Source: an uncultured Actinomycetes bacterium
Lineage (GTDB): Bacteria; Actinomycetota; Thermoleophilia; Gaiellales; Gaiellaceae
Length of the DNA: 64,000 bases
NCBI GenBank assembly: GCA_963830885.1
Contig: CAWHOA010000020.1
Location: 3,707-67,706, forward strand
Direction of reading: 5' to 3'
The notes under the pieces were generated by a model. The model was given only the letters and a program-made list of their open reading frames with translations. It was not told where the DNA came from and searched no databases. Below, piece after piece: positions 1-64,000 of this stretch (position 1 is the first letter of the stretch; the number at the start of each line of letters is the position of its first letter). A program made the position numbers and the translations under genes.

Positions 1-653
1 TCGGTCTTGCCGGCGATCCGCCCCGAGACCACGGCGACGGCGCCGTACTCGCCGAGCGCACGGGCCGTCGTCAGGACGACGCCGTAGGCGACGCCCCAGC
101 GGATGGCCGGCAGGGTGACGCGGCGAAAGGTCTGGAAGCGCGAGGCGCCCAGCGTCCAGGCCGCCTCGTCCTGGTCGGTCCCGACCTCGCGCAGCACCGG
201 GATCACCTCGCGGACGACGAACGGCAGCGTCACGAAGATCGTGGCCAGCACGATCCCGGGCGTCGAGAAGATGATCTGGATCCCGTTCTCGGTGAGCCAC
301 CCGCCGAACCAGCCGTCCTGGCCGTAGACGAGGATGAGCGCGAGGCCGACGACGACCGGCGAGAGCGCGAGCGGGAGGCCGATCATGGTGTTGATCAGCC
401 AGGCGCCGTGCTTCGGCGGCCGGCGGACGAGCGCCATCGCGCAGGCGACGCCGAAGATCGTGTTGGCCGGGACGGCGATCCCCACCGCGATCAGGGTGAG
501 CTTGAAGGCCGAGATGAACGCCGGATCGGTCAGCGCCTCCCACACCGGAGCCAGGCCGTCCCGGAAGGTGTAGTAGACGATCATCGAGAACGGGAGCGCG
601 AGGATCAGCGCGAGGTAGCCGAGCGCGGCCGTCCGCAGCGCGTACCTACCCAT
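1..653 (-). CDS. cysW: sulfate ABC transporter permease CysW (N-terminal part; 3' end runs off the window)
   Basis: My reverse translation from ATG at 653 gives MGRYALRTAALGYLALILALPFSMIVYYTF...IFVTLPFVVREVIPVLREVGTDQDEAAWTLGASRFQTFRRVTLPAI, a CysT/CysW-type permease with EAA loop. Its start overlaps the cysT stop (ATGGGTAG). Confidence 0.85.
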   Translation of the reverse strand, partial: MGRYALRTAALGYLALILALPFSMIVYYTFRDGLAPVWEALTDPAFISAFKLTLIAVGIAVPANTIFGVACAMALVRRPPKHGAWLINTMIGLPLALSPVVVGLALILVYGQDGWFGGWLTENGIQIIFSTPGIVLATIFVTLPFVVREVIPVLREVGTDQDEAAWTLGASRFQTFRRVTLPAIRWGVAYGVVLTTARALGEYGAVAVVSGRIAGKT

Positions 654-1350
654 CGTGCCTCCGGCTGCGCCGCTCGAGGACGTCGGCGATCGCGAGGACC
701 ACGAACGACAAGACGAGCAGCACGACCGAGACCGCGGCTGCCGCCGCGGGCTCGTCGCTCTCGATCGACTTGAAGATGTTCACCGAGGCGACCTCGGTGT
801 CGAAGGGGATGTTCCCCGAGATGAGCACGATCGAGCCGAACTCGCCGACGGCCTTCCCGAAGGAGAGCGCGGTGCCCGAGAGCATCGCCGGGAGCAGGTT
901 GGGGAGGACGATGCGCCGGAAAGTCGTGAACGGGCGCGCGCCGAGCGACGCGGCCGCCTCCTCCATCTCGCGGTCGAGCTCGAGCAGAACGGGCTGCACG
1001 GCGCGGACGACGAACGGGAGCGTGACGAAGAGGAGCGCGACGACGATCGCCGCCCGCGAGTAGGCGACGTTGACGCCGAGCGGGCTCTCGGGCCCGTAGA
1101 CGGCGAGCAGCGTCAGCCCGGCCACGATCGTCGGCAGGGCGAAGGGAAGGTCGATCATCGCGTTGACGACGCTCTTGCCGCGGAAGTCGTCCCGGACGAG
1201 CACCCAGGCGATGAGCGTGCCCGTGAGCGCGTTCACGAGGACGACCACCAGCGAGGCGACGAACGTGAGCTTGAGCGCTGCAACGGCCGCCGGCGCGGTC
1301 ACCTCGTCCCAGAAGGCGGAGACGCCGCCCTCGAACGACGTCGCGATCAC
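646..1350 (-). CDS. cysT: sulfate ABC transporter permease CysT
   Basis: 234-aa ORF with DLPFALPTIVAGLTL and LPFVVRAVQPVLLELDREMEEAAASLGARPFTTFRRIVLP. The expected first TM helix (GGLVLGLSTAYLTLIVLIPIAAV) is encoded in frame upstream of 1350, so the true start is probably nearer 1476. Confidence 0.85.
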   Translation of the reverse strand: MIATSFEGGVSAFWDEVTAPAAVAALKLTFVASLVVVLVNALTGTLIAWVLVRDDFRGKSVVNAMIDLPFALPTIVAGLTLLAVYGPESPLGVNVAYSRAAIVVALLFVTLPFVVRAVQPVLLELDREMEEAAASLGARPFTTFRRIVLPNLLPAMLSGTALSFGKAVGEFGSIVLISGNIPFDTEVASVNIFKSIESDEPAAAAAVSVVLLVLSFVVLAIADVLERRSRRHDG

Positions 1351-1465
1351 CGCCGCGATCGGGATGAGGACGATGAGGGTGAGGTACGCGGTCGAGAGCC
1401 CCAGAACGAGGCCGCCGGCGCGCCTGGAGGATCCAGTGCGCGCCGGCAGCGTGACCGCTTCGGGA

Positions 1466-2504
1466 CTAGTCGTCAGTGGGCACTCCCAGCTCGTTCTCGA
1501 TGTCGAGGAAGATGCTCTCCTCGCGGTCGAAGAAGCGCGTGCGGACGTCGGCCCACCCGCCCAGGTCGGCGATCGTGAAGAGGCCGGCCGGGCCCGAGGA
1601 GTCGAACTCGGTCTCCACTCCCTCGACGACCGGGCGGTAGCCCTTCGAGGCGAAGACCGCCTGCGCCTCGGGCGTGTAGAGGTAGTCGAGGAACGCCTGC
1701 GCCGCCTCCGGGCTCTCGCTCGTCGACACGACCGCGGCCGGGTTCTCGATCAGGATCGTCTCGGCGGGCACGACGTACTCGAGCTCCTCGCCGGCCTGCT
1801 GGGCGAAGATCGCCTCGTTCTCGTAGGCGAGCATGACGTCGCCCTTGCCGCCGGCGAACGTCTGCAGGGCCTCGCGCGCGCTCTTGTCCTGGACGGGGAC
1901 GTGCTCGAGGAAGAGCTCGCGGAGGTAGGCGATCGCCTCCTCGTCCGACTTGCCCTGCTCGAGCTGGGCGCCGTAGGCGGCCATGATGTTCCACTGGGCG
2001 CCACCGGAGGTGAACGGGTTCGGCGTGATCACCTCGACGCCCTCGTTGAGGAGGTCGTCCCACGTCTCGATGCCCTCGGGGTTGCCGGGGCGGACCGCGA
2101 AGACGACCACGGAGTTCGTGAGGATCCCGTCGTACTCGTTCTGATTCCAGCTCGCGTCGACCAGGCCGGCGTCGACGAGCGCGGTGACGTCGGGCTCGAG
2201 CGAGAGGTGGACGACGTCGGCGGGCAGCCCCTCCTCGACGGCGCGGCGCTGCTCGCCGGAGGCAGCGTAGGACTGCTCGAAGTCCCAGCCCTCGCCCTCG
2301 GGGGTCTCCTGGAAGGCCGGAATGATCTCCTCGTAGGCCTCGCGCGGCGTCGAGTACGCGACGAGGGAGAGGGTCCCGCCGCCGCCGCCCCTCGCCGGCC
2401 GCGTCGGCGTCGTCCCCGCCGCCGCACCCGGCGACCAGGAAGACGGGGAGGAGGAGCGCCGCCAGGGCGCTGAAGAGGGCGATGCGCGTGCGAGTGTGTG
2501 TCAC
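1466..2504 (-). CDS. sbp: sulfate/thiosulfate-binding lipoprotein (Sbp/CysP) with an apparent 1-nt frame disruption
   Basis: The mature domain (TLSLVAYSTPREAYEEIIPAFQ...VDASWNQNEYDGILTNSVVVFAVRPGNP...) is in the 1466..2110 frame extended upstream. The signal peptide plus lipobox (VTHTRTRIALFSALAALLLPVFLVAGCGGGDD) is in another frame. The switch lies in the GGC/G-run near 2375-2395. Confidence 0.75.
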
Positions 2505-2526
2505 TGGTTCGGTTACCCCACTTTCT

Positions 2527-2572
2527 CTACTAGATGAGTAGGAGTGATATAGCACTCCTATCAGAGTGTCAA
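2527..2572 (-). promoter_or_regulatory. AT-rich cluster of overlapping dyads plus a TTGACA box upstream of the sulfate operon (candidate promoter/operator)
   Basis: TAGGAGTG-ATATAG-CACTCCTA (2539-2560), CACTC-N6-GAGTG (2553-2568) and CTACT-N5-AGTAG (2527-2541). Reverse-strand TTGACA at 2572-2567. No clean TANNNT -10 box found. Confidence 0.35.
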
Positions 2573-2595
2573 GACGGAAGAGGTGGAGAACCGCG

Positions 2596-2871
2596 CTAGC
2601 CGGCTCTGCGAGCGGCTTCCAGGCGGCGGTCGATCTCGGCCACGTCAAGGCCGTCGACCTCGACGACCTTGCGGCGGGCGGTCTTCCCGGCCACGACGGT
2701 GACCGTGTCGCGGGGCACGTCGAGGGCCTCGGCGAGGAGCTCGACGAGCGCGCGGTTCGCGCGCCCGCGCTCGGGCGGGGCGGCCACGCGCGCTCGCCAG
2801 CCGTCGCCGTGGCGGCCGACCAGCTCGCTCCGGGCGGCGCCCGGCGAGACGGTCAGCTCGATCCTGGCCAC
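2596..2871 (-). CDS. DUF167 (YggU-like) protein
   Basis: C-terminal part of the 2596..4287 ORF: VARIELTVSPGAARSELVGRHGDGWRARVAAPPERGRANRALVELLAEALDVPRDTVTVVAGKTARRKVVEVDGL. GTG start at 2871 (alternative 2886). Confidence 0.75.
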   Translation of the reverse strand: MARIELTVSPGAARSELVGRHGDGWRARVAAPPERGRANRALVELLAEALDVPRDTVTVVAGKTARRKVVEVDGLDVAEIDRRLEAARRAG

Positions 2872-2886
2872 GCCCGGGAGACCCAC

Positions 2887-4272
2887 ATGCTTCTGACAGA
2901 ATGGCCTCCAGTGAAGACGACGGTCGAAGAGCTGCCCGAAAGCCGCGTGCGCCTCGAGGTCGAGGTGCCGGAGGCCGACGTTCAGCACGCCATGGAGCAC
3001 GCGGCGTCGGACCTTGCCGCTTCGCTCCGGATACCCGGCTTCCGGAAGGGCAAGGCGCCCGTCCAGGTCGTGGCTGCGCGGGTGGGGCGCGAGGCTCTCT
3101 GGGAGGAGGCCGTGCGCAGTCATCTCGACAGCTGGTTCTGGAATGCGGCCGCGTCCTCCGGCGTGCGGCCCGTGGCGAACCCCGAGGTCGACTTCGGCGA
3201 CGGTCCGCCCCCCGAGGCGGGCGAGACCTTCCGCTTCACCGCCACGGTCGCCGTCGTTCCGACGCCCGAGCTGGCCGACTGGACGACGCTCGAGGTCGGC
3301 GTTCCCGAGGCCGAGGTTCCCGGCGAGATCGTCGACGCGGAGCTCGACCGGCTCCGCGAGGTCGCGGCCGAGCTCTCGCCCGTCGACGGCCGCCCGGCGC
3401 AGCCCGGCGACGTCGTCCTCCTCGACCTGGAGGGCGACGAGATCGGCGCCACGCAGCGCGACTACGTCGTCGAGATCGGAAGCGGCCGGCTCGTCGACGA
3501 GATCGAAGCCGCCCTCGTCGGCATGTCCGCCGGGGAGACGCGGGAGGTCGAGTTCGAGCTGGCCGACGAGCAGAAGGCGACGGTCACGGTGAGCGCCAAC
3601 GAGATCCGGGAGAAGGTCCTGCCGCCGCTCGAGGACGACCTCGCCCAGGCGGTCAGCGAGTTCGAGACGCTCGCGGAGCTGCGCGCCGACATCGAGGCGC
3701 AGCTGCGCGAGCAGCTCGAAGGAGAGCTGGAGCTCAAGCTCCGCCAGGACGCGGTGGACGCCCTCGTCGAGGCGTCGAGGTTCGACTCGCTCGAGCCGCT
3801 CGTCGAGCGGCGCACCGCCGAGCTGGCGACCGGCTTCGTCCGTTCGCTCGAGCGGCGGGGCATCGGTCTCGAGACGTATCTGGCCATGACGGGTCAGACG
3901 CAGGAGGAGATCGCCGGCCGGCTCCGCGGCGAGTCCGAGCAGGCGCTGAAGCGCGAGCTCGCCCTCGACGCCGTCGCCGACAAGCTCGAGATCGAGATCG
4001 GCGAGGCCGAAGTCGAGGAGCTCGTCCGCCGCGAGGCCGAGGAGGCCGGGGAGGACCCCGACGCGCTCCTCGTCGCGGCGCGCGAGGGCGGCGGCTTCGA
4101 GCAGCTGCGGGGCGACTTGCGGATGCGCAAGGCCCTCGATGAGGTCGTCGCTGGAGTCGAGCGGATCCCGATCGACCTCGCCCGGGCGCGCGAGAAGCTT
4201 TGGACGCCCGAGAAGGAGAACGCACCTACCGAGATGAAGATATGGACGCCAGGAAGCGAGGGAGGCACATGA
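2887..4272 (+). CDS. tig: trigger factor
   Basis: [50 protein letters not shown]... is typical Tig. ATG at 2887 has GGGAGA 6 nt upstream; GTG at 2911 is an alternative start. Confidence 0.9.
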
Positions 4273-4880
4273 GCCCGTTGATCCCAATGGTCGTCGAGCA
4301 GACGTCGAGAGGCGAGCGCGCTTTCGACATCTACTCGCGACTTCTGAACGAGAGAATCATCTTCCTCGGGACTCCCGTGGACGACCAGATCGCCAACCTG
4401 ATCGTGGCGCAGCTGATCCACCTCGAGTCCGAGGACCCCGACAAGGACATCTCGATCTACATCAACTCGCCCGGCGGCTCCGTCTACGCCGGCATGGCGA
4501 TCTACGACACGATGCAGTACATCAAGCCCGACGTGCAGACGATCTGCGTCGGCATCGCCATGTCGATGGGCGCGCTGCTCCTCGCGGGCGGGACCGACGG
4601 CAAGCGAATGGCGACGCCGCACTCGAAGATCCTCATCCACCAGGTCTCGGCCGGCTTCCAGGGACAGGCGACCGACATCGAGATTCAGGCGCGCGAGACG
4701 CTCGCGATGAAGCGCCTGCTCGAGGAAATCATCGCCACGCACACGAAGCAGGAGCTGGAGAAGGTGGGGCGGGACATGGAGCGCGACTACTTCATGACCG
4801 CGCAGGAAGCCCTCGACTACGGCATCATCGACACAGTGATCGCCCATCGGGGCACTCCCGCGATGGCGGCGGCGTCCTAG
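4269..4880 (+). CDS. clpP: ATP-dependent Clp protease proteolytic subunit
   Basis: [72 protein letters not shown]...[16 protein letters not shown] at 4261-4265. The ATGA overlaps the tig stop. Confidence 0.95.
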
Positions 4881-4923
4881 GTCCTAGTCAGCCGAGCGAT
4901 TTCGAGGTACAAGGTAGAGAGAC

Positions 4924-6204
<1,281 letters not shown>

Positions 6205-6285
6205 GCCCGCTACTCCGAGCGGAGGACTTCGGGACCGGTGCGGCGGGAATCGCCGTCCGCCGGCTCGGCGGTGACGTTGAGGTTC

Positions 6286-6315
6286 GCGGGGTGGGCCCGC
6301 CGGGGCCCACCCCGC
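6286..6315. terminator. GC-rich hairpin between convergent clpX and the DUF4394 gene
   Basis: GCGGGGTGGGCC-cgccgg-GGCCCACCCCGC, a 12-bp perfect stem. Confidence 0.5.
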
Positions 6316-6328
6316 AGCCGCAGGAGCG

Positions 6329-7186
6329 CTACTGGTCCTGCCAGGCGGCGAGACCGGTGATGGTCACGCCATTGCCGATGCGGCCGAGCGACCGCGTCTT
6401 GCCCGTGGCGAGATCGACGGACCAGAGCTGGGCCGAGCTTCGTCCGAGCTGGGTGCCCGCGGCGTAGCCGACGTTTCCGACGCTGTCGCTGCCGACGATG
6501 TCGAAGCCGGCGTTCGGGCCGAGGTCGAAGCCGAGCGAGACCGGCATGATCAGCGTCCCGTTGTTGGCGGGGCGCTGGATCCACAGCAGGTCCTTGGTCG
6601 GTGCGATGTCGAGCGCGTACAGCTCGGTCACGGTCGGCCGCGTGGCGAACGCCGTGAAGGACGAGTTGGTGTACGCGGAGCCGACCACCTGGACGCCGGC
6701 CGGAGTCAGGCTCGTGTCCTTGGAGAGCAGGTTGCCCTCGTCCGGATTGAGCCGGATGTTGTCGCCGACGTCGCTCGTGACGCGGATCTTGTCCACGGTC
6801 GGGTTGAAGTCGAAGCCGTTGTTTCCGCTGTTGAGCGCGGCCGGAGCCGTCTCGAATGCGGGGCCCTCGGCCACTGCGATCGCCGTCTTCACGTTGACGC
6901 GGTAGACGACCTTGTCGCTCCCGAGTGCGTAGAGATCGCCGGTCGCGGGGCGGAAGTCGATGCCGTTGAGGGCAACGCCCGACGGCAGGCCGGTGATGGC
7001 CTTCGAGCGCACGTCTCGAGGCGAGCGCGAGTCGAAGCGCAGCAGGTTGCCTCCGGTGTCGGTCGCGTAGAAGACGCGCCGATCCTTGCCTGTCCCGTCG
7101 CCGTCGCCGTCGGCGGCGGCTCCGAGGGGGACCACCAGTGCGACGACTGCGCCGACGGTGATCGCCCAGCGTGTGAGCTTGGACAT
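6329..7186 (-). CDS. secreted DUF4394 domain protein
   Basis: Signal peptide MSKLTRWAITVGAVVALVVPLGAAA. Contains GFDFNPTVDKIRVTSDVGDNIRLNPDEG and LYALGSDKVVYRVN, the pattern I recognise as DUF4394. AGGAGGA upstream. Confidence 0.75.
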   Translation of the reverse strand: MSKLTRWAITVGAVVALVVPLGAAADGDGDGTGKDRRVFYATDTGGNLLRFDSRSPRDVRSKAITGLPSGVALNGIDFRPATGDLYALGSDKVVYRVNVKTAIAVAEGPAFETAPAALNSGNNGFDFNPTVDKIRVTSDVGDNIRLNPDEGNLLSKDTSLTPAGVQVVGSAYTNSSFTAFATRPTVTELYALDIAPTKDLLWIQRPANNGTLIMPVSLGFDLGPNAGFDIVGSDSVGNVGYAAGTQLGRSSAQLWSVDLATGKTRSLGRIGNGVTITGLAAWQDQ

Positions 7187-7288
7187 CGTGATCCTCCTGG
7201 GTCGATGCGGTGGGGATTGACAGGACTTCGCAACCGACCCGCGGAGGGTTCGATGTCCGACGGATCCAGCCGCCGAAGGAGGGTCCGT

Positions 7289-7816
7289 CTAGGAGGCCGA
7301 CCAGCTGCCGCGGGCGAGGGTGAACCCGTGGCCCTCGCTGTTCGTGCAGGAGAGCGCGCTCTCGTCCGACTCGCAGACGATCCCGCCCCGGCTCCAGCTC
7401 GAGCCGTAGGCGAGCGTCGGGGCGTCGCCGTCGTAGACCGTGTCGCTCCCGCAGTTCGCCGCCGCCGGCCCGGTCGCGCCGAGGTCGACGCCGACCCAGT
7501 CGAACTCGCAGGCCTCCGTCGGCTCGGGCTCGAGGCCGCTGAGGATGTCGCAGCGCAGCCGCTGGAACCCGAACAGGCAGCCGATGTTCCCCGAGGGCAT
7601 CTGGAAGGTCACCGTGGAGTCGCCGGAGTCATCGGCTCCGGACGTGTCGGTGGGCTCGGTCTCGGTGACCGTCGTGGTCACGGTCGCCGTCGTGGTGACC
7701 GTCCTCGTCACCGTTGAGACTGCGGCGGGATCCGGCTCGTCGCCGCCGCATGACGCGAGGAGAAGCGTGACGGCGAGTGCCGCCGCTGCGAGCGCTCTCA
7801 GTCCGTGGAAGCCCAC
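7289..7816 (-). CDS. Cys-rich lipoprotein with Thr/Val-rich linker (hypothetical)
   Basis: VGFHGLRALAAAALAVTLLLASCGG lipobox, a TVTTTATVTTTVTETEP linker, then FQMPSGNIGCLFGFQRLRCDI...CESDESALSCTN. The GTG start at 7816 overlaps the upstream cyclase gene by 19 nt. Start uncertain. Confidence 0.6.
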   Translation of the reverse strand: MGFHGLRALAAAALAVTLLLASCGGDEPDPAAVSTVTRTVTTTATVTTTVTETEPTDTSGADDSGDSTVTFQMPSGNIGCLFGFQRLRCDILSGLEPEPTEACEFDWVGVDLGATGPAAANCGSDTVYDGDAPTLAYGSSWSRGGIVCESDESALSCTNSEGHGFTLARGSWSAS

Positions 7817-9792
7817 TCCACCGAGCAGACGTCCACGGGCTCCCGGAAGCCCTTCAGGGTCAGTGAGCGGGGGCTCGTGATCCTGAACTGACGGAGCTCC
7901 CCGACCGTTGCCTCGCTGGTCAGGATCTCCCGGCCCTCCGCCGCGGCGCCGATGCGGGCGGCGGCGTGCACGCCCTTGCCGTGGTAGTTCTCGCGCGTCT
8001 GCAGGGCGCCGTCCGTGTGGACGCCGATGCGGATGTCGAACTCGAAGTCCTGGTCGATGAGCCGCTGGACGACCACTGCGGCCCCGACCGCGTCCTCGGC
8101 TTCGTCGAACGCAACGAAGAAGCCGTCGCCGGTGTGGTCGACGACCTGTCCGCGGAAGTCCGAGAAGACGGCCCGGAGCGCGTCGTCGTGACGGCGCAGG
8201 AGATTGACCCAATGGCGGTCCGAGCCGATGGTGGTCGCCAGCTCCGTCGAGCCGACGATGTCGGTGAAGAGGAAGGTCTTCATCACGTCGGTGGAGGTAT
8301 CCCGCATGAGGAGCTCGGCGATGCGATCGGCATCGCGGACGGCGCCGAGGCGCTCGAACCGCGCCGCGGCCGCCTGCAGCTCCCAGAGCGCGGCGTCCTC
8401 GTCACTGCTAGCGCGCAGGGCCCGTCCGAGCTGCTCGCGCGCGCGGGCGACGTCGTAGGTCGCTCCCGTCGAGTCCCAGGTCATCCGGGCCTGCCTGAAC
8501 TCGTGGTAGGCGGTGTCTGCTTCGCCCCGTGCAAGGGCGACCTGGCCGCGCGCATACGCCGAGCCGGCGCGCAGGGCGGAGCTGTCGAACGTGTCGGCAA
8601 TCCCCGAGAGCTGCTCTGCGTACGTGGCTGCCTCGTCGGGCTCGCTGGCCGCGACGGCGATGTCGACTGCCGCCGGTAAGAGCCGCGCCCGTGCGGGGAG
8701 GCCGAGCGAGTCGTTCCCGACCGCGCGCCGGATGGAAGCGAGCGCGCCCTTCGCGTTCCCCTGGACGAGCCGCAAGACCGAGAGGCCGGGCTCGGGGGTC
8801 CGCCCGAGCTCGTCCGCCTCGCGGAAGGCCTGCTCGGCCTGGGCCAGCTCGCCCAGCCGGAGCCGGACCTCGCCGAGCTCGTAGAAGGCCGCGCCCGCGA
8901 TTCGCGGTGCCCAGACGCTCAGCTCGGCGCTCGCCCGGTCCGCGAGCTCCTGGGCCTCGGCCAGCCGGCCCTTGAACTTCATCACCTCGGCGTGGTTGAC
9001 CCGGCACAGCCCAGGGAAGGCGCTCATCGCATTCGTGTCGCAGAACGCGTCCACCCGGTCGGTCCACTCGCCGGCGCTCTCGAAGTCGGCGACGTCGCGG
9101 CACGCGCCGATCGTGTTGCAATAGACGGTGAGGGTGGATTGGGGGTCGAGCTCGCCCGCCAGTGCGGCCGCGCTCGCCTCGTCGAGCAGGAGCTTGCCCT
9201 CGGCCACCTCGCCCTGCTCGATCAGGACGTTCCCCTGGCGCTGGAGCCCACGGATCTCGAGGTTCCGGTCGCCGAAGCGGCGCCCCAGCTCCTCGGCCCG
9301 CCTGGCGAGCTGGAACGCCTCGTCGAAGCTCCCGTCACCGAGCTCCATCAGGCTCCGCTGGAGCGCCCAGTACCCGTGCTCGGGAGCCTCGTCCTCGAGG
9401 TCGAGCAGCCGCTTTGCACGGCCCATCCACCCGTTCGCAACGGCTGTCTGGAGGTTGTTCTTCTGGTCGTGGGCGATCGAGGTGGCCACGTACGCCGCCC
9501 GCAGGGTGTTGCCCTGTTGGAGGTACCCGCGGTAGGCCCGCTCGAGGTACGCGATCAGCTCCTCCATGCGCCCGGTGAACATGGCGGCCTCGCCCAGGAG
9601 CAGCAGGTCCTCGGACCCCAGCTCGTCCGCTTCGTCGGCGGCCTTCAGGAGGTCATAGCCCCCGGCCCAGTCACGACGCCTCAACGCCTCGCGGCCGGCA
9701 TCGAGCGGATCTTGGACGACCTGGCTCACGGGCGTACCGTCATGCTCATGCTCGAAGTCTGCCACGAAGCTGCCGCCTAGAATCAACGCCAT
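7798..9792 (-). CDS. TPR-like repeat protein with C-terminal class III adenylate/guanylate cyclase domain
   Basis: C-terminus FLFTDIVGSTELATTIG...VVDHTGDGFFVAFDEAEDAV...IRIGVHTDGAL...HGKGVHAAARIGAAAEGREILTS. About 480 aa of helical repeats lie N-terminal to it. The start may be a downstream GTG. Confidence 0.8.
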   Translation of the reverse strand: MALILGGSFVADFEHEHDGTPVSQVVQDPLDAGREALRRRDWAGGYDLLKAADEADELGSEDLLLLGEAAMFTGRMEELIAYLERAYRGYLQQGNTLRAAYVATSIAHDQKNNLQTAVANGWMGRAKRLLDLEDEAPEHGYWALQRSLMELGDGSFDEAFQLARRAEELGRRFGDRNLEIRGLQRQGNVLIEQGEVAEGKLLLDEASAAALAGELDPQSTLTVYCNTIGACRDVADFESAGEWTDRVDAFCDTNAMSAFPGLCRVNHAEVMKFKGRLAEAQELADRASAELSVWAPRIAGAAFYELGEVRLRLGELAQAEQAFREADELGRTPEPGLSVLRLVQGNAKGALASIRRAVGNDSLGLPARARLLPAAVDIAVAASEPDEAATYAEQLSGIADTFDSSALRAGSAYARGQVALARGEADTAYHEFRQARMTWDSTGATYDVARAREQLGRALRASSDEDAALWELQAAAARFERLGAVRDADRIAELLMRDTSTDVMKTFLFTDIVGSTELATTIGSDRHWVNLLRRHDDALRAVFSDFRGQVVDHTGDGFFVAFDEAEDAVGAAVVVQRLIDQDFEFDIRIGVHTDGALQTRENYHGKGVHAAARIGAAAEGREILTSEATVGELRQFRITSPRSLTLKGFREPVDVCSVEWASTD
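9778..9783 (+). promoter_or_regulatory. candidate -10 box (TAGAAT) for leaderless valS
   Basis: TAGAAT followed by 7 nt (caacgcc), then the valS ATG at 9791. Confidence 0.3.
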
Positions 9793-12208
9793 GGAGCCGA
9801 CCTACCGTCCGGAGGACGTCGAGCGCCGCTGGCAGGAGGCCTGGGAGGCCGAAGGTCTCTACCGGGCCGGCGCCGGAAAGCGACGGGACGAGACCTTCGT
9901 CATCGCGGTGCCTCCGCCCAACGTGACCGGTGCGCTGCACATGGGCCACGCCCTGAACGGGTCCCTCCAGGACGTGCTCATCAGATGGCACCGCATGCGC
10001 GGCTTCGACACGCTCTGGCAGCCCGGCTACGACCACGCCGGGATCTCGACGCAGAACGTCGTCGAGAAGCAGCTCGTCGCCGAAGGCACCTCCCGCAAGG
10101 AGATCGGCCGCGAGGCCTTCGTCGAGCGCGTGTGGCGGCACCTCGAGGAGACGGGCAGGACGATCATGGCGCAGTACCGGCGCCTCGGCGCCTCGCTCGC
10201 CTACGACCGCGAGCGCTTCACCATGGATCCCAGCTATGTCGAGGCGGTGATGCGCTTCTTCGTCCACTGCTGGGAGCGCGGCTGGATGTACCGGGCGAAC
10301 CGCGTGGTCAACTGGTGCCCCTTCCATGAGACTGCGATCTCCGACCTCGAGGTCGTCCACGAGCCGATGGACGACACGCTCGTCTTCGCGCGCTATCCCT
10401 TCGCGGACGGATCGGGCTCGATCACGGTTGCCACCGTCCGCCCGGCGACCATGCTCGCCGACGTCGCGGTGGCGGTGCACCCTGAGGACGAGCGCTATCG
10501 CGACGCCGTCGGAAGGGAGGTCGTCGTGCCGTTCGTGGAGCGGGCCGTGCCGGTGGTCGCCGACGACCTGGTCGAGCCCGAGTTCGGCACGGGCGCGCTC
10601 AAGGTCACGCCGGGCCACGATCCCGTCGACTTCGAGATTGGGCGGCGGCACGACCTGCCGGTGCTGACCGTGATCGGCCTGGACGGTCGGATGAACGAGG
10701 CCGCCGGCGAGCTCGCCGGCCTGACGCAGAAGGAGGCCGACGAGGCCGTTGTCGCCTGGCTCAGGGAGCGCGATCTGCTGGAGAAGCGCGAGCCCTATCG
10801 CCACAACGTCGGCACCTGCGAGCGCTGCCACACGCGCATCGAGCCCCTGGTCTCGCTCCAGTGGTGGCTCGCCATGGAGGAGCCGCGCAAGCCGGCGCTT
10901 GCCGCGCTCGTCGAGCGGCGCGTTCGCTACCACCCGGAGTCGCAGCATCAGTTCGCCGTGCGCTCGCTCGAGGAGATCCCGGACTGGAACGTCTCGCGGC
11001 AGCTCTGGTGGGGACATCAGCTCCCGATCTGGTACTGCCCGGACGGCCACGCCTCCTGCGCCTGGCCGCCGCCGGACGCGTGCGCGGAGTGCGGCTCCGG
11101 CGAGCTCACGCGCGACCCCGACGTGCTCGACACGTGGTTCTCGTCGGCGCTCTGGCCGTTCGCGACGCTCGGCTGGCCTGAGGACACCGAGGACCTCCGC
11201 CGCTACTACCCCGGGGACGTCAACTCGACAGCGAGGGAGATCATCCGCCTCTGGGAGAACCGCATGGTCTGGACCGGGATCGAGCTCGTCGGCGACATTC
11301 CCTTCCACGACGTGATCGTCCACTCGACCGTGCTGGCGCCCGACGGGCGCCGCATGTCGAAGAGCCTTGGCACCGGCATCGACCCGCTGGAGATGATCGA
11401 CGCGCACGGCGCCGACGCGACCCGCTACGGGCTCCTGAAGATTTCGTCCACCCAGGACGTGCGCTTTTCTGAAGGCGCCCTGGCGGAGGGCTGGAAGCTC
11501 GCCGTGAAGCTCTGGAACGTCTCGCGGCTCGTCCTTGCCAACGCGGCCGGGGCCGAGCCCGAGGCGCGGCCGCGGTCTCTCGAGGAGCGCTGGATCATCG
11601 CCCGCCTCGACGTGGCTCGCGCCGCGGTGGAGGAGGCCTGGGCCCGGTTCGACTTCTCGGCGGGGGTGAAGGCCCTGTACGGCCTCACGTTCGACGACTT
11701 CTGCGACTGGTACGCCGAGGCCATCAAGCCGCGGCTCTACGAGGACGACCGCGACGCGGCCGCCACCGCGCTGTTCGCCCTCGAGCGGCTGCTCGCGCTC
11801 CTGCATCCGGTCATGCCGCACGTCACCGAGGAGATCTGGGCGCAGCTGCCCGGCCGCGAGGCGCGCCTGATCGTCTCGCCCTGGCCGGAGCCCGACTCCC
11901 GCTTCGCCGAGGACGCAAGCGCCCTGGAGCGCGTCCGCGAGGCGGCCGAGATCGCCAGGCGGAGCGGCGTGGTCGTCGATCTTCCCGAGGACGAGCGCCG
12001 GATCTTCGACGCCGTCGTGCGCAAGGAGCAGCTCCCTCTGAACGGCAGCCGCGAGGGTGAGATCGAGCGGCTCCGGAAGGAGGTCGCCCGCTCCGAGGGG
12101 ATGCTCGAGAACGACAACTTCGTCGCGAACGCGCCGTCCGAGGTGGTCGAGGGCGAGCGCGAGAAGCTGGCCCGCTACCGGCGCGAGCTCGATGCGCTCG
12201 GCGGGTGA
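9791..12208 (+). CDS. valS: valine--tRNA ligase
   Basis: PPPNVTGALHMGHALN (HIGH), RRMSKSLGTG (KMSKS), and C-terminal coiled coil NDNFVANAPSEVVEGEREKLARYRREL. Confidence 0.95.
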   Translation: MEPTYRPEDVERRWQEAWEAEGLYRAGAGKRRDETFVIAVPPPNVTGALHMGHALNGSLQDVLIRWHRMRGFDTLWQPGYDHAGISTQNVVEKQLVAEGTSRKEIGREAFVERVWRHLEETGRTIMAQYRRLGASLAYDRERFTMDPSYVEAVMRFFVHCWERGWMYRANRVVNWCPFHETAISDLEVVHEPMDDTLVFARYPFADGSGSITVATVRPATMLADVAVAVHPEDERYRDAVGREVVVPFVERAVPVVADDLVEPEFGTGALKVTPGHDPVDFEIGRRHDLPVLTVIGLDGRMNEAAGELAGLTQKEADEAVVAWLRERDLLEKREPYRHNVGTCERCHTRIEPLVSLQWWLAMEEPRKPALAALVERRVRYHPESQHQFAVRSLEEIPDWNVSRQLWWGHQLPIWYCPDGHASCAWPPPDACAECGSGELTRDPDVLDTWFSSALWPFATLGWPEDTEDLRRYYPGDVNSTAREIIRLWENRMVWTGIELVGDIPFHDVIVHSTVLAPDGRRMSKSLGTGIDPLEMIDAHGADATRYGLLKISSTQDVRFSEGALAEGWKLAVKLWNVSRLVLANAAGAEPEARPRSLEERWIIARLDVARAAVEEAWARFDFSAGVKALYGLTFDDFCDWYAEAIKPRLYEDDRDAAATALFALERLLALLHPVMPHVTEEIWAQLPGREARLIVSPWPEPDSRFAEDASALERVREAAEIARRSGVVVDLPEDERRIFDAVVRKEQLPLNGSREGEIERLRKEVARSEGMLENDNFVANAPSEVVEGEREKLARYRRELDALGG

Positions 12209-13328
12209 GCACGTCGCCTGGCTGGAGGCGCTGAGCCCCTGGCCGGAGGAGTTCGGGGTCGGGAGGATGCGCGAGCTCCTGCGGCGTCTCGGCAACCCGG
12301 AGCGCGGGCTCAGGGCGATCCACGTGGTGGGGACGAACGGCAAGACGACGACGGCCCGCGCGGCCGAGGCGTTGCTCCTCGCCGAGGACATCCGCCCGGG
12401 CGTCTACACGTCGCCGCACGTCGTCTCCTGGGCCGAGCGGGTGCGCGTGGGCGGAGAGAACGCGGACCTCGACGCCGTCCTCGCGCGCGTGCGCGAGGAG
12501 GCGGAGGCGGTCGGCGCGACCCAGTTCGAGGCGCTGACCGCGGCCGCGCTCGCCGAATTCGCGGCCTCCGAAGTGGACGTCGTAGTCGTCGAGGCCGGCC
12601 TGGGCGGGCGTCACGACGCGACCAACGTCCTCGACGCACGCGTCGTCGTCCTCACGAACGTCTCCCTGGAGCACACGGATGTCCTCGGCTCCACGCGCGA
12701 GGAGATCGCGGCGGAGAAGCTCGCGGTCGTCCGGCCCGGCGCGCTCGTCGTGCTCGGCGAGCCGGAGTGGGAGCAGGCCGCGCGCGCTGCCGGGGCCGGC
12801 GGCGTCACCGTCGTCGCGGGGTCGGACAACGCGCTCGCGCATGCGGCGGTCGAGTCGTTCCTCGGCCGCACCGTCGACCCGGCGCCGCTCGACGGAGTGG
12901 TCGTCCCGGGCCGGCTCGAGCGCGTGGGCGAGGCGCCGCTGGAGATCTGGGACGGCGCGCACAACCTCGCCGCGGCCGGCTACCTCCTCACGCGCGTCCC
13001 GCGCGCGGACTGGGTGGTCGTCGCCTCGATCTTGGCCGACAAGGACGCCGCCGGGATGCTCGCGGCGCTGTCGCCGTTGGGCGGGCGGCTCGTGGCGACG
13101 TCGTCGTCGAGCCCGCGTGCGCTTCCCGCGGGCGAGCTCGCCGCGCTCGGGCGGCCGTTCTTCGGGCACGTCGAGGCCGTCTCGGAGCCGGCCGCGGCGC
13201 TCGCGCGCGGGCGCGAGCTGGCGGGCGAGGACGGCGCCCTGCTCGTCACCGGCTCCCTCTACTTCCTTGCGGACCTGGCCTCCGTCCGCCCGTCGTGTCT
13301 ACCATGGCAAGCGTCGGCGAGCGGCTGA
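12192..13328 (+). CDS. folC: bifunctional folylpolyglutamate synthase / dihydrofolate synthase
   Basis: IHVVGTNGKTTTARAAEALL P-loop, VVVEAGLGGRHDATNV and WDGAHNLAAAGYL. ATG at 12192 overlaps the valS end. Confidence 0.9.
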   Translation: MRSAGEHVAWLEALSPWPEEFGVGRMRELLRRLGNPERGLRAIHVVGTNGKTTTARAAEALLLAEDIRPGVYTSPHVVSWAERVRVGGENADLDAVLARVREEAEAVGATQFEALTAAALAEFAASEVDVVVVEAGLGGRHDATNVLDARVVVLTNVSLEHTDVLGSTREEIAAEKLAVVRPGALVVLGEPEWEQAARAAGAGGVTVVAGSDNALAHAAVESFLGRTVDPAPLDGVVVPGRLERVGEAPLEIWDGAHNLAAAGYLLTRVPRADWVVVASILADKDAAGMLAALSPLGGRLVATSSSSPRALPAGELAALGRPFFGHVEAVSEPAAALARGRELAGEDGALLVTGSLYFLADLASVRPSCLPWQASASG

Positions 13329-13417
13329 GCGTCTTCGTGCTCGCCGCGATCGTGCTCTTCGCGATCGTGGCGATTGCGTTCGGCGCAGGGTGGTTCGTTG
13401 GGAAGATCTTGTTGTGA
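13304..13417 (+). CDS. 37-aa single-TM microprotein (hypothetical)
   Basis: MASVGERLSVFVLAAIVLFAIVAIAFGAGWFVGKILL. Nearly all G/C at third positions. Its stop overlaps the next start (GTGA). Confidence 0.45.
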   Translation: MASVGERLSVFVLAAIVLFAIVAIAFGAGWFVGKILL

Positions 13418-13941
13418 CGCGTCTACACCTCCTACTCGCGCAGACGACCACCACGGACGACAGCGATCCGCTGGACTTCGCCAGCGACTTCTTCGACTCG
13501 GAGGAGTGGCTCGTCGTCCGCAACGTGACGCTGTTCTTCCTGGTCGTCTTCTGGCTGGCGTCGGCGTACTGGGTCTACAAGGACGCGCGCCGCCGCATCG
13601 AGGACCCGTGGCTCCTGGCGATGGCGGTGGCGCTGGGCATCTTCCCGCCGTTCGTCGGTCCGCTCCTGTACATGTTCTTCCGCCCGCCCGAGTACCTCGA
13701 GGACGTCCGCGAGCGCGACCTCGAGATCCGGGCGATGGAGGACAGCATGGACGTGGCCGAGCGCTGCCCGGTCTGTCGGGCCGCGATCGAGCCGACCTTC
13801 CTGGCCTGCCCCGTCTGCACGACGAAGCTGAAGGAGTCGTGCCGGCGCTGCAAGGCCCCGCTCGAGCCGCTCTGGCAGATGTGCCCCTTCTGCGAGACCC
13901 CGGTCGAGTCTCCGCGCGCGGTCGAGAACCTCTCGGGCTGA
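13414..13941 (+). CDS. membrane protein with PLDc_N-like TM domain and C-terminal double zinc ribbon
   Basis: YWVYKDARRRIEDPWLLAMAVALGIFPPFVGPLLYMFFRP, then CPVCRAAIEPTFLACPVCTTKLKESCRRCKAPLEPLWQMCPFCETP. Confidence 0.7.
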   Translation: MTRLHLLLAQTTTTDDSDPLDFASDFFDSEEWLVVRNVTLFFLVVFWLASAYWVYKDARRRIEDPWLLAMAVALGIFPPFVGPLLYMFFRPPEYLEDVRERDLEIRAMEDSMDVAERCPVCRAAIEPTFLACPVCTTKLKESCRRCKAPLEPLWQMCPFCETPVESPRAVENLSG

Positions 13942-13955
13942 GATAACCTGACCGC

Positions 13956-14150
13956 GTGGTGGTCCTCCTCGCGCAGCACGCGATGGACGAGGACAGCGGG
14001 TCGCTCGCGATCACGCTGGTCGCGCTCGTCGCAATGCTTGTTCCCTGGTTCGTGCTCGGGTACATCTCCTGGATCTTCTGGAAGGCCAAGAAGCGCGACG
14101 ACGCGCAAGCCCGCAAACAGGACGCATGGCGGAACGCACGCTCGTCCTGA
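13956..14150 (+). CDS. 64-aa single-TM protein with basic tail (hypothetical)
   Basis: [40 protein letters not shown]. High GC3. Overlaps the ndk start. Alternative ATG at 13983. Confidence 0.45.
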
Positions 14151-14542
14151 TCAAGCCGGACGCGATGCAGCGCAGGCTCGCGGGCGAGATCCTCGCCCGT
14201 TTCGAGCAGCGCGGGCTGACCGTGCGGGCGGCGAAGCTCGTCCTGGTCGACGAGGCGCTGGCCGACGCGCACTACGCGGAACACCGCGAGAAGCCGTTCT
14301 TCGGTGAGCTCGTCGAGTTCATCACCTCCTCGCCGACGCTGGCGCTCGTGCTCGAGGGGGCCTCGGCGATCCAGGTCGTGCGGACGACTATGGGTGCGAC
14401 GAACCCGGTCGACTCGGCTCCTGGGACGATCCGCGGTGACCTCGCGCTCGCGATGCCGGACAACCTCGTGCACGGCTCGGACTCGCCGACGTCGGCAGAG
14501 CGCGAGATCGCGCTCTGGTTCTCCGACGGCGAGCTTGTCTGA
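14126..14542 (+). CDS. ndk: nucleoside-diphosphate kinase
   Basis: [31 protein letters not shown]...[20 protein letters not shown]. Confidence 0.97.
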
Positions 14543-15140
14543 GCTTCAGGATCCGGCTCCGGCGCCCTCGCTGCTCCTGGCCTCGACCTCGCCGCAGCGG
14601 CGGGCCATCCTCGAGGAGCTCGGGCTCCCCTTCGAGGTGGTCGCACCCAGGTACGAGGAGCGGGACGACGACGGCCTGGCGCCCGCGGAGCTCGTGCGCG
14701 CGCACGCCGCCGGCAAGGCGCGGTCAGTGGCCGGGGAGGCGGCGGGCCGCGTCGTGCTCGGCGTCGACACCGCCGTGGTCGTGGACGGGCGCGTTCTCGG
14801 GAAGCCCGCGGACGGGCGCGAGGCGGGCGAGATGCTGGCGCTCCTCTCGGGGCGCCCGCACGTGGTCGTCTCCGGGCTCTGCCTGCTCGGCGCAGGCTGG
14901 GAGGCCGTCGAGCACGAGGAGACGTGGGTCGAGTTCCGGCGGCTGTCCCAAGAGGAGATCGACGCGTACGTCGCCACCGGGGAGTGGGAGGGCCGGGCGG
15001 GCGGCTATGCCATCCAGTCCCGAGGCGCCGCCCTCGTCGAGCGCGTTGAAGGCGACTACCTGAACGTCGTCGGCCTCCCGGCCGCCCTCCTGGTCAGCCT
15101 CCTCGCCGAGCGCTTCCCCGGCGCCTACGGCATCGGCTAG
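14535..15140 (+). CDS. maf: Maf-like nucleoside triphosphate pyrophosphatase
   Basis: [24 protein letters not shown]...[19 protein letters not shown]...[33 protein letters not shown] start at 14535 overlaps the ndk stop. Confidence 0.85.
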
Positions 15141-15143
15141 TCC

Positions 15144-16958
<1,815 letters not shown>

Positions 16959-17018
16959 AACGCACGCCTGCTGCCGGTTCACGCACGCCGGGCGATTCAC
17001 TACACTGGTCTCGTTCCC

Positions 17019-18026
17019 GTGCCTCGGCAACGAACAGCACGGCTTCCAGTGCTGGACGCTCCCGTCCGGCGCGGTGACGGCCCTCCCTCGCGACCGGGAC
17101 GCGCTTTCAGAGCGCGGCTCGTCGCGGCTGTCCTCGTGCTCGTGTCGCTCGGCCTGATCACCGTCTACTTCCGGGAGGCGAACGACGGCCCCCTGCACGC
17201 CGCCCAGCGCATCGGCGTGTCCGTCCTCATGCCCTTCGAGGTCGCCGGCGAGCGCGTCGCCCGGCCGTTCCGTGACGGCTGGGCGTGGATGTCCGACCTC
17301 CTCGATGCCAAGGACGAGAACGAGGAGCTGCGCCAGGAGAACGAGGAGCTCCGTCGTGAGGTGATCGAGGCCCGCTCGGCGGCTCGGGAGCTCGAGCTTC
17401 AAGGCACGATCGCCGCCTACATCTCCGGCCCCCGCTTCCCGACCGACTTCGAGCCCGTGGTCGCGCGCATCATCGGTCGGCCGCCCACGCCCTACCAGCA
17501 GGAAGTGATCGTCTCGGCGGGCTCGGACGACGGCATCCGCAGGAACGCGCCGGTCGTGTCGGAGGAAGGCAACCTCGTGGGCAAGGTCACCGACGTGACC
17601 GACTCGACGGCTCGGATCACCCTGATCACGGACCAGTCGAGCTCGGTCTCCGCCGTCGTGGACGAGACCGAGGCTTCAGGCGTCGTCAGGCACGGCGCGA
17701 GCGCGTCTTCGCTCATCCTCGACCGCGTCGAGAAGGACGAGATGGTCGAGGAGCGCAACACCGTGATCACGGCAGGGTGGACGACCGACCGGTTCGAGTC
17801 GCTCTTCCCGCCAGGGATCCCGATCGGCGTCGTCGAGTCCGTCGGCCAGCAGGACGTCGACCTCTTCAAGCGGATCCAGATCGCGCCGCTCGTCGACTTC
17901 GACTCGCTCGCCGCGGTGGTCGTCCTGATCGAGAAGGAGCGCCCCGCGCAGAGCCGGCAGAACACTGGCCAGGGCCAGCAGGGGAACGGCGCCGGGAGGC
18001 GGCAGGAGACGACGTCGCGGCCGTGA
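17019..18026 (+). CDS. mreC: rod shape-determining protein MreC
   Basis: N-terminal TM segment, coiled coil DENEELRQENEELRREVIEARSAAREL, and GIRRNAPVVSEEGNLVGKVTDVTDSTARITLITD. Confidence 0.85.
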   Translation: MPRQRTARLPVLDAPVRRGDGPPSRPGRAFRARLVAAVLVLVSLGLITVYFREANDGPLHAAQRIGVSVLMPFEVAGERVARPFRDGWAWMSDLLDAKDENEELRQENEELRREVIEARSAARELELQGTIAAYISGPRFPTDFEPVVARIIGRPPTPYQQEVIVSAGSDDGIRRNAPVVSEEGNLVGKVTDVTDSTARITLITDQSSSVSAVVDETEASGVVRHGASASSLILDRVEKDEMVEERNTVITAGWTTDRFESLFPPGIPIGVVESVGQQDVDLFKRIQIAPLVDFDSLAAVVVLIEKERPAQSRQNTGQGQQGNGAGRRQETTSRP

Positions 18027-18544
18027 GCGCTCTCGATCCCCTGAAGGCGGGAGGGCTCGTCCTACTCGCTGCGCTCGTTCAGATCTCGCTGGCCGAATGG
18101 ATCGAGATCGGCGAGGGTCACCCGGACGTCGTCCTCGTCACGCTGGTCGCGGTCTCGCTCCTGCGCGGGCCGATGTACGGCTCGGTTCTCGGGTTCTTGG
18201 CCGGTCTCGTGCTCGACACCGCCTCGTTCGGGACGTTCGGCCTGACCTCGCTCCTGCTCACCGTGATCGGCTACGCGACCGGCCGCTTCGGCGAGGCGAC
18301 GACCCGCTCGTCCGCGCACCCGCTCCTGATCGCGGTCGCGCTCGCGTCGATCGGCTTCACCCTCGGCTCCGCCGTCCTCCACTTCATGCTCGGCGTCTCG
18401 ATCCCCGCCTCGCAGCTCTTCCTCGCCGTCCTCCTGCCGGGCCTGGCGTTCAACCTGCTCCTTGCCTATCCGCTCTACGCGCTCTGCGCCCGCATCCTGC
18501 CGCCGAGCCTGGTCGTGCGCCGGGAGGTGAAGCCGGCTGTCTAG
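18023..18544 (+). CDS. mreD: rod shape-determining protein MreD
   Basis: Polytopic hydrophobic 173-aa product. The GTGA overlaps the mreC stop. Lies in the canonical mreBCD position. Confidence 0.75.
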   Translation: MSALDPLKAGGLVLLAALVQISLAEWIEIGEGHPDVVLVTLVAVSLLRGPMYGSVLGFLAGLVLDTASFGTFGLTSLLLTVIGYATGRFGEATTRSSAHPLLIAVALASIGFTLGSAVLHFMLGVSIPASQLFLAVLLPGLAFNLLLAYPLYALCARILPPSLVVRREVKPAV

Positions 18545-18548
18545 CACG

Positions 18549-20522
18549 GTGAACGACCACGGCCGCCGGCCCGGCTTCCTGCCTCCCGACCCGCGCGTCG
18601 AGGAGCCCTACCGCTTCAACCCCCAGATGGCGCTGCGCGTCGGCATCCTCGGCGTTCTCGCGGTGGTCGTCTTCTGCGCGCTCTTCTTCCGCCTGTGGGC
18701 GCTGCAGGTGATCTCCGGCGAGCGCTATCTGGAGAACGCGAACAACAACCAGATCCGCAGCTTCGGCGTGGCCGCGCCGCGCGGCTCGATCGTCGACCGT
18801 GACGGAGACACGCTCGTCTCCAACAAGCCGGGCACGCAGATACAGATCTGGCCGGCGGCCCTCGAGCGGCTCCCCGTCGAGGAGCGTGACGCGATGCTGC
18901 GTCGCCTGGCGCGGCTGCTCGAGCTCAAGGTGCCCGCCGTCCGCGACAAGGTCGAGGAGCGCCTGGAGAGCGACCCGCTCACTCCCGTCACGATCGACAC
19001 GAGCGTGGGCGAGCTCAAGACCGCCTACCTGATGGAGCATCAGGGCGACTTCCCCGGCGTCCAGATCACCGAGACGTACCTGCGGAGCTACGAGCAAGGG
19101 GTCCTGGCCCCGCACATCCTCGGCTACGTCGGCGAGATCGACGCCGAGCAGCTCGAGGCGAAGGCCGATCAGGGCTACCGGTCGGGCGACCGCATCGGGA
19201 AGACCGGGATCGAGGCCGTCTACGACACGTACCTGCGCGGGGTGCGCGGCGAGGGGCGCGTGTTCGTCGACGCACTCGGCCGGATCACGAGCGAGCGCGA
19301 GTTCAGCCAGCTGCCCGAGCCCGGCGACAACATCCGGCTGACGATCGACGCCGACCTCCAACGCGCCTCCGAGGAGGCGCTGGAGTACGGGATCCGCCTG
19401 GCGCACGACCAGGACGAGTGGGCCGCGGACGGGGGCGCGCTCGTCGCGCTGGACGTGAACACCGGGGAGATCCTCGCCCTGGCCTCCAACCCGACGTTCG
19501 ACCCGGGCATCTACGTCGGCCGCGTCGAGGAGAAGGACCTGAAGGCGCTCGCAGCCAAGAGCGCGAACCACCCGACGCTGAACCGCGCCGTCGCCGGCCT
19601 CTACCCGCCCGGCTCCACGTTCAAGCCGTTCGTCGCGCTCGCGGCGCTGGAGGAGGGTCTGCTCGGGCGGGACGAGTACATCCAGTGCACCGGCGAGGAG
19701 GTCATCGACGGGCAGACCTTCTCCAACTGGGATCCGTACAAGAACGAGCCCATGACCGTCTCGACCGCGCTCGCCAACTCCTGCGACACCTTCTTCTACA
19801 ACGTCGCCCTCCGCTTCTACGAGCGGAAGGACTCGCCGCTGCAGCGCTGGTCGCGCGCGATGGGCTTCGGCGCGGGCACCGGGATCGATCTGGGGCCGGA
19901 GGCGGAGGGGCTCGTGCCGACGCCGGCCTGGCGGCGGAGGACGTTCAAGACCGAGATCGACAAGATCTGGACGAGCGGCGACTCCGTCCAGCTCGCCATC
20001 GGCCAGGGCGACCTGCTCGTCAGCCCGCTGCAGATGACGCGGGCCTACGCGATGATCGCCAACGGCGGGAAACTCGTGGAGCCGCACCTCGTCAAGAGCG
20101 TCGAGGAGCCGCGAAACGAGGGCGAGCCGCCGGTCGTGCTGCGCCCGTACACGCCGAAGCCCGCGCGCGAGCTCGGCCTCGACCCGAACGGGGTGCAGGT
20201 CGTCCAGCAGGCGCTGTACGACGCGACGCACGCGACCTACGGCACGTCACAGGCGGTCTTCGGCAGCTTCCCGGTGCCGATTGCCGGCAAGACCGGCACG
20301 GCCGAGAAGTTCGTCACGCTCCCCGGCTTCGAGGGTCTCCGCGACCAGTCGTGGTGGTGCGGCTACGGGCCCTACGAGGCGCCCGAGATCGCCGTCTGCG
20401 CCCTGATCGAGAACGGTGGGCACGGCGGCACCGCGGCGGCGCCGACCGCCCTGAAGGTCTTCGAGAAGTACTTCAACGTCGAGCCGGGCAGCTACAGCGC
20501 CGTGGTCCAGCAAAGCGACTAG
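18549..20522 (+). CDS. mrdA: penicillin-binding protein 2 (elongation transpeptidase)
   Basis: LYPPGSTFKPFVALAALEEG (SxxK), LANSCDTFFY (SxN) and GKTGTAEK (KTG). Confidence 0.9.
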   Translation: MNDHGRRPGFLPPDPRVEEPYRFNPQMALRVGILGVLAVVVFCALFFRLWALQVISGERYLENANNNQIRSFGVAAPRGSIVDRDGDTLVSNKPGTQIQIWPAALERLPVEERDAMLRRLARLLELKVPAVRDKVEERLESDPLTPVTIDTSVGELKTAYLMEHQGDFPGVQITETYLRSYEQGVLAPHILGYVGEIDAEQLEAKADQGYRSGDRIGKTGIEAVYDTYLRGVRGEGRVFVDALGRITSEREFSQLPEPGDNIRLTIDADLQRASEEALEYGIRLAHDQDEWAADGGALVALDVNTGEILALASNPTFDPGIYVGRVEEKDLKALAAKSANHPTLNRAVAGLYPPGSTFKPFVALAALEEGLLGRDEYIQCTGEEVIDGQTFSNWDPYKNEPMTVSTALANSCDTFFYNVALRFYERKDSPLQRWSRAMGFGAGTGIDLGPEAEGLVPTPAWRRRTFKTEIDKIWTSGDSVQLAIGQGDLLVSPLQMTRAYAMIANGGKLVEPHLVKSVEEPRNEGEPPVVLRPYTPKPARELGLDPNGVQVVQQALYDATHATYGTSQAVFGSFPVPIAGKTGTAEKFVTLPGFEGLRDQSWWCGYGPYEAPEIAVCALIENGGHGGTAAAPTALKVFEKYFNVEPGSYSAVVQQSD

Positions 20523-20534
20523 ACACCCCTCCAG

Positions 20535-21719
20535 ATGGCCACCCCCGTCACCCGCGTCCACCAGCCCACCCGCGCGCAGGCCTTCGCCTGGGAGCTCGGC
20601 GCGTTCCTGCGCCACCTCGACTACCTGCTGCTCGCGGCCACCGGCGGCCTGCTCGCCTACGGGCTCTGGGTGCTCGAGTCCGTGACGCAGAACGACGTTG
20701 CGGGCGACCCCGGTTACTACGTCTTCCGGCAGACGATCTACGTCGTCGCCGGCGTCCTGCTCCTCGCCGCGGTCGCGGCCGTCGACCCGAACGTGTACCG
20801 CCGTGTCCGCTGGCCGCTCTACGGCGCCGTCATCGTCCTGCTCATCGCCGTGTTCGTCCTGGCCGAGGAGGTGCGCGGCTCGAGGCGCTGGATCCAGATC
20901 GGCTTCTTCAACTTCCAGCCGTCCGAGCTCGGGAAGATCGTCCTCATCGTCGTGCTCGCGGGGTTCGTCGCCGAGCGCCGGCACCGGCTGGCGGAGTGGG
21001 GGACGACGCTGGGCGTGATCGGGCTCGCCGCGCCGCTCATGGCGCTGGTCTTCAAAGAGCCCGACTTCGGCACGACGCTGATCTACGCGGCCATCGTCCT
21101 GGGCGCGCTCTTCTTCGGCGGGACCCCGTGGCGGCACCTCGCCGTGCTGGCGATCATCGCCGGGCTCGTCGCGGGCGCCCTCCTCTGGTTCCTGCCTTCG
21201 GCCGGGATCGAGGTCCTCGAGCCGTACCAGCGCGAGCGGCTGACCGGGTTCGTGGACCCGGACATCGACCCGAGCGGGTCGACCTACAACGTCAACCAGT
21301 CCATCACCGCGGTGGGATCGGGCGGCTTCGACGGTCGCGGCGCCGACAACGCGACCCAGACGAAGTTCAACTACCTGCCCGAGCACTCGACGGACTTCAT
21401 CTTCTCCTCGCTCGCCGAGCAGCGGGGCTTCATGGGCGCCGCCATCCTGCTCCTCCTCTACGGGATCGTCATCTGGCGCGGGACGAAGATCGTGGCGGTG
21501 GCGAAGGACCTCTACTCCGCGATTCTCGCCGGAACGGTCGTGTTCGCGCTCCTCATCCAGCTCTTCATCAACGTCGGGATGACCATCGGGATCGCGCCCG
21601 TGACCGGCATCCCGCTCCCGCTCGTCTCCTACGGCGGCAGCTCGCTCCTGACGACGCTCATCCTCATCGGGCTGCTCGAGGCGGTCCACGTCCGCGGTCG
21701 CCTGGCGGGCACCCGGTAG
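20535..21719 (+). CDS. rodA: SEDS glycosyltransferase RodA
   Basis: RRWIQIGFFNFQPSELGKIVLIVVLA...YLPEHSTDFIFSSLAEQRGFMGA...GIPLPLVSYGGSSLL. Confidence 0.92.
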   Translation: MATPVTRVHQPTRAQAFAWELGAFLRHLDYLLLAATGGLLAYGLWVLESVTQNDVAGDPGYYVFRQTIYVVAGVLLLAAVAAVDPNVYRRVRWPLYGAVIVLLIAVFVLAEEVRGSRRWIQIGFFNFQPSELGKIVLIVVLAGFVAERRHRLAEWGTTLGVIGLAAPLMALVFKEPDFGTTLIYAAIVLGALFFGGTPWRHLAVLAIIAGLVAGALLWFLPSAGIEVLEPYQRERLTGFVDPDIDPSGSTYNVNQSITAVGSGGFDGRGADNATQTKFNYLPEHSTDFIFSSLAEQRGFMGAAILLLLYGIVIWRGTKIVAVAKDLYSAILAGTVVFALLIQLFINVGMTIGIAPVTGIPLPLVSYGGSSLLTTLILIGLLEAVHVRGRLAGTR

Positions 21720-21732
21720 CGTTCCCGAAGCC

Positions 21733-22581
21733 ATGCCCAAGCTCCCGCTCAGCCCCACCTCGGTGTGGAGCGTCGTCAAGGAGATGCGCGTCGGCGACGA
21801 GGACCTGCGCCCGCTCCTCGTCGGCGGGGCGCCGGAGCAGGCACGGGCGATCCACGCCGCGCTCGCCGAGGGGGCCGAGCCCGACGCCGTCCGCGATCTC
21901 TCCGGCAAGACGCCGACCGCGTACGACCTCGAGGGCGCCGACGTGCTCGTCTGGGCCGTCGCCGGCGAGGCTGCGGGCGAGGAGGACGAGAAGGTTTTCC
22001 AGCTGGCCGGGCGCAAGCGCGTCGGCACCGTCTGTGTCGTCGCAGGTGCGTCGCCGGACGACCCGCCCAGCTTCCCGTACGTGCTCGACACGGACGTGAT
22101 CGTGGTCCCGGCCGGGGCGCCGCTCCCGGTCGAGAAGATCGCCGAGCGCGTCGCCGATCGTGCGGGGGAAGGCTCCCACCTCCTCGCTCGAAGGATTCCG
22201 GCGCTGCGGAAGCCCGTCGGAGACGCGATCGTCAAGCACTTCGCGCGCCAGAACGGCGTCCTGGGGGTGGCCATCTTCATTCCGGGCGCCGACTTCCCGG
22301 TACTTACGCTGAACCAGATCCGCATGGTGCTCCGCCTCGCCGCCGCACACGGTGAGGAACTCGACCGCGAGCGTGCCTTCGAGGTCCTCTCGGTAATCGC
22401 CGCCGGGCTCGGCTTCCGCACCGTCGCCCGCCACCTCGTCGGCGCCGTCCCGGGCTTCGGCTGGGCGGTCAAGGGCGGCATCGCGTACGGCGCGACCTTC
22501 GCAGTCGGCGAGGCGGCCACCGCCTACTTTGCAGCGGGTGGCACGAGGGCGATCGAGCGGTCCGTCCGGTCCCGGTCCTAG
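21733..22581 (+). CDS. DUF697-domain protein with a P-loop-less GTPase-like N-terminal half (hypothetical)
   Basis: C-terminus IPGADFPVLTLNQIRMVLRLAAAHGEELDRERAFEVLSVIAAGLGFRTVARHLVGAVPGFGWAVKGGIAYGATFAVGEAATAYF matches the DUF697 pattern. The N-terminus has LLVGGAPEQARAI where a GxxGxGKS would sit. Confidence 0.6.
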   Translation: MPKLPLSPTSVWSVVKEMRVGDEDLRPLLVGGAPEQARAIHAALAEGAEPDAVRDLSGKTPTAYDLEGADVLVWAVAGEAAGEEDEKVFQLAGRKRVGTVCVVAGASPDDPPSFPYVLDTDVIVVPAGAPLPVEKIAERVADRAGEGSHLLARRIPALRKPVGDAIVKHFARQNGVLGVAIFIPGADFPVLTLNQIRMVLRLAAAHGEELDRERAFEVLSVIAAGLGFRTVARHLVGAVPGFGWAVKGGIAYGATFAVGEAATAYFAAGGTRAIERSVRSRS

Positions 22582-22592
22582 CCTTTCCGCGC

Positions 22593-22787
22593 ATGGAGAG
22601 GGAAGAACGCTACGAGGCGCTCCTCATCGAGGAGGCCGACGCCTGGTTCGAGTATCTCGAGGCGACCCAGGCGGAGGCCGCGACGGGGCGCTACGACGAG
22701 GTCGAGCCCTGGGCCTGGGCCCGGCTGAACCAGCGCCTGCGAGCCGTGGAGCGCAAGCGCCGGAGCCTCAGCCCAGCGGCCGCGTAG
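22593..22787 (+). CDS. 64-aa acidic helical protein (hypothetical)
   Basis: MEREERYEALLIEEADAWFEYLEATQAEAATGRYDEVEPWAWARLNQRLRAVERKRR. Strong GC3 bias. Confidence 0.55.
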   Translation: MEREERYEALLIEEADAWFEYLEATQAEAATGRYDEVEPWAWARLNQRLRAVERKRRSLSPAAA

Positions 22788-22790
22788 TTG

Positions 22791-22954
22791 GGAGGCCTCG
22801 CCGGAGCGCCGGCTGTGCCGCCGGGCCGCGCTGCTCGCCCCGAAGACTGCGTCCTCGGTCGCGCCCGTAGCCTCCGGCGACGAACGCTCCCTTCGTCCTT
22901 GTTTCGGAACGACCATCGCACCCCGACGACGAGCAACGCTCCGGCGATGCCTCC
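22791..22954 (+). repeat. ~164-nt structured intergenic repeat, copy A
   Basis: Aligns without gaps to 26186-26349 at roughly 85% identity. Terminal inverted repeats GGAGGCCTCGCCGGAGCG / CGCTCCGGCGATGCCTCC. Central hairpin CGTAGCC-TCC-GGCGACG. Confidence 0.85.
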
Positions 22955-23111
22955 AGGGCGGCTGCTACCCTGAGGCAGATGCGCATGGACGGTCCAGCCC
23001 CGAGTGGGGCAGTCGAAGTCCGGCGCGGAGATCACATGAGATTTGAGGCAGACACCCTGCGGCTCGGCCAGCCGGCCGAGCGCGGCGTGCGCCCGAAAGG
23101 AGTCCAACGAC

Positions 23112-25424
23112 GTGAAATGGTTTCGCCTGAGGAAGCGCGAGGAGGCGGCGCCGGCCGAGGCCGCCGCTCCTGCGACGCTCGAGCAGGAAGGCCCGGCTCG
23201 GCCCGACGCGGCTGAGTCGGAGCGCAAGCCGCCGGCACGCCGCCGCCGTGGGAGCCGCGGCGGGCGCGGCCGGAGCAAGAAGAAGACGACCGACGGGGCC
23301 GTCGCCGAGCCGGAGGCGCCGGCAGTCCCGGCGAAGCCGAGGCAGGGCCCGCGGCCGAAGAAAACCGGCGGCCCGGCCAAGGAGCGGTCGCGCGAGGAGC
23401 CGAAGCGCGAGCAGCGGCGGCGGGCACCCGCGCGCAAGCCGGCCCCGGCGCGCATCGTCGTGCCGGACGTCAAGAAGGAGATCCTGGTCTCCGTCGAGGT
23501 GCTCGAGCAGACGGTCGCCGTCGTCGAGGACGGACAGGTCGCGGAGGTCTATCTCGGCCGTCCCTCGCACCGGTCGATCGCCGGGAACATCTACAAGGGC
23601 GTCGTCGACAACGTCCTGCCGGGCATGGAGGCGTCATTCGTCGACGTCGGCCTCGGCCGCAACGGCTTCCTCTACGTGGACGAGATCGTCGTGCCCGAGC
23701 TCGAGGGCAAGCGCCACGGCAAGCGCATCCAGGAGCTCATCTCCCGCGGCCAGGAAGTCCTCGTCCAGGCCGTCAAGGACCCGATGGGCACCAAGGGGGC
23801 GCGCCTCACGACCGAGATCTCGCTCCCCGGCCGCTTCCTCGTCTACACGCCGTACGGCGACGGGATCGGTGTCTCGCGCCGGCTGGAGGACGACGAGCGC
23901 GAGCGCCTCAAGGCGATCTGCAAGGGCCTCGAGCTCCCCGAGGGCGGTTTGATCGTCCGCACCGCCGCCGAGGGCGCCTCCGAGGAGGAGCTCTCCGGCG
24001 ACCTCAAGCTCCTGCTGAAGCTCTGGTCGACCATCCGCGGTCGCGCCGGCAGGACGAAGGCGCCGGCACTCGTCTACCAGGAGGCCGAGCTTCCGCTCCG
24101 GATCGTGCGCGACCTCTTCATCCGCGACTTCAAGCGCGTGGTCGTCGACCACGAGCGCACCTACCGGAAGATCGTGGCCTACCTGAAGCGCACGTCGCCC
24201 GAGCTCGCCGCGCGGGTCGAGCGCTACAGCGGCAAGGAGCCGCTCCTCGAGAAGTCCGGCGTCGCCGAGGCGATCAACTCGACGCTCTCCCGCCGCGTCG
24301 ACCTTCCCTCGGGCGGCTATCTGATCTTCGACTACGCGGAGGCGTTCACGGTCATCGACGTGAACACCGGGCGCTTCGTCGGCGGCCGCGGAAAGGCGTC
24401 GAACGCCAGGCTCGAGGACACGATCACCAAGAACAACCTCGAGGCCGTCACCGAGGTCGTGCGCCAGCTCCGGCTGCGCGACGTCGGCGGGATCATCGTC
24501 ATCGACTTCATCGACATGGCGAACCCGAAGAACCGCCAGCTCGTCGAGAACGCGTTCGAGGCCGAGCTGGCCCGCGACCGGACGAAGACGTACGTCGTCG
24601 AGATCTCACCGCTCGGCCTGGTCGAGATGACGCGCCAGAACGTCACCGACGGCCCGCGCGAGATCCTCACCGACAAGTGTCCGACGTGCGCGTCGACGGG
24701 CGTCGTCGTCTCCGCCGAGACGCGCGCGGTCGAGGTCGAGCGGAAGCTCCGCGCGCACATCGCCGCCACGAAGGCCGAGGCCTTCGTGGTCGAGCTGCAC
24801 TCCGACGTCGCCGCGATCCTCGTCGGCCCGAACGGCGAGCACCTGGAGGAGCTGGAGAAGGAGACGGGCAGGCGCTTCGCCTTCAAGACGAAGAAGTCGT
24901 TCCGCCTCGATCGCTTCGGGATCCTGGCCGAAGGCAAGGCCGCCGAGATCGAGGGCCTGACGCCGAAGCCGGCACGCGCCAGGGCCGGCGCTCGGCCGCG
25001 CAAGGCCCCCGTCGAGGCCGTGGTCGCGCTGGACGAGACGCTGATCGAGGGCGTCGAGGAGGCAGCGGAGCCCGCGGTCGAGCCGGCTGCGTCGGCCGAG
25101 GCCGCCGCCGACGGCGACCAGCCGGCCGAGACGCCGAAGAAGAAGACGCGCCGCGGCTCGCGCGGCGGCCGCGGCCGTAAGAAGAAGGCCCCGGTCGATG
25201 GGACGACGCCCAAGGCCGCCGCGGACGAAGCCGGGCCGGAGGAGGCTCCCGAGCCGGTCGAGGAGGTCGCGGAGCTTCCCGAGCCGAGCGCCAACGGCGA
25301 GGCCCCCGCCGAGGAGAAGCCAAAGAAGAAGACGAGGAGGGGCTCGCGCGGCGGGCGGAGACGCAAGAAGAAGCCCGCGGAGGGCGCCGCCGAGCCGATT
25401 GCGACCGCGGAGGACGCTGGCTAG
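23112..25424 (+). CDS. rne: ribonuclease E/G family endoribonuclease with Arg-rich flanks
   Basis: S1 domain [37 protein letters not shown] and catalytic core [24 protein letters not shown]...[15 protein letters not shown] start at 23112 with AAGGAG 7 nt upstream. Confidence 0.9.
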
Positions 25425-25465
25425 ACTGTCTGCCGCAGCGGGCGAGGCCCGCTCGTTTCCTGTCT

Positions 25466-25936
25466 ATGAGCTACGCCGTCATCTCCATCGGGAACAAGCA
25501 GTACCGCGTGCGGGAAGGCCAGCGGCTGCTCGTGGACCGCCTGCCCCACGACGAGGGCAAGACGTTCCAGCCCGACCTGATCATGCTCGGCGGGGACGGC
25601 GACGCGAAGCTCGGCTCCGACCTCAAGGGTCAGCAGGTGACCGTCAAGGTCGCGGAGCACGTCAAGGGCAAGAAGATCATCGTCGGCAAGCACAAGCGGC
25701 GGACCGGCTACAAGCGCCGCAACGGCTTCCGCGCCAGCCTGACACGCATCGAGGTGCAGTCGATCGGCGCGACCCGGACGCGGTCCACGGCCGCGAAGAA
25801 GGAGACGGAGGCGAGCACGACCGAGGCGAAGCCGGCGGCGCCGAAGAAGCCCGCGGCGCGCAAGCCCGCGGCGGCGACAAGCGAGAAGAAGGCCCCGGCC
25901 CGCACGCGCGCGCCGAGGAAGAAGACCGAGGAGTAG
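25466..25936 (+). CDS. rplU: 50S ribosomal protein L21 with Lys/Ala/Pro-rich C-terminal extension
   Basis: [26 protein letters not shown]...[21 protein letters not shown], then [28 protein letters not shown]. Confidence 0.95.
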
Positions 25937-25938
25937 GA

Positions 25939-26184
25939 ATGGCTCACAAGAAAGGACTGGGCTCGTCGAAGAACGGCCGCGACTCCGAGTCCAAGCGGCT
26001 CGGCGTCAAGGTCTTCGACGGCCAGGACATCACCGCGGGCATGATCGTCGTCCGCCAGCGTGGCACGCGCTTCCGGCCCGGCCCGGGCACGGGTCTCGGC
26101 CGCGACCACACGATCTTCGCCACCCGCGACGGGAAGGTTTCCTTCCACACGGGCGGAGCCGGTCGGGTCATCTCGGTCCTTTAA
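25939..26184 (+). CDS. rpmA: 50S ribosomal protein L27
   Basis: [48 protein letters not shown]. Confidence 0.97.
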
Positions 26185-26185
26185 G

Positions 26186-26349
26186 GGAGGGCTCGACGAA
26201 ACGCAGCCTGTGCCGCCGGGCCGCGCTGCTCGCCCCGAGAGCTGCGTCCTCAGTCGCGCCCGTAGCCTCCGGCTACGAACGCTCCCTGCGTCCTTGTCTC
26301 GGAACGACCATCGCGCCCCGAACGCGAGCGGCGTTCCGCCGATCCCTCC
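26186..26349 (+). repeat. ~164-nt structured intergenic repeat, copy B
   Basis: GGAGGGCTCG...CGATCCCTCC arms. CCGAGA / TCTCGG helix enclosing CGTAGCC-TCC-GGCTACG. Direct repeats CTGCGTCCT. Fills the rpmA-obg spacer. Confidence 0.85.
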
Positions 26350-26355
26350 TTAGCC

Positions 26356-27513
26356 GTGTTCCATGACCGCGCGCGGATCCGCGTCAAGGGCGGGCGCGGC
26401 GGCGACGGGTCGCTCAGCTTCAGGCGCGAGAAGTTCGTGCCGAAGGGCGGCCCTGACGGAGGCGACGGCGGGCACGGCGGCGACGTCGTGATCGTGGCCG
26501 ATCCCGACCTGCGCGACCTCGGCTTCTTCCACCGCCGCAGCCGCTTCGAGGCGAAGCGCGGGCGCCACGGCGAGGGCTCGAACAAGCGCGGTCACGACGG
26601 CGAGGACGTCGAGCTCGGCGTACCGGTCGGCACACAGGTGCTCGACGAGGACGAGCGCCTTCTCGCCGACCTCGCGCACCCGGGCGCTCGCCTCGTGGCG
26701 GCGCACGGCGGCCGCGGCGGCGCGGGGAACCGCCGCTTCGCCACGCCGACGCACCAGGCGCCGCGCCTCGCCGAGCTCGGGGCGGTCGGGGAGGAGGCCG
26801 CGCTCGAGCTCCGCCTGAAGCTGCTGGCGGACGCCGCCCTCCTTGGCTTCCCCAACGCCGGCAAGTCCTCGCTCCTGCGCCGGATCTCGAACGCGAAGCC
26901 GAAGGTGGCCGAGTACCCCTTCACGACGATCGCGCCCGTCCTCGGCACCGTCGAGGCGCCGGACGGACGCCAGCTCACCGTCGCCGACGTGCCAGGCCTC
27001 CTGGAGGGGGCGAGCGAAGGCGTGGGCCTCGGCGACGAGTTCCTGGCCCACCTCGAGCGGGCGCGCCTGTTCCTGCACGTGATCGACGCTCAGGAGGACG
27101 CCGAGGCGCGCTTCCGCGCGATCGACCGCGAGCTCGCCGCCTACGGGGCGGGCCTCGCCGAGCGGCCGCAGATCGTCGTCCTCAACAAGGTCGACCTCGT
27201 CACCGAGCCGCCCCCGTTCGCCGTGGACGATCCGCGCGTCCTCGACATCGTGCACACGTCCGCGGCGACGGGCGAGGGGATCGACCGGCTGAAGACCATG
27301 CTCTTCGCGCTCGTTCCCGAGAGCGCGCCTGCCCGCGTCGACGAGCGGGAGCTGGCGGACTACCTCGTCTACCGCCCGCGCCCGCCGCAGCACCGGCGGT
27401 TTCGCATCTTCCGCACGCCGGGCGGCTACCGCGTGCGCGGCGAGGCCACCGAGGAGGAGCTCCGGGCCGCCGGGATCAAGCCCGACGCCGTCGTGGAGTT
27501 CGAGGACGCGTGA
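26356..27513 (+). CDS. obg: GTPase Obg
   Basis: MFHDRARIRVKGGRGGDGSLSFRREKFVPKGGPDGGDGGHGGDV (Obg fold) and the G domain LLGFPNAGKSSLL...DVPGLLEGAS...NKVD. Confidence 0.95.
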   Translation: MFHDRARIRVKGGRGGDGSLSFRREKFVPKGGPDGGDGGHGGDVVIVADPDLRDLGFFHRRSRFEAKRGRHGEGSNKRGHDGEDVELGVPVGTQVLDEDERLLADLAHPGARLVAAHGGRGGAGNRRFATPTHQAPRLAELGAVGEEAALELRLKLLADAALLGFPNAGKSSLLRRISNAKPKVAEYPFTTIAPVLGTVEAPDGRQLTVADVPGLLEGASEGVGLGDEFLAHLERARLFLHVIDAQEDAEARFRAIDRELAAYGAGLAERPQIVVLNKVDLVTEPPPFAVDDPRVLDIVHTSAATGEGIDRLKTMLFALVPESAPARVDERELADYLVYRPRPPQHRRFRIFRTPGGYRVRGEATEEELRAAGIKPDAVVEFEDA

Positions 27514-28076
27514 CCACGGGCCTCCTCGGCGGCGCGTTCGACCCGCCGCACGTCGGCCACGTCGTCCTGGCCCGGGAGGCGGTGGACCGCTTCGGGCTCG
27601 ACCGGCTGCTCGTGCTCGTCGTCGCGGAGCCCGCGCACAAGCCCGTCGAGACGCCGGTGGACGAGCGGGTGGAGCTCGCACGCGCCGCCTTCGCGGACGT
27701 CCCGCTCGCCGAGGTGCGCCGCGACGACCATGCCTACACGGTCGACTCGCTGCGGGCGGGGGGCTTCGACCCGGCCACGACCGTCTTCCTCGTCGGCGCC
27801 GACGAGTTCGCTGCGTTCCCGACCTGGAAGGAGCCGGACGCGATCCTCGACCACGTGCGGCTCGGTGTCGCCACGCGGCCGGGCTACCCGGTCGATCGCC
27901 TGCGGCCCGTGCTCGCAGCGCTGCGGCGCCCCGAGCGCGTCGAGCTCTTCGAGATTCCGGCGGCCGACGTCTCGTCGACGGAGGTCCGCGCCCGCCTCGA
28001 GCGCGGCGAGCCCGTGGAGGATCTCGTTCCCCCCGCGGTCGCCAGCCGGGTCGTCGAGCGCGGCCTCTACCATTGA
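27510..28076 (+). CDS. nadD: nicotinate-nucleotide adenylyltransferase
   Basis: GLLGGAFDPPHVGHVVLA and VSSTEVRARL. The GTGA overlaps the obg stop. Confidence 0.9.
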   Translation: MTTGLLGGAFDPPHVGHVVLAREAVDRFGLDRLLVLVVAEPAHKPVETPVDERVELARAAFADVPLAEVRRDDHAYTVDSLRAGGFDPATTVFLVGADEFAAFPTWKEPDAILDHVRLGVATRPGYPVDRLRPVLAALRRPERVELFEIPAADVSSTEVRARLERGEPVEDLVPPAVASRVVERGLYH

Positions 28077-28080
28077 GGCG

Positions 28081-28494
28081 TTGACCGTCCGAGGAGAGGC
28101 GAGCTACGCTGAGAGCGTTGAATCAGGAGATGCCAGGCCGCTGACGCCCATCGACCACGCGCGCAGAATCGCGGCCCTCGCCCAGGAGAAGCTCGCCGCC
28201 GACGTCGTCATCCTCGACATGCGGCCGGTGTGCTCGTACACGGACTTCTTCGTCGTCTGCACCGGGCAGAGCCCCCGGCAGACCAAGGCGATCTACGACG
28301 AGGTCCGCGAGCGCCTGAAGAAGGAGGAGGGACTCGTTCCGCGCACAGCCGCGGGCGAGCGCGAGGCCCGCTGGATCCTCGCCGACTACCTGGACGTCGT
28401 CCTGCACGTCTTCACCCCCGAGGCGCGTGAGTACTACCGCCTCGAGGAGCTCTGGGGCGACGTCCCGTCGGTCGAGCTCGCGGTCGCCGGGTAG
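28081..28494 (+). CDS. rsfS: ribosome silencing factor RsfS
   Basis: KLAADVVILDMRPVCSYTDFFVVCTGQSPRQTKAIYDEV...WILADYLDVVLHVFTPEAREYYRLEELW. TTG start tentative. Confidence 0.85.
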   Translation: MTVRGEASYAESVESGDARPLTPIDHARRIAALAQEKLAADVVILDMRPVCSYTDFFVVCTGQSPRQTKAIYDEVRERLKKEEGLVPRTAAGEREARWILADYLDVVLHVFTPEAREYYRLEELWGDVPSVELAVAG

Positions 28495-28530
28495 CCGCGC
28501 AGCGGCGCTTCGCTACAGTGTGCCCCGCGC

Positions 28531-28603
28531 GGGGCCATAGCTCAGCTGGGAGAGCGCTTGGCTGGCAGCCAAGAGGTCGCGGGTTCGAATCCCGCTGGCT
28601 CCA
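28531..28603 (+). tRNA. tRNA-Ala (anticodon GGC)
   Basis: GGGGCCATAGCTCAGCTGGGAGAGCGCTTGGCTGGCAGCCAAGAGGTCGCGGGTTCGAATCCCGCTGGCTCCA. Folds as a cloverleaf with a G3:U70 pair and anticodon loop CTGGCAG. No CCA is encoded. Confidence 0.95.
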
Positions 28604-28609
28604 CTTCTC

Positions 28610-29854
28610 TCAGCGCTTGTCGTCGAACACGAGCAGCGCGCCGCCGTAGCACGCGACCCACACGCGACTGGTCGGGGCGTCGTACGTGATCCCAATCGGG
28701 TGGTAGCAGGCGTCGATCGTCTGCAGGATCTTCATGTCGGACGCCCGCAGTTTCGTGACGGTGCCGGACTCGTAGTTGACGACGTAGATCGCCTTCCGGT
28801 CGTCGGCGATGGCCAGGCTCCGAGGGCGCTCGCCGGTCGTGACCTTGGTCACCCTTCCCGTCCGCAGGTCGAGCTTGGCCACGCGGCCTTCCATGTTCAG
28901 GGTCGCGTAGATCTTCCGACCCGACTTGTCGATCTCGAGCGCGCGCGGGCCGGAGCCGATCGGGACCGTCGAGGTCTCCCACGTGTCAAGGTCGACGCGG
29001 ACGAGGTAGTCGCCGCCCATGATCGCGACGTACGCCGCGTCTCCGCGCGGCGAGACGGTGATCCCGCGCGGATACTCGCCCATCGGGATCCGGCGCACCT
29101 CGCGGCCCTTCTTCGTGGAGATGACGCTGAGGTCCCAGGTGCACCAGTTGGCGACGAGCACGAAGCGTCCGTCCGGGGTCACGGCGACGACCTTCGGGAC
29201 CGAGCCGACGCGGTAAGCGTCGTCGATCTCGAGCGTCTCGAGCGAGATGCGGTAGACGAAGCTGTCGTCGTAGCCGGAGGAGGGCGTGCACTCGTCGTCG
29301 CCCTCCGGCCCGAACCCGGGGCCGTACATGGAGTAGTTGGAGACGTACGCGTAGGCGCCGTCGGGTGAGAAGGCCGCCTCCACCGGGGCTCCCTGGTTGG
29401 TCTCCGGATAGTCCTTGTAGCCGAAGTCGGCGAGGTTCACCGAGTCGGAGATCGTCTTCCGGAGCTCGAGCGTCTTCGCGTCGTACACAGTCACCGAGTG
29501 CCGGTACATCATGTTCTGGGCGAAGATCAGCCCGGTACCCGAGGAGACGACCGACTTCGGCGAGATCTCGCCGCCGAGAGTCTCCAGGAGCACGAGCGTC
29601 GTCCGGCTGGAGGGTTTGCCCGGCCTGGCCGCCGGGGTCTCTTGCGTCTCGGCCGCCGACTCGGTCTCGGAGACCGCGAAGCCGGCGGCGTCCGACTCGG
29701 GGCCCTGGCCCGCCCAGGCGACCGCCAGCCCGCTCGCGAAGGCGAGCGTGACGGCGACGCCTGCGAGCGCGGTCAGCCGGCGACGGCGAATCTGCCGCCG
29801 CCTCGCCTCGCGCCGGGTGATCCGTGGGTCGACGTCTCTCAAGGTTCTCCGCAA
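28610..29854 (-). CDS. membrane-anchored YVTN/YncE-like beta-propeller repeat protein
   Basis: Arg-rich N-terminus followed by a TM segment. Repeated motifs such as PDGAYAYVSN, TPDGRFVLVAN, SPRGDAAYVAI, KSGRKIYATL and DDRKAIYVVN. Confidence 0.75.
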   Translation of the reverse strand: MRRTLRDVDPRITRREARRRQIRRRRLTALAGVAVTLAFASGLAVAWAGQGPESDAAGFAVSETESAAETQETPAARPGKPSSRTTLVLLETLGGEISPKSVVSSGTGLIFAQNMMYRHSVTVYDAKTLELRKTISDSVNLADFGYKDYPETNQGAPVEAAFSPDGAYAYVSNYSMYGPGFGPEGDDECTPSSGYDDSFVYRISLETLEIDDAYRVGSVPKVVAVTPDGRFVLVANWCTWDLSVISTKKGREVRRIPMGEYPRGITVSPRGDAAYVAIMGGDYLVRVDLDTWETSTVPIGSGPRALEIDKSGRKIYATLNMEGRVAKLDLRTGRVTKVTTGERPRSLAIADDRKAIYVVNYESGTVTKLRASDMKILQTIDACYHPIGITYDAPTSRVWVACYGGALLVFDDKR

Positions 29855-29878
29855 GCGCCCCTGCGCTCGCTCGCGAGT

Positions 29879-30325
29879 CTAGCCAGCCTCCGGCGCGCGC
29901 CCGCCCTGAGCGGCGCCGATCTCGGTGAGCTGGATTTCGATCCGCTCGAGTGCGGCCGCGTGCTCCTTCCCCTGCTGATCGAGCTGCTCCTGCTGCGCCC
30001 GCGTCCGCTTGCCGATCAGGACGGCGACGGTCACGCTCGTCAAGGTCGGGATCAGCCCGAGCCCTGTCAGCATCAGCGCCGTGGCCACCAGCCGGCCCCC
30101 GGTCGACTCGGGCACGACGTCGCCGTAACCGACCGTGGTTACGGTGACCACCGCCCAATAGTAGGCGGTTCCGAGGTCCGTGTAGACCTCGGGCTCGACG
30201 ATCCGTTGCAGAGCTCCCGCCACGAGGACGAGGATGAACGCGACGGAGATCACCGTGGCCACGGCCCGAGGAAGCGTCAGGCGCTCGTACCAGAGCTCGA
30301 AGCGCTTGTTGACGTCAAGGTGCAT
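29879..30325 (-). CDS. two-TM potassium channel (KcsA-like) with C-terminal coiled coil
   Basis: Selectivity filter TVTTVGYGDVVP. ATG at 30325 is preferred, because the upstream 25 codons of the 173-aa ORF have poor GC3. Confidence 0.85.
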   Translation of the reverse strand: MHLDVNKRFELWYERLTLPRAVATVISVAFILVLVAGALQRIVEPEVYTDLGTAYYWAVVTVTTVGYGDVVPESTGGRLVATALMLTGLGLIPTLTSVTVAVLIGKRTRAQQEQLDQQGKEHAAALERIEIQLTEIGAAQGGRAPEAG

Positions 30326-30460
30326 GAACAGCTGTTTCGCGCCTCTCAGGCGAGTCCCTCTCTCGGAGGCTTGGGGAGGCGCTCGCTCCGTCCGATACAA
30401 GCCCTAGCTTCAGCTTCCAAGGAGCCCGCTGCCGCAGGCGGTGCTCCGGTTACACGAAGG

Positions 30461-30490
30461 CGAGAGCCCGCTGGCCGTAGCGGGCTCTCG
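30461..30490 (-). terminator. 12-bp perfect hairpin (candidate terminator of the ltrA transcript)
   Basis: CGAGAGCCCGCT-ggccgt-AGCGGGCTCTCG. The reverse strand follows with GCCTTCGTGT. Confidence 0.4.
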
Positions 30491-30565
30491 CGCGTTTGCG
30501 GTGCGGATAACCGCCAGGTGAGACGCCTGGCCGCCCTACTGCGACCGCGCTTCGGCGGCGGCACG

Positions 30566-30742
30566 ATGCCTGCACACAAGCCCCGCAGGAGTTTCCTCGT
30601 GACCTATCTCTCCGTCACCCAGTTCGAGACGCGCCGCCGCCAGATCGAGGCCGAGCTCGAGCGCGAGCACGCGCTGGCCGCCGGCCGCGCGAGTGGTCGC
30701 GCGCCTGCGTCGTTCCGAGCAAGGCCGCAGGTAGCGCCGTAG
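30566..30742 (+). CDS. 58-aa ORF (hypothetical, possibly a gene remnant)
   Basis: MPAHKPRRSFLVTYLSVTQFETRRRQIEAELEREHALAAGR... The central 33 codons have G/C at third position in 32 cases. No SD sequence. The 3' end runs into repeat copy C. Confidence 0.25.
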   Translation: MPAHKPRRSFLVTYLSVTQFETRRRQIEAELEREHALAAGRASGRAPASFRARPQVAP

Positions 30743-30836
30743 CCGAGGCTACGGGCTGCGCCTGAGGACGCCGCTCTCGGGGCGAACGGCGCGCTCAGCG
30801 GCACAGCTCTTCATCCCGTGAGAGGTTCGAGCCGCA
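30695..30836 (-). repeat. structured intergenic repeat, copy C (diverged, opposite strand)
   Basis: The reverse complement aligns to the copy B core at roughly 80% with small indels: CTGTGCCGC...TCGCCCCGAGAGCGGCGTCCTCAG...CCGTAGCCTCGGCTACG...CTCGGAACGAC. Ends are approximate. Confidence 0.7.
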
Positions 30837-30853
30837 GGGCTGGAAGCGGCGCC

Positions 30854-32026
30854 TCAGACGGCCGTGCGCAGACGCGCACGGGCCTCCCTGGAGCGCACCG
30901 TCTCGTAGGCGATCAGCGCGACGCAGACTCCGGCGACGAGCGCGACGGCGATGACCCCGTCGACCCGCGTCGCCGCCGGGATCAGCGCCGCGCAGGCCGC
31001 CGCGGCCAGACAGCGGCGGGGGTTGACGCTGCCGACGCTGCGGTAGCGGATGGCGTCGTGGCTCAGCAGGTAGAGGGCCACGCCGCCGCAGAGCGCGAAG
31101 GCCGGCACTGTCTCGAGCGGGTCGTCCACGTGCTCGAGCACCTTCTTGAGGCCGAGGGCGACGAGGACGATGCCCGCGAACATCGGGAGGTGCAGGTAGC
31201 TGAACGAGTCGCGGGCAAGCCGCGCGCGTTCGTGGCCGCGCGCCTCGACGAGCTTCCTCCGCGCGACGATCGCGACGATGTCGAAGTAGGCCCACCAGAG
31301 CGCGCAGACGAGCGCGATGCCGAGGATCGCCGCAGCGACGACGGTCGGAGTCAGCTCGATCCCGGCGGCGCCGATGCCGATGGCCACGATCGACTCGCCC
31401 AGCGCGATGATCACGATCAGGGCGTACCGCTCCGCGAAGTGCCCGGCGGAAACGACGAAGCCGCGGACGCCGAAGACGTACGGGCCCGAGTAGTCGATGG
31501 TCAGCGCGGCCAGCCAGACCGCGATCTGCACCCAGCCGTCGAGGAAGCCGGCAACGATGAGGAGCGCGGGCCCGGGAATCGCCGTCCGCGCCAGCCGGAA
31601 CGTGGCCTGCCGGACGTCGACGTGCGGCGTCGCCTCCGCGAAGAGGACGATGTGGAGCACCCGGACCGCGAAGTACGCGAGCCCGAAGAGGACGGCGTCG
31701 GTGTCGAAGGCGTGCGGGACGGCCAGCGCGGCGACGAACATCGCCGCCATCGAGCCGAACACCGCGATGCGGGCCGAGCCCTCGTTCGGGTCGATCGCGT
31801 TCGTCAGCCAGGCGTAGGCGCCCCAGGCCCACCAGAGCGCCGCCAGGATGAGCATCCCGCGCCCGATCCCCTCCCAGGTCGGGTCGTCGGACATGAACCC
31901 GGTGACCTGCGTGAGGGCAAAGACGAACACGAGGTCGAAGAAGAGCTCGAGCGGCGTGACGGGATGCTCGGACTCCTCTTCGGCCTCGACCTCAGGCTCG
32001 ATCTCCCGCGGGACCTCGGCGTCCAT
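30854..32026 (-). CDS. ltrA: low temperature requirement protein A (LtrA) family membrane protein
   Basis: VTPLELFFDLVFVFALTQV and HFAERYALIVIIALGESIV, with about 10 TM segments. Confidence 0.85.
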   Translation of the reverse strand: MDAEVPREIEPEVEAEEESEHPVTPLELFFDLVFVFALTQVTGFMSDDPTWEGIGRGMLILAALWWAWGAYAWLTNAIDPNEGSARIAVFGSMAAMFVAALAVPHAFDTDAVLFGLAYFAVRVLHIVLFAEATPHVDVRQATFRLARTAIPGPALLIVAGFLDGWVQIAVWLAALTIDYSGPYVFGVRGFVVSAGHFAERYALIVIIALGESIVAIGIGAAGIELTPTVVAAAILGIALVCALWWAYFDIVAIVARRKLVEARGHERARLARDSFSYLHLPMFAGIVLVALGLKKVLEHVDDPLETVPAFALCGGVALYLLSHDAIRYRSVGSVNPRRCLAAAACAALIPAATRVDGVIAVALVAGVCVALIAYETVRSREARARLRTAV

Positions 32027-32047
32027 CCCGGAATGATCGCAGCGCGG

Positions 32048-32878
32048 CTACCGCGCCCGCAGCTCCCTGAGGACGACCGGGTCGATCCGGTCGGCGCCGC
32101 GCACCCGCTCCTCGAGGTTCTCGGTGCCGGCCCAGGCGGCGAGCGCGTCCGTCAGCGGTCCGTCGTAGCCGAGGGTGGCCAGGCGCTGCGACAGCTCGGC
32201 CGCGAGCGTGGAGTCCACGTCCAGCCACTCCTCGTCCGGCGTCTGCCCGAAGAGGAGGTCGTGGAGGCGGTAGATGCGCTCCAGCTCGGGTATCGGCTCC
32301 GGATGGTCGTCGACGCGGAGGTCTACGGCGACGTCGCTCGTCCCGCCGTAGCCGCCGTCTTTGCGGACGACGAGGAGCGCAGCGGACTGCCGGCCCCGTC
32401 GGTCGCCTCCTGCCGCCTCCGCGGCGGCGAGGCAGGCGAGTAGCCGCTCCGCAAGGGGCTGGCCCCTCGAGCCGTCGAAGGCCGAGGCGAGCGCCTCCAC
32501 CGTGGCCTCGGAGACGAGGATGTTCCCCTGCGCCGCGTACCCCGGCCCGGTCGTCCCGCCCGCCCAGTCCATGCATTCCGCGCCTGTGTACGTCGCCGCG
32601 CGTCCGTGCGCGTCCACGACTCCGAGCTGCCGGTGCTCGCGCCCGTCGTCGGCGCCGACGAGCGCCCGCACGGCGTCCTCCGCCGAGTACCCCTCGCGGA
32701 GCAGGGCCAGCCCGTTAGGCCTGTAGGCGAGGTTCGCCCAGGCCTGCGTCGCGATCGCCCCGACCTCCGGCTCCGCGGCCGGCACGGCCGCGCCGACCGC
32801 CAGGAACTTCGACTGGACGGCGACGCCCCACTCGCGCGCCTCGAGGTCGCAGGCCACGATCGAGTACGTGGAGATCAT
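32048..32878 (-). CDS. DUF1028 (Ntn-hydrolase-like) protein, possibly with C-terminal peptidoglycan-binding-like domain
   Basis: MISTYSIVACDLEAREWGVAVQSKFLAVGAAVP...GYAAQGNILV. The tail LSQRLATLGYDGPLTDALAAWAGTENLE is only tentatively assigned. Confidence 0.75.
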   Translation of the reverse strand: MISTYSIVACDLEAREWGVAVQSKFLAVGAAVPAAEPEVGAIATQAWANLAYRPNGLALLREGYSAEDAVRALVGADDGREHRQLGVVDAHGRAATYTGAECMDWAGGTTGPGYAAQGNILVSEATVEALASAFDGSRGQPLAERLLACLAAAEAAGGDRRGRQSAALLVVRKDGGYGGTSDVAVDLRVDDHPEPIPELERIYRLHDLLFGQTPDEEWLDVDSTLAAELSQRLATLGYDGPLTDALAAWAGTENLEERVRGADRIDPVVLRELRAR

Positions 32879-32923
32879 GTGGCGATTCTGCCATCGCCGC
32901 GCGCGGCGCTAAGTTTCAGGTCG

Positions 32924-35374
32924 GTGGAGCGATACGACCCCCAGACGATCGAGCTGAAGTGGCAGGACGCGTGGGAGCGCGAGCGCGCGTTCTACGTCGC
33001 CAACCCTGCCCACCCCGAGGAGATGGACAAGGAGCACACCTACGTCCTCGAGATGCTCCCGTACCCGTCCGGCGAGCTGCACATGGGCCACGTGAAGAAC
33101 TACACGCTCGGCGACGTGCTCACGCACGTGCGGCGGCGCATGGGGTACCGCGTCCTGCGGCCGATGGGCTACGACGCTTTCGGTCTCCCGGCCGAGAACG
33201 CCGCCATCCGCGAGGGGGGCCACCCGCGCCTCGTCACCGAGCGGAACATCGCCGCCATTCGCGAGCAGATGCACCGCATGGGCTGGGCGATCGACTGGGA
33301 CCGCGAGGTCTCGACCCACGAGCCGTCCTACTACCGCTGGACGCAGTGGCTTTTTCTCAAGTTCTTCGAGCAGGACCTGGCCTACCGCAAGGAGGCGCCG
33401 GTCAACTGGTGCCCGAACGACCAGACCGTGCTCGCCAACGAGCAGGTGATCGAGGGCCACTGCGAGCGTTGCGGGGCCGAGGTCGAGCGAAGGAATCTCG
33501 AGCAGTGGTTCTTCCGGATCACGGCCTACGCCGACCGCCTGGTGGACGAGATGAGCCTGCTCGAGTCCTGGCCCGAGCACGTCCTGACGATGCAGCGCAA
33601 CTGGATCGGCCGCTCCGAGGGTGCCGAGGTCGTCTTCCGGATCGAGGAGCTGGACGAGGAGATCCCGGTGTTCACGACCCGCCCGGACACCCTCTTCGGG
33701 GCGACGTTCTTCGTGCTCTCGCCCGAGCATCCGCTCGTCCCCAGGCTCGTCGAGGGGACACCGCACGAGGCGGACGTCCTCGAGTACGCGCGCGGGGCCG
33801 CCGCGCGCTCCTCGAGCGAGCGCGCCGACCCGGACAAGGAGAAGACCGGCGTCTTCACCGGCGCGTTCGTCACGAACCCGGTCAACGACCAGCGCATCCC
33901 GATCTGGGTCGCCGACTACGTCCTCATGGAGTACGGGACCGGCGCGATCATGGCCGTCCCCGCCCACGACGAGCGCGACTTCGAGTTCGCCCGGCAGTAC
34001 GAGCTGCCGGTGAAGGTGGTCGTCGCGCCCGAGGACGAGGAGTGGGAAGAGGCCACCTACGTCCCGCACTCGGAGGGCGAGCGCCTGGTCGACTCGGCGC
34101 AGTTCACCGCCCTGCCGGCCGACGAGGCGAAGCGGGCGATCGTCGAGTGGCTCGAGTCGCGCGGCCTGGGGCGCGCGACCGTCGGCTACCGCCTGCGCGA
34201 CTGGCTGCTCTCGCGCCAGCGCTACTGGGGCTGCCCGATCCCGATCCTCTACTGCGACGCGTGCGGGATGATCCCCGTCCCCGAGGAGGACCTGCCCGTC
34301 CTGCTGCCCGAGGTGGAGGAGTACCTGCCGAAGGGCCGCTCGCCGCTGGCCGCCGCGGAGGACTGGGTGCACACGACGTGCCCGCGCTGCGGCGGGCCGG
34401 CGCACCGGGAGACGGACACGATGGACACGTTCGTCGACTCGTCCTGGTACTTCATCCGCTACTGCGACGCGAGGAACGAGGCCGAGCCGTGGAACCGCGA
34501 GATCGCCGACTACTGGCTCCCCGTCAACCAGTACATCGGCGGGGTCGAGCACGCGATCCTGCACCTGCTCTACGCGCGTTTCTTCGTGAAGGTGCTGAAC
34601 GACCTCGGGATGCTCGGTTTCCGCGAGCCGTTCCTGCGCCTCTTCACACAGGGGATGATCCACTACCAGGGCGCGAAGATGTCCAAGACGAAAGGGAACG
34701 TCGTCTCGCCGGACGAGATGATCGCCCGCTACGGCGCTGACGCCGTCCGGCTCTACATCCTCTACATGGGCCCGGCCGAGGACGACATCGAGTGGCAGGA
34801 CACCGGGATCGAGGGCATGGCGCGCTTCCTCGGCCGCCTGTGGCGGCTGGGGCTGGAGGTCGCCGAGCGCGGTGCGGTCGACGTGCCCGCCGACGGCCCG
34901 CTCGTCCGGCGGGCGCACGAGGCGATTGCCAAGGTCGGCGACGACATCACGCGCCGCTTTCAGTTCAACACACCGATCGCGGCCGTGATCGAGCTCGTCA
35001 ACGAGATCTACCACGTCAAGGACGACCCGGAGCGCGCGGGCGAGGTTCGCTTCGCCACGGAGAGCGCGGTGAGCCTGATTCAGCCGTACGCGCCCCACCT
35101 CGCCGAGGAGCTCTGGGAGCGCCTCGGCCGCACGCGCCTGTGGGACGGGCCCTGGCCGGAGGCCGACCCCGCCCTGCTCGAGCGGGACACGTTCGAGCTG
35201 GTCGTGCAGGTGAACGGGCGGGTGCGCGACAAGGTGGAGGTTCCGGTCGCCCTGTCCGAGGCCGAGCTCCTCGCGCGCGCCAAGGACCTCCCGCGCGTGC
35301 GTGCGCACGTGGACGGCAAGGAGATCCGCAAGGAGATCGTCGTCCCGGGCAAGCTCGTCAACCTCGTCGTGTAG
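32924..35374 (+). CDS. leuS: leucine--tRNA ligase
   Basis: VERYDPQTIELKWQDAW, MLPYPSGELHMGHVKNY (HIGH) and GAKMSKTKGN (KMSKS). Confidence 0.95.
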   Translation: MERYDPQTIELKWQDAWERERAFYVANPAHPEEMDKEHTYVLEMLPYPSGELHMGHVKNYTLGDVLTHVRRRMGYRVLRPMGYDAFGLPAENAAIREGGHPRLVTERNIAAIREQMHRMGWAIDWDREVSTHEPSYYRWTQWLFLKFFEQDLAYRKEAPVNWCPNDQTVLANEQVIEGHCERCGAEVERRNLEQWFFRITAYADRLVDEMSLLESWPEHVLTMQRNWIGRSEGAEVVFRIEELDEEIPVFTTRPDTLFGATFFVLSPEHPLVPRLVEGTPHEADVLEYARGAAARSSSERADPDKEKTGVFTGAFVTNPVNDQRIPIWVADYVLMEYGTGAIMAVPAHDERDFEFARQYELPVKVVVAPEDEEWEEATYVPHSEGERLVDSAQFTALPADEAKRAIVEWLESRGLGRATVGYRLRDWLLSRQRYWGCPIPILYCDACGMIPVPEEDLPVLLPEVEEYLPKGRSPLAAAEDWVHTTCPRCGGPAHRETDTMDTFVDSSWYFIRYCDARNEAEPWNREIADYWLPVNQYIGGVEHAILHLLYARFFVKVLNDLGMLGFREPFLRLFTQGMIHYQGAKMSKTKGNVVSPDEMIARYGADAVRLYILYMGPAEDDIEWQDTGIEGMARFLGRLWRLGLEVAERGAVDVPADGPLVRRAHEAIAKVGDDITRRFQFNTPIAAVIELVNEIYHVKDDPERAGEVRFATESAVSLIQPYAPHLAEELWERLGRTRLWDGPWPEADPALLERDTFELVVQVNGRVRDKVEVPVALSEAELLARAKDLPRVRAHVDGKEIRKEIVVPGKLVNLVV

Positions 35375-35400
35375 ACAGGCACGATCCGTACCCTGTCGGA

Positions 35401-36534
35401 GTGAACGTCGTCGACGTTCTCTTGCTGCTCGGGGTCGCAGCCTTCTCCATCCTGGGGGCTCATCGCGGGCTCGCCGCCCAGGCGCTCTCGCTGGGGGGCC
35501 TCGCGCTGGGCGCCGTGCTCGGGTCGCTGGTGGCTCCGCACCTCTTCCCCGACAACTCGGCGTGGCTGCCCGTGGCCGGGCTCATGGGCGCTGTCGTCGG
35601 CGCGTTCCTCCTCGGGACGCTCGCCGGTGTGCTCGGACGGCCCGTGCGGCTCTTTCTCTCGGCGCATCCTCCGCTCGCCACGGTCGACCGGGCCGGAGGG
35701 ATCGCCCTCGGCGGGCTGATCGCGCTCGCGATCGGCTGGCTTCTGGCCGTCTTCGCGCTCCACCAGCCGGCGCTGGGGCTTCGGGCCGAAATCCGTTCCT
35801 CCGCGATCCTGCCGCGCCTGCTCAGTGCCCTGCCCCCGGACCGCGTGCTCCAGGCGCTGAACCGCTTCGACCCGCTCCCGCTCCTGCCGGGGCTGCAGGA
35901 GACCCTGCCGCCGCCCGACCCGAGCGTGCTCGAGAGCCCCGGCGCCCGCGCGGCGTCGCGGTCGGTCGTCAAGCTCCAGGGCACGGCCTGCGACATCGGA
36001 ACGCAGGGCTCCGGCTGGGTGGTCGAGACCGGCCTGGTGGCGACCAACGCTCACGTCATCGCCGGCCACGAGGCGACCCACGTCCTCGCCCCGAGCGGCC
36101 AGGTGCTGCGGGCGCGGCCGGTCTACGTCGATGCGACGAACGACATCGCGCTCCTACGGGTTCCCGGGCTCGACGCGACTCCGTTGGCCACGAACACGGG
36201 CGCAGATCGCTCGCGACCCGTCGCTCTGCTCGGCTATCCCCAGAACGGGCCGCTGACCGCCACGGCGGCGACCGCCGGCGCCTCGCGCACCGTGCTGTCG
36301 CCGGATGCCTACGGCCGGCGTACGCGTCCGCGGGTCGTCGTGCCGCTGCGGGGGCCGGTGCGGCCGGGCGAGAGCGGCGGTCCCGTCGTCGACCGCCAGG
36401 GCCGGGTCGTGGCGATGATCTTCGGCGGCACCCGCGACCGGGTCGGCGGCTACGCGGTTCCGGTCGACCTCGTCCTGGACGCCGCCGAGGAACCGCTGCG
36501 CCGGGTCCCGTCCGGGCCCTGCATCGTGGACTAG
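35401..36534 (+). CDS. MarP-like membrane serine protease (CvpA TM domain + trypsin-like S1 domain)
   Basis: Four TM segments at the N-terminus. GSGWVVETGLVATNAHVI (His), NDIALLRV (Asp) and VRPGESGGPVVD (Ser). Confidence 0.85.
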   Translation: MNVVDVLLLLGVAAFSILGAHRGLAAQALSLGGLALGAVLGSLVAPHLFPDNSAWLPVAGLMGAVVGAFLLGTLAGVLGRPVRLFLSAHPPLATVDRAGGIALGGLIALAIGWLLAVFALHQPALGLRAEIRSSAILPRLLSALPPDRVLQALNRFDPLPLLPGLQETLPPPDPSVLESPGARAASRSVVKLQGTACDIGTQGSGWVVETGLVATNAHVIAGHEATHVLAPSGQVLRARPVYVDATNDIALLRVPGLDATPLATNTGADRSRPVALLGYPQNGPLTATAATAGASRTVLSPDAYGRRTRPRVVVPLRGPVRPGESGGPVVDRQGRVVAMIFGGTRDRVGGYAVPVDLVLDAAEEPLRRVPSGPCIVD

Positions 36535-36614
36535 CCCTTTTCGTCACGGTCCCGTCACGGACCTGCCGCATTTCGTGCGCCACGCGTGCGCTTTCTCCCG
36601 CCAGCATCGGAGGC

Positions 36615-37256
36615 ATGGGACGAGCCTTCCTTCTCGCGGTGCTGACGGCGGCCGTGCTTGCGGCGCCCGCGGCGGCCGCATCGACGGTGGTGATCCCGCC
36701 GAGCGCCGACGTCGGCTTCCCGTTCTGGTGCGACTGGAGCTACGACTGGGAGTCGCGCTGCTTCCGCGAAGACGGCGCCCGGCTTCCGGTCGGCGGCGCC
36801 GGCGACAAGGTGTGGCGGGCGGGCCTGCGCTTCTCGCTCGACGGCATCCCCGCCGGGACGACGGTGACCTCGGCCGAGCTCCGCCTCCACTACGACGGCA
36901 CCTGCGTCGCGCCGGCCCGCGGATGGGAACCGTGCGTGCCTCCGGGTGCCGTGATCGATGCCCACCGCATCCTCTCGGCGAGCTGGTTCCGCGAGCGCGA
37001 GCCCGAGCTCGACGAGCGGGTCGTCGACACGGCGGTGGTCTTCGCCCCGTCCGAGCCGCAGTGGCTCGTCTGGCACGTCACGCCGCTCGTGCAAGCCTGG
37101 CACCTCCGAGTCCTTCCGAACAACGGCCTCCTGCTGAAGCTCCAGGACGGTGACGAGGCGCCGGACGTCCCCGGGCCGTACCTCCCGTCCTCCTCGTACC
37201 CGGACGCGGCGTTGCAGCCGAGGCTCGTCGTCTCCTACGCGGGGCCCGCGCGCTAG
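36615..37256 (+). CDS. secreted DNRLRE-domain-like protein
   Basis: Signal peptide MGRAFLLAVLTAAVLAAPAAAA. TSAELRLHY...WHVTPLVQAWHLRVLPNNGLLLKLQDGDE. GGAGG upstream. Confidence 0.6.
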   Translation: MGRAFLLAVLTAAVLAAPAAAASTVVIPPSADVGFPFWCDWSYDWESRCFREDGARLPVGGAGDKVWRAGLRFSLDGIPAGTTVTSAELRLHYDGTCVAPARGWEPCVPPGAVIDAHRILSASWFREREPELDERVVDTAVVFAPSEPQWLVWHVTPLVQAWHLRVLPNNGLLLKLQDGDEAPDVPGPYLPSSSYPDAALQPRLVVSYAGPAR

Positions 37257-37259
37257 CCC

Positions 37260-37847
37260 GTGCGCATGCCGTCGATCTCACGGGCACGGGCACTCGCCTA
37301 CGCCATCGTCCTGCTGGTTGCGCTCACACTCGCCGGCCGGGTCGCCTTCGACGGCGGCGAGGCCGAGCCCGCGGCGGTCGGGCAGTCCGTCGCCCTGGAC
37401 GTGGAGGAGGCGCCGCCGCGGGAGCTCGTCGTCCACGTCGCCGGCGCGGTCTTGCAGCCGGGGCTCTACCGGCTCGCGGAGGGCAGTCGGGTCGACGACG
37501 CGATCGCCGAGGCCGGCGGCGCCCGGCCGAGGGCCGCGCTCGACCTCGTCAACCTGGCGGCCCCGGTCGCCGACGGCCAGCAAGTGGTCGTCCCGGTGCG
37601 CGGGAGTGCCTCGGCGACGGGCAGCCCTGGTTCTCTCGAGCCGGGTGCCGCAGGCGGCATGGTCCACCTCAACTCGGCGACGCTCGACCAGCTCGACGAG
37701 CTGCCCGGCGTGGGCCCGGTGACCGCGCAGCAGATCGTCGACTACCGGACGGCGAACGGCGCCTTCCGCTCCGTGGACGAGCTGGACGCGGTGCCCGGGA
37801 TCGGGCCGGCCCGCCTCGAGCAGCTCCGGCCGCTCGTCGACCTGTGA
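37260..37847 (+). CDS. comEA: competence protein ComEA (SLBB + helix-hairpin-helix)
   Basis: VVHVAGAVLQPGLYRLAEGSRVDDAIAEAGG and VHLNSATLDQLDELPGVGPVTAQQIVDYR...FRSVDELDAVPGIGPARLEQL. Confidence 0.88.
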   Translation: MRMPSISRARALAYAIVLLVALTLAGRVAFDGGEAEPAAVGQSVALDVEEAPPRELVVHVAGAVLQPGLYRLAEGSRVDDAIAEAGGARPRAALDLVNLAAPVADGQQVVVPVRGSASATGSPGSLEPGAAGGMVHLNSATLDQLDELPGVGPVTAQQIVDYRTANGAFRSVDELDAVPGIGPARLEQLRPLVDL

Positions 37848-37856
37848 GCGTGCTCC

Positions 37857-40145
37857 GTGATCGGCGAGCGCCTCGAGCGCATCCCGCCGGCGCACCTGCT
37901 CGCCGGCGCCTTCTGCGCGGGCCTCGCGCTCGCCCTCCTCCTCCGCGACGCCCACCCTGGCCTGCTCCTGGTCGCCGCAGGCCTGGGACTGAGCTCCCCG
38001 TTCGGCCGGAGTGCCGTCGTGCCCCTGCTCGCCTGCGCGCTCCTCCTCACCGGTCTCTGGTGGGGCAGCTTTCGGCTGGCCGCCCTCGACCGGAGCCTGC
38101 TCGAGCCGGAAATCGGCCGTGCCGCGCTCGCCGTCGTCGAGGTCACCGGCCCGGCGCGTCGCACGGAGTTCGCCGTGCGCGTACCCGTGCGGGTGCGCAG
38201 ATTCGGCGAGCTGGAGCCCGACGAGCGCGCACGACTCGACCTCTCGCCGGAAGCCGTGCCCCAGCAGGGCGCGATCCTCGAGCTCGTGGCGACCGTCGCC
38301 GCCCCGCGGGCGCCGGAGGAGGAAGGCGACTTCGACGAGGCGGGCTACCTCCGCCGGCAGGGCGTTCATGTGGTTCTGAAGGCCAGCGGGTTCCGGGTGC
38401 TCGGCCGCCGCGGAGGGCTCGGCGGGGTCGCCGACACCCTTCGCCACGGCGTCTCTCGGTCGCTGGAGACGGTTCCGTCGGGTGAGCGGCGCGCCGTGCT
38501 TGCCGGCGTCGTGCTCGGCGAGGACGAAGGGCTCGAAGCGGACCTGCGCGACAGCTTCCGCGCGTCGGGCCTCTACCACCTGCTCGCGGTCTCGGGTCAG
38601 AACGTTGCGTACGTGATCGCCGGGACGATCCTGCTCGTCTGGACGCTCGGGCTCCCGCGCCGAATCGGCGAGCTGGCCGCTCTGGGAACCGTCGCGGCGT
38701 ACGTGCTCGCCGTCGGGTGGCAGCCCTCTGTGATCCGGGCCGGGGTCGCCGGCGGGCTGGCCTCGCTTGCGTGGCTCGCGTCCCGACCGCGCGACCGGTG
38801 GTACTTCCTGCTCGTCGGCGCCGCAGTCCTGCTGGCGTGGAATCCGTACAGCCTCCTCGAGCCCGGCTTCCAGCTCTCGTTCAGCGCCGTCGCCGCGATC
38901 TTCGTACTCGTTCCTCGAATCAGTCGGCGGCTCGAGGGCTATCCGCTGCCGCGGCTCCTGGCCGAGGCGATCGCGGTCTCCTCCGCTTGCGGGCTCGTCA
39001 CCGCGCCGATTCTCTGGCTCCATTTCGGCGCGATCCCCGTCTACGCCGTCGCGGCGAATGCGCTGGCCGCCCCGGTCGTGGCGCCGCTCCTCGGTCTCGC
39101 GCTCGCCGCAGCGGCGCTCCATCCTGCGCTCCCGGAGGCCGCTGCGGCGCTCGTGTGGCTCGACGCCTGGCTCGCCGGCTATCTCGCGCTCTGCGCCCGC
39201 CTGGTCGGGGGGCTCCCGTACGCGCAGGCCGGCTCGCTCCTGGCCCTCGGCTTCCTGACGGCGCTTGTCGCCTGCGCGCTCCTGTTCATGCGTATGCGAG
39301 GTCCGGTCATGCGGAGAGGGATCGCGGTGGGAAGCCTGGTTCTGGCTCTCACCGTCGCGTGGCGCGTTGCCTCGGACGACGACCCGCTCGATCCGCCCGA
39401 CGGCCTCCGGATCACGGTGCTCGACGTGGGCCAGGGCGACGCCATCCTCCTCGAGGTCGCGGAGGGTGCAGTACTGGTCGACCAGGGCCCGCCCGAGGCC
39501 GAGGTGGCCGCCCAGCTCGACGATCTGGGCGTGGACGAGCTCACGGCGCTCGTGCTCACCCACCCGCAGCGCGACCACATCGGCGGCGCGGCCGAGGTGC
39601 TCGAGCAGCTCGACGTGGGTGCCGTCCTCGACCCGCTCATACCCGTGGCGAGCGAGGACCATGACGCCGCAGTCGCAATGGCGCGCGAGCGGAAGGTGCC
39701 GGTGGTCGCGGCGCGCGCAGGTCGGAGCTTCAGGGTCGGCGCTCTGAGGGTGCGGATCCTCTGGCCCGATGGCTCTGGAACGCCGGGTGAGGATCCGAAC
39801 GACAACGCCGTCGTCATTCTTGTCTCCTACGGCTCGGTCGACGCACTCCTGACCGCCGATGCGGAGGGAAACGTGACGGTGCCCATCCGCCCGCCGCCGG
39901 TCGAGATCCTCAAGGTCGCCCATCACGGCTCCGCCGACCCGGCTCTCCCGCAGCTGCTCGAGCTGACGCGCCCGCGGGTCGCGGTGGTCTCCGTCGGGAG
40001 CCGGAACGACTACGGCCACCCGACTCCCGAGACCATCTCGGCGCTAGCGGCCTTTCCCGGCCTCGCCGTGTACCGGACTGATCGTGACGGGCGCGTGACG
40101 ATCGAGACGGACGGCCGCCGGATCTCGGTCGCGGAGGGCGGCTGA
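37857..40145 (+). CDS. comEC: DNA internalization channel ComEC/Rec2 with metallo-beta-lactamase domain
   Basis: Polytopic core with FRASGLYHLLAVSGQNVA. C-terminus ITVLDVGQGDAILLE...LTHPQRDHIGG...KVAHHGS. Confidence 0.9.
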   Translation: MIGERLERIPPAHLLAGAFCAGLALALLLRDAHPGLLLVAAGLGLSSPFGRSAVVPLLACALLLTGLWWGSFRLAALDRSLLEPEIGRAALAVVEVTGPARRTEFAVRVPVRVRRFGELEPDERARLDLSPEAVPQQGAILELVATVAAPRAPEEEGDFDEAGYLRRQGVHVVLKASGFRVLGRRGGLGGVADTLRHGVSRSLETVPSGERRAVLAGVVLGEDEGLEADLRDSFRASGLYHLLAVSGQNVAYVIAGTILLVWTLGLPRRIGELAALGTVAAYVLAVGWQPSVIRAGVAGGLASLAWLASRPRDRWYFLLVGAAVLLAWNPYSLLEPGFQLSFSAVAAIFVLVPRISRRLEGYPLPRLLAEAIAVSSACGLVTAPILWLHFGAIPVYAVAANALAAPVVAPLLGLALAAAALHPALPEAAAALVWLDAWLAGYLALCARLVGGLPYAQAGSLLALGFLTALVACALLFMRMRGPVMRRGIAVGSLVLALTVAWRVASDDDPLDPPDGLRITVLDVGQGDAILLEVAEGAVLVDQGPPEAEVAAQLDDLGVDELTALVLTHPQRDHIGGAAEVLEQLDVGAVLDPLIPVASEDHDAAVAMARERKVPVVAARAGRSFRVGALRVRILWPDGSGTPGEDPNDNAVVILVSYGSVDALLTADAEGNVTVPIRPPPVEILKVAHHGSADPALPQLLELTRPRVAVVSVGSRNDYGHPTPETISALAAFPGLAVYRTDRDGRVTIETDGRRISVAEGG

Positions 40146-40151
40146 CTATGC

Positions 40152-41201
40152 TTGCGCGCGGTGGCCGAAAGCGAGCTCCGCCCGATCTACCTCCTGACCG
40201 GCGGCGACCGTCCGAAGATCCGCCGTGCGCTCGAGCGCCTCCGTTCCCGCTTCGGCGCCGAGTCGGTCGACACCTACGCCGCGGAGGGCACCGCCGGAGA
40301 CGAGGCCGTCGCCGCGCTGAACGCACTGGGCCTCTTCGCCGACGACGGCGGGCGCCTCGTCATCGTCGAGGACGTCGAGCGCTGGAAGAAGGAGGACGAG
40401 GAAGCGGTGGCGAGCTACCTGGCCCGCCCGGTCGAGGGCGCGGTGCTCGCGCTCGTCGCGGGCGAGCTGAAGGGCTCGTCTCTGCCCGCGCTCTGCGCCA
40501 AGGCGGGGGAGGTGCTCACGTTCGAGGTGCCGAGGCCGCGCGACCTCCCGAGCTGGGTGCGCTCTCAATTCGAGCGGGTCGGCGTCCAGGCCGACGGCGA
40601 GGCCGCGCGCGCCCTCGTCGAGATCGTCGGCGACGACGCCACCGCCCTGGCGACCGAGGTCGAGAAGCTCGCCGCCTGGTCGGCCGGCGAGCAGATCGGG
40701 AGACGCGAGGTGGAGCTGCTCGCCGCGCCAGCCCAGGAGGCCTCGGCCTGGGCGATCATGGACGCCTGGGGCGCCCGCGACCTCCCCGGTGCGTTGACCG
40801 CGTGCCAGTCCGAGCTCGAGCACGACACCGACCCCTTCGCGATCGCTATGCGCCTCTCGTCCCAGGTCACTCTCGTCCGGCAGGCTCAGGCGCTCCGCGA
40901 GGAGGGCTTGGCGGCCAAGGACATCGCCAAGCGTCTCCGCAAGCACGAGTTCCGCGTGCGCAAGGCCCTAGGCCATGCGGAGAACTACACGCGCGACGAG
41001 CTCGACGAGGCGGTCATCCGCCTGGCCGCCCTGGACGCCGCGCTCAAGGGCGCCAGCCGGCTGGCCGGCGAGCTGGAGCTCGAGCGGACGATCGTCGAGC
41101 TCGTGCGCGCCCCGGAGCCAGCGCGCATCGCTAGCGCCGCGTGGCCGCCCTTCCCTAGTTACTACGGGGCACCCCATCCCACCACCCGCTTTCGAGCCTA
41201 A
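40152..41201 (+). CDS. holA: DNA polymerase III delta subunit
   Basis: IYLLTGGDRPKIRRALERL...LVIVEDVERW...VEKLAAW, in the position after comEC. Start and extreme C-terminus uncertain. Confidence 0.8.
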   Translation: MRAVAESELRPIYLLTGGDRPKIRRALERLRSRFGAESVDTYAAEGTAGDEAVAALNALGLFADDGGRLVIVEDVERWKKEDEEAVASYLARPVEGAVLALVAGELKGSSLPALCAKAGEVLTFEVPRPRDLPSWVRSQFERVGVQADGEAARALVEIVGDDATALATEVEKLAAWSAGEQIGRREVELLAAPAQEASAWAIMDAWGARDLPGALTACQSELEHDTDPFAIAMRLSSQVTLVRQAQALREEGLAAKDIAKRLRKHEFRVRKALGHAENYTRDELDEAVIRLAALDAALKGASRLAGELELERTIVELVRAPEPARIASAAWPPFPSYYGAPHPTTRFRA

Positions 41202-41232
41202 CGCGAAAGTCCGCGCGCGTGGCGCACGAACC

Positions 41233-41279
41233 GTGACGAATCCGTCACAGACTCGTACCGGATCTCTACCGAGATCCGG
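41233..41279. terminator. two hairpins between convergent holA and rpsT
   Basis: GTGACG-aatc-CGTCAC (41233-41248) and CCGGATCTC-tacc-GAGATCCGG (41258-41279). The latter abuts the rpsT stop. Confidence 0.4.
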
Positions 41280-41543
41280 CTAGGAGGCGCCGGCGACGAG
41301 CTGAGCCGCCTGGGACTTCTTGCGTGCTGCCCGGTTCGGATGAATCGCGCGATGGGCAGCGGCCCGGTCGAGGCAGCGAACCAGGTCGCGGTGAGCGACG
41401 GATGCCGCCTCCTTGTCGCCCTCGGCGACCGCCGTCTCGAGCCGCTTGTAGAGCGTCTTTGCGGTCGAGCGGTAGTGAAGGTTCTCGAGCCGCTGACGGG
41501 CGGCGATCGAGACGCGGCGCTTTTGCTGCTTGATGTTCGGCAT
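41280..41543 (-). CDS. rpsT: 30S ribosomal protein S20
   Basis: MPNIKQQKRRVSIAARQRLENLHYRSTAKTLYKRLETAV...AIHPNRAARKKSQ. Confidence 0.95.
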   Translation of the reverse strand: MPNIKQQKRRVSIAARQRLENLHYRSTAKTLYKRLETAVAEGDKEAASVAHRDLVRCLDRAAAHRAIHPNRAARKKSQAAQLVAGAS

Positions 41544-41625
41544 ACCGAGAAAATGGCCCCCTCGGGGCCGTCGGCAATCGTAGCAGGAGGCCGGTTGCTC
41601 TGGCCGCTTCCCTATCCTCGGCCCG

Positions 41626-43221
41626 GTGAGCGAGGCAGACCCGCCGCGCACGCCCGGTCGGCCACGGCGGCGCCTGGCGCTCTCGACTGCGATCTTCGCG
41701 GCGATCACCGGGATCTCGCGGGTCCTCGGCCTCTTTCGCGAGATCGTCGCGCGCCGCACCTTCGGCGTCGAGGGCGACATCAACGCGTTCACCGTCGCGT
41801 TCCAGCTCCCCAACCTCGTGCGCTCGCTCGCGGCGGACTCGGCCCTCAGCGCTGCGTTCGTGCCCGTTTTCAGCGAGCTGCTCGAGAAGGAGCAGCGCGC
41901 GCGAGCCTGGCATGTGGCCTCGACCCTCTTCTGGCTCGTGTTGATCGTGCTCGGCGCGCTGACCGGCCTCCTCATGCTCTTCGCACCGCTGATCATGCGG
42001 ATCTTCGGGCTGGGCGACCTCGAAGATCTCGCGACCACCCTCTCGCGCATCCTCTTTCCAGTCGTCGTCCTCATGGGCGTCTCGGGGGTCGTGGTCGGCA
42101 TCCTCAACTCGTACGAGGAGTTCACCGTCCAGGCGCTGATGCCCGTCCTCTGGAACGTGGCCATCATCGCCTCGCTCCTGTTTGTCGCGCCGCGGTTCGA
42201 GAGCGAGGAAGCGCAGCTCTATGTCTATGCCGGCGGCGTCCTGGTGGGAACCGTCATCCAGACGGTCACACCGGTCTGGTGGCTCCGCGGGCGCGACGGG
42301 CGGATCCGGGCCGTTCTCGACCTTCGCGATCCGGCAGTCAAGCGCGTGCTGACGCTGATGCTGCCCGTGGCCCTCGGGGTCGGGCTCATCAACTTCAACC
42401 TCGTCGTGAACACGTTCTTCGCGTCGAGGTTCGTCGACCCCCTGCTTGCGCCGAGCGCGATCGACGCCGCCTTCAGGATCTACATGCTTCCGCAGGGCAT
42501 GTTCTCCGTCGCCGTGGCGACGGTTCTCTTCCCGCTCCTCTCGCGGCTCGCCGCCCGGCACGACACCGACGGCTTCCGCAGCACCGTCTCGCTCGGCCTC
42601 CGGCAGATCGGCTTCCTGCTCCTGCCCGCGAGCGCGATCGCCGCCGTCCTCGCGGAGCCGATCGTGCGGCTGCTCTACCAACGCGGCGAGTTCACAGCCG
42701 AGCAGACGCCCGTCGTCGCGGGGGCGCTCGCAGCCTTCGCGGTCGGGCTCACGTTCAACGGGACGATGCTCATGCTCAACCGTTCCTTCTACAGCCTGCA
42801 GGCGCCGTGGGTACCGACCTGGGTCGCGCTCGGGAACCTCGTGCTGAACGGCGTGCTCGCCGCGATCCTCTACCGCGTCGGGGTCTGGGGCATTCCACTC
42901 GCGACCTCGCTCGTCAACATCGCCGGGACCTTGGCGCTGGTCGCGATCCTCCGCCGCCGACTGGGGCGGCTGGACGGCGGAGCGATTCTCTCCTCGTACG
43001 CGCGCATCGCAGCTGCCTCGGTCGCGGCCGCCGCTGCCGCCTTCGGCATCTGGTACGGGCTCGACGCGACACTGGGACGCTCGCTGGGCGCACAGATCCT
43101 TTCCGTCGGCATCGGCGTCCTCGCCGGGACGGCCGTCTTCCTCGCCGCAGCCGCCCTCCTCCGCGTCCGCGAGCTGCAGACGCTCCGCTCGCTCCGCCGC
43201 CGATCCGGTACAACGGACTAG
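41626..43221 (+). CDS. murJ: lipid II flippase MurJ
   Basis: TAIFAAITGISRVLGLFREIVARRTFGVEGDINAFTVAFQLPNLVRSLAADSALSAAFVPVF, with about 14 TM segments. Confidence 0.9.
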   Translation: MSEADPPRTPGRPRRRLALSTAIFAAITGISRVLGLFREIVARRTFGVEGDINAFTVAFQLPNLVRSLAADSALSAAFVPVFSELLEKEQRARAWHVASTLFWLVLIVLGALTGLLMLFAPLIMRIFGLGDLEDLATTLSRILFPVVVLMGVSGVVVGILNSYEEFTVQALMPVLWNVAIIASLLFVAPRFESEEAQLYVYAGGVLVGTVIQTVTPVWWLRGRDGRIRAVLDLRDPAVKRVLTLMLPVALGVGLINFNLVVNTFFASRFVDPLLAPSAIDAAFRIYMLPQGMFSVAVATVLFPLLSRLAARHDTDGFRSTVSLGLRQIGFLLLPASAIAAVLAEPIVRLLYQRGEFTAEQTPVVAGALAAFAVGLTFNGTMLMLNRSFYSLQAPWVPTWVALGNLVLNGVLAAILYRVGVWGIPLATSLVNIAGTLALVAILRRRLGRLDGGAILSSYARIAAASVAAAAAAFGIWYGLDATLGRSLGAQILSVGIGVLAGTAVFLAAAALLRVRELQTLRSLRRRSGTTD

Positions 43222-43230
43222 CGATCAGCC

Positions 43231-45018
<1,788 letters not shown>

Positions 45019-45022
<4 letters not shown>

Positions 45023-46137
45023 ACGGCGCCGTCCGGCACCTGTACGTCCACCTGCCGTTCTGTGCGCACCGCTGCGGCTACTGCGACTTCGTGACGCTCG
45101 TCGGCCGGCGCGACGGCCATGGGGCGTACGTCGACGCTCTCCTGGCCGAGCTCGAGCTGGAGAGCGGCGCATTGGCCCCAGACGTCGAAACGGTATTCCT
45201 CGGGGGTGGTACGCCGACGTTCACCGATCCGGCCGAGCTCGTTCGCCTGCTCGCGGTGCTGCCCTCGGCGGCCGAGGTCACGGTCGAGGCGAACCCCGAG
45301 ACCGTGACGCCCGAACTGGCGCTGCTTCTTCGCCGCGGCGGCGTGTCGCGAGTCTCCCTCGGCGCGCAGAGCTTCCAGCCGGAGCTGCTGGCCGTGCTCG
45401 AGCGCCGCGCGGAGCCCGAGACCGTCCGGGCCGCGTTCTACCATCTTCGTGATGCCGGATTCGACAACATCTCGCTCGATCTCGTCTACGGCATCCCCGG
45501 CCAGAGCCCCGCCGACCTCGATCTCGACCTTGCAGAGGCGATCGCGCTCGGCCCGGAGCACCTGTCCTGCTACGAGCTCGAGGCGAAGCCCGGCACCCGC
45601 TTCACCGTCGCGCACGGAGACGAGCTGGCGGCGCAGGCGGAGGCGATGGAGGGCTACTTCGAGCTGGTCGTGGAGACGCTCGTCGGCGCCGGCTATCGCT
45701 GGTACGAGACGGCGAACTTCTGCCGGCCCGGCCGCCAGGCGCGGCACAACCTCGGCTACTGGCTCGGCCAGGACTACCTCGGCGTCGGGATCGGGGCGGT
45801 CTCGACCGTAGCCGGGCTGCGCTGGCGGAACCGGCCGAGCCTGGCCGGGTATCTCGGGGCACTCGCCGAGGGCCGGCGGCCGCCGCGGGAGGAGGAGGCT
45901 CTCGAGCCGGAGGTCGTGCTCCGCGAGCGGCTGCTCCTCGGGCTGCGCCTCGACGAGCCGGTGGAGCTGTCCAGCGTGGACGGCGCCGTCGACTCGGACG
46001 CCCTCGCACGCATGGAGCGGCTCGGGCTCGCCGAGCGCCGGAACGGCGGCCTGGCCCTCACGCGCCGCGGCCGGTTCCTCGGCGGCGGCGTCACGGCCGA
46101 GCTGATGGCCGAAAGCCCTGCAAAAAGTACACTTTAG
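45019..46137 (+). CDS. hemW: radical SAM heme chaperone HemW (HemN-like)
   Basis: [17 protein letters not shown] (CxxxCxxC) and GGGTPTF. The GTGA overlaps the lepA stop. Confidence 0.88.
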
Positions 46138-46141
46138 AACG

Positions 46142-47185
46142 ATGGCGGACGCACAGGACCTACGCCTCAGCCCGCGACAGGAGTTGATCCTCGCGCGCGC
46201 GGTGGAGGAGTACGTGGCGACAGGGACGCCCGTGGGCTCGAAGACGCTCGTCGAGCGCACCGGACTGGACGTGTCCTCGTCGACCGTCCGTTACGAGCTG
46301 GCGGTGCTCGAGGAGCAGGGGCTCCTGACGCACCCGCATACGTCCGCCGGGCGCGTGCCGACCGACGCGGGCTACCGGGTGTTCGTCGACCGCCTGCTCG
46401 ACCGGCTCGAGCCGCGTCCTGCCGACCTCGAGCTCGACCTCTCGGGCGCGGAGAGCCAGGTCGACTCGGCGCTGCGCGCGACGACGGAGGTGCTCGCGGA
46501 CCTGACCCACCTGCTCGCGCTCGTCTCGGCCCCGCCGCTCGAGACGACGATGCTGCGCCACGTCGAGGTCCTGCTGCTGCAGCCGCGAGTGGTCATGGTC
46601 GTCGTCATCACCTCCACGGGAGGCGTGACAAAGCGGTTGTTGACGTTCGAGGAGCCGGTCGACGCGGGCCTTGCCGAGTGGGCGGCGCAGTACCTGAACG
46701 AGACACTCGCCGGCCTGCGCCTCGGCGCGCGGCTGCTGCGCGCGCGCTTCGAGGACGCCGCCCTCTCGGACCGCGAGCGGGCGTTCCTCGAGCGAGTGCG
46801 TCCCGCGTTCACCGACGTCCTCGAGGCGGAGGAGCAGACGCTCTACGTCGGCGGGACGGCCGGCGTGCTCGACGAGTTTCGCACCGACGAGCTGCGAACG
46901 TACCGCCGGCTCCTCGAGGTTCTCGAGCAGCGGGCTGCCGTGCTCGACCTCCTGCGGGCGAGCCTCGGCTCGAAGCGTCCCTTCGTCCGTGTCGGGCCGG
47001 ATCTCGACGATCCGGACCTCGCCGGCGTCTCGCTCGTGGGCGCCGCCTACGGGCTTCAGCACATGAACCTGGGGACGGTCAGCCTTCTGGGCCCGACGCG
47101 CATGGACTACGAGAAGGCAATCGCAGTCGTGCGTGCTGCCGCACATGAGCTCTCGCGCTTCGTCGAGGAGCTCTACGAGAGCTGA
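46142..47185 (+). CDS. hrcA: heat-inducible transcription repressor HrcA
   Basis: LSPRQELILARAVEEYVATGTPVGSKTLVERTGLDVSSSTVRYELAVLEEQGLLTHPHTSAGRVPT. Confidence 0.93.
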   Translation: MADAQDLRLSPRQELILARAVEEYVATGTPVGSKTLVERTGLDVSSSTVRYELAVLEEQGLLTHPHTSAGRVPTDAGYRVFVDRLLDRLEPRPADLELDLSGAESQVDSALRATTEVLADLTHLLALVSAPPLETTMLRHVEVLLLQPRVVMVVVITSTGGVTKRLLTFEEPVDAGLAEWAAQYLNETLAGLRLGARLLRARFEDAALSDRERAFLERVRPAFTDVLEAEEQTLYVGGTAGVLDEFRTDELRTYRRLLEVLEQRAAVLDLLRASLGSKRPFVRVGPDLDDPDLAGVSLVGAAYGLQHMNLGTVSLLGPTRMDYEKAIAVVRAAAHELSRFVEELYES

Positions 47186-47189
47186 GACC

Positions 47190-48318
47190 GTGGCCACGAC
47201 GCGACGCGACTACTACGAGATCCTCGGCGTCCCGCGCAACGCCGACGAACGCGCGATCAAGTCCGCGTTCCGGCGGCTGGCGCGCGAGCTGCACCCCGAC
47301 GTGTCCGACCACCCCGAGGCCCAGGAGCGCTTCCGCGAGGCCGCGGAGGCCTACGAGGTGCTCTCGAAGGCCGAGACCCGTGAGCTCTACGACCGCTACG
47401 GCCACGACGGGCTCCGCACCGGTGGCTTCCGGCCGACGGACTTCGACTTCGGGAGCCTCAACGACCTCTTCTCCGCGTTCTTCGGCGACGACCTCTTCGG
47501 CGGAGTCGGGGGCCGCGGCGGCCGGCGATCGGCACGGGGGGCGGACGTGCTCGCCGAGGTCGAGGTCACCCTGGTCGAGGCTGCGGAGGGCGCCACCCGC
47601 GCGGTCCCGTTCCCGGCGGTGGTCGACTGTGCGACCTGCCACGGCTCCGGCGCCGCTCCCGGGACATCGCCGACGACCTGTGTCGGCTGCGGAGGCACCG
47701 GTCGCCTCCAGACGGTCTCGAGCTCGTTCCTCGGCCAGATCGTGCGGACGCAGGCCTGCCCTCGCTGCGGGGGCCTCGGCGAGGTCGTCGAGAGCCCGTG
47801 CCCCGAGTGCGACGGTGCGGGGCGTCTGACGGAGGAGCGCGAGCTCGAGGTCGAGATCCCGCGGGGAATCCACGACGGGCAGCGCATCCGCCTGGGTGGG
47901 GAGGGGCACGCCGGCTCTCTCGGGGGGCGGTCGGGCGATCTCTACGTGCTCGTCCATGTCCAGCCCGACGACCGGTTCGTGCGGGAGGGCAACGACATCG
48001 TCTCCGCAGTGGAGCTGACGATGACGCAGGCGGCTCTGGGCGCAAGCCTGCAGGTCGAGACGCTCGACGGCGAGCTCGCGCTCGACTTCGAGCCGGGAAC
48101 GCAGCCAGGTGACGTCCGCGTCCTCCGCGGCAAGGGCATGCCCGTCCTCCAGGGGCGCGGGCGCGGCGATCATCGCGTGCTCATCGACGTCCGCATCCCG
48201 GCGCACCTCACCGACGAACAGACGCCAGCTGCTCGAGGACTTCGGCCGCAGCGAGCACGAGCGGAACTACGGGACGGACGTCGGCTTCTTCGAGAAGCTG
48301 CGCTCCGCGTTCCGCTGA
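47190..48318 (+). CDS. dnaJ: molecular chaperone DnaJ, apparent 1-nt frame disruption near 48216-48222
   Basis: J domain DYYEILGVPRNADERAIKSAFRRLARELHPD and the Zn centre CATCHGSG...CVGCGGTG...CPRCGG...CPECDGAG. The C-terminal RQLLEDFGRSEHERNYGTDVGFFEKLRSAFR is in the 48109..48318 frame. Confidence 0.88.
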
Positions 48319-48338
48319 GCGTTCTCCGGCGCCTCGCG

Positions 48339-49079
48339 GTGACCGTCCCGGCCGCGCGGGCCGAGGAGGCCAGGGCGGCGATGATCGCGCTCTTCCCCGA
48401 GGGGTTCGAGGAGCGGGATGCCGGAGGCTTCCTCGAGCTCGCCGCCTACACGGAGCGCGACGACGCGGCCGCCGCGCTCGGGGCGCTCGGGCCGGTGCGC
48501 GACCTCGAGGTCGCTCGCGGCTGGGAAGACGAGTGGCAGCGGTTCCACCGGCCCGTGCGGGTCGGGCCTCTCTGGATCGGGCCGTCCTGGGAGTTGCCCG
48601 ACGCGGAGGTGCTCGCGGTGGTCATCGACCCGGGCCGCGCCTTCGGAACGGGCGCTCACGCCACCACGCGGCTCAGCCTGGAGCTGCTTCTCGAGCTCGA
48701 GACGGGGGACTCGTCGACGTCGGCTGCGGCTCGGGCGTGCTCGCCGTCGCTGCGGCGAAGCTCGGCTTCGCGCCGGTGATCGCGCTCGACGACGACGGGA
48801 CGGCCGTCGAGGTCGCACGCGCGAACACTGCTGCCAACGGAGTCGAGGTCGACGTCCGGCTCGCCGACGCGCTGGTCGATCCCCTTCCGGACGTGCGAGT
48901 CGCGGTCGCCAACATTGCGCGCGTCCCGGTGGAAGGGGTCGCCGAGCGCTTCGGCGGCGAGGTTGTGGTCGCCTCCGGCTATCTCGAGCCCGAGCGACCC
49001 GGCGCCGGCGGGCTGGCGGAGCGCCGCGAGGCGGACGGCGGACGGATGGGCGGCCGACCTTTTCGTGCGGGTCGACTAG
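48339..49079 (+). CDS. prmA: ribosomal protein L11 methyltransferase PrmA, two compensating frame shifts
   Basis: WEDEWQRFHRPVRVGPLWIGPSWE...GTGAHATTRLSLELLLELE (frame 0), GGLVDVGCGSGVLAVAAAKLGFAPVIALDDD (frame 2, SAM motif I), GWRSAARRTADGWAADLFVRVD* (frame 0). Switches at the G-runs 48704-48708 and 49010-49012. Confidence 0.8.
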
Positions 49080-49092
49080 CATCGTCGCTCCC

Positions 49093-50289
49093 ATGGCGAC
49101 GTTCACCGCCGACTTCCTCGGCTGCAAGGTCTCGCAGACGGATGCCCAGGAGATCCGGGAGCGGCTCGTGGCCGACGGGCACGTCGAGTCGGGTGAGTCG
49201 GCCGACGTTGCGATCGTGAACACGTGCTGCGTCACCCACGAGGCTGTGCGCAAGTCGCGGCAGGCTGTGCGCCGGGCCGCGCGGTCGGCGCGCCGTGTCT
49301 ACGTGACCGGCTGTGGGGCGAACCTGACCGGCGACGCCTTCGGCGACCTGCCCGAGAACGTGACCGTCGTTCGGCTGCCCGGCGAGCGGACGCCCGAGTT
49401 CGTCGCGCGGGACGTCGGCGCCATCGGCTGCGTCCGGGCGGACGTCGGCCTCGACCGCCTGCGCGCGTTCGTGAAGGTGCAGGACGGGTGCAGCTTCTCA
49501 TGCGCCTTCTGCGTCATCCCGCAGGTCCGCGGGGCCTCCCGCAGCCGGGCGGCCGGCGCAGTCCTGGCCGAGGTGCGGCGCCGCGTCGAGCAGGGCCACC
49601 GCGAGGTGGTGCTCACCGGGATCAATCTCGGCTGCTTCCGCGACCGCGCCGCCGGGTTCGATCTCGCTCGACTCGTCCGTGAGGTGGGCGCCACGCCTGG
49701 GCTCGAGCGTCTGCGACTCTCGTCGATCGAGGTCAACCACCTCGACGAGAAGCTGATCGCGGCGATGCGCGAGACACCGGCGGTCTCGCCGCACCTGCAC
49801 GTGCCGCTCCAGTCCGGCGACGACGGCGTGCTCGCCGCGATGGGCCGCCGCTACACGAGCGCGACGTACCTCCGCCGGGTCGGGCTGGCCGACGGGTTCA
49901 ATCTGACCGCGGACGTGATCGTCGGCTTTCCGGCCGAGGACGACGCTGCCTTCGAGCGGACTCTCGCGGTCATTCAGCAGGCAGGCATCACGAAGGTGCA
50001 CGTCTTCCCGTACTCGCCGCGCCCGGGGACGCGCACCGCGGCCGCGGACACGGTCCAACCGGAGGTGAAGCGCGCGCGGAGCGCGAGGCTGCGCGCGCTT
50101 TCGGCGGAGGCCTGCCGAACGCGGTGGCGTGGGAAGCTCGGCGCCGTCGACGCCGTCCTGGTCGACCGCCCTGGCCGCGGCTATGGGGACGACTACACTC
50201 CCTGGCTCGTGGACGCTCCTTTGGGCGGGATCGTGCGCGTCAGAGCGGTGGACGTGAGCGAAGAAGGAGTCGTCGGTGTCCCAGTCTGA
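49093..50289 (+). CDS. mtaB: MiaB-like tRNA methylthiotransferase (MtaB type)
   Basis: GCKVSQTDAQ...VNTCCVT, radical SAM motif VQDGCSFSCAFCVIP and a C-terminal TRAM-like region. Confidence 0.85.
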   Translation: MATFTADFLGCKVSQTDAQEIRERLVADGHVESGESADVAIVNTCCVTHEAVRKSRQAVRRAARSARRVYVTGCGANLTGDAFGDLPENVTVVRLPGERTPEFVARDVGAIGCVRADVGLDRLRAFVKVQDGCSFSCAFCVIPQVRGASRSRAAGAVLAEVRRRVEQGHREVVLTGINLGCFRDRAAGFDLARLVREVGATPGLERLRLSSIEVNHLDEKLIAAMRETPAVSPHLHVPLQSGDDGVLAAMGRRYTSATYLRRVGLADGFNLTADVIVGFPAEDDAAFERTLAVIQQAGITKVHVFPYSPRPGTRTAAADTVQPEVKRARSARLRALSAEACRTRWRGKLGAVDAVLVDRPGRGYGDDYTPWLVDAPLGGIVRVRAVDVSEEGVVGVPV

Positions 50290-50611
50290 GTGCCTGTTCT
50301 GCCGCCTGTACGCGGACGGCGACCACGTGCGCAAGGAGGGCGGCTTTGCGGCCGTCCGGGACATCAACCCGAAGGCGCCGGTTCATCTGCTCGTCATCCC
50401 GGAGCGGCATGTCGACACGTTCCGCGACGTCGGCGCCTTCGGCGCGGACGAGGCCAAGGGCATGCTGGACTTCGTCGCGGCCACGGCGCGCGACGCGGGG
50501 CTCGAGGACTACCGCGTGATCGTGAACGTCGGCGGGGGCGGCGGCCAGACGGTCTTCCACCTCCACTGGCATATTCTCGGCGGAACGCCGACCCTGGCTG
50601 GTTTCGAATGA
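50276..50611 (+). CDS. HIT family (histidine triad) protein
   Basis: CLFCRL...APVHLLVIPERH...QTVFHLHWHILGG (HxHxHxx). Confidence 0.9.
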   Translation: MSQSECLFCRLYADGDHVRKEGGFAAVRDINPKAPVHLLVIPERHVDTFRDVGAFGADEAKGMLDFVAATARDAGLEDYRVIVNVGGGGGQTVFHLHWHILGGTPTLAGFE

Positions 50612-51051
50612 GCCTGATCGCGGAGATCGAGGACGAGATCAAGGAGTCGATGCGGGCGCGCGACCAGTTGCGCACCGACACGCTGCGCCTGACCCTGGCC
50701 GCCCTTCGCGCGGCTGAGAAGGAGCTCGGCCGGCCGCTGAGCGACGACGAGGAGCTCCAGGTGCTGCAACGCGAGCGTAAGCGCCGCGCCGAGGCTGCGG
50801 ACGCCTTCCGCTCCGCGGGGCGTGAGGAGCAGGCGGAGAAGGAGGAGGACGAGCTCGACATCATCGAGGAGTTCATGCCCGAGCCGCTCGACGAGGAGGA
50901 GATCGAGCGGATCGTGGACGACGCGATCGCCGAGACCGGGGCGACCTCGCTCCGCGACCTCGGCCGCGTGATGGCCGACGTCATGCCCCAGGTAGCCGGC
51001 CGGGCGGACGGCTCCGAGGTGAGCCAGCTCGTGCGCGAGAAGCTCGCCTGA
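50608..51051 (+). CDS. GatB/YqeY domain protein
   Basis: IKESMRARDQLRTDTLRLTLAALRAAEKE...GATSLRDLGRVMADVMPQVAGRADGSEVSQLVREKL. The ATGA overlaps the HIT stop. Confidence 0.85.
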   Translation: MSLIAEIEDEIKESMRARDQLRTDTLRLTLAALRAAEKELGRPLSDDEELQVLQRERKRRAEAADAFRSAGREEQAEKEEDELDIIEEFMPEPLDEEEIERIVDDAIAETGATSLRDLGRVMADVMPQVAGRADGSEVSQLVREKLA

Positions 51052-51220
51052 TCGGCGCGGCTTCGGGCACACTGCGCGCGCCGCTTGCGCGCGCGCCGGT
51101 GGTAGGACCCCCGGTGGGGGGACCCGGGTCGGAGCGGGGCGTTCGCGTACGCGCGCCGCGCCCGCCGGCACGCCGGCGGGGACTCGGAGAGAATCGGCCA
51201 GGCGACTAGAATTCGAGCTG

Positions 51221-52181
51221 TTGCAGCAGGTTCTCTCCGTCTCCAACGAGGTCGCGGCCGAGCTCGCCACCGTCGACGACGGGATCCTCGGAGCATTGCG
51301 GGAGCGGATGGGCTGCGCGATCCGACTGCGCGGCAATCAGCTGACGCTCGAGGGCGACGACGGCAAGGTGGACGAGGCGCGGCTCGTCATCGACGAGCTC
51401 GTCGAGCTGGTCGAGGGCGGCCACGCGATCGGGCCGAGCACGGTCGACGCCGTGCTGGCCGCGCTCGACGCCGCCAAGGATCCGCGCGAGATCTTCGAGG
51501 ACGTCGTCTGGCGGCACCGCGGCAAGAAGATCACGCCGAAGACGGTCAACCAGAAGCACTACGTAGACGCGATCCGATCCGGGCACGATCACCTTCGGAA
51601 TCGGTCCGGCGGGCACCGGCAAGACGTACCTGGCGATGGCGCTCGCCGTCGCCTCGCTCGCCGACCGGGACGTCAACCGTCTCATCCTCACGCGCCCTGC
51701 CGTGGAGGCCGGCGAGCGGCTCGGCTTCCTGCCCGGCGACATGCTCGCGAAGGTCGACCCGTACCTGCGCCCGCTGTTCGACGCGCTCTACGACATGCTC
51801 GACGCCGACCGCCTGAACGCGTTCATGGAGCGGGGGACGATCGAGGTCGCGCCGCTCGCGTTCATGCGCGGGCGGACGCTGAACGACTCGTTCATCATCC
51901 TCGACGAGGCGCAGAACACGACGCCCGAGCAGATGCAGATGTTCCTGACGCGGCTCGGCTTCGGCTCGAAGGTGGTCGTCACCGGCGACGTCACGCAGAT
52001 CGACCTTCCGCAGGACCAGGCGTCGGGCCTGATCCACGTGCGGCAGATCCTCGGCGACATCGACGGGATCGAGTTCGTCGAGTTCGGGAACCAGGACGTG
52101 GTGCGCCACGTGCTCGTGCAGCGCATCGTCGAGGCGTACAAGCGCCACGCCGAGCAGACGGGCACGCAGCGCCGCCGGTGA
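51221..52181 (+). CDS. phoH: PhoH-like ATPase, apparent 1-nt frame disruption near 51581
   Basis: The N-terminus ...[18 protein letters not shown] is in the 51221 frame. [22 protein letters not shown]...[40 protein letters not shown] is in the 51636..52181 frame. Removing one G of GGG at 51581-51583 joins them. Confidence 0.88.
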
Positions 52182-52555
52182 TCCGCGTCGAGGTCGCCAA
52201 CGAGAGCGGCGTTGCGGTCGACGAGGCTCCGGCCGTCGAGCTCGCCCGGCGCGTGCTCGCCGCCGAGTTGGTGGACGACGGCGACCTCGGCCTCGCGTTC
52301 GTCGACCCCGACCGCATGCGGGAGCTGAAGCGCGAGCACCTCGGAATCGACGAGCCGACCGACGTCCTTTCTTTTCCGATCGACGGGCGCGACAGGCTTC
52401 CGGACGGCGTGCCGCGGCAGCTCGGTGACGTCGTCCTCTGCCCGCAGGTGGTCGGGGCGGCATGGCAGGCGCCGCTGGTCCACGGGCTCCTCCATCTGCT
52501 CGGGTACGAGCATGGAACGGAGATGGAGCACCGAGAGCGAATTCACCTGGAATGA
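52178..52555 (+). CDS. ybeY: rRNA maturation RNase YbeY
   Basis: [10 protein letters not shown]...[13 protein letters not shown]. The GTGA overlaps the phoH stop. Confidence 0.9.
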
Positions 52556-53292
52556 CCGCGCCCCCGGAACGCGAGACTCCGCGCACGCGGCGGACGCCGC
52601 GGGTCCTCCAGAGCTTCAACTGGGCCTTCGAGGGCGTCATCCACGTCCTCCGGCACGAGCGCAACATGCGCATCCACTTCGCGGTGGCGACGGCAGTCCT
52701 CGTCCTCGCGTTCTCGTACGGCGTCACGAAGCTCGAGCTGATGGCGCTCTTGATCGCCATCTCGTTCGTGCTGATCGCGGAGATGGTGAACACCGCGGTC
52801 GAGGCGACGATCGACCTGGCGTCGACCTCGTTCGATCCCCTGGCGAAGGTGGCCAAGGACATCGCCGCCGGCACCGTCCTCATCGCCGCGGTCAACGCGG
52901 TCGTGATCGGCTACCTCGTGTTCGCCGACCGGCTCTCTCAGCCGAGCTCGCGGCTGGTCGACCGGCTGCGGGAGGCTCCCAGCAACCTCACGGTGATCGC
53001 GCTCATCCTGATCATCCTGATCGTGATCGCGTCGAAGGCGTTGACCGGCCGCGGGACGCCGCTGTCGGGAGGCCTTCCGTCCGGGCACGCCGCGCTGGCC
53101 TTCGGCGGCTTCACGGCGATCACGTTCATCGTCGACGAGCAGCGCGTCGTCGTCGCGTTCGTTGCGCTGATCATGGCGCTCCTCGTCGCGCAGACGCGCG
53201 TCGAGGCAGGGATCCACTCGGTCACGGAGGTCGCCCTCGGTGCCGTGATCGGTACGCTCGTGACCATGATCCTCTTCCAGGTGCTCGCGTGA
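52552..53292 (+). CDS. dgkA: fused diacylglycerol/undecaprenol kinase (DgkA) - PAP2 phosphatase membrane protein
   Basis: DgkA part FNWAFEGVIHVLRHERNMRIHF...IAEMVNTAVEATIDL. PAP2 motifs KALTGRGTP, PSGH and TRVEAGIHSVTEV. Confidence 0.8.
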   Translation: MTAPPERETPRTRRTPRVLQSFNWAFEGVIHVLRHERNMRIHFAVATAVLVLAFSYGVTKLELMALLIAISFVLIAEMVNTAVEATIDLASTSFDPLAKVAKDIAAGTVLIAAVNAVVIGYLVFADRLSQPSSRLVDRLREAPSNLTVIALILIILIVIASKALTGRGTPLSGGLPSGHAALAFGGFTAITFIVDEQRVVVAFVALIMALLVAQTRVEAGIHSVTEVALGAVIGTLVTMILFQVLA

Positions 53293-53651
53293 CCGACCAG
53301 GAGCTCCTCGAGCTCGCCCAGGAGGCGTCGGCGAACGCGTATGCGCCCTACTCGAAGTTCCACGTCGGCGCGGCCGCGCTCCTGCGCGACGGGCGGGCGG
53401 TCACCGGCGTGAACGTCGAGAACGCCGCGTATCCGCTCGGCATCTGCGCCGAGCGCTGCGTCCTCTCGAGCGCGGTGGCGGACGGTGTGCGGCCCGGCGA
53501 CGTCGAGGCGGTCGCGATCACCGCCTCGCCGTGCGGCGGGTGCCGGCAGTGGCTCGCGGAGTTCGAGGTCGACCGGGTGATCTTCCTGCACGAGGGCGAG
53601 GTGCTCACGCGGCGGCCGGACGAGCTTCTGCCGGACTCGTTCGTGCTGTGA
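53289..53651 (+). CDS. cdd: cytidine deaminase
   Basis: APYSKFHVGAAALL...NVENAAYPLGICAERCV...SPCGGCRQWL. Confidence 0.92.
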   Translation: MTDQELLELAQEASANAYAPYSKFHVGAAALLRDGRAVTGVNVENAAYPLGICAERCVLSSAVADGVRPGDVEAVAITASPCGGCRQWLAEFEVDRVIFLHEGEVLTRRPDELLPDSFVL

Positions 53652-54526
53652 GGTCAGGCTTCGTCGCGGTCGCCGGCCGGCCGAACGTCGGCAAGTCCAC
53701 GCTCGTGAATGCGCTGGCCGGGGGGAAGGTGGCGATCGTCTCGGACAAGCCGCAGACGACCCGCCGGCGGATCTCGGCGGTGGTGGACGGCGAGCTCGAC
53801 ACCGATCCGTACCAGCTCGTGCTCGTCGACCTGCCCGGCTTCCAGCGGCCGCGCGACGCGCTCACCGAGCGCATGCAGCGGACCGTGGACGAGGCGCTGG
53901 TCGACGTCGACGGCTTCCTCTTCGTCCTCGCCGCCGACGAGGCGATCGGCGGCGGCGACCGCTTCATCGCCGAGCGCGTGTACGCGGCCGGCCCGCCCGT
54001 CGTCGTCGCGGTGAACAAGGTCGACCGGGTCGACCCCGCCCGCATCGCCGGGCAGATCGTCACGGCTGCGGCGCTCGGCGACTTCCTCGCCCTGCACCCG
54101 GTCAGCGGCCTCACCGGCGACGGCCTCGAGCCGCTGCGGGCCGATCTCGCAGCCCTGCTCCCGGAAGGGCCGCGCTACTTCGAGGAGGGGCAGCGCACCG
54201 ACCTTCCCCTCGAGGCGCGCATCGCCGAGATCGTGCGCGAGAAGGCGCTCGAGCTGACCCGGGAGGAGGTGCCGCATGCGATCTCGGTGGAGGTCGACGA
54301 GCTCGACGCCGAGGCCGGCAGAGTGAGCGCGCAGGTCTGGGTCGAGACGGAGTCCCAGAAGGGGATTGTCGTCGGGAAGGGCGGGGCTATGATCCGGGCC
54401 ATCGGCACGCGCGCCAGACCGGAGGTCGAATCGCTTCTGGGGCGTTCCGTCTTCCTCGATCTCCGGGTAAAGGTGAGGCCGAGGTGGCGCCGTGACGAAG
54501 GAGCGCTCGAGAGACTCGGCATCTAG
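53648..54526 (+). CDS. era: GTPase Era
   Basis: GFVAVAGRPNVGKSTLVNAL, DLPG and NKVD, followed by the KH domain IVVGKGGAMIRAIG. Confidence 0.95.
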   Translation: MRSGFVAVAGRPNVGKSTLVNALAGGKVAIVSDKPQTTRRRISAVVDGELDTDPYQLVLVDLPGFQRPRDALTERMQRTVDEALVDVDGFLFVLAADEAIGGGDRFIAERVYAAGPPVVVAVNKVDRVDPARIAGQIVTAAALGDFLALHPVSGLTGDGLEPLRADLAALLPEGPRYFEEGQRTDLPLEARIAEIVREKALELTREEVPHAISVEVDELDAEAGRVSAQVWVETESQKGIVVGKGGAMIRAIGTRARPEVESLLGRSVFLDLRVKVRPRWRRDEGALERLGI

Positions 54527-54548
54527 ATGAGCAATGGGGGGTTGAGGA

Positions 54549-56054
54549 ATGGGGTTGATCAGGACACCGGACGGCTTCGAGGCGGAGCTGGCGCGCTATC
54601 TGTACGAGCGCTCCGAGGAAGGCCGCGCCGTCCGCGTCGGCGAGAAGGAGATCAGCGAGCAGGCAGCGATCGTCGCGCGCTACGACGATCTGTTCACCCG
54701 CGAGCAGCACGACGCGCTGCGCGAGGCCGAGGACGGCTCACGCGGCGAGGAGCGCGAACGCCTCTACCGCCTGCGCGAGGCCGCGGCCGGCGGAGTCATC
54801 GTCCGCGAGCTCGCCGACGAGTCCGACAAGCTCGAGAACGCGATCCTCGCCGAGCGCGTCGATTTCCGCGGCGAGTCGCTGCCGCTGCGCTCGGCTCAGG
54901 CGAAGCTGGCGGTCCTCGACGACTACACCGGCCGCGACGAGCTCGGCGATCTCGCCGCCGATGCGTCCGCGCGCTTCAACTGCCCGCGCTACGGGCTGAT
55001 GCAGAAGGGCGAGGCGCTCGACGCCGAGCTCTCCGGCGAGCCCGACCCCGTCGCGCGGAGCGCGGCGCGGAAGAACATCGAGCTCCAGGCGCTCTCCGCT
55101 GCGCTCCAGGAGGCCGCGCGCGAGCAGGACAGCATCTGGGGCTCCATGCGGGAGGAGTGGCTCGACCGCGTCCTCGGTCCCGAGCACGACGCCGAGCCGG
55201 CTTCCTACCACGTCTCCTACCTGCGCCGGATGTCGCCGTTCGCCGACCTCTACCCGAAGGACCGGTGCGTGCCCGTCTGCCTGGACACGCTCGCCGGCAT
55301 CGGCTTCGACCTGCCCGCGAACCAGGGCATCAGGCTCGACCTCGACGACCGGCCGCAGAAGAGCCCTCGCGCGTGCGTGATCGCGTCCGACCCGCCGGCC
55401 GTCGTCCATCTGATCACCCGCGCCCAGGGCGGTCTCCACGACTACCAGGCCTTCCTGCACGAGGCCGGACACGCGCTCCACTACGCGGGGCTCGACCCGG
55501 AGCTCCCGTACACCTTCCGGCGCCTCTCGCGCGACCACGCGTTGACCGAGATCTACTCGTTCCTGATCGAGTCGATCACCCGCGAGCCCGCGTGGCACAC
55601 GCGCCACCTCGGCGCGAGCGAGGAGGAGGCTGCCGAGCGCGCCGAGGCCGCGCGCTTCCTCGAGGTGCTCCTCTTCCGCCGTTACGCCGCCAAGCTCGCG
55701 TACGAGCTGAAGTTCTGGGGCGACTTCGAGAACGCGAACGACTACGCGCAGACCTACGAGGACAACCTGCGCGCCGCGGTGGGCTTCCACTACCGGGCGG
55801 ACGGCTACCTGGCCGACATGGACGGCGACTTCTACTCGGCCGACTACCTCCGGGCCTGGATCCGCGCCGCGCAGCTCCGGGCACACCTTCGCCGCACCAT
55901 CGGCGAGGACTGGTGGCGGCGGCCCGAGACGGGCGAGCTCCTGCGGGCGCTCTTCGCCGAGGGGACGCGCCCGACCAGTGAGGAGATCGCCGACCGGATC
56001 GGCTACGACCCGCTCGACACGGCACCCCTGGTCGAGGAGCTGGTCGTCGCCTAG
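54549..56054 (+). CDS. M3-family-like (oligoendopeptidase F-like) zinc metallopeptidase
   Basis: HExxH motif in AFLHEAGHALHYAG. About 500 aa of helical protein. Family assignment is by recollection only. Confidence 0.6.
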   Translation: MGLIRTPDGFEAELARYLYERSEEGRAVRVGEKEISEQAAIVARYDDLFTREQHDALREAEDGSRGEERERLYRLREAAAGGVIVRELADESDKLENAILAERVDFRGESLPLRSAQAKLAVLDDYTGRDELGDLAADASARFNCPRYGLMQKGEALDAELSGEPDPVARSAARKNIELQALSAALQEAAREQDSIWGSMREEWLDRVLGPEHDAEPASYHVSYLRRMSPFADLYPKDRCVPVCLDTLAGIGFDLPANQGIRLDLDDRPQKSPRACVIASDPPAVVHLITRAQGGLHDYQAFLHEAGHALHYAGLDPELPYTFRRLSRDHALTEIYSFLIESITREPAWHTRHLGASEEEAAERAEAARFLEVLLFRRYAAKLAYELKFWGDFENANDYAQTYEDNLRAAVGFHYRADGYLADMDGDFYSADYLRAWIRAAQLRAHLRRTIGEDWWRRPETGELLRALFAEGTRPTSEEIADRIGYDPLDTAPLVEELVVA

Positions 56055-56656
56055 CGGGATTCCACTGCGAGGCGGCCGGCGAGCGCGAGCAGCACCGCGC
56101 CGGTCGCCTGCTCGAGCCGACGCGCGAACCGGGTGCTCGCGACCATGCGCTTCGTCCGCGACACGGCGGCGCCCAGCGAGACGTAGATCGAGAAGTCGGC
56201 GGCGATCAGGATCGCGGCCATCGCGAGCGCGTACGGCAGAGCCGGAGCGCCGCGCGGGATGAACTGGGGCAGGAGCGCGACGAAGAAGACTGCGAGCTTC
56301 GGGTTCGCGAGGGCCGTCAGCAGGCCGCTCGAAAACGCTTGGTCTCGCGTCCCGCCGGGCTCCCTTGCGGCATTCTTCCTGCCGCGGAGCGCCTGCACGC
56401 CGAACCAGACGAGCACCGCGACGCCTGCGATCTTGAGCGTGACGAAGGCCGTCTCGGACGCGGCGACGAGCGCCGAGATGCCGAGCGCGGAGAGCACTGC
56501 CCAGACGCCGACTCCGATCGAGCTGCCCACGGTCGTGCGGAAGGCGGCGCCCGTGCCGCCGACGGCCGCGTTGCGGACGACCAGCGCCATGCCCGGCCCG
56601 GGCGTCAGACTCAGGAGGACCGCGACGGGGACGAAGGTCCAGAGCACGACCGTCAT
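56051..56656 (-). CDS. LysE/RhtB family amino-acid exporter
   Basis: LLSLTPGPGMALVVRNAAVGG...ANPKLAVFFVALLPQF. Its stop overlaps the peptidase stop (CTAG). Confidence 0.85.
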   Translation of the reverse strand: MTVVLWTFVPVAVLLSLTPGPGMALVVRNAAVGGTGAAFRTTVGSSIGVGVWAVLSALGISALVAASETAFVTLKIAGVAVLVWFGVQALRGRKNAAREPGGTRDQAFSSGLLTALANPKLAVFFVALLPQFIPRGAPALPYALAMAAILIAADFSIYVSLGAAVSRTKRMVASTRFARRLEQATGAVLLALAGRLAVESR

Positions 56657-56682
56657 CCTACGGACGGGCCGTGAGGGCGCTC

Positions 56683-56784
56683 TTAGCGGCGCGGGCCGAA
56701 GAACGCGACCGACGCGACCGCGAACCCGGCGAGGGAGGCCGCGAGGCCGACGACGGCGGCCCGGGTGCTCATCGTGCGCTTCAT
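56683..56784 (-). CDS. 33-aa single-TM microprotein (hypothetical)
   Basis: MKRTMSTRAAVVGLAASLAGFAVASVAFFGPRR. All third positions are G/C. No obvious SD. Confidence 0.35.
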   Translation of the reverse strand: MKRTMSTRAAVVGLAASLAGFAVASVAFFGPRR

Positions 56785-56842
56785 GCAGTGAGCATCGGCA
56801 CGAAGTCGGGCCGGCCTGAGGCCCAATTCGAGGACCAGAGGG

Positions 56843-57514
56843 TTACTTGGCGGTGACGTGCCGGGAGCTGCGGAAGACCGCGATCTGCCACGCCTGCAGG
56901 CGGACGCCCATGCGCGCCGGGAGCATGAGGTTCTCGGGCTCGTTCGAGTGAGGAAGGCCGCAGGCATGCCCGAGCTCGTGCGCGAGCACACGGAGGCGGC
57001 GGCTCTTCAACGCGGACATGTCGACCGTGACGTAGTCGACGAGCGGGCCGAGCGAGCAGCCGGCCTTGCCGAGGACGTCGCGGACGACGAAGACGGTGAT
57101 CGGGCTGCCGGAGCCCGTGACCCCCGCCGGCTCCCGGTGGCGGCGGAAGAACGCGCCGCCGTCGCCGAAGTCGGCTCGGTAGGAGCCCTCGGCGCAGGGC
57201 GAGTCGAGCGCGGCGGGGGGCGCCGGCACGTCGATCGTGCGCACGACGGGCTCCGCCGCCGGGGTCAGGTCGATCGCCAGCGTCTCTTTCAGGACGCGCG
57301 TCGCCTCGGTGAGGCTAGGCTCCACCTCCTCGGGCGTTGCGACCGGCTCCCCTTGCTCGTCGCAGAGGATGGCGACGCGAATGCGCAGCTTTCTCGCGCC
57401 GCGCGAGCCGGCAAGGGTGCCCGCGATCTCCGGGATCCTGACGATGCGGTTGCCCGTCTCGCGCAGGACGTTGACGCCCTGGGTGAGCCCGGCGGCGAGG
57501 GCGAGCGGCGGCAC
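56843..57514 (-). CDS. small metzincin-like zinc metalloprotease (hypothetical)
   Basis: VLAHELGHACGLPHS matches HExxHxxGxxH. No recognisable signal peptide. Confidence 0.6.
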   Translation of the reverse strand: MPPLALAAGLTQGVNVLRETGNRIVRIPEIAGTLAGSRGARKLRIRVAILCDEQGEPVATPEEVEPSLTEATRVLKETLAIDLTPAAEPVVRTIDVPAPPAALDSPCAEGSYRADFGDGGAFFRRHREPAGVTGSGSPITVFVVRDVLGKAGCSLGPLVDYVTVDMSALKSRRLRVLAHELGHACGLPHSNEPENLMLPARMGVRLQAWQIAVFRSSRHVTAK

Positions 57515-57548
57515 GGAGCGAGACTACGCGAGGGCTACACTTCGCGCC

Positions 57549-58488
57549 ATGGCTCAAGCGCCCGCCCTGCCGAGCGGGTTCGAGCTGCCCCTCGAGCCCA
57601 GGCTCCCGCGCATCGGCTCCGTCGACCAGGTCGCCGTCGAGCAGCGCGCTGCCGCGCTCGCCACCCGGTCGATCAAGCGCGAGTCGAAGCTCTTCGCGCT
57701 CGACCTGGCCGTCCGGATGATGGACCTGACGACGCTGGAGGGCGCCGACACGCCGGGCAAGGTCGCTGCGCTCAGCTCCAAGGCGATGCGGCCGGATCCC
57801 GCCGACCTGACGATCCCGCCGGTGGCGGCGGTCTGCGTCTATCCGAACATGGTTCCGCACGCGCTCGAGCGGCGTGCGCGGGAGCGGTGTCAAGGTCGCC
57901 TCCGTCGCGACCGCCTTCCCTTCCGGGCAGCTGCCGACCGAGCTGAAGGTCGAGGAGGCGGCGCGCGTCGCCGAGCTCGGTGCCGACGAGATCGACATGG
58001 TGATCGACCGCGGCGCCTTCCTCTCCGGCCACTACGCCAAGGTCTACGACGAGGTGCGGCGCGTGAAGGAGGTCTCCGGCCAGGCGCACCTCAAGGTCAT
58101 CCTCGAGACCGGTGAGCTCGGCACGTACGACAACGTGCGCCGCGCGAGCCTCCTCGCGATCGCCGCCGGCGCCGACTTCATCAAGACCTCCACCGGCAAG
58201 ATCTCGCCGGCTGCGACCCTGCCCGTCACGCTGGTCATGCTCGAGGCGATCCGGGACGTCCACGAGGCGACCGGGCGGAAGATCGGCATGAAGCCCGCGG
58301 GCGGCATCCGCCACGCGAAGCAGGCTGTGCAGTACCTCGTGGTCGTGAACGAGACGCTCGGGCCCGAGTGGCTGACGCCCGACCGCTTCCGCTTCGGTGC
58401 CTCCTCGCTTCTGAACGACGTGCTCATGCAGATTCGCAAGCAAAAGACCGGCAACTACCAGAGCCCCGACTACTTCACGGTGGACTGA
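57549..58488 (+). CDS. deoC: deoxyribose-phosphate aldolase (long actinobacterial form), apparent 1-nt frame disruption near 57870
   Basis: The 57237..58115 frame gives MMDLTTLEGADTPGKV...AAVCVYPNMVPHALER. The 57874..58488 frame gives GSGVKVASVATAFPSGQ...DFIKTSTGK...GMKPAGGIR. Confidence 0.85.
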
Positions 58489-59969
58489 TGGCCGAGGTCG
58501 AGAAGCGGCAAGACCGCTCGCCCGTTCCCTCCGCCTTCGAGTACGCCGAGGCGCCGGAGTCGCGCGACATCGTCCGGCTCGAGGATCGCTACGGCCTCTT
58601 CGTCGGCGGGGAGTGGGTGGAGCCGCGCTCGGCCGAGTTCCAGGCGAGCGTCGCCCCGCGCGACGAAGAGCCGCTCGCGGAGGTCGCCTACGCGGGCGCC
58701 GAGGACGTCGACCTCGCCGTCGGAGCTGCCCGCGACGCCTTCGCCAACGGCTGGTCCGAGCTGGCGCCGAGCGAGCGCGCGAAGTACCTCTTCCGCATCG
58801 CGCGGGTCCTCCAGGAGCGCTCGCGCGAGTTCGCGGTGCTGGAGTCACTCGACGGCGGCAAGCCGATCCGCGAGTCGCGGGACGTCGACCTCCCGCTCTC
58901 GGCAGCGCACTTCTTCTACTACGCGGGGTGGGCCGACAAGCTCGAGTACGCCTTCCCCAACCGCCGCCCCAAGCCGATCGGCGTCGCCGGCCAGATCATC
59001 CCCTGGAACTTCCCGCTGCTCATGCTCTCCTGGAAGATCGCGCCGGCGCTCGCGGCCGGGAACACCGTCGTGCTGAAGCCGGCCGAGACGACGCCGCTCA
59101 CGGCGCTGCTCTTCGCCGACGTGCTCCGCCAGGCCGAGCTGCCGCCGGGGGTGGTCAACATCGTCACCGGCGACGGGCGCGCGGGCGCCGAGCTCGTGCA
59201 GCACGCGGGCGTCGACAAGATCGCGTTCACCGGCTCGACCGAGGTCGGCAAGGAGATCATGCGCGCCGTCGCGGGGACCGGGAAGAAGCTGACGCTCGAG
59301 CTCGGGGGCAAGGCGGCCAACATCATCTTCGACGATGCCCCACTCGACCAGGCGGTCGAGGGGATCATCAACGGCATCTACTTCAACCAGGGCCACGTCT
59401 GCTGCGCCGGCTCGCGCCTGTTCGTGCAGGAGTCCGTGTACGAAGAGGTCGTCGCCAAGCTGAAGCGCCGAATGGAGACGCTGCGCGTGGGCGACCCGCT
59501 GGACAAGAACACCGACGTCGGCGCCATCAACTCGCGCGCGCAGCTCGAGCGGATCCAGGAGCTCGTCGCGACCGGGGAGGAGGAGGGCGCCGAGATCTAC
59601 CAGCCGCCCTGCCGGCTGCCGGAGAAGGGCTGGTGGTTCCCGCCGACCGTCTTCACGAACGTCGCGCAGAGCTACCGGATCGCGCAGGAGGAGATCTTCG
59701 GCCCCGTGCTCTCGGTGCTGACCTTCCGCACGCCCGACGAGGCGGTCGAGAAGGCGAACAACACGCCCTACGGCCTCTCCGCCGGGGTGTGGACGGAGAA
59801 GGGCTCGCGCATCCTCTCCATGGCGCAGCGCCTGCGCGCGGGCGTCGTCTGGGCGAACACCTACAACCGCTTCGACCCGACCTCGCCGTTCGGCGGCTAC
59901 AAGGAGTCGGGCTTCGGCCGGGAGGGCGGCCTGCACGGGCTGGCGCCGTACCTGGAGCTCGGCGAATGA
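58488..59969 (+). CDS. NAD(P)-dependent aldehyde dehydrogenase
   Basis: IIPWNFPLLM, FTGSTEVGK, the catalytic Glu in LTLELGGKAA and the catalytic Cys in FNQGHVCCAGSRLFV. The TGATG overlaps the deoC stop. Confidence 0.9.
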   Translation: MAEVEKRQDRSPVPSAFEYAEAPESRDIVRLEDRYGLFVGGEWVEPRSAEFQASVAPRDEEPLAEVAYAGAEDVDLAVGAARDAFANGWSELAPSERAKYLFRIARVLQERSREFAVLESLDGGKPIRESRDVDLPLSAAHFFYYAGWADKLEYAFPNRRPKPIGVAGQIIPWNFPLLMLSWKIAPALAAGNTVVLKPAETTPLTALLFADVLRQAELPPGVVNIVTGDGRAGAELVQHAGVDKIAFTGSTEVGKEIMRAVAGTGKKLTLELGGKAANIIFDDAPLDQAVEGIINGIYFNQGHVCCAGSRLFVQESVYEEVVAKLKRRMETLRVGDPLDKNTDVGAINSRAQLERIQELVATGEEEGAEIYQPPCRLPEKGWWFPPTVFTNVAQSYRIAQEEIFGPVLSVLTFRTPDEAVEKANNTPYGLSAGVWTEKGSRILSMAQRLRAGVVWANTYNRFDPTSPFGGYKESGFGREGGLHGLAPYLELGE

Positions 59970-60760
59970 GCCGCCTGCCCGTCCGGAAGACCTACAAGCT
60001 CGCCATCGGCGGCAAGTTCCCACGCTCGGAGTCGGGGCGCACCTACGAGGTCGAGGGCGCGAACGTCGCGCTCGCCTCGCGCAAGGACGTTCGTGACGCG
60101 GTGCGCGCCGCGCGCGGCGCGTTCCCCGGCTGGGCGGCGGCGACCGCGTACAACCGCGGCCAGGTGCTCTACCGCGTGGCCGAGATGATGGAAGGCCGCA
60201 AGGCCGAGTTCGCGGAGCTGACCGGCGACGCCGCCGAGGTCGACGCCGCGATCGACCGGTGGGTCTGGTACGCCGGCTGGGCCGACAAGCTCGCTCAGGT
60301 GCTCGGCGCCTCGAACCCGGTGGCCGGGCCCTACTTCAACTTCACCGTGCCCGAGCCCATGGGGATCGCCGGGATCGTCGCGCCCGAGGAGCCGCCGCTT
60401 GCCGGCCTCGTCTCGCGTCTCGCGCCCGCGCTCGTCGGCGGCAACGTGGCCGTCGTGCTCGCTTCCGAGCACCGCCCGCTCGCCGGGGTGACGCTCGCCG
60501 AGGTGCTCGCGACCTCGGACGTCCCCGGCGGCGTCGTCAACCTCCTCACCGGTCGCAAGCGGGAGCTGGCCCCGGTCCTCGCCGGGCACATGGACGTGAA
60601 CGCGCTCGACCTGGCCGGGGTGGACGGCGACGCAGCCGAGCTCGAGCGGCTCGCGGCCGACAACGTCAAGCGCGTCGTCCGCAACGGCGAGGGGCAGTCG
60701 CCGTGGCATGCTGCGGCGTTCCTCGAGCTCAAGACCGTCTGGCACCCGATCGGCGTATAG
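59966..60760 (+). CDS. truncated aldehyde dehydrogenase-like protein (cofactor-binding half only)
   Basis: KLAIGGKF...AFPGWAAATAYNRGQVLYRVAEMM...GIVAPEEPPLAGLVSRLAPALVGGNVAVVLASE. It ends before any ELGG Glu or catalytic Cys segment. The ATGA overlaps the upstream ALDH. Confidence 0.7.
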   Translation: MSRLPVRKTYKLAIGGKFPRSESGRTYEVEGANVALASRKDVRDAVRAARGAFPGWAAATAYNRGQVLYRVAEMMEGRKAEFAELTGDAAEVDAAIDRWVWYAGWADKLAQVLGASNPVAGPYFNFTVPEPMGIAGIVAPEEPPLAGLVSRLAPALVGGNVAVVLASEHRPLAGVTLAEVLATSDVPGGVVNLLTGRKRELAPVLAGHMDVNALDLAGVDGDAAELERLAADNVKRVVRNGEGQSPWHAAAFLELKTVWHPIGV

Positions 60761-60794
60761 ATGCCTGGCCGGTGCGTCTAAGCTTTCCTCCTTC

Positions 60795-61394
60795 GTGAGC
60801 CGGTTCAGCGAGGCGATCTCCGAGGGCGACGGCATCTCCGTCATCCCCGTGCTCGAGGGTGACGTCGAGACCCTGGCCGCGATCGCGGAGGAGGCGGGGG
60901 CGGAGGGGGTCGCGGTGCGCGTGGCGGACGTCGAGCGCGTTCGGGCCCACACCGGGCTTCCGATCCTCGTGCGCGACGGCGACCCCGAGGCGGCCGCCGG
61001 AGCGGGGGCGGACGCCGTGGTCGTTCCGTACGAGGTTGCCGGGGACGACGGTCGCCTCGAGCTGCTCTACGAGCTCGACCTCGACTTCGCCGTCGACGTG
61101 CGCGACGAGGAGGAGCTCGAGGACGTGCTCGAGCGCATCGACCCGGAGATCGTGCTCATCTCGGAGCGCGGCGTCGACGACGAGGTGGAAGATCTCGAGC
61201 TCACGCTGGACCTGCTCGCCGACGTGCCCGCCGGGAAGCTCGTCGTCTCGGAGGCGCGGATCGTCTCCCACGAGCAGGTGCTCGCGCTCGAGCGGGCAGG
61301 GGTCGACGCCATCCTCGTGCACGGCCTGCCGGGCGACGCCGCCTTCCGGGCCGCGCTCGAGGAGATCGTCCACGGGCCCGAAGCCGGGCTCTAG
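60795..61394 (+). CDS. indole-3-glycerol-phosphate synthase-like TIM-barrel protein (degenerate, hypothetical)
   Basis: FSEAISEGDGISVIPVLEGD...FAVDVRDEEELEDVLERIDPEIVLISERG...LVVSEARIVSHEQVLALERAGVDAILV resembles TrpC but lacks the K-x-SPS segment. Start uncertain. Confidence 0.45.
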   Translation: MSRFSEAISEGDGISVIPVLEGDVETLAAIAEEAGAEGVAVRVADVERVRAHTGLPILVRDGDPEAAAGAGADAVVVPYEVAGDDGRLELLYELDLDFAVDVRDEEELEDVLERIDPEIVLISERGVDDEVEDLELTLDLLADVPAGKLVVSEARIVSHEQVLALERAGVDAILVHGLPGDAAFRAALEEIVHGPEAGL

Positions 61395-61511
61395 CCCGGC
61401 CGCGGCCGACGCGGACCTCTCCGTCAAGGCCGCTGGGAGGACGATTGCGTGCCAACGGCGTTCCAGCGCCAGTCGGGCTCGCTCCACCGCCGCTGATACA
61501 CGGGCGCCCGC

Positions 61512-61588
61512 GGAGGGGCCGGCCGCTGGCCTCCCTCCGCTGCAACCGTAACGAGAAGAAGCGCACCGGTGGGGCACGGAAGCGTGCC
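61512..61588. terminator. hairpins in the convergent spacer between the IGPS-like gene and pfkA
   Basis: GGAGGGGCC-ggccgct-GGCC(tc)CCTCC (61512-61538) and GGCACG-gaag-CGTGCC (61573-61588). The latter lies 12 nt past the pfkA stop and is followed on the reverse strand by CTTCTTCTCGTT. Confidence 0.3.
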
Positions 61589-61600
61589 GAAACCGTGCCG

Positions 61601-62650
61601 TTAGCCGAAGAAGGTCTTCGCCGCTTCGTAGAACTCGGGCGGGACGGTCTTGAGCTCGGCGACCGCGTCCTTGAGCGAGACCTCGACCACATCGTCGCCG
61701 TGGAGGGCCGCCATCGTCCCCCAGCGCGCCTCGTGGACGAGGTCGGCTGCCTTGAGCCCGTAGCGGGTGGCGAGGACACGGTCGCGCGGGGTCGGCGTCC
61801 CGCCGCGCTGGACGTGCCCGAGGACGGTGACGCGGGTCTCGTAGCCGGTGCGCTCCGCGATCTCCCCGGCGAGGACGTCGCCGACGCCGCCCAGGCGGAC
61901 GTGGCCGAACTGGTCGGTGGCGGCGGGCGCCTGGGCGATCTGCTGCTTCTCGCCCGACGCGTAGGTGAGCTCGTACCCCTCGCTGACGACGACGATGGAG
62001 AAGTCCTTGCCGCGCTCGTGGCGGCGCTGGATGTCCGCGCAGGCCTCCTCGATCGTGATCGGATGCTCGGGGATGAGGATCACGTCGGCGCCGCCGGCCA
62101 TGCCGCTCATGACGGCGATCCAGCCCGTGTGGCGGCCCATGACCTCGACGACCATGACGCGGTTGTGCGACTCGGCGGTCGTGTGCAGCCTGTCGATCGC
62201 CTCCGTGGCGACGGTGAGCGCCGTGTCGAAGCCGAAGGTGTAGTCCGTCGCCGAGAGGTCGTTGTCGATCGTCTTGGGAACGCCGACCACCGGAAACGAG
62301 TGCTCCTCGAACAACCGCGAGGCGACGCCCAGCGTGTCCTCGCCGCCGATGGCGACCAGGGCGTCGAGGCCCTCCCCGGCGAAGCGCTCGAGCACGCGCT
62401 CGACGCCGCCGTCGATCTTGTACGGGTTGGTGCGCGTCGTCCCGAGGATGGTGCCGCCCCGCGGCAGGATCCCCGAGATCGCGCGGTCGTCGAGCGGCTG
62501 GAGCTTGCCGTCCACCAGGCCGCGCCAGCCTTCGCGCACTCCGACGACCTCGTACCCGCGATCCAGCGAGCGCCGTGTCACCGCTCTGATGACCGCGTTC
62601 AGCCCTGGGCAGTCGCCTCCACCGGTCAGGAGCGCAACTCGTTTGCCCAT
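61601..62650 (-). CDS. pfkA: 6-phosphofructokinase
   Basis: VALLTGGGDCPGLNAVIRAV, AIGGEDTL, GVPKTIDNDL and VMGRHTGWIA. Confidence 0.93.
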   Translation of the reverse strand: MGKRVALLTGGGDCPGLNAVIRAVTRRSLDRGYEVVGVREGWRGLVDGKLQPLDDRAISGILPRGGTILGTTRTNPYKIDGGVERVLERFAGEGLDALVAIGGEDTLGVASRLFEEHSFPVVGVPKTIDNDLSATDYTFGFDTALTVATEAIDRLHTTAESHNRVMVVEVMGRHTGWIAVMSGMAGGADVILIPEHPITIEEACADIQRRHERGKDFSIVVVSEGYELTYASGEKQQIAQAPAATDQFGHVRLGGVGDVLAGEIAERTGYETRVTVLGHVQRGGTPTPRDRVLATRYGLKAADLVHEARWGTMAALHGDDVVEVSLKDAVAELKTVPPEFYEAAKTFFG

Positions 62651-62742
62651 TCGTCTAACTTCAGCTCCCTACGGTCGTCTCTTTGGACGAACCCATTCTG
62701 ATCGATGCGACCGTTAGAGCGTGGTGAGGAGGTGGTGACGGA

Positions 62743-62827
62743 TGCCGAAGGCGGGAATCGAACCCGCACGGGGCCATGCCCCACTGGATTTTGAGTCCAG
62801 CGCGTCTGCCAGTTCCGCCACTTCGGC
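62743..62827 (-). tRNA. tRNA-Leu (anticodon CAA)
   Basis: Reverse complement GCCGAAGTGGCGGAACTGGCAGACGCGCTGGACTCAAAATCCAGTGGGGCATGGCCCCGTGCGGGTTCGATTCCCGCCTTCGGCA. Has a long variable arm and anticodon loop CTCAAAA. Confidence 0.93.
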
Positions 62828-62860
62828 GCGCTCCATGGCGTCCATCGTATCGGCAGGGGG

Positions 62861-62890
62861 TTGCAAGGGCGTTGAGTCCGGGTTCATAAT
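62861..62890 (+). promoter_or_regulatory. candidate sigma-70-type promoter for the solute-binding protein gene
   Basis: TTGCAA (62861-62866), an 18-nt spacer, then CATAAT (62885-62890). Confidence 0.4.
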
Positions 62891-62958
62891 CGCGGGCACC
62901 TTCTGACGGTGCTCGCCGGGCGCAGCGCCGAAATGGAATCGGGCGAAGAGGAGGAGTG

Positions 62959-64000
62959 GTGAAACGAAGGACGATTTTGGCGTTACTCGTGTCTGCTGGT
63001 CGGCGCGTTCGCCTTTGCGGCAGCGGGCTGCGGCGGCGACGACGACGACGAGACGACACCGGCCGCGACGGGTGGGGAGACCGACGGCGAGGCTGCTCCG
63101 GCTGATCTCCCGCCGGTCACGCCGCTGCCGTCGGCATCGTGCACCGATGTCGAATACGAAGGCGAAGGCGATCCCCAGGCCATAATCGCGACGGACATGC
63201 CGCTGCAGGGATCCTCGCGAACCCAGTCGCTGCAGGTCAGTGGTGCGGTTCGGCAGTACCTCGACTCGAGCAACTGGAAGGCCGGGAACATCAACATCGG
63301 CTACCAGTCGTGCGACGATGCGACGGCCCAGGCCGCCTCGTGGGATTCGGCCAAGTGCAGCTCGAACGGGAACTCCTACGCGGCGGAGCCGAGCATGCTC
63401 GGGCTGATCGGCACGTTCAACTCGGGCTGCGCCGCAGATCATCATCCCGATCCTGAATCAGGCGCCGGGCGGCGCCATGGCGATGGTCTCGCCGGCGAAC
63501 ACGTACGTCTGCATTACGCAGACCGCCCCTGCCTGCGCGGACGACGAGCCGGACAAGTACTACCCGACCGGCACCCGCAACTACGCGCGGGTCGTGGCCA
63601 ACGATGCCTACCAGGGCGCGGCCGTGGCCGAGTTCATGCAGGCGAACGGGGTCACGAAGCTGTACCTCCTCAACGATGAGCAGGCGTACGGCCTCGGCGT
63701 CGCCTCGAACACCCGGGACGCGGCGGAGTTCCTCGGTATCGAGGTCGTCGGCTTCGAGGCGTGGGATGCGAAGGCCTCGAACTACGAGGCGCTCATGAAC
63801 CAGGTCAAGGAGTCGGGAGCTGACGCTCTGTTCCTCGGCGGCCTGACCGACGAGAACGGCGCCCAGCTCATCAAGGACAAGGTGAAGGTGCTCGGCCCGA
63901 ACGACGGCGACGTCGCGCTGTACATGCCGGACGGCTTCTACCAGCAGTCGTCGATCGACGAGGCGGGTGTCGAGAACACGCGCAACGCCTACTTCTCGGT
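62959..64000 (+). CDS. branched-chain amino acid (LivJ-like) ABC transporter substrate-binding lipoprotein, partial, with two apparent frame disruptions
   Basis: VKRRTILALLV, then after a shift near 62990 LLVGAFAFAAAGCGGDDDD (lipobox)...IGTFNSGCAA, then after a shift near 63437 IIIPILNQAPGGAMAMVSPANTY...NYARVVANDAYQGAAVAEFM...LFLGG. Runs off the window. GGAGG at 62950-62954. Confidence 0.75.

Follow-up and report, generated by a model that had tools for sequence, protein, structure and literature searches.

An earlier note on a 64,000-nt stretch of DNA from an uncultured Actinomycetes bacterium of the Gaiellaceae (this whole stretch is called the window below) had described three copies, A, B and C, of a structured repeat of about 164 nt, each shortly behind a stop codon and in sense with local transcription. 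This raises the question whether the repeat is an RNA element with a function in 3' untranslated regions or a mobile element that was left beside genes. Our analysis indicates, with a probability of about 0.9, that the three copies belong to a family of non-autonomous DNA transposons (MITEs) in Gaiellales-type Actinomycetota. The family is new and of an ordinary kind, and it is no dedicated RNA gene.

The three copies and their neighbouring genes

The window has a G+C content of 70.7%, and Pfam matches give the gene order rodA, ORF, 64-aa ORF, copy A, rne, rplU, rpmA, copy B, obg and nadD on one strand and ltrA followed by copy C on the opposite strand (Table 1). All three copies were found at the places described before, A and B at full length and C as a truncated relative. 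In BLASTN comparisons, A and B were 86.6% identical over 164 of 164 nt (E 3e-53), in agreement with the equal length and approximately 85% identity reported earlier. Copy C matched A with 79.6% and B with 86.3% identity over about 100 nt (window 30709-30807, minus strand), where a core match of about 80% over about 105 nt had been noted. No copy with E < 1e-3 beyond these three was detected in the 64-kb window.

Most of the architecture that had been read from the three copies was recovered. The terminal inverted repeats of A are complementary at 17 of 18 positions, and both copies of the flanking direct repeat CTGCGTCCT are present. The enclosing helix, CCGAGA/TCTCGG in B and CCGAAG/TTTCGG in A, covaries across 71 copies (GC 42, GU 14 and AU 12 at one pair, GC 57, AU 7 and UA 3 at the next). 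Copy B has the exact central hairpin CGTAGCC-TCC-GGCTACG, from which A deviates by one mismatch (GGCGACG).

Table 1. Features of the window at and around copies A, B and C (coordinates are those of the window).
Feature	Coordinates	Strand	Remarks
Copy A	22791..22954	+	Full-length type I element, ends GGAGGCCTCGCCGGAGCG / CGCTCCGGCGATGCCTCC
Copy B	26186..26349	+	Full-length type I element, between rpmA and obg
Copy C	30709..30829	-	Truncated, type II-like element
64-aa ORF	22593..22787	+	GC3 0.92; TAG stop 22785-22787 is the insertion point of copy A
rpmA (ribosomal protein L27)	25939..26184	+	Pfam PF01016; stop adjoins copy B
obg (GTPase)	26356..27513	+	Pfam PF01018, PF01926; GTG start 6 nt past copy B
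Small ORF converging on ltrA	30599..30742	+	AGGAG 7 nt before GTG
ltrA	30854..32026	-	Pfam PF06772, E 4e-99; upstream gene of C according to the earlier note
Empty target site GTCTATGAG	25462..25470	+	Overlaps rplU ATG; type II-like copy here in L133 and L135

The distances from the preceding stop codon stated for A (3 nt past the TAG of the 64-aa ORF) and B (1 nt past the TAA of rpmA) are correct. The 64-aa ORF has no Pfam match and was called as a gene in five relatives (L125-L129) as well. The junctions of A are degenerate, with TAG-TTG on the left and A-GGG on the right. Copy B is flanked as TTTAAG/GGAGGG...CCCTCC/TTAGCC (slashes mark the element ends here and below), directly followed by the GTG start of obg. 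It separates rpmA from obg by 171 nt and no Shine-Dalgarno sequence is present in the stretch between B and the GTG; relatives with a 23-nt spacer at this site have GAGGGG 6 nt upstream of the GTG. The locus thereby offers a testable case for an effect of the hairpin on translational coupling.

Copy C belongs to another subfamily than A and B, with different ends. It retains the left-end remnant GAACCTCTCACGGGATGAAGAG and the core as far as ...CTCGGAACGAC, whereas its right arm and right end are deleted. Its start had been placed about 18 nt past the stop of ltrA, but detectable homology begins 24-45 nt from this stop. The assignment of C to ltrA in sense orientation had to be revised as well, since relatives show the insertion at the TAG of the small plus-strand ORF that converges on ltrA. 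This ORF is a 52-aa gene in L134, L135 and L137, ending at the TAG hit by C; the window has lost the 3' end of the ORF along with part of C, and the ORF now reads into the element. Because the insertion occurred at the TAG of a plus-strand ORF, the core of C lies antisense to the gene whose stop was hit.

A dispersed family and its alleles in close relatives

An exact-pattern scan of 185,579 species-representative genomes with TCGCCCCGANNNCNGCGTCCTC gave at least 113 loci. With nhmmer on these loci we obtained at least 82 copies including the three of the window, most of them full length, in at least 34 MAGs plus the window (35 assemblies when the window is counted as one), far above what chance would give, so that the repeat is indeed a family that extends beyond the window. 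The MAGs CAWKBS, CAWISL and CAVZJM contain 9 copies each in the fragments covered. The assemblies are soil MAGs labelled Gaiellaceae, Gaiellales, Thermoleophilia or "uncultured Actinomycetes". Fourteen extra copies were met by chance within the 8-kb flanks of the scan loci, which suggests that some genomes carry a copy roughly every 45 kb. No match to the element was found in PLSDB plasmids in distant mode, and a scan of IMG/VR gave three chance matches, to the pattern only. No paper connecting MITEs to Gaiellales or Thermoleophilia was found, stop codons and Actinobacteria are both absent from a review of 2024 on MITEs in prokaryotes, and no description of the 164-nt family was found in Rfam or in the literature searched.

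Full copies have the form cTA/GGAGGGTTTGGCGAAA...TTTCGCCAAACCCTCC/TAg with terminal inverted repeats of about 20 nt, and the 52 full copies with 30-nt flanks align as cTA/GGAGGGTTTGRCGAAAYR ... YRTTYCGCCAAACCCTCC/TAg. Among these 52, TA is present at the left end in 31, at the right end in 38 and at both ends in 24, and the outer bases are C before the element in 22 and G after it in 33. As the outer bases vary independently (gTA...TAg, tTA...TAa), the duplication comprises the 2-bp TA in a CTAG-like target and not 4 bp. In copy A and most type II and III copies (see below) the duplication is unreadable, because the flanks are degenerate. A comparison of the two flanks of every copy, joined together, against all loci showed that the site filled in L096 is empty in L058, with a single TA, and that the site of a type II copy in L002 is empty in L029. 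The outer helix formed by the element is 85.9% paired across 71 copies.

The history of single copies was followed in close relatives of the window. In an exact-protein look-up, Obg, the ion-channel ORF and LtrA of the window had no record, and L27 had matches; 21 public contigs encoding an L27 protein identical to that of the window served for comparison. Most contigs examined are about 97% identical to the window DNA, one (MAG CAWKBS) is 87.6% identical. Full, deleted and empty alleles were observed at sites A and C, full and deleted ones at site B, and full and empty ones at a further site between rne and rplU (Table 2). The empty alleles read GCC TAG GCAG (L130) and GCG TAG GCGG (L128) at site A and GCC GCC TAG GCCGCAGGG at site C. 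The 23-nt spacer shared by seven contigs at site B, GGAGGGCCCGACGAGGGGATCTC, does not represent a true empty site but a remnant, because its first 14 nt are the left end of the element. The spacer between rne and rplU measures 41 nt in the three empty alleles of Table 2 and 210 nt in the two full ones.

Table 2. Alleles at four insertion sites in the window and in contigs of close relatives.
Site	Full	Deleted	Empty
A (64-aa ORF stop to rne)	window, L127	55 nt: L126, L129; 22 nt: L125 (TTGGAGGCCTCGCCGATGCCTCC)	L130, L128
B (rpmA to obg)	window, L131	63-66 nt: L121/L129, L124; 23-nt spacer: L117-L120, L122, L123, L132	none seen
C (52-aa ORF stop to ltrA)	L136, L137	window (about 105 nt deleted)	L133, L134, L135
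rne to rplU	L133, L135	none seen	window, L136, L137

Identity between orthologous copies is 93.9% in each of the two comparisons available (A with L127, B with L131), and identity in obg, rne and rplU is 92.2-95.3% at third codon positions and 98-99% at first and second positions. Resident copies thus diverge at the synonymous rate, indicating that they drift neutrally. As the deleted alleles show, they also decay by internal deletion from the tip of the hairpin inwards, which leaves mini-hairpins of 21-66 nt. Divergence at the synonymous rate together with deletion in close relatives argues against a conserved role as a host RNA. For annotation, 164-nt blocks and 21-66-nt remnants in operon spacers of uncultured soil Actinomycetota can be mis-called as ORFs, sRNAs or conserved 3'-UTR motifs. 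The filled, deleted and empty alleles in contigs of about 97% identity are ready strain markers for Gaiellales, and they reveal recent transposon activity in a lineage for which hardly any genetics exists.

Position of the copies relative to stop codons

Genes around the copies were called with a GC3-based finder, which recovered the Pfam-supported genes of the window, and a copy was counted as adjacent when a stop codon lay between -3 and +5 nt from an element end. By this measure, 61 of the 82 copies listed adjoin a stop codon, so that the adjacency noticed in the window is a property of the family. The co-orientation with transcription is not: among the 61 copies, the stop codon is on the 5' side in 20, on the 3' side in 21 and on both sides in 20, the latter being located between convergent genes. 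Likewise, not all copies are in sense, as 20 sense and 13 antisense copies were counted in tandem-gene contexts. The uniform sense orientation seen in the window is an accident of the small sample (n = 3).

In the commonest geometry, the first G of the element, or its last C read on the other strand, forms the third base of the stop codon. The stops adjoining copies are TAG in 66 cases, TAA in 12 and TGA in 6, against a background of 220 TAG, 227 TGA and 31 TAA. With G as its first and C as its last base, the element rebuilds TAG on either strand. The genomes are about 86% coding according to the GC3-based calls and have a G+C content of about 70%; outside coding sequence, with the copies excluded, 116 CTAG sites were found in stop codons and 97 in intergenic DNA. 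From this availability of CTAG sites an adjacency of 54% is expected, compared to 74% observed. The preference for CTAG, the loss of harmful insertions and the rebuilding of CTAG by the terminal G and C together explain most of the stop-codon adjacency. A function in the 3' UTR does not follow from this location, as the TA/CTAG target and the terminal bases account for the position.

A course of events consistent with these data would start with a DDE transposase of the PF01609 (IS1182/IS5-like) type that acts in trans, binds the approximately 20-nt ends (GGAGGGTTTGGCGAAA) and inserts the element at TA, preferably within CTAG. The TA is then duplicated on either side of the element, as seen in the sequences. 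The first G and last C recreate CTAG at both junctions and restore a TAG stop for a gene arriving from either side. Insertions into the CTAG of a stop codon would be harmless and survive selection, leaving the element past the stop in either orientation. Once inserted, it is predicted to be passively co-transcribed and to fold as one long hairpin, in which the two arms pair and a covarying stem-loop is enclosed by two GCGUCCU repeats in the asymmetric centre. By the match between a TA-in-CTAG target and the terminal bases of the element, the stop codon becomes a safe harbour in a compact, high-G+C genome, where insertion restores the stops of both convergent genes and the target site itself. 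We regard this restoration of both the stop codon and the CTAG of the landing site as noteworthy.

Partner transposase, fold and alternative explanations

In metagenome contigs, a transposase could be linked to the terminal repeats. A scan of metagenome contigs for TA plus a type I end, with three positions set against the core, gave at least 120 loci. Among the 120 loci listed, 110 matches had other interiors behind the end, including short derivatives of 30-190 nt, and homologues of the transposase were present in 21. Four larger elements share the inverted repeats and the cTA...TAg flanks; those of L248 (3066 bp), L158 (2346 bp) and L163 (2788 bp) contain a complete DDE_Tnp_1 ORF and that of L201 (2016 bp) contains fragments of the transposase gene only. 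These autonomous elements (2.0-3.1 kb) hold extra ORFs, and their inverted repeats begin with GG. The three complete proteins of 324-370 aa match DDE_Tnp_1 (PF01609) with E 4e-21 to 3e-25, and one of them also matches DUF772 (E 9e-6). Their best NCBIfam match was IS1182 (E 1e-35 to 1e-42, 122-146 bits, cut-off 270), followed by IS5 (57-61 bits, cut-off 140), so that the partner would be assigned to the IS5/IS1182 superfamily, although it scores below both cut-offs. Some groups of the IS5 family generate duplications of 2-4 bp at TA-containing, CTAG-like targets. A partner of the IS630 type, which we considered on account of the TA duplication, was discarded, because the elements with these ends encode PF01609 DDE_Tnp_1; IS630 was absent among the NCBIfam matches of the three transposases. 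Duplication of a TA target upon insertion is known from IS630 and Tc1-mariner elements (PMC2170065). In about 1.1 Mb of DNA from the Gaiellales loci, the window and close relatives, neither a transposase gene with these ends nor a homologue of the metagenomic transposases was found. Outside known copies, a scan of the genome loci for the ends gave only a 21-nt remnant in L061, and an inverted-repeat scan of the window revealed nothing IS-like. We infer that the MITE copies in Gaiellales-type genomes are mobilised in trans.

Non-coding copies shorter than about 300 bp, inverted repeats, a TA duplication, dispersal with filled and empty alleles and larger transposase-bearing elements with the same ends, by which bacterial MITEs are recognised, were all found, and the resemblance to MITEs mentioned in the earlier note was thus well founded; the link to a transposase applies to type I ends, via elements in metagenome contigs. 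Among known systems, the family resembles RUP of pneumococcus, a MITE of 107 bp that is thought to be moved by the transposase of IS630-Spn1 (PMC2229807). Both are small, non-coding and multi-copy, share inverted repeats with an IS, duplicate TA and form a stem-loop from end to end. However, RUP has an IS630 (Tc1/mariner-type) partner, is A+T-rich and has no tie to stop codons, whereas the Gaiellales family is linked to PF01609 DDE_Tnp_1, has 70% G+C and rebuilds TAG with its terminal G and C, and the two have no sequence similarity. The Correia or NEMIS elements of Neisseria (100-155 bp) similarly have inverted-repeat ends with TA, are often co-transcribed with neighbouring genes as long hairpins and occur as internally deleted variants, but are unrelated in sequence and host phylum; they have no identified parent transposase, promoter elements and an IHF site lie within them, and RNase III cleaves their RNA (PMC2229807). 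By its sequence, host and type of transposase, the Gaiellales family belongs neither to RUP nor to the Correia elements. With IS5/IS1182 elements the family has in common that autonomous elements with type I ends encode DDE_Tnp_1 (one with DUF772) between repeats starting with GG. It differs in that these transposases remain below both NCBIfam cut-offs, the autonomous elements of 2.0-3.1 kb contain the extra ORFs and the window holds the non-autonomous derivative only.

Single copies are predicted to fold with high stability (-86.8 kcal/mol and z = -4.8 for A, -79.2 kcal/mol and z = -3.4 for B). When the consensus fold, a single long hairpin whose apex is asymmetric, was mapped onto the alignment of 71 copies, 90.2% of the cells in 58 pairs were paired, compared to 32-43% with the partners slid. 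Changes on both sides occurred in 36 pairs, and none of 500 shuffles reached the observed values. The central stem covaries (GC 45, UA 22, CG 2), and so do inner helices such as CGCCGGG/CCCGGCG with the variants CGCAGGG/CCCTGCG and CGTCGGG/CCCGACG, yet much of this covariation is at the level of subfamilies with shared descent. Counts of G-U against A-C pairs pointed toward the bottom strand in the outer arm (A-C 153, G-U 73, 56 of the latter from one fixed pair) and toward the top strand in the apical part (G-U 109, A-C 23), with few independent events, and they gave no consistent strand across the element. The core also contains the tRNA-like motifs GCGCCCGTAGCTCA and GGCTACGAA; an origin from tRNA was dismissed, as these are just matches of 7-10 nt to 12 tRNAs.

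The high stability of these folds and the strong covariation, also in helices well inside the ends, could point to an RNA that serves the host in 3' UTRs or operon spacers as terminator, mRNA-stabilising hairpin, RNase site or sRNA, with this role under selection and transposition secondary. The location just past stop codons would fit such an RNA, as would one compensatory change that arose in place between copy A and its orthologue in L127 (CGCCGGG/CCCGACG versus CGCTGGG/CCCAGCG). The unbiased orientation speaks against it, even if a hairpin that functions in either direction could have a symmetric role. It is also at odds with the divergence of orthologous copies at the rate of synonymous sites and with the lost interiors or missing elements at sites A, B and C in contigs of about 97% identity. 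Termination in particular was rejected for lack of a family-level signal: the consensus has no T run, and the weak terminator-like match, found in copy A alone, is due to a private change to CTTCGTC. The element lies outside the named RNA families, as the earlier note had supposed, since Rfam gave no relevant match up to E = 10; at gathering score two tRNAs were the only hits in the whole window, and a search of the region of copy B up to E <= 10 had PrrB/RsmZ as its best hit (11 bits, E = 2). We therefore regard a host-serving RNA as very unlikely. Most likely, conservation and covariation across the MITE family reflect what is needed for re-copying or tolerated on arrival and not a service to the host.

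Less probable again is a REP- or REPIN-like element whose single-stranded DNA hairpin would be mobilised by a RAYT- or IS200/IS605-type tyrosine (HUH) transposase. REPINs are hairpins with compensatory changes, and here, too, the entire element is a hairpin with such changes and a conserved interior, and the CTAG...CTAG junctions would be compatible with insertion beside a fixed short motif. REP sequences are moreover extragenic repeats that often lie at gene ends or between convergent genes, but they lack a target duplication, and a Y1 transposase recognises them as single-strand hairpins (PMC2817692). The TA duplication sets the Gaiellales family apart from them, and so does its DDE partner: the symmetric inverted repeats extend to the outermost bases and have TA left and right of them, an empty site has a single TA, and elements bounded by the same ends and TA flanks encode DDE_Tnp_1. 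No Y1/HUH gene was seen beside the copies in an unsystematic look. Of all readings, a repeated short coding cassette has the least to commend it and may practically be dismissed. At 70% G+C many frames are open, one of them in 44 of 71 copies, yet no frame is open in all 71, the lengths of 161-170 nt fall into all three classes modulo 3, indels vary the apex of the hairpin and copies occur in both orientations relative to genes, which corroborates the previous judgement that coding is improbable.

The MITE family differs from a simple deletion derivative in the relation of its core to its ends. Partial HMM matches turned out to be complete elements with other ends around the same core of about 120 nt. 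Type II ends read GAACTCGTCTCAGAATGA, type III ends read GAACCCGAACCGGAACGA and are accompanied by altered inner arms, and type IV ends (AGTGMCC...) enclose an element that has only the central ~60 nt in common with the others. The inner half of the ends, CGRAACGNAGCC, is common to the types and the outer ~10 nt differ. Different end types were found together in one genome, and the same orthologous site may carry different types or subfamilies in different genomes (L029 with type I and L002 with type III; L015 and L038; L061 and L019). In type I elements, mean column identity is 0.92-0.94 in the arms, 0.88-0.90 in the ends, 0.69-0.80 in the hinge and 0.59 at the hairpin apex, and the centre, like the arms, is conserved at least as well as the ends. 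Conservation of the core is partly ascertainment, because the genome scan used a pattern within core positions 45-66; the diversity of ends is unaffected by this. To judge from these alignments, a plain origin as a deleted IS would not predict an interior as conserved as the ends and combined with at least four kinds of end, and this structured core shared by several end kinds is a noteworthy oddity of the family. Tentatively, and with more doubt than confidence, we suggest that the invariant centre of the ~120-nt core, GCGUCCUC and UCCCUGCGUCCUUG around a covarying two-part stem-loop, may be a functional module borne by at least four kinds of end. It could act in cis, as a host-factor or transposase-accessory site needed for transposition, or as RNA that renders an untranslated insert of 164 nt harmless in operons, for instance because it holds stop and start codons near each other or escapes Rho. 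If so, the core would be a cargo that changes vehicles, in contrast to the usual MITE with conserved ends and a free interior.

Element ends, remnants and the obg ribosome-binding site

In the window, the GTG start codon of obg lies 6 nt 3' of copy B, the full-length MITE with type I ends (terminal inverted repeats starting with GGAGGG), and the gap between them does not contain a Shine-Dalgarno sequence. Relatives among L117-L123 that carry a 23-nt remnant in the rpmA-obg spacer have GAGGGG 6 nt upstream of this GTG. The ribosome-binding site of obg in these relatives seems to be supplied by the remnant of an old insertion, and the full copy B seems to take it away. A 21-nt mini-hairpin in the Gaiellales fragment L061, GGAGGGTTTGGCGAGCCCTCC preceded by TA and followed by TG, consists of both type I ends fused and represents the same remnant type as found at site A upstream of rne (L125) and at site B.

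Further families and arrangements with type I ends

In metagenome loci, a second short family of approximately 187 nt combines type I ends with another interior (TAGGAGGGCTTGGCGAAACGCCGCGCATGATCACGTGCGGTGACGG...; L139, L183, L194, L204 and L247). Since these ends are identical to those of the 164-nt family, several non-autonomous families use them. Tandem elements with one common TA were also observed, in which the next GGAGGG... end follows immediately 3' of the right-hand TA of the preceding element. The autonomous elements, which measure 2.0-3.1 kb, contain in addition to the transposase an ORF of 250-275 aa that starts immediately inside the left end and was without a Pfam match; the versions in L158 and L201 are alike, and L248 contains more long ORFs. 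These extra ORFs may be passenger or accessory genes.

Coordinates of features in the window and in other loci
Feature	Locus	Position	Strand	Location
64-aa ORF	window	22593-22787	+	between rodA-linked ORF and rne
Hairpin with T-rich tail	window	25437-25453		between rne and rplU
Gap after copy B and GTG start of obg	window	26350-26358		rpmA-obg spacer
Variable region	window	28531-28604 and downstream		3' of rsfS and tRNA-Ala
Variable region	L133-L137	~10900-13900		3' of rsfS and tRNA-Ala
Mini-hairpin	L061	7012-7036		
Tandem junction	L237	1846-1855		
Tandem junction	L214	1200-1209		
Autonomous element	L158	66-2411		
Autonomous element	L201	620-2635		
Autonomous element	L248	203-3268		

Neighbouring genes and stop codons

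The 64-aa ORF (MEREERYEALLIEEADAWFEYLEATQAEA...) has no Pfam family and is conserved, with a gene call in every relative. The hairpin and T-rich tail downstream of rne (AGCGGGCGAGGCCCGCT CGTTTCCTGT) are kept in relatives, immediately upstream of a polymorphic insertion site; a terminator is one possible reading, a structure resembling an L21 leader another. The region 3' of rsfS and tRNA-Ala varies among contigs ~97% identical to the window and looks like a variable island adjoining the tRNA gene: some contigs contain a FAD-binding monooxygenase gene and one a Collar-domain gene, both of which are absent from the window. According to our own gene calls in the Gaiellales fragments (L001-L113), the stop codons TAG and TGA are used almost equally (220 vs 227) despite a G+C content of ~70%, and frequently one CTAG forms the overlapping stops of both convergent genes.
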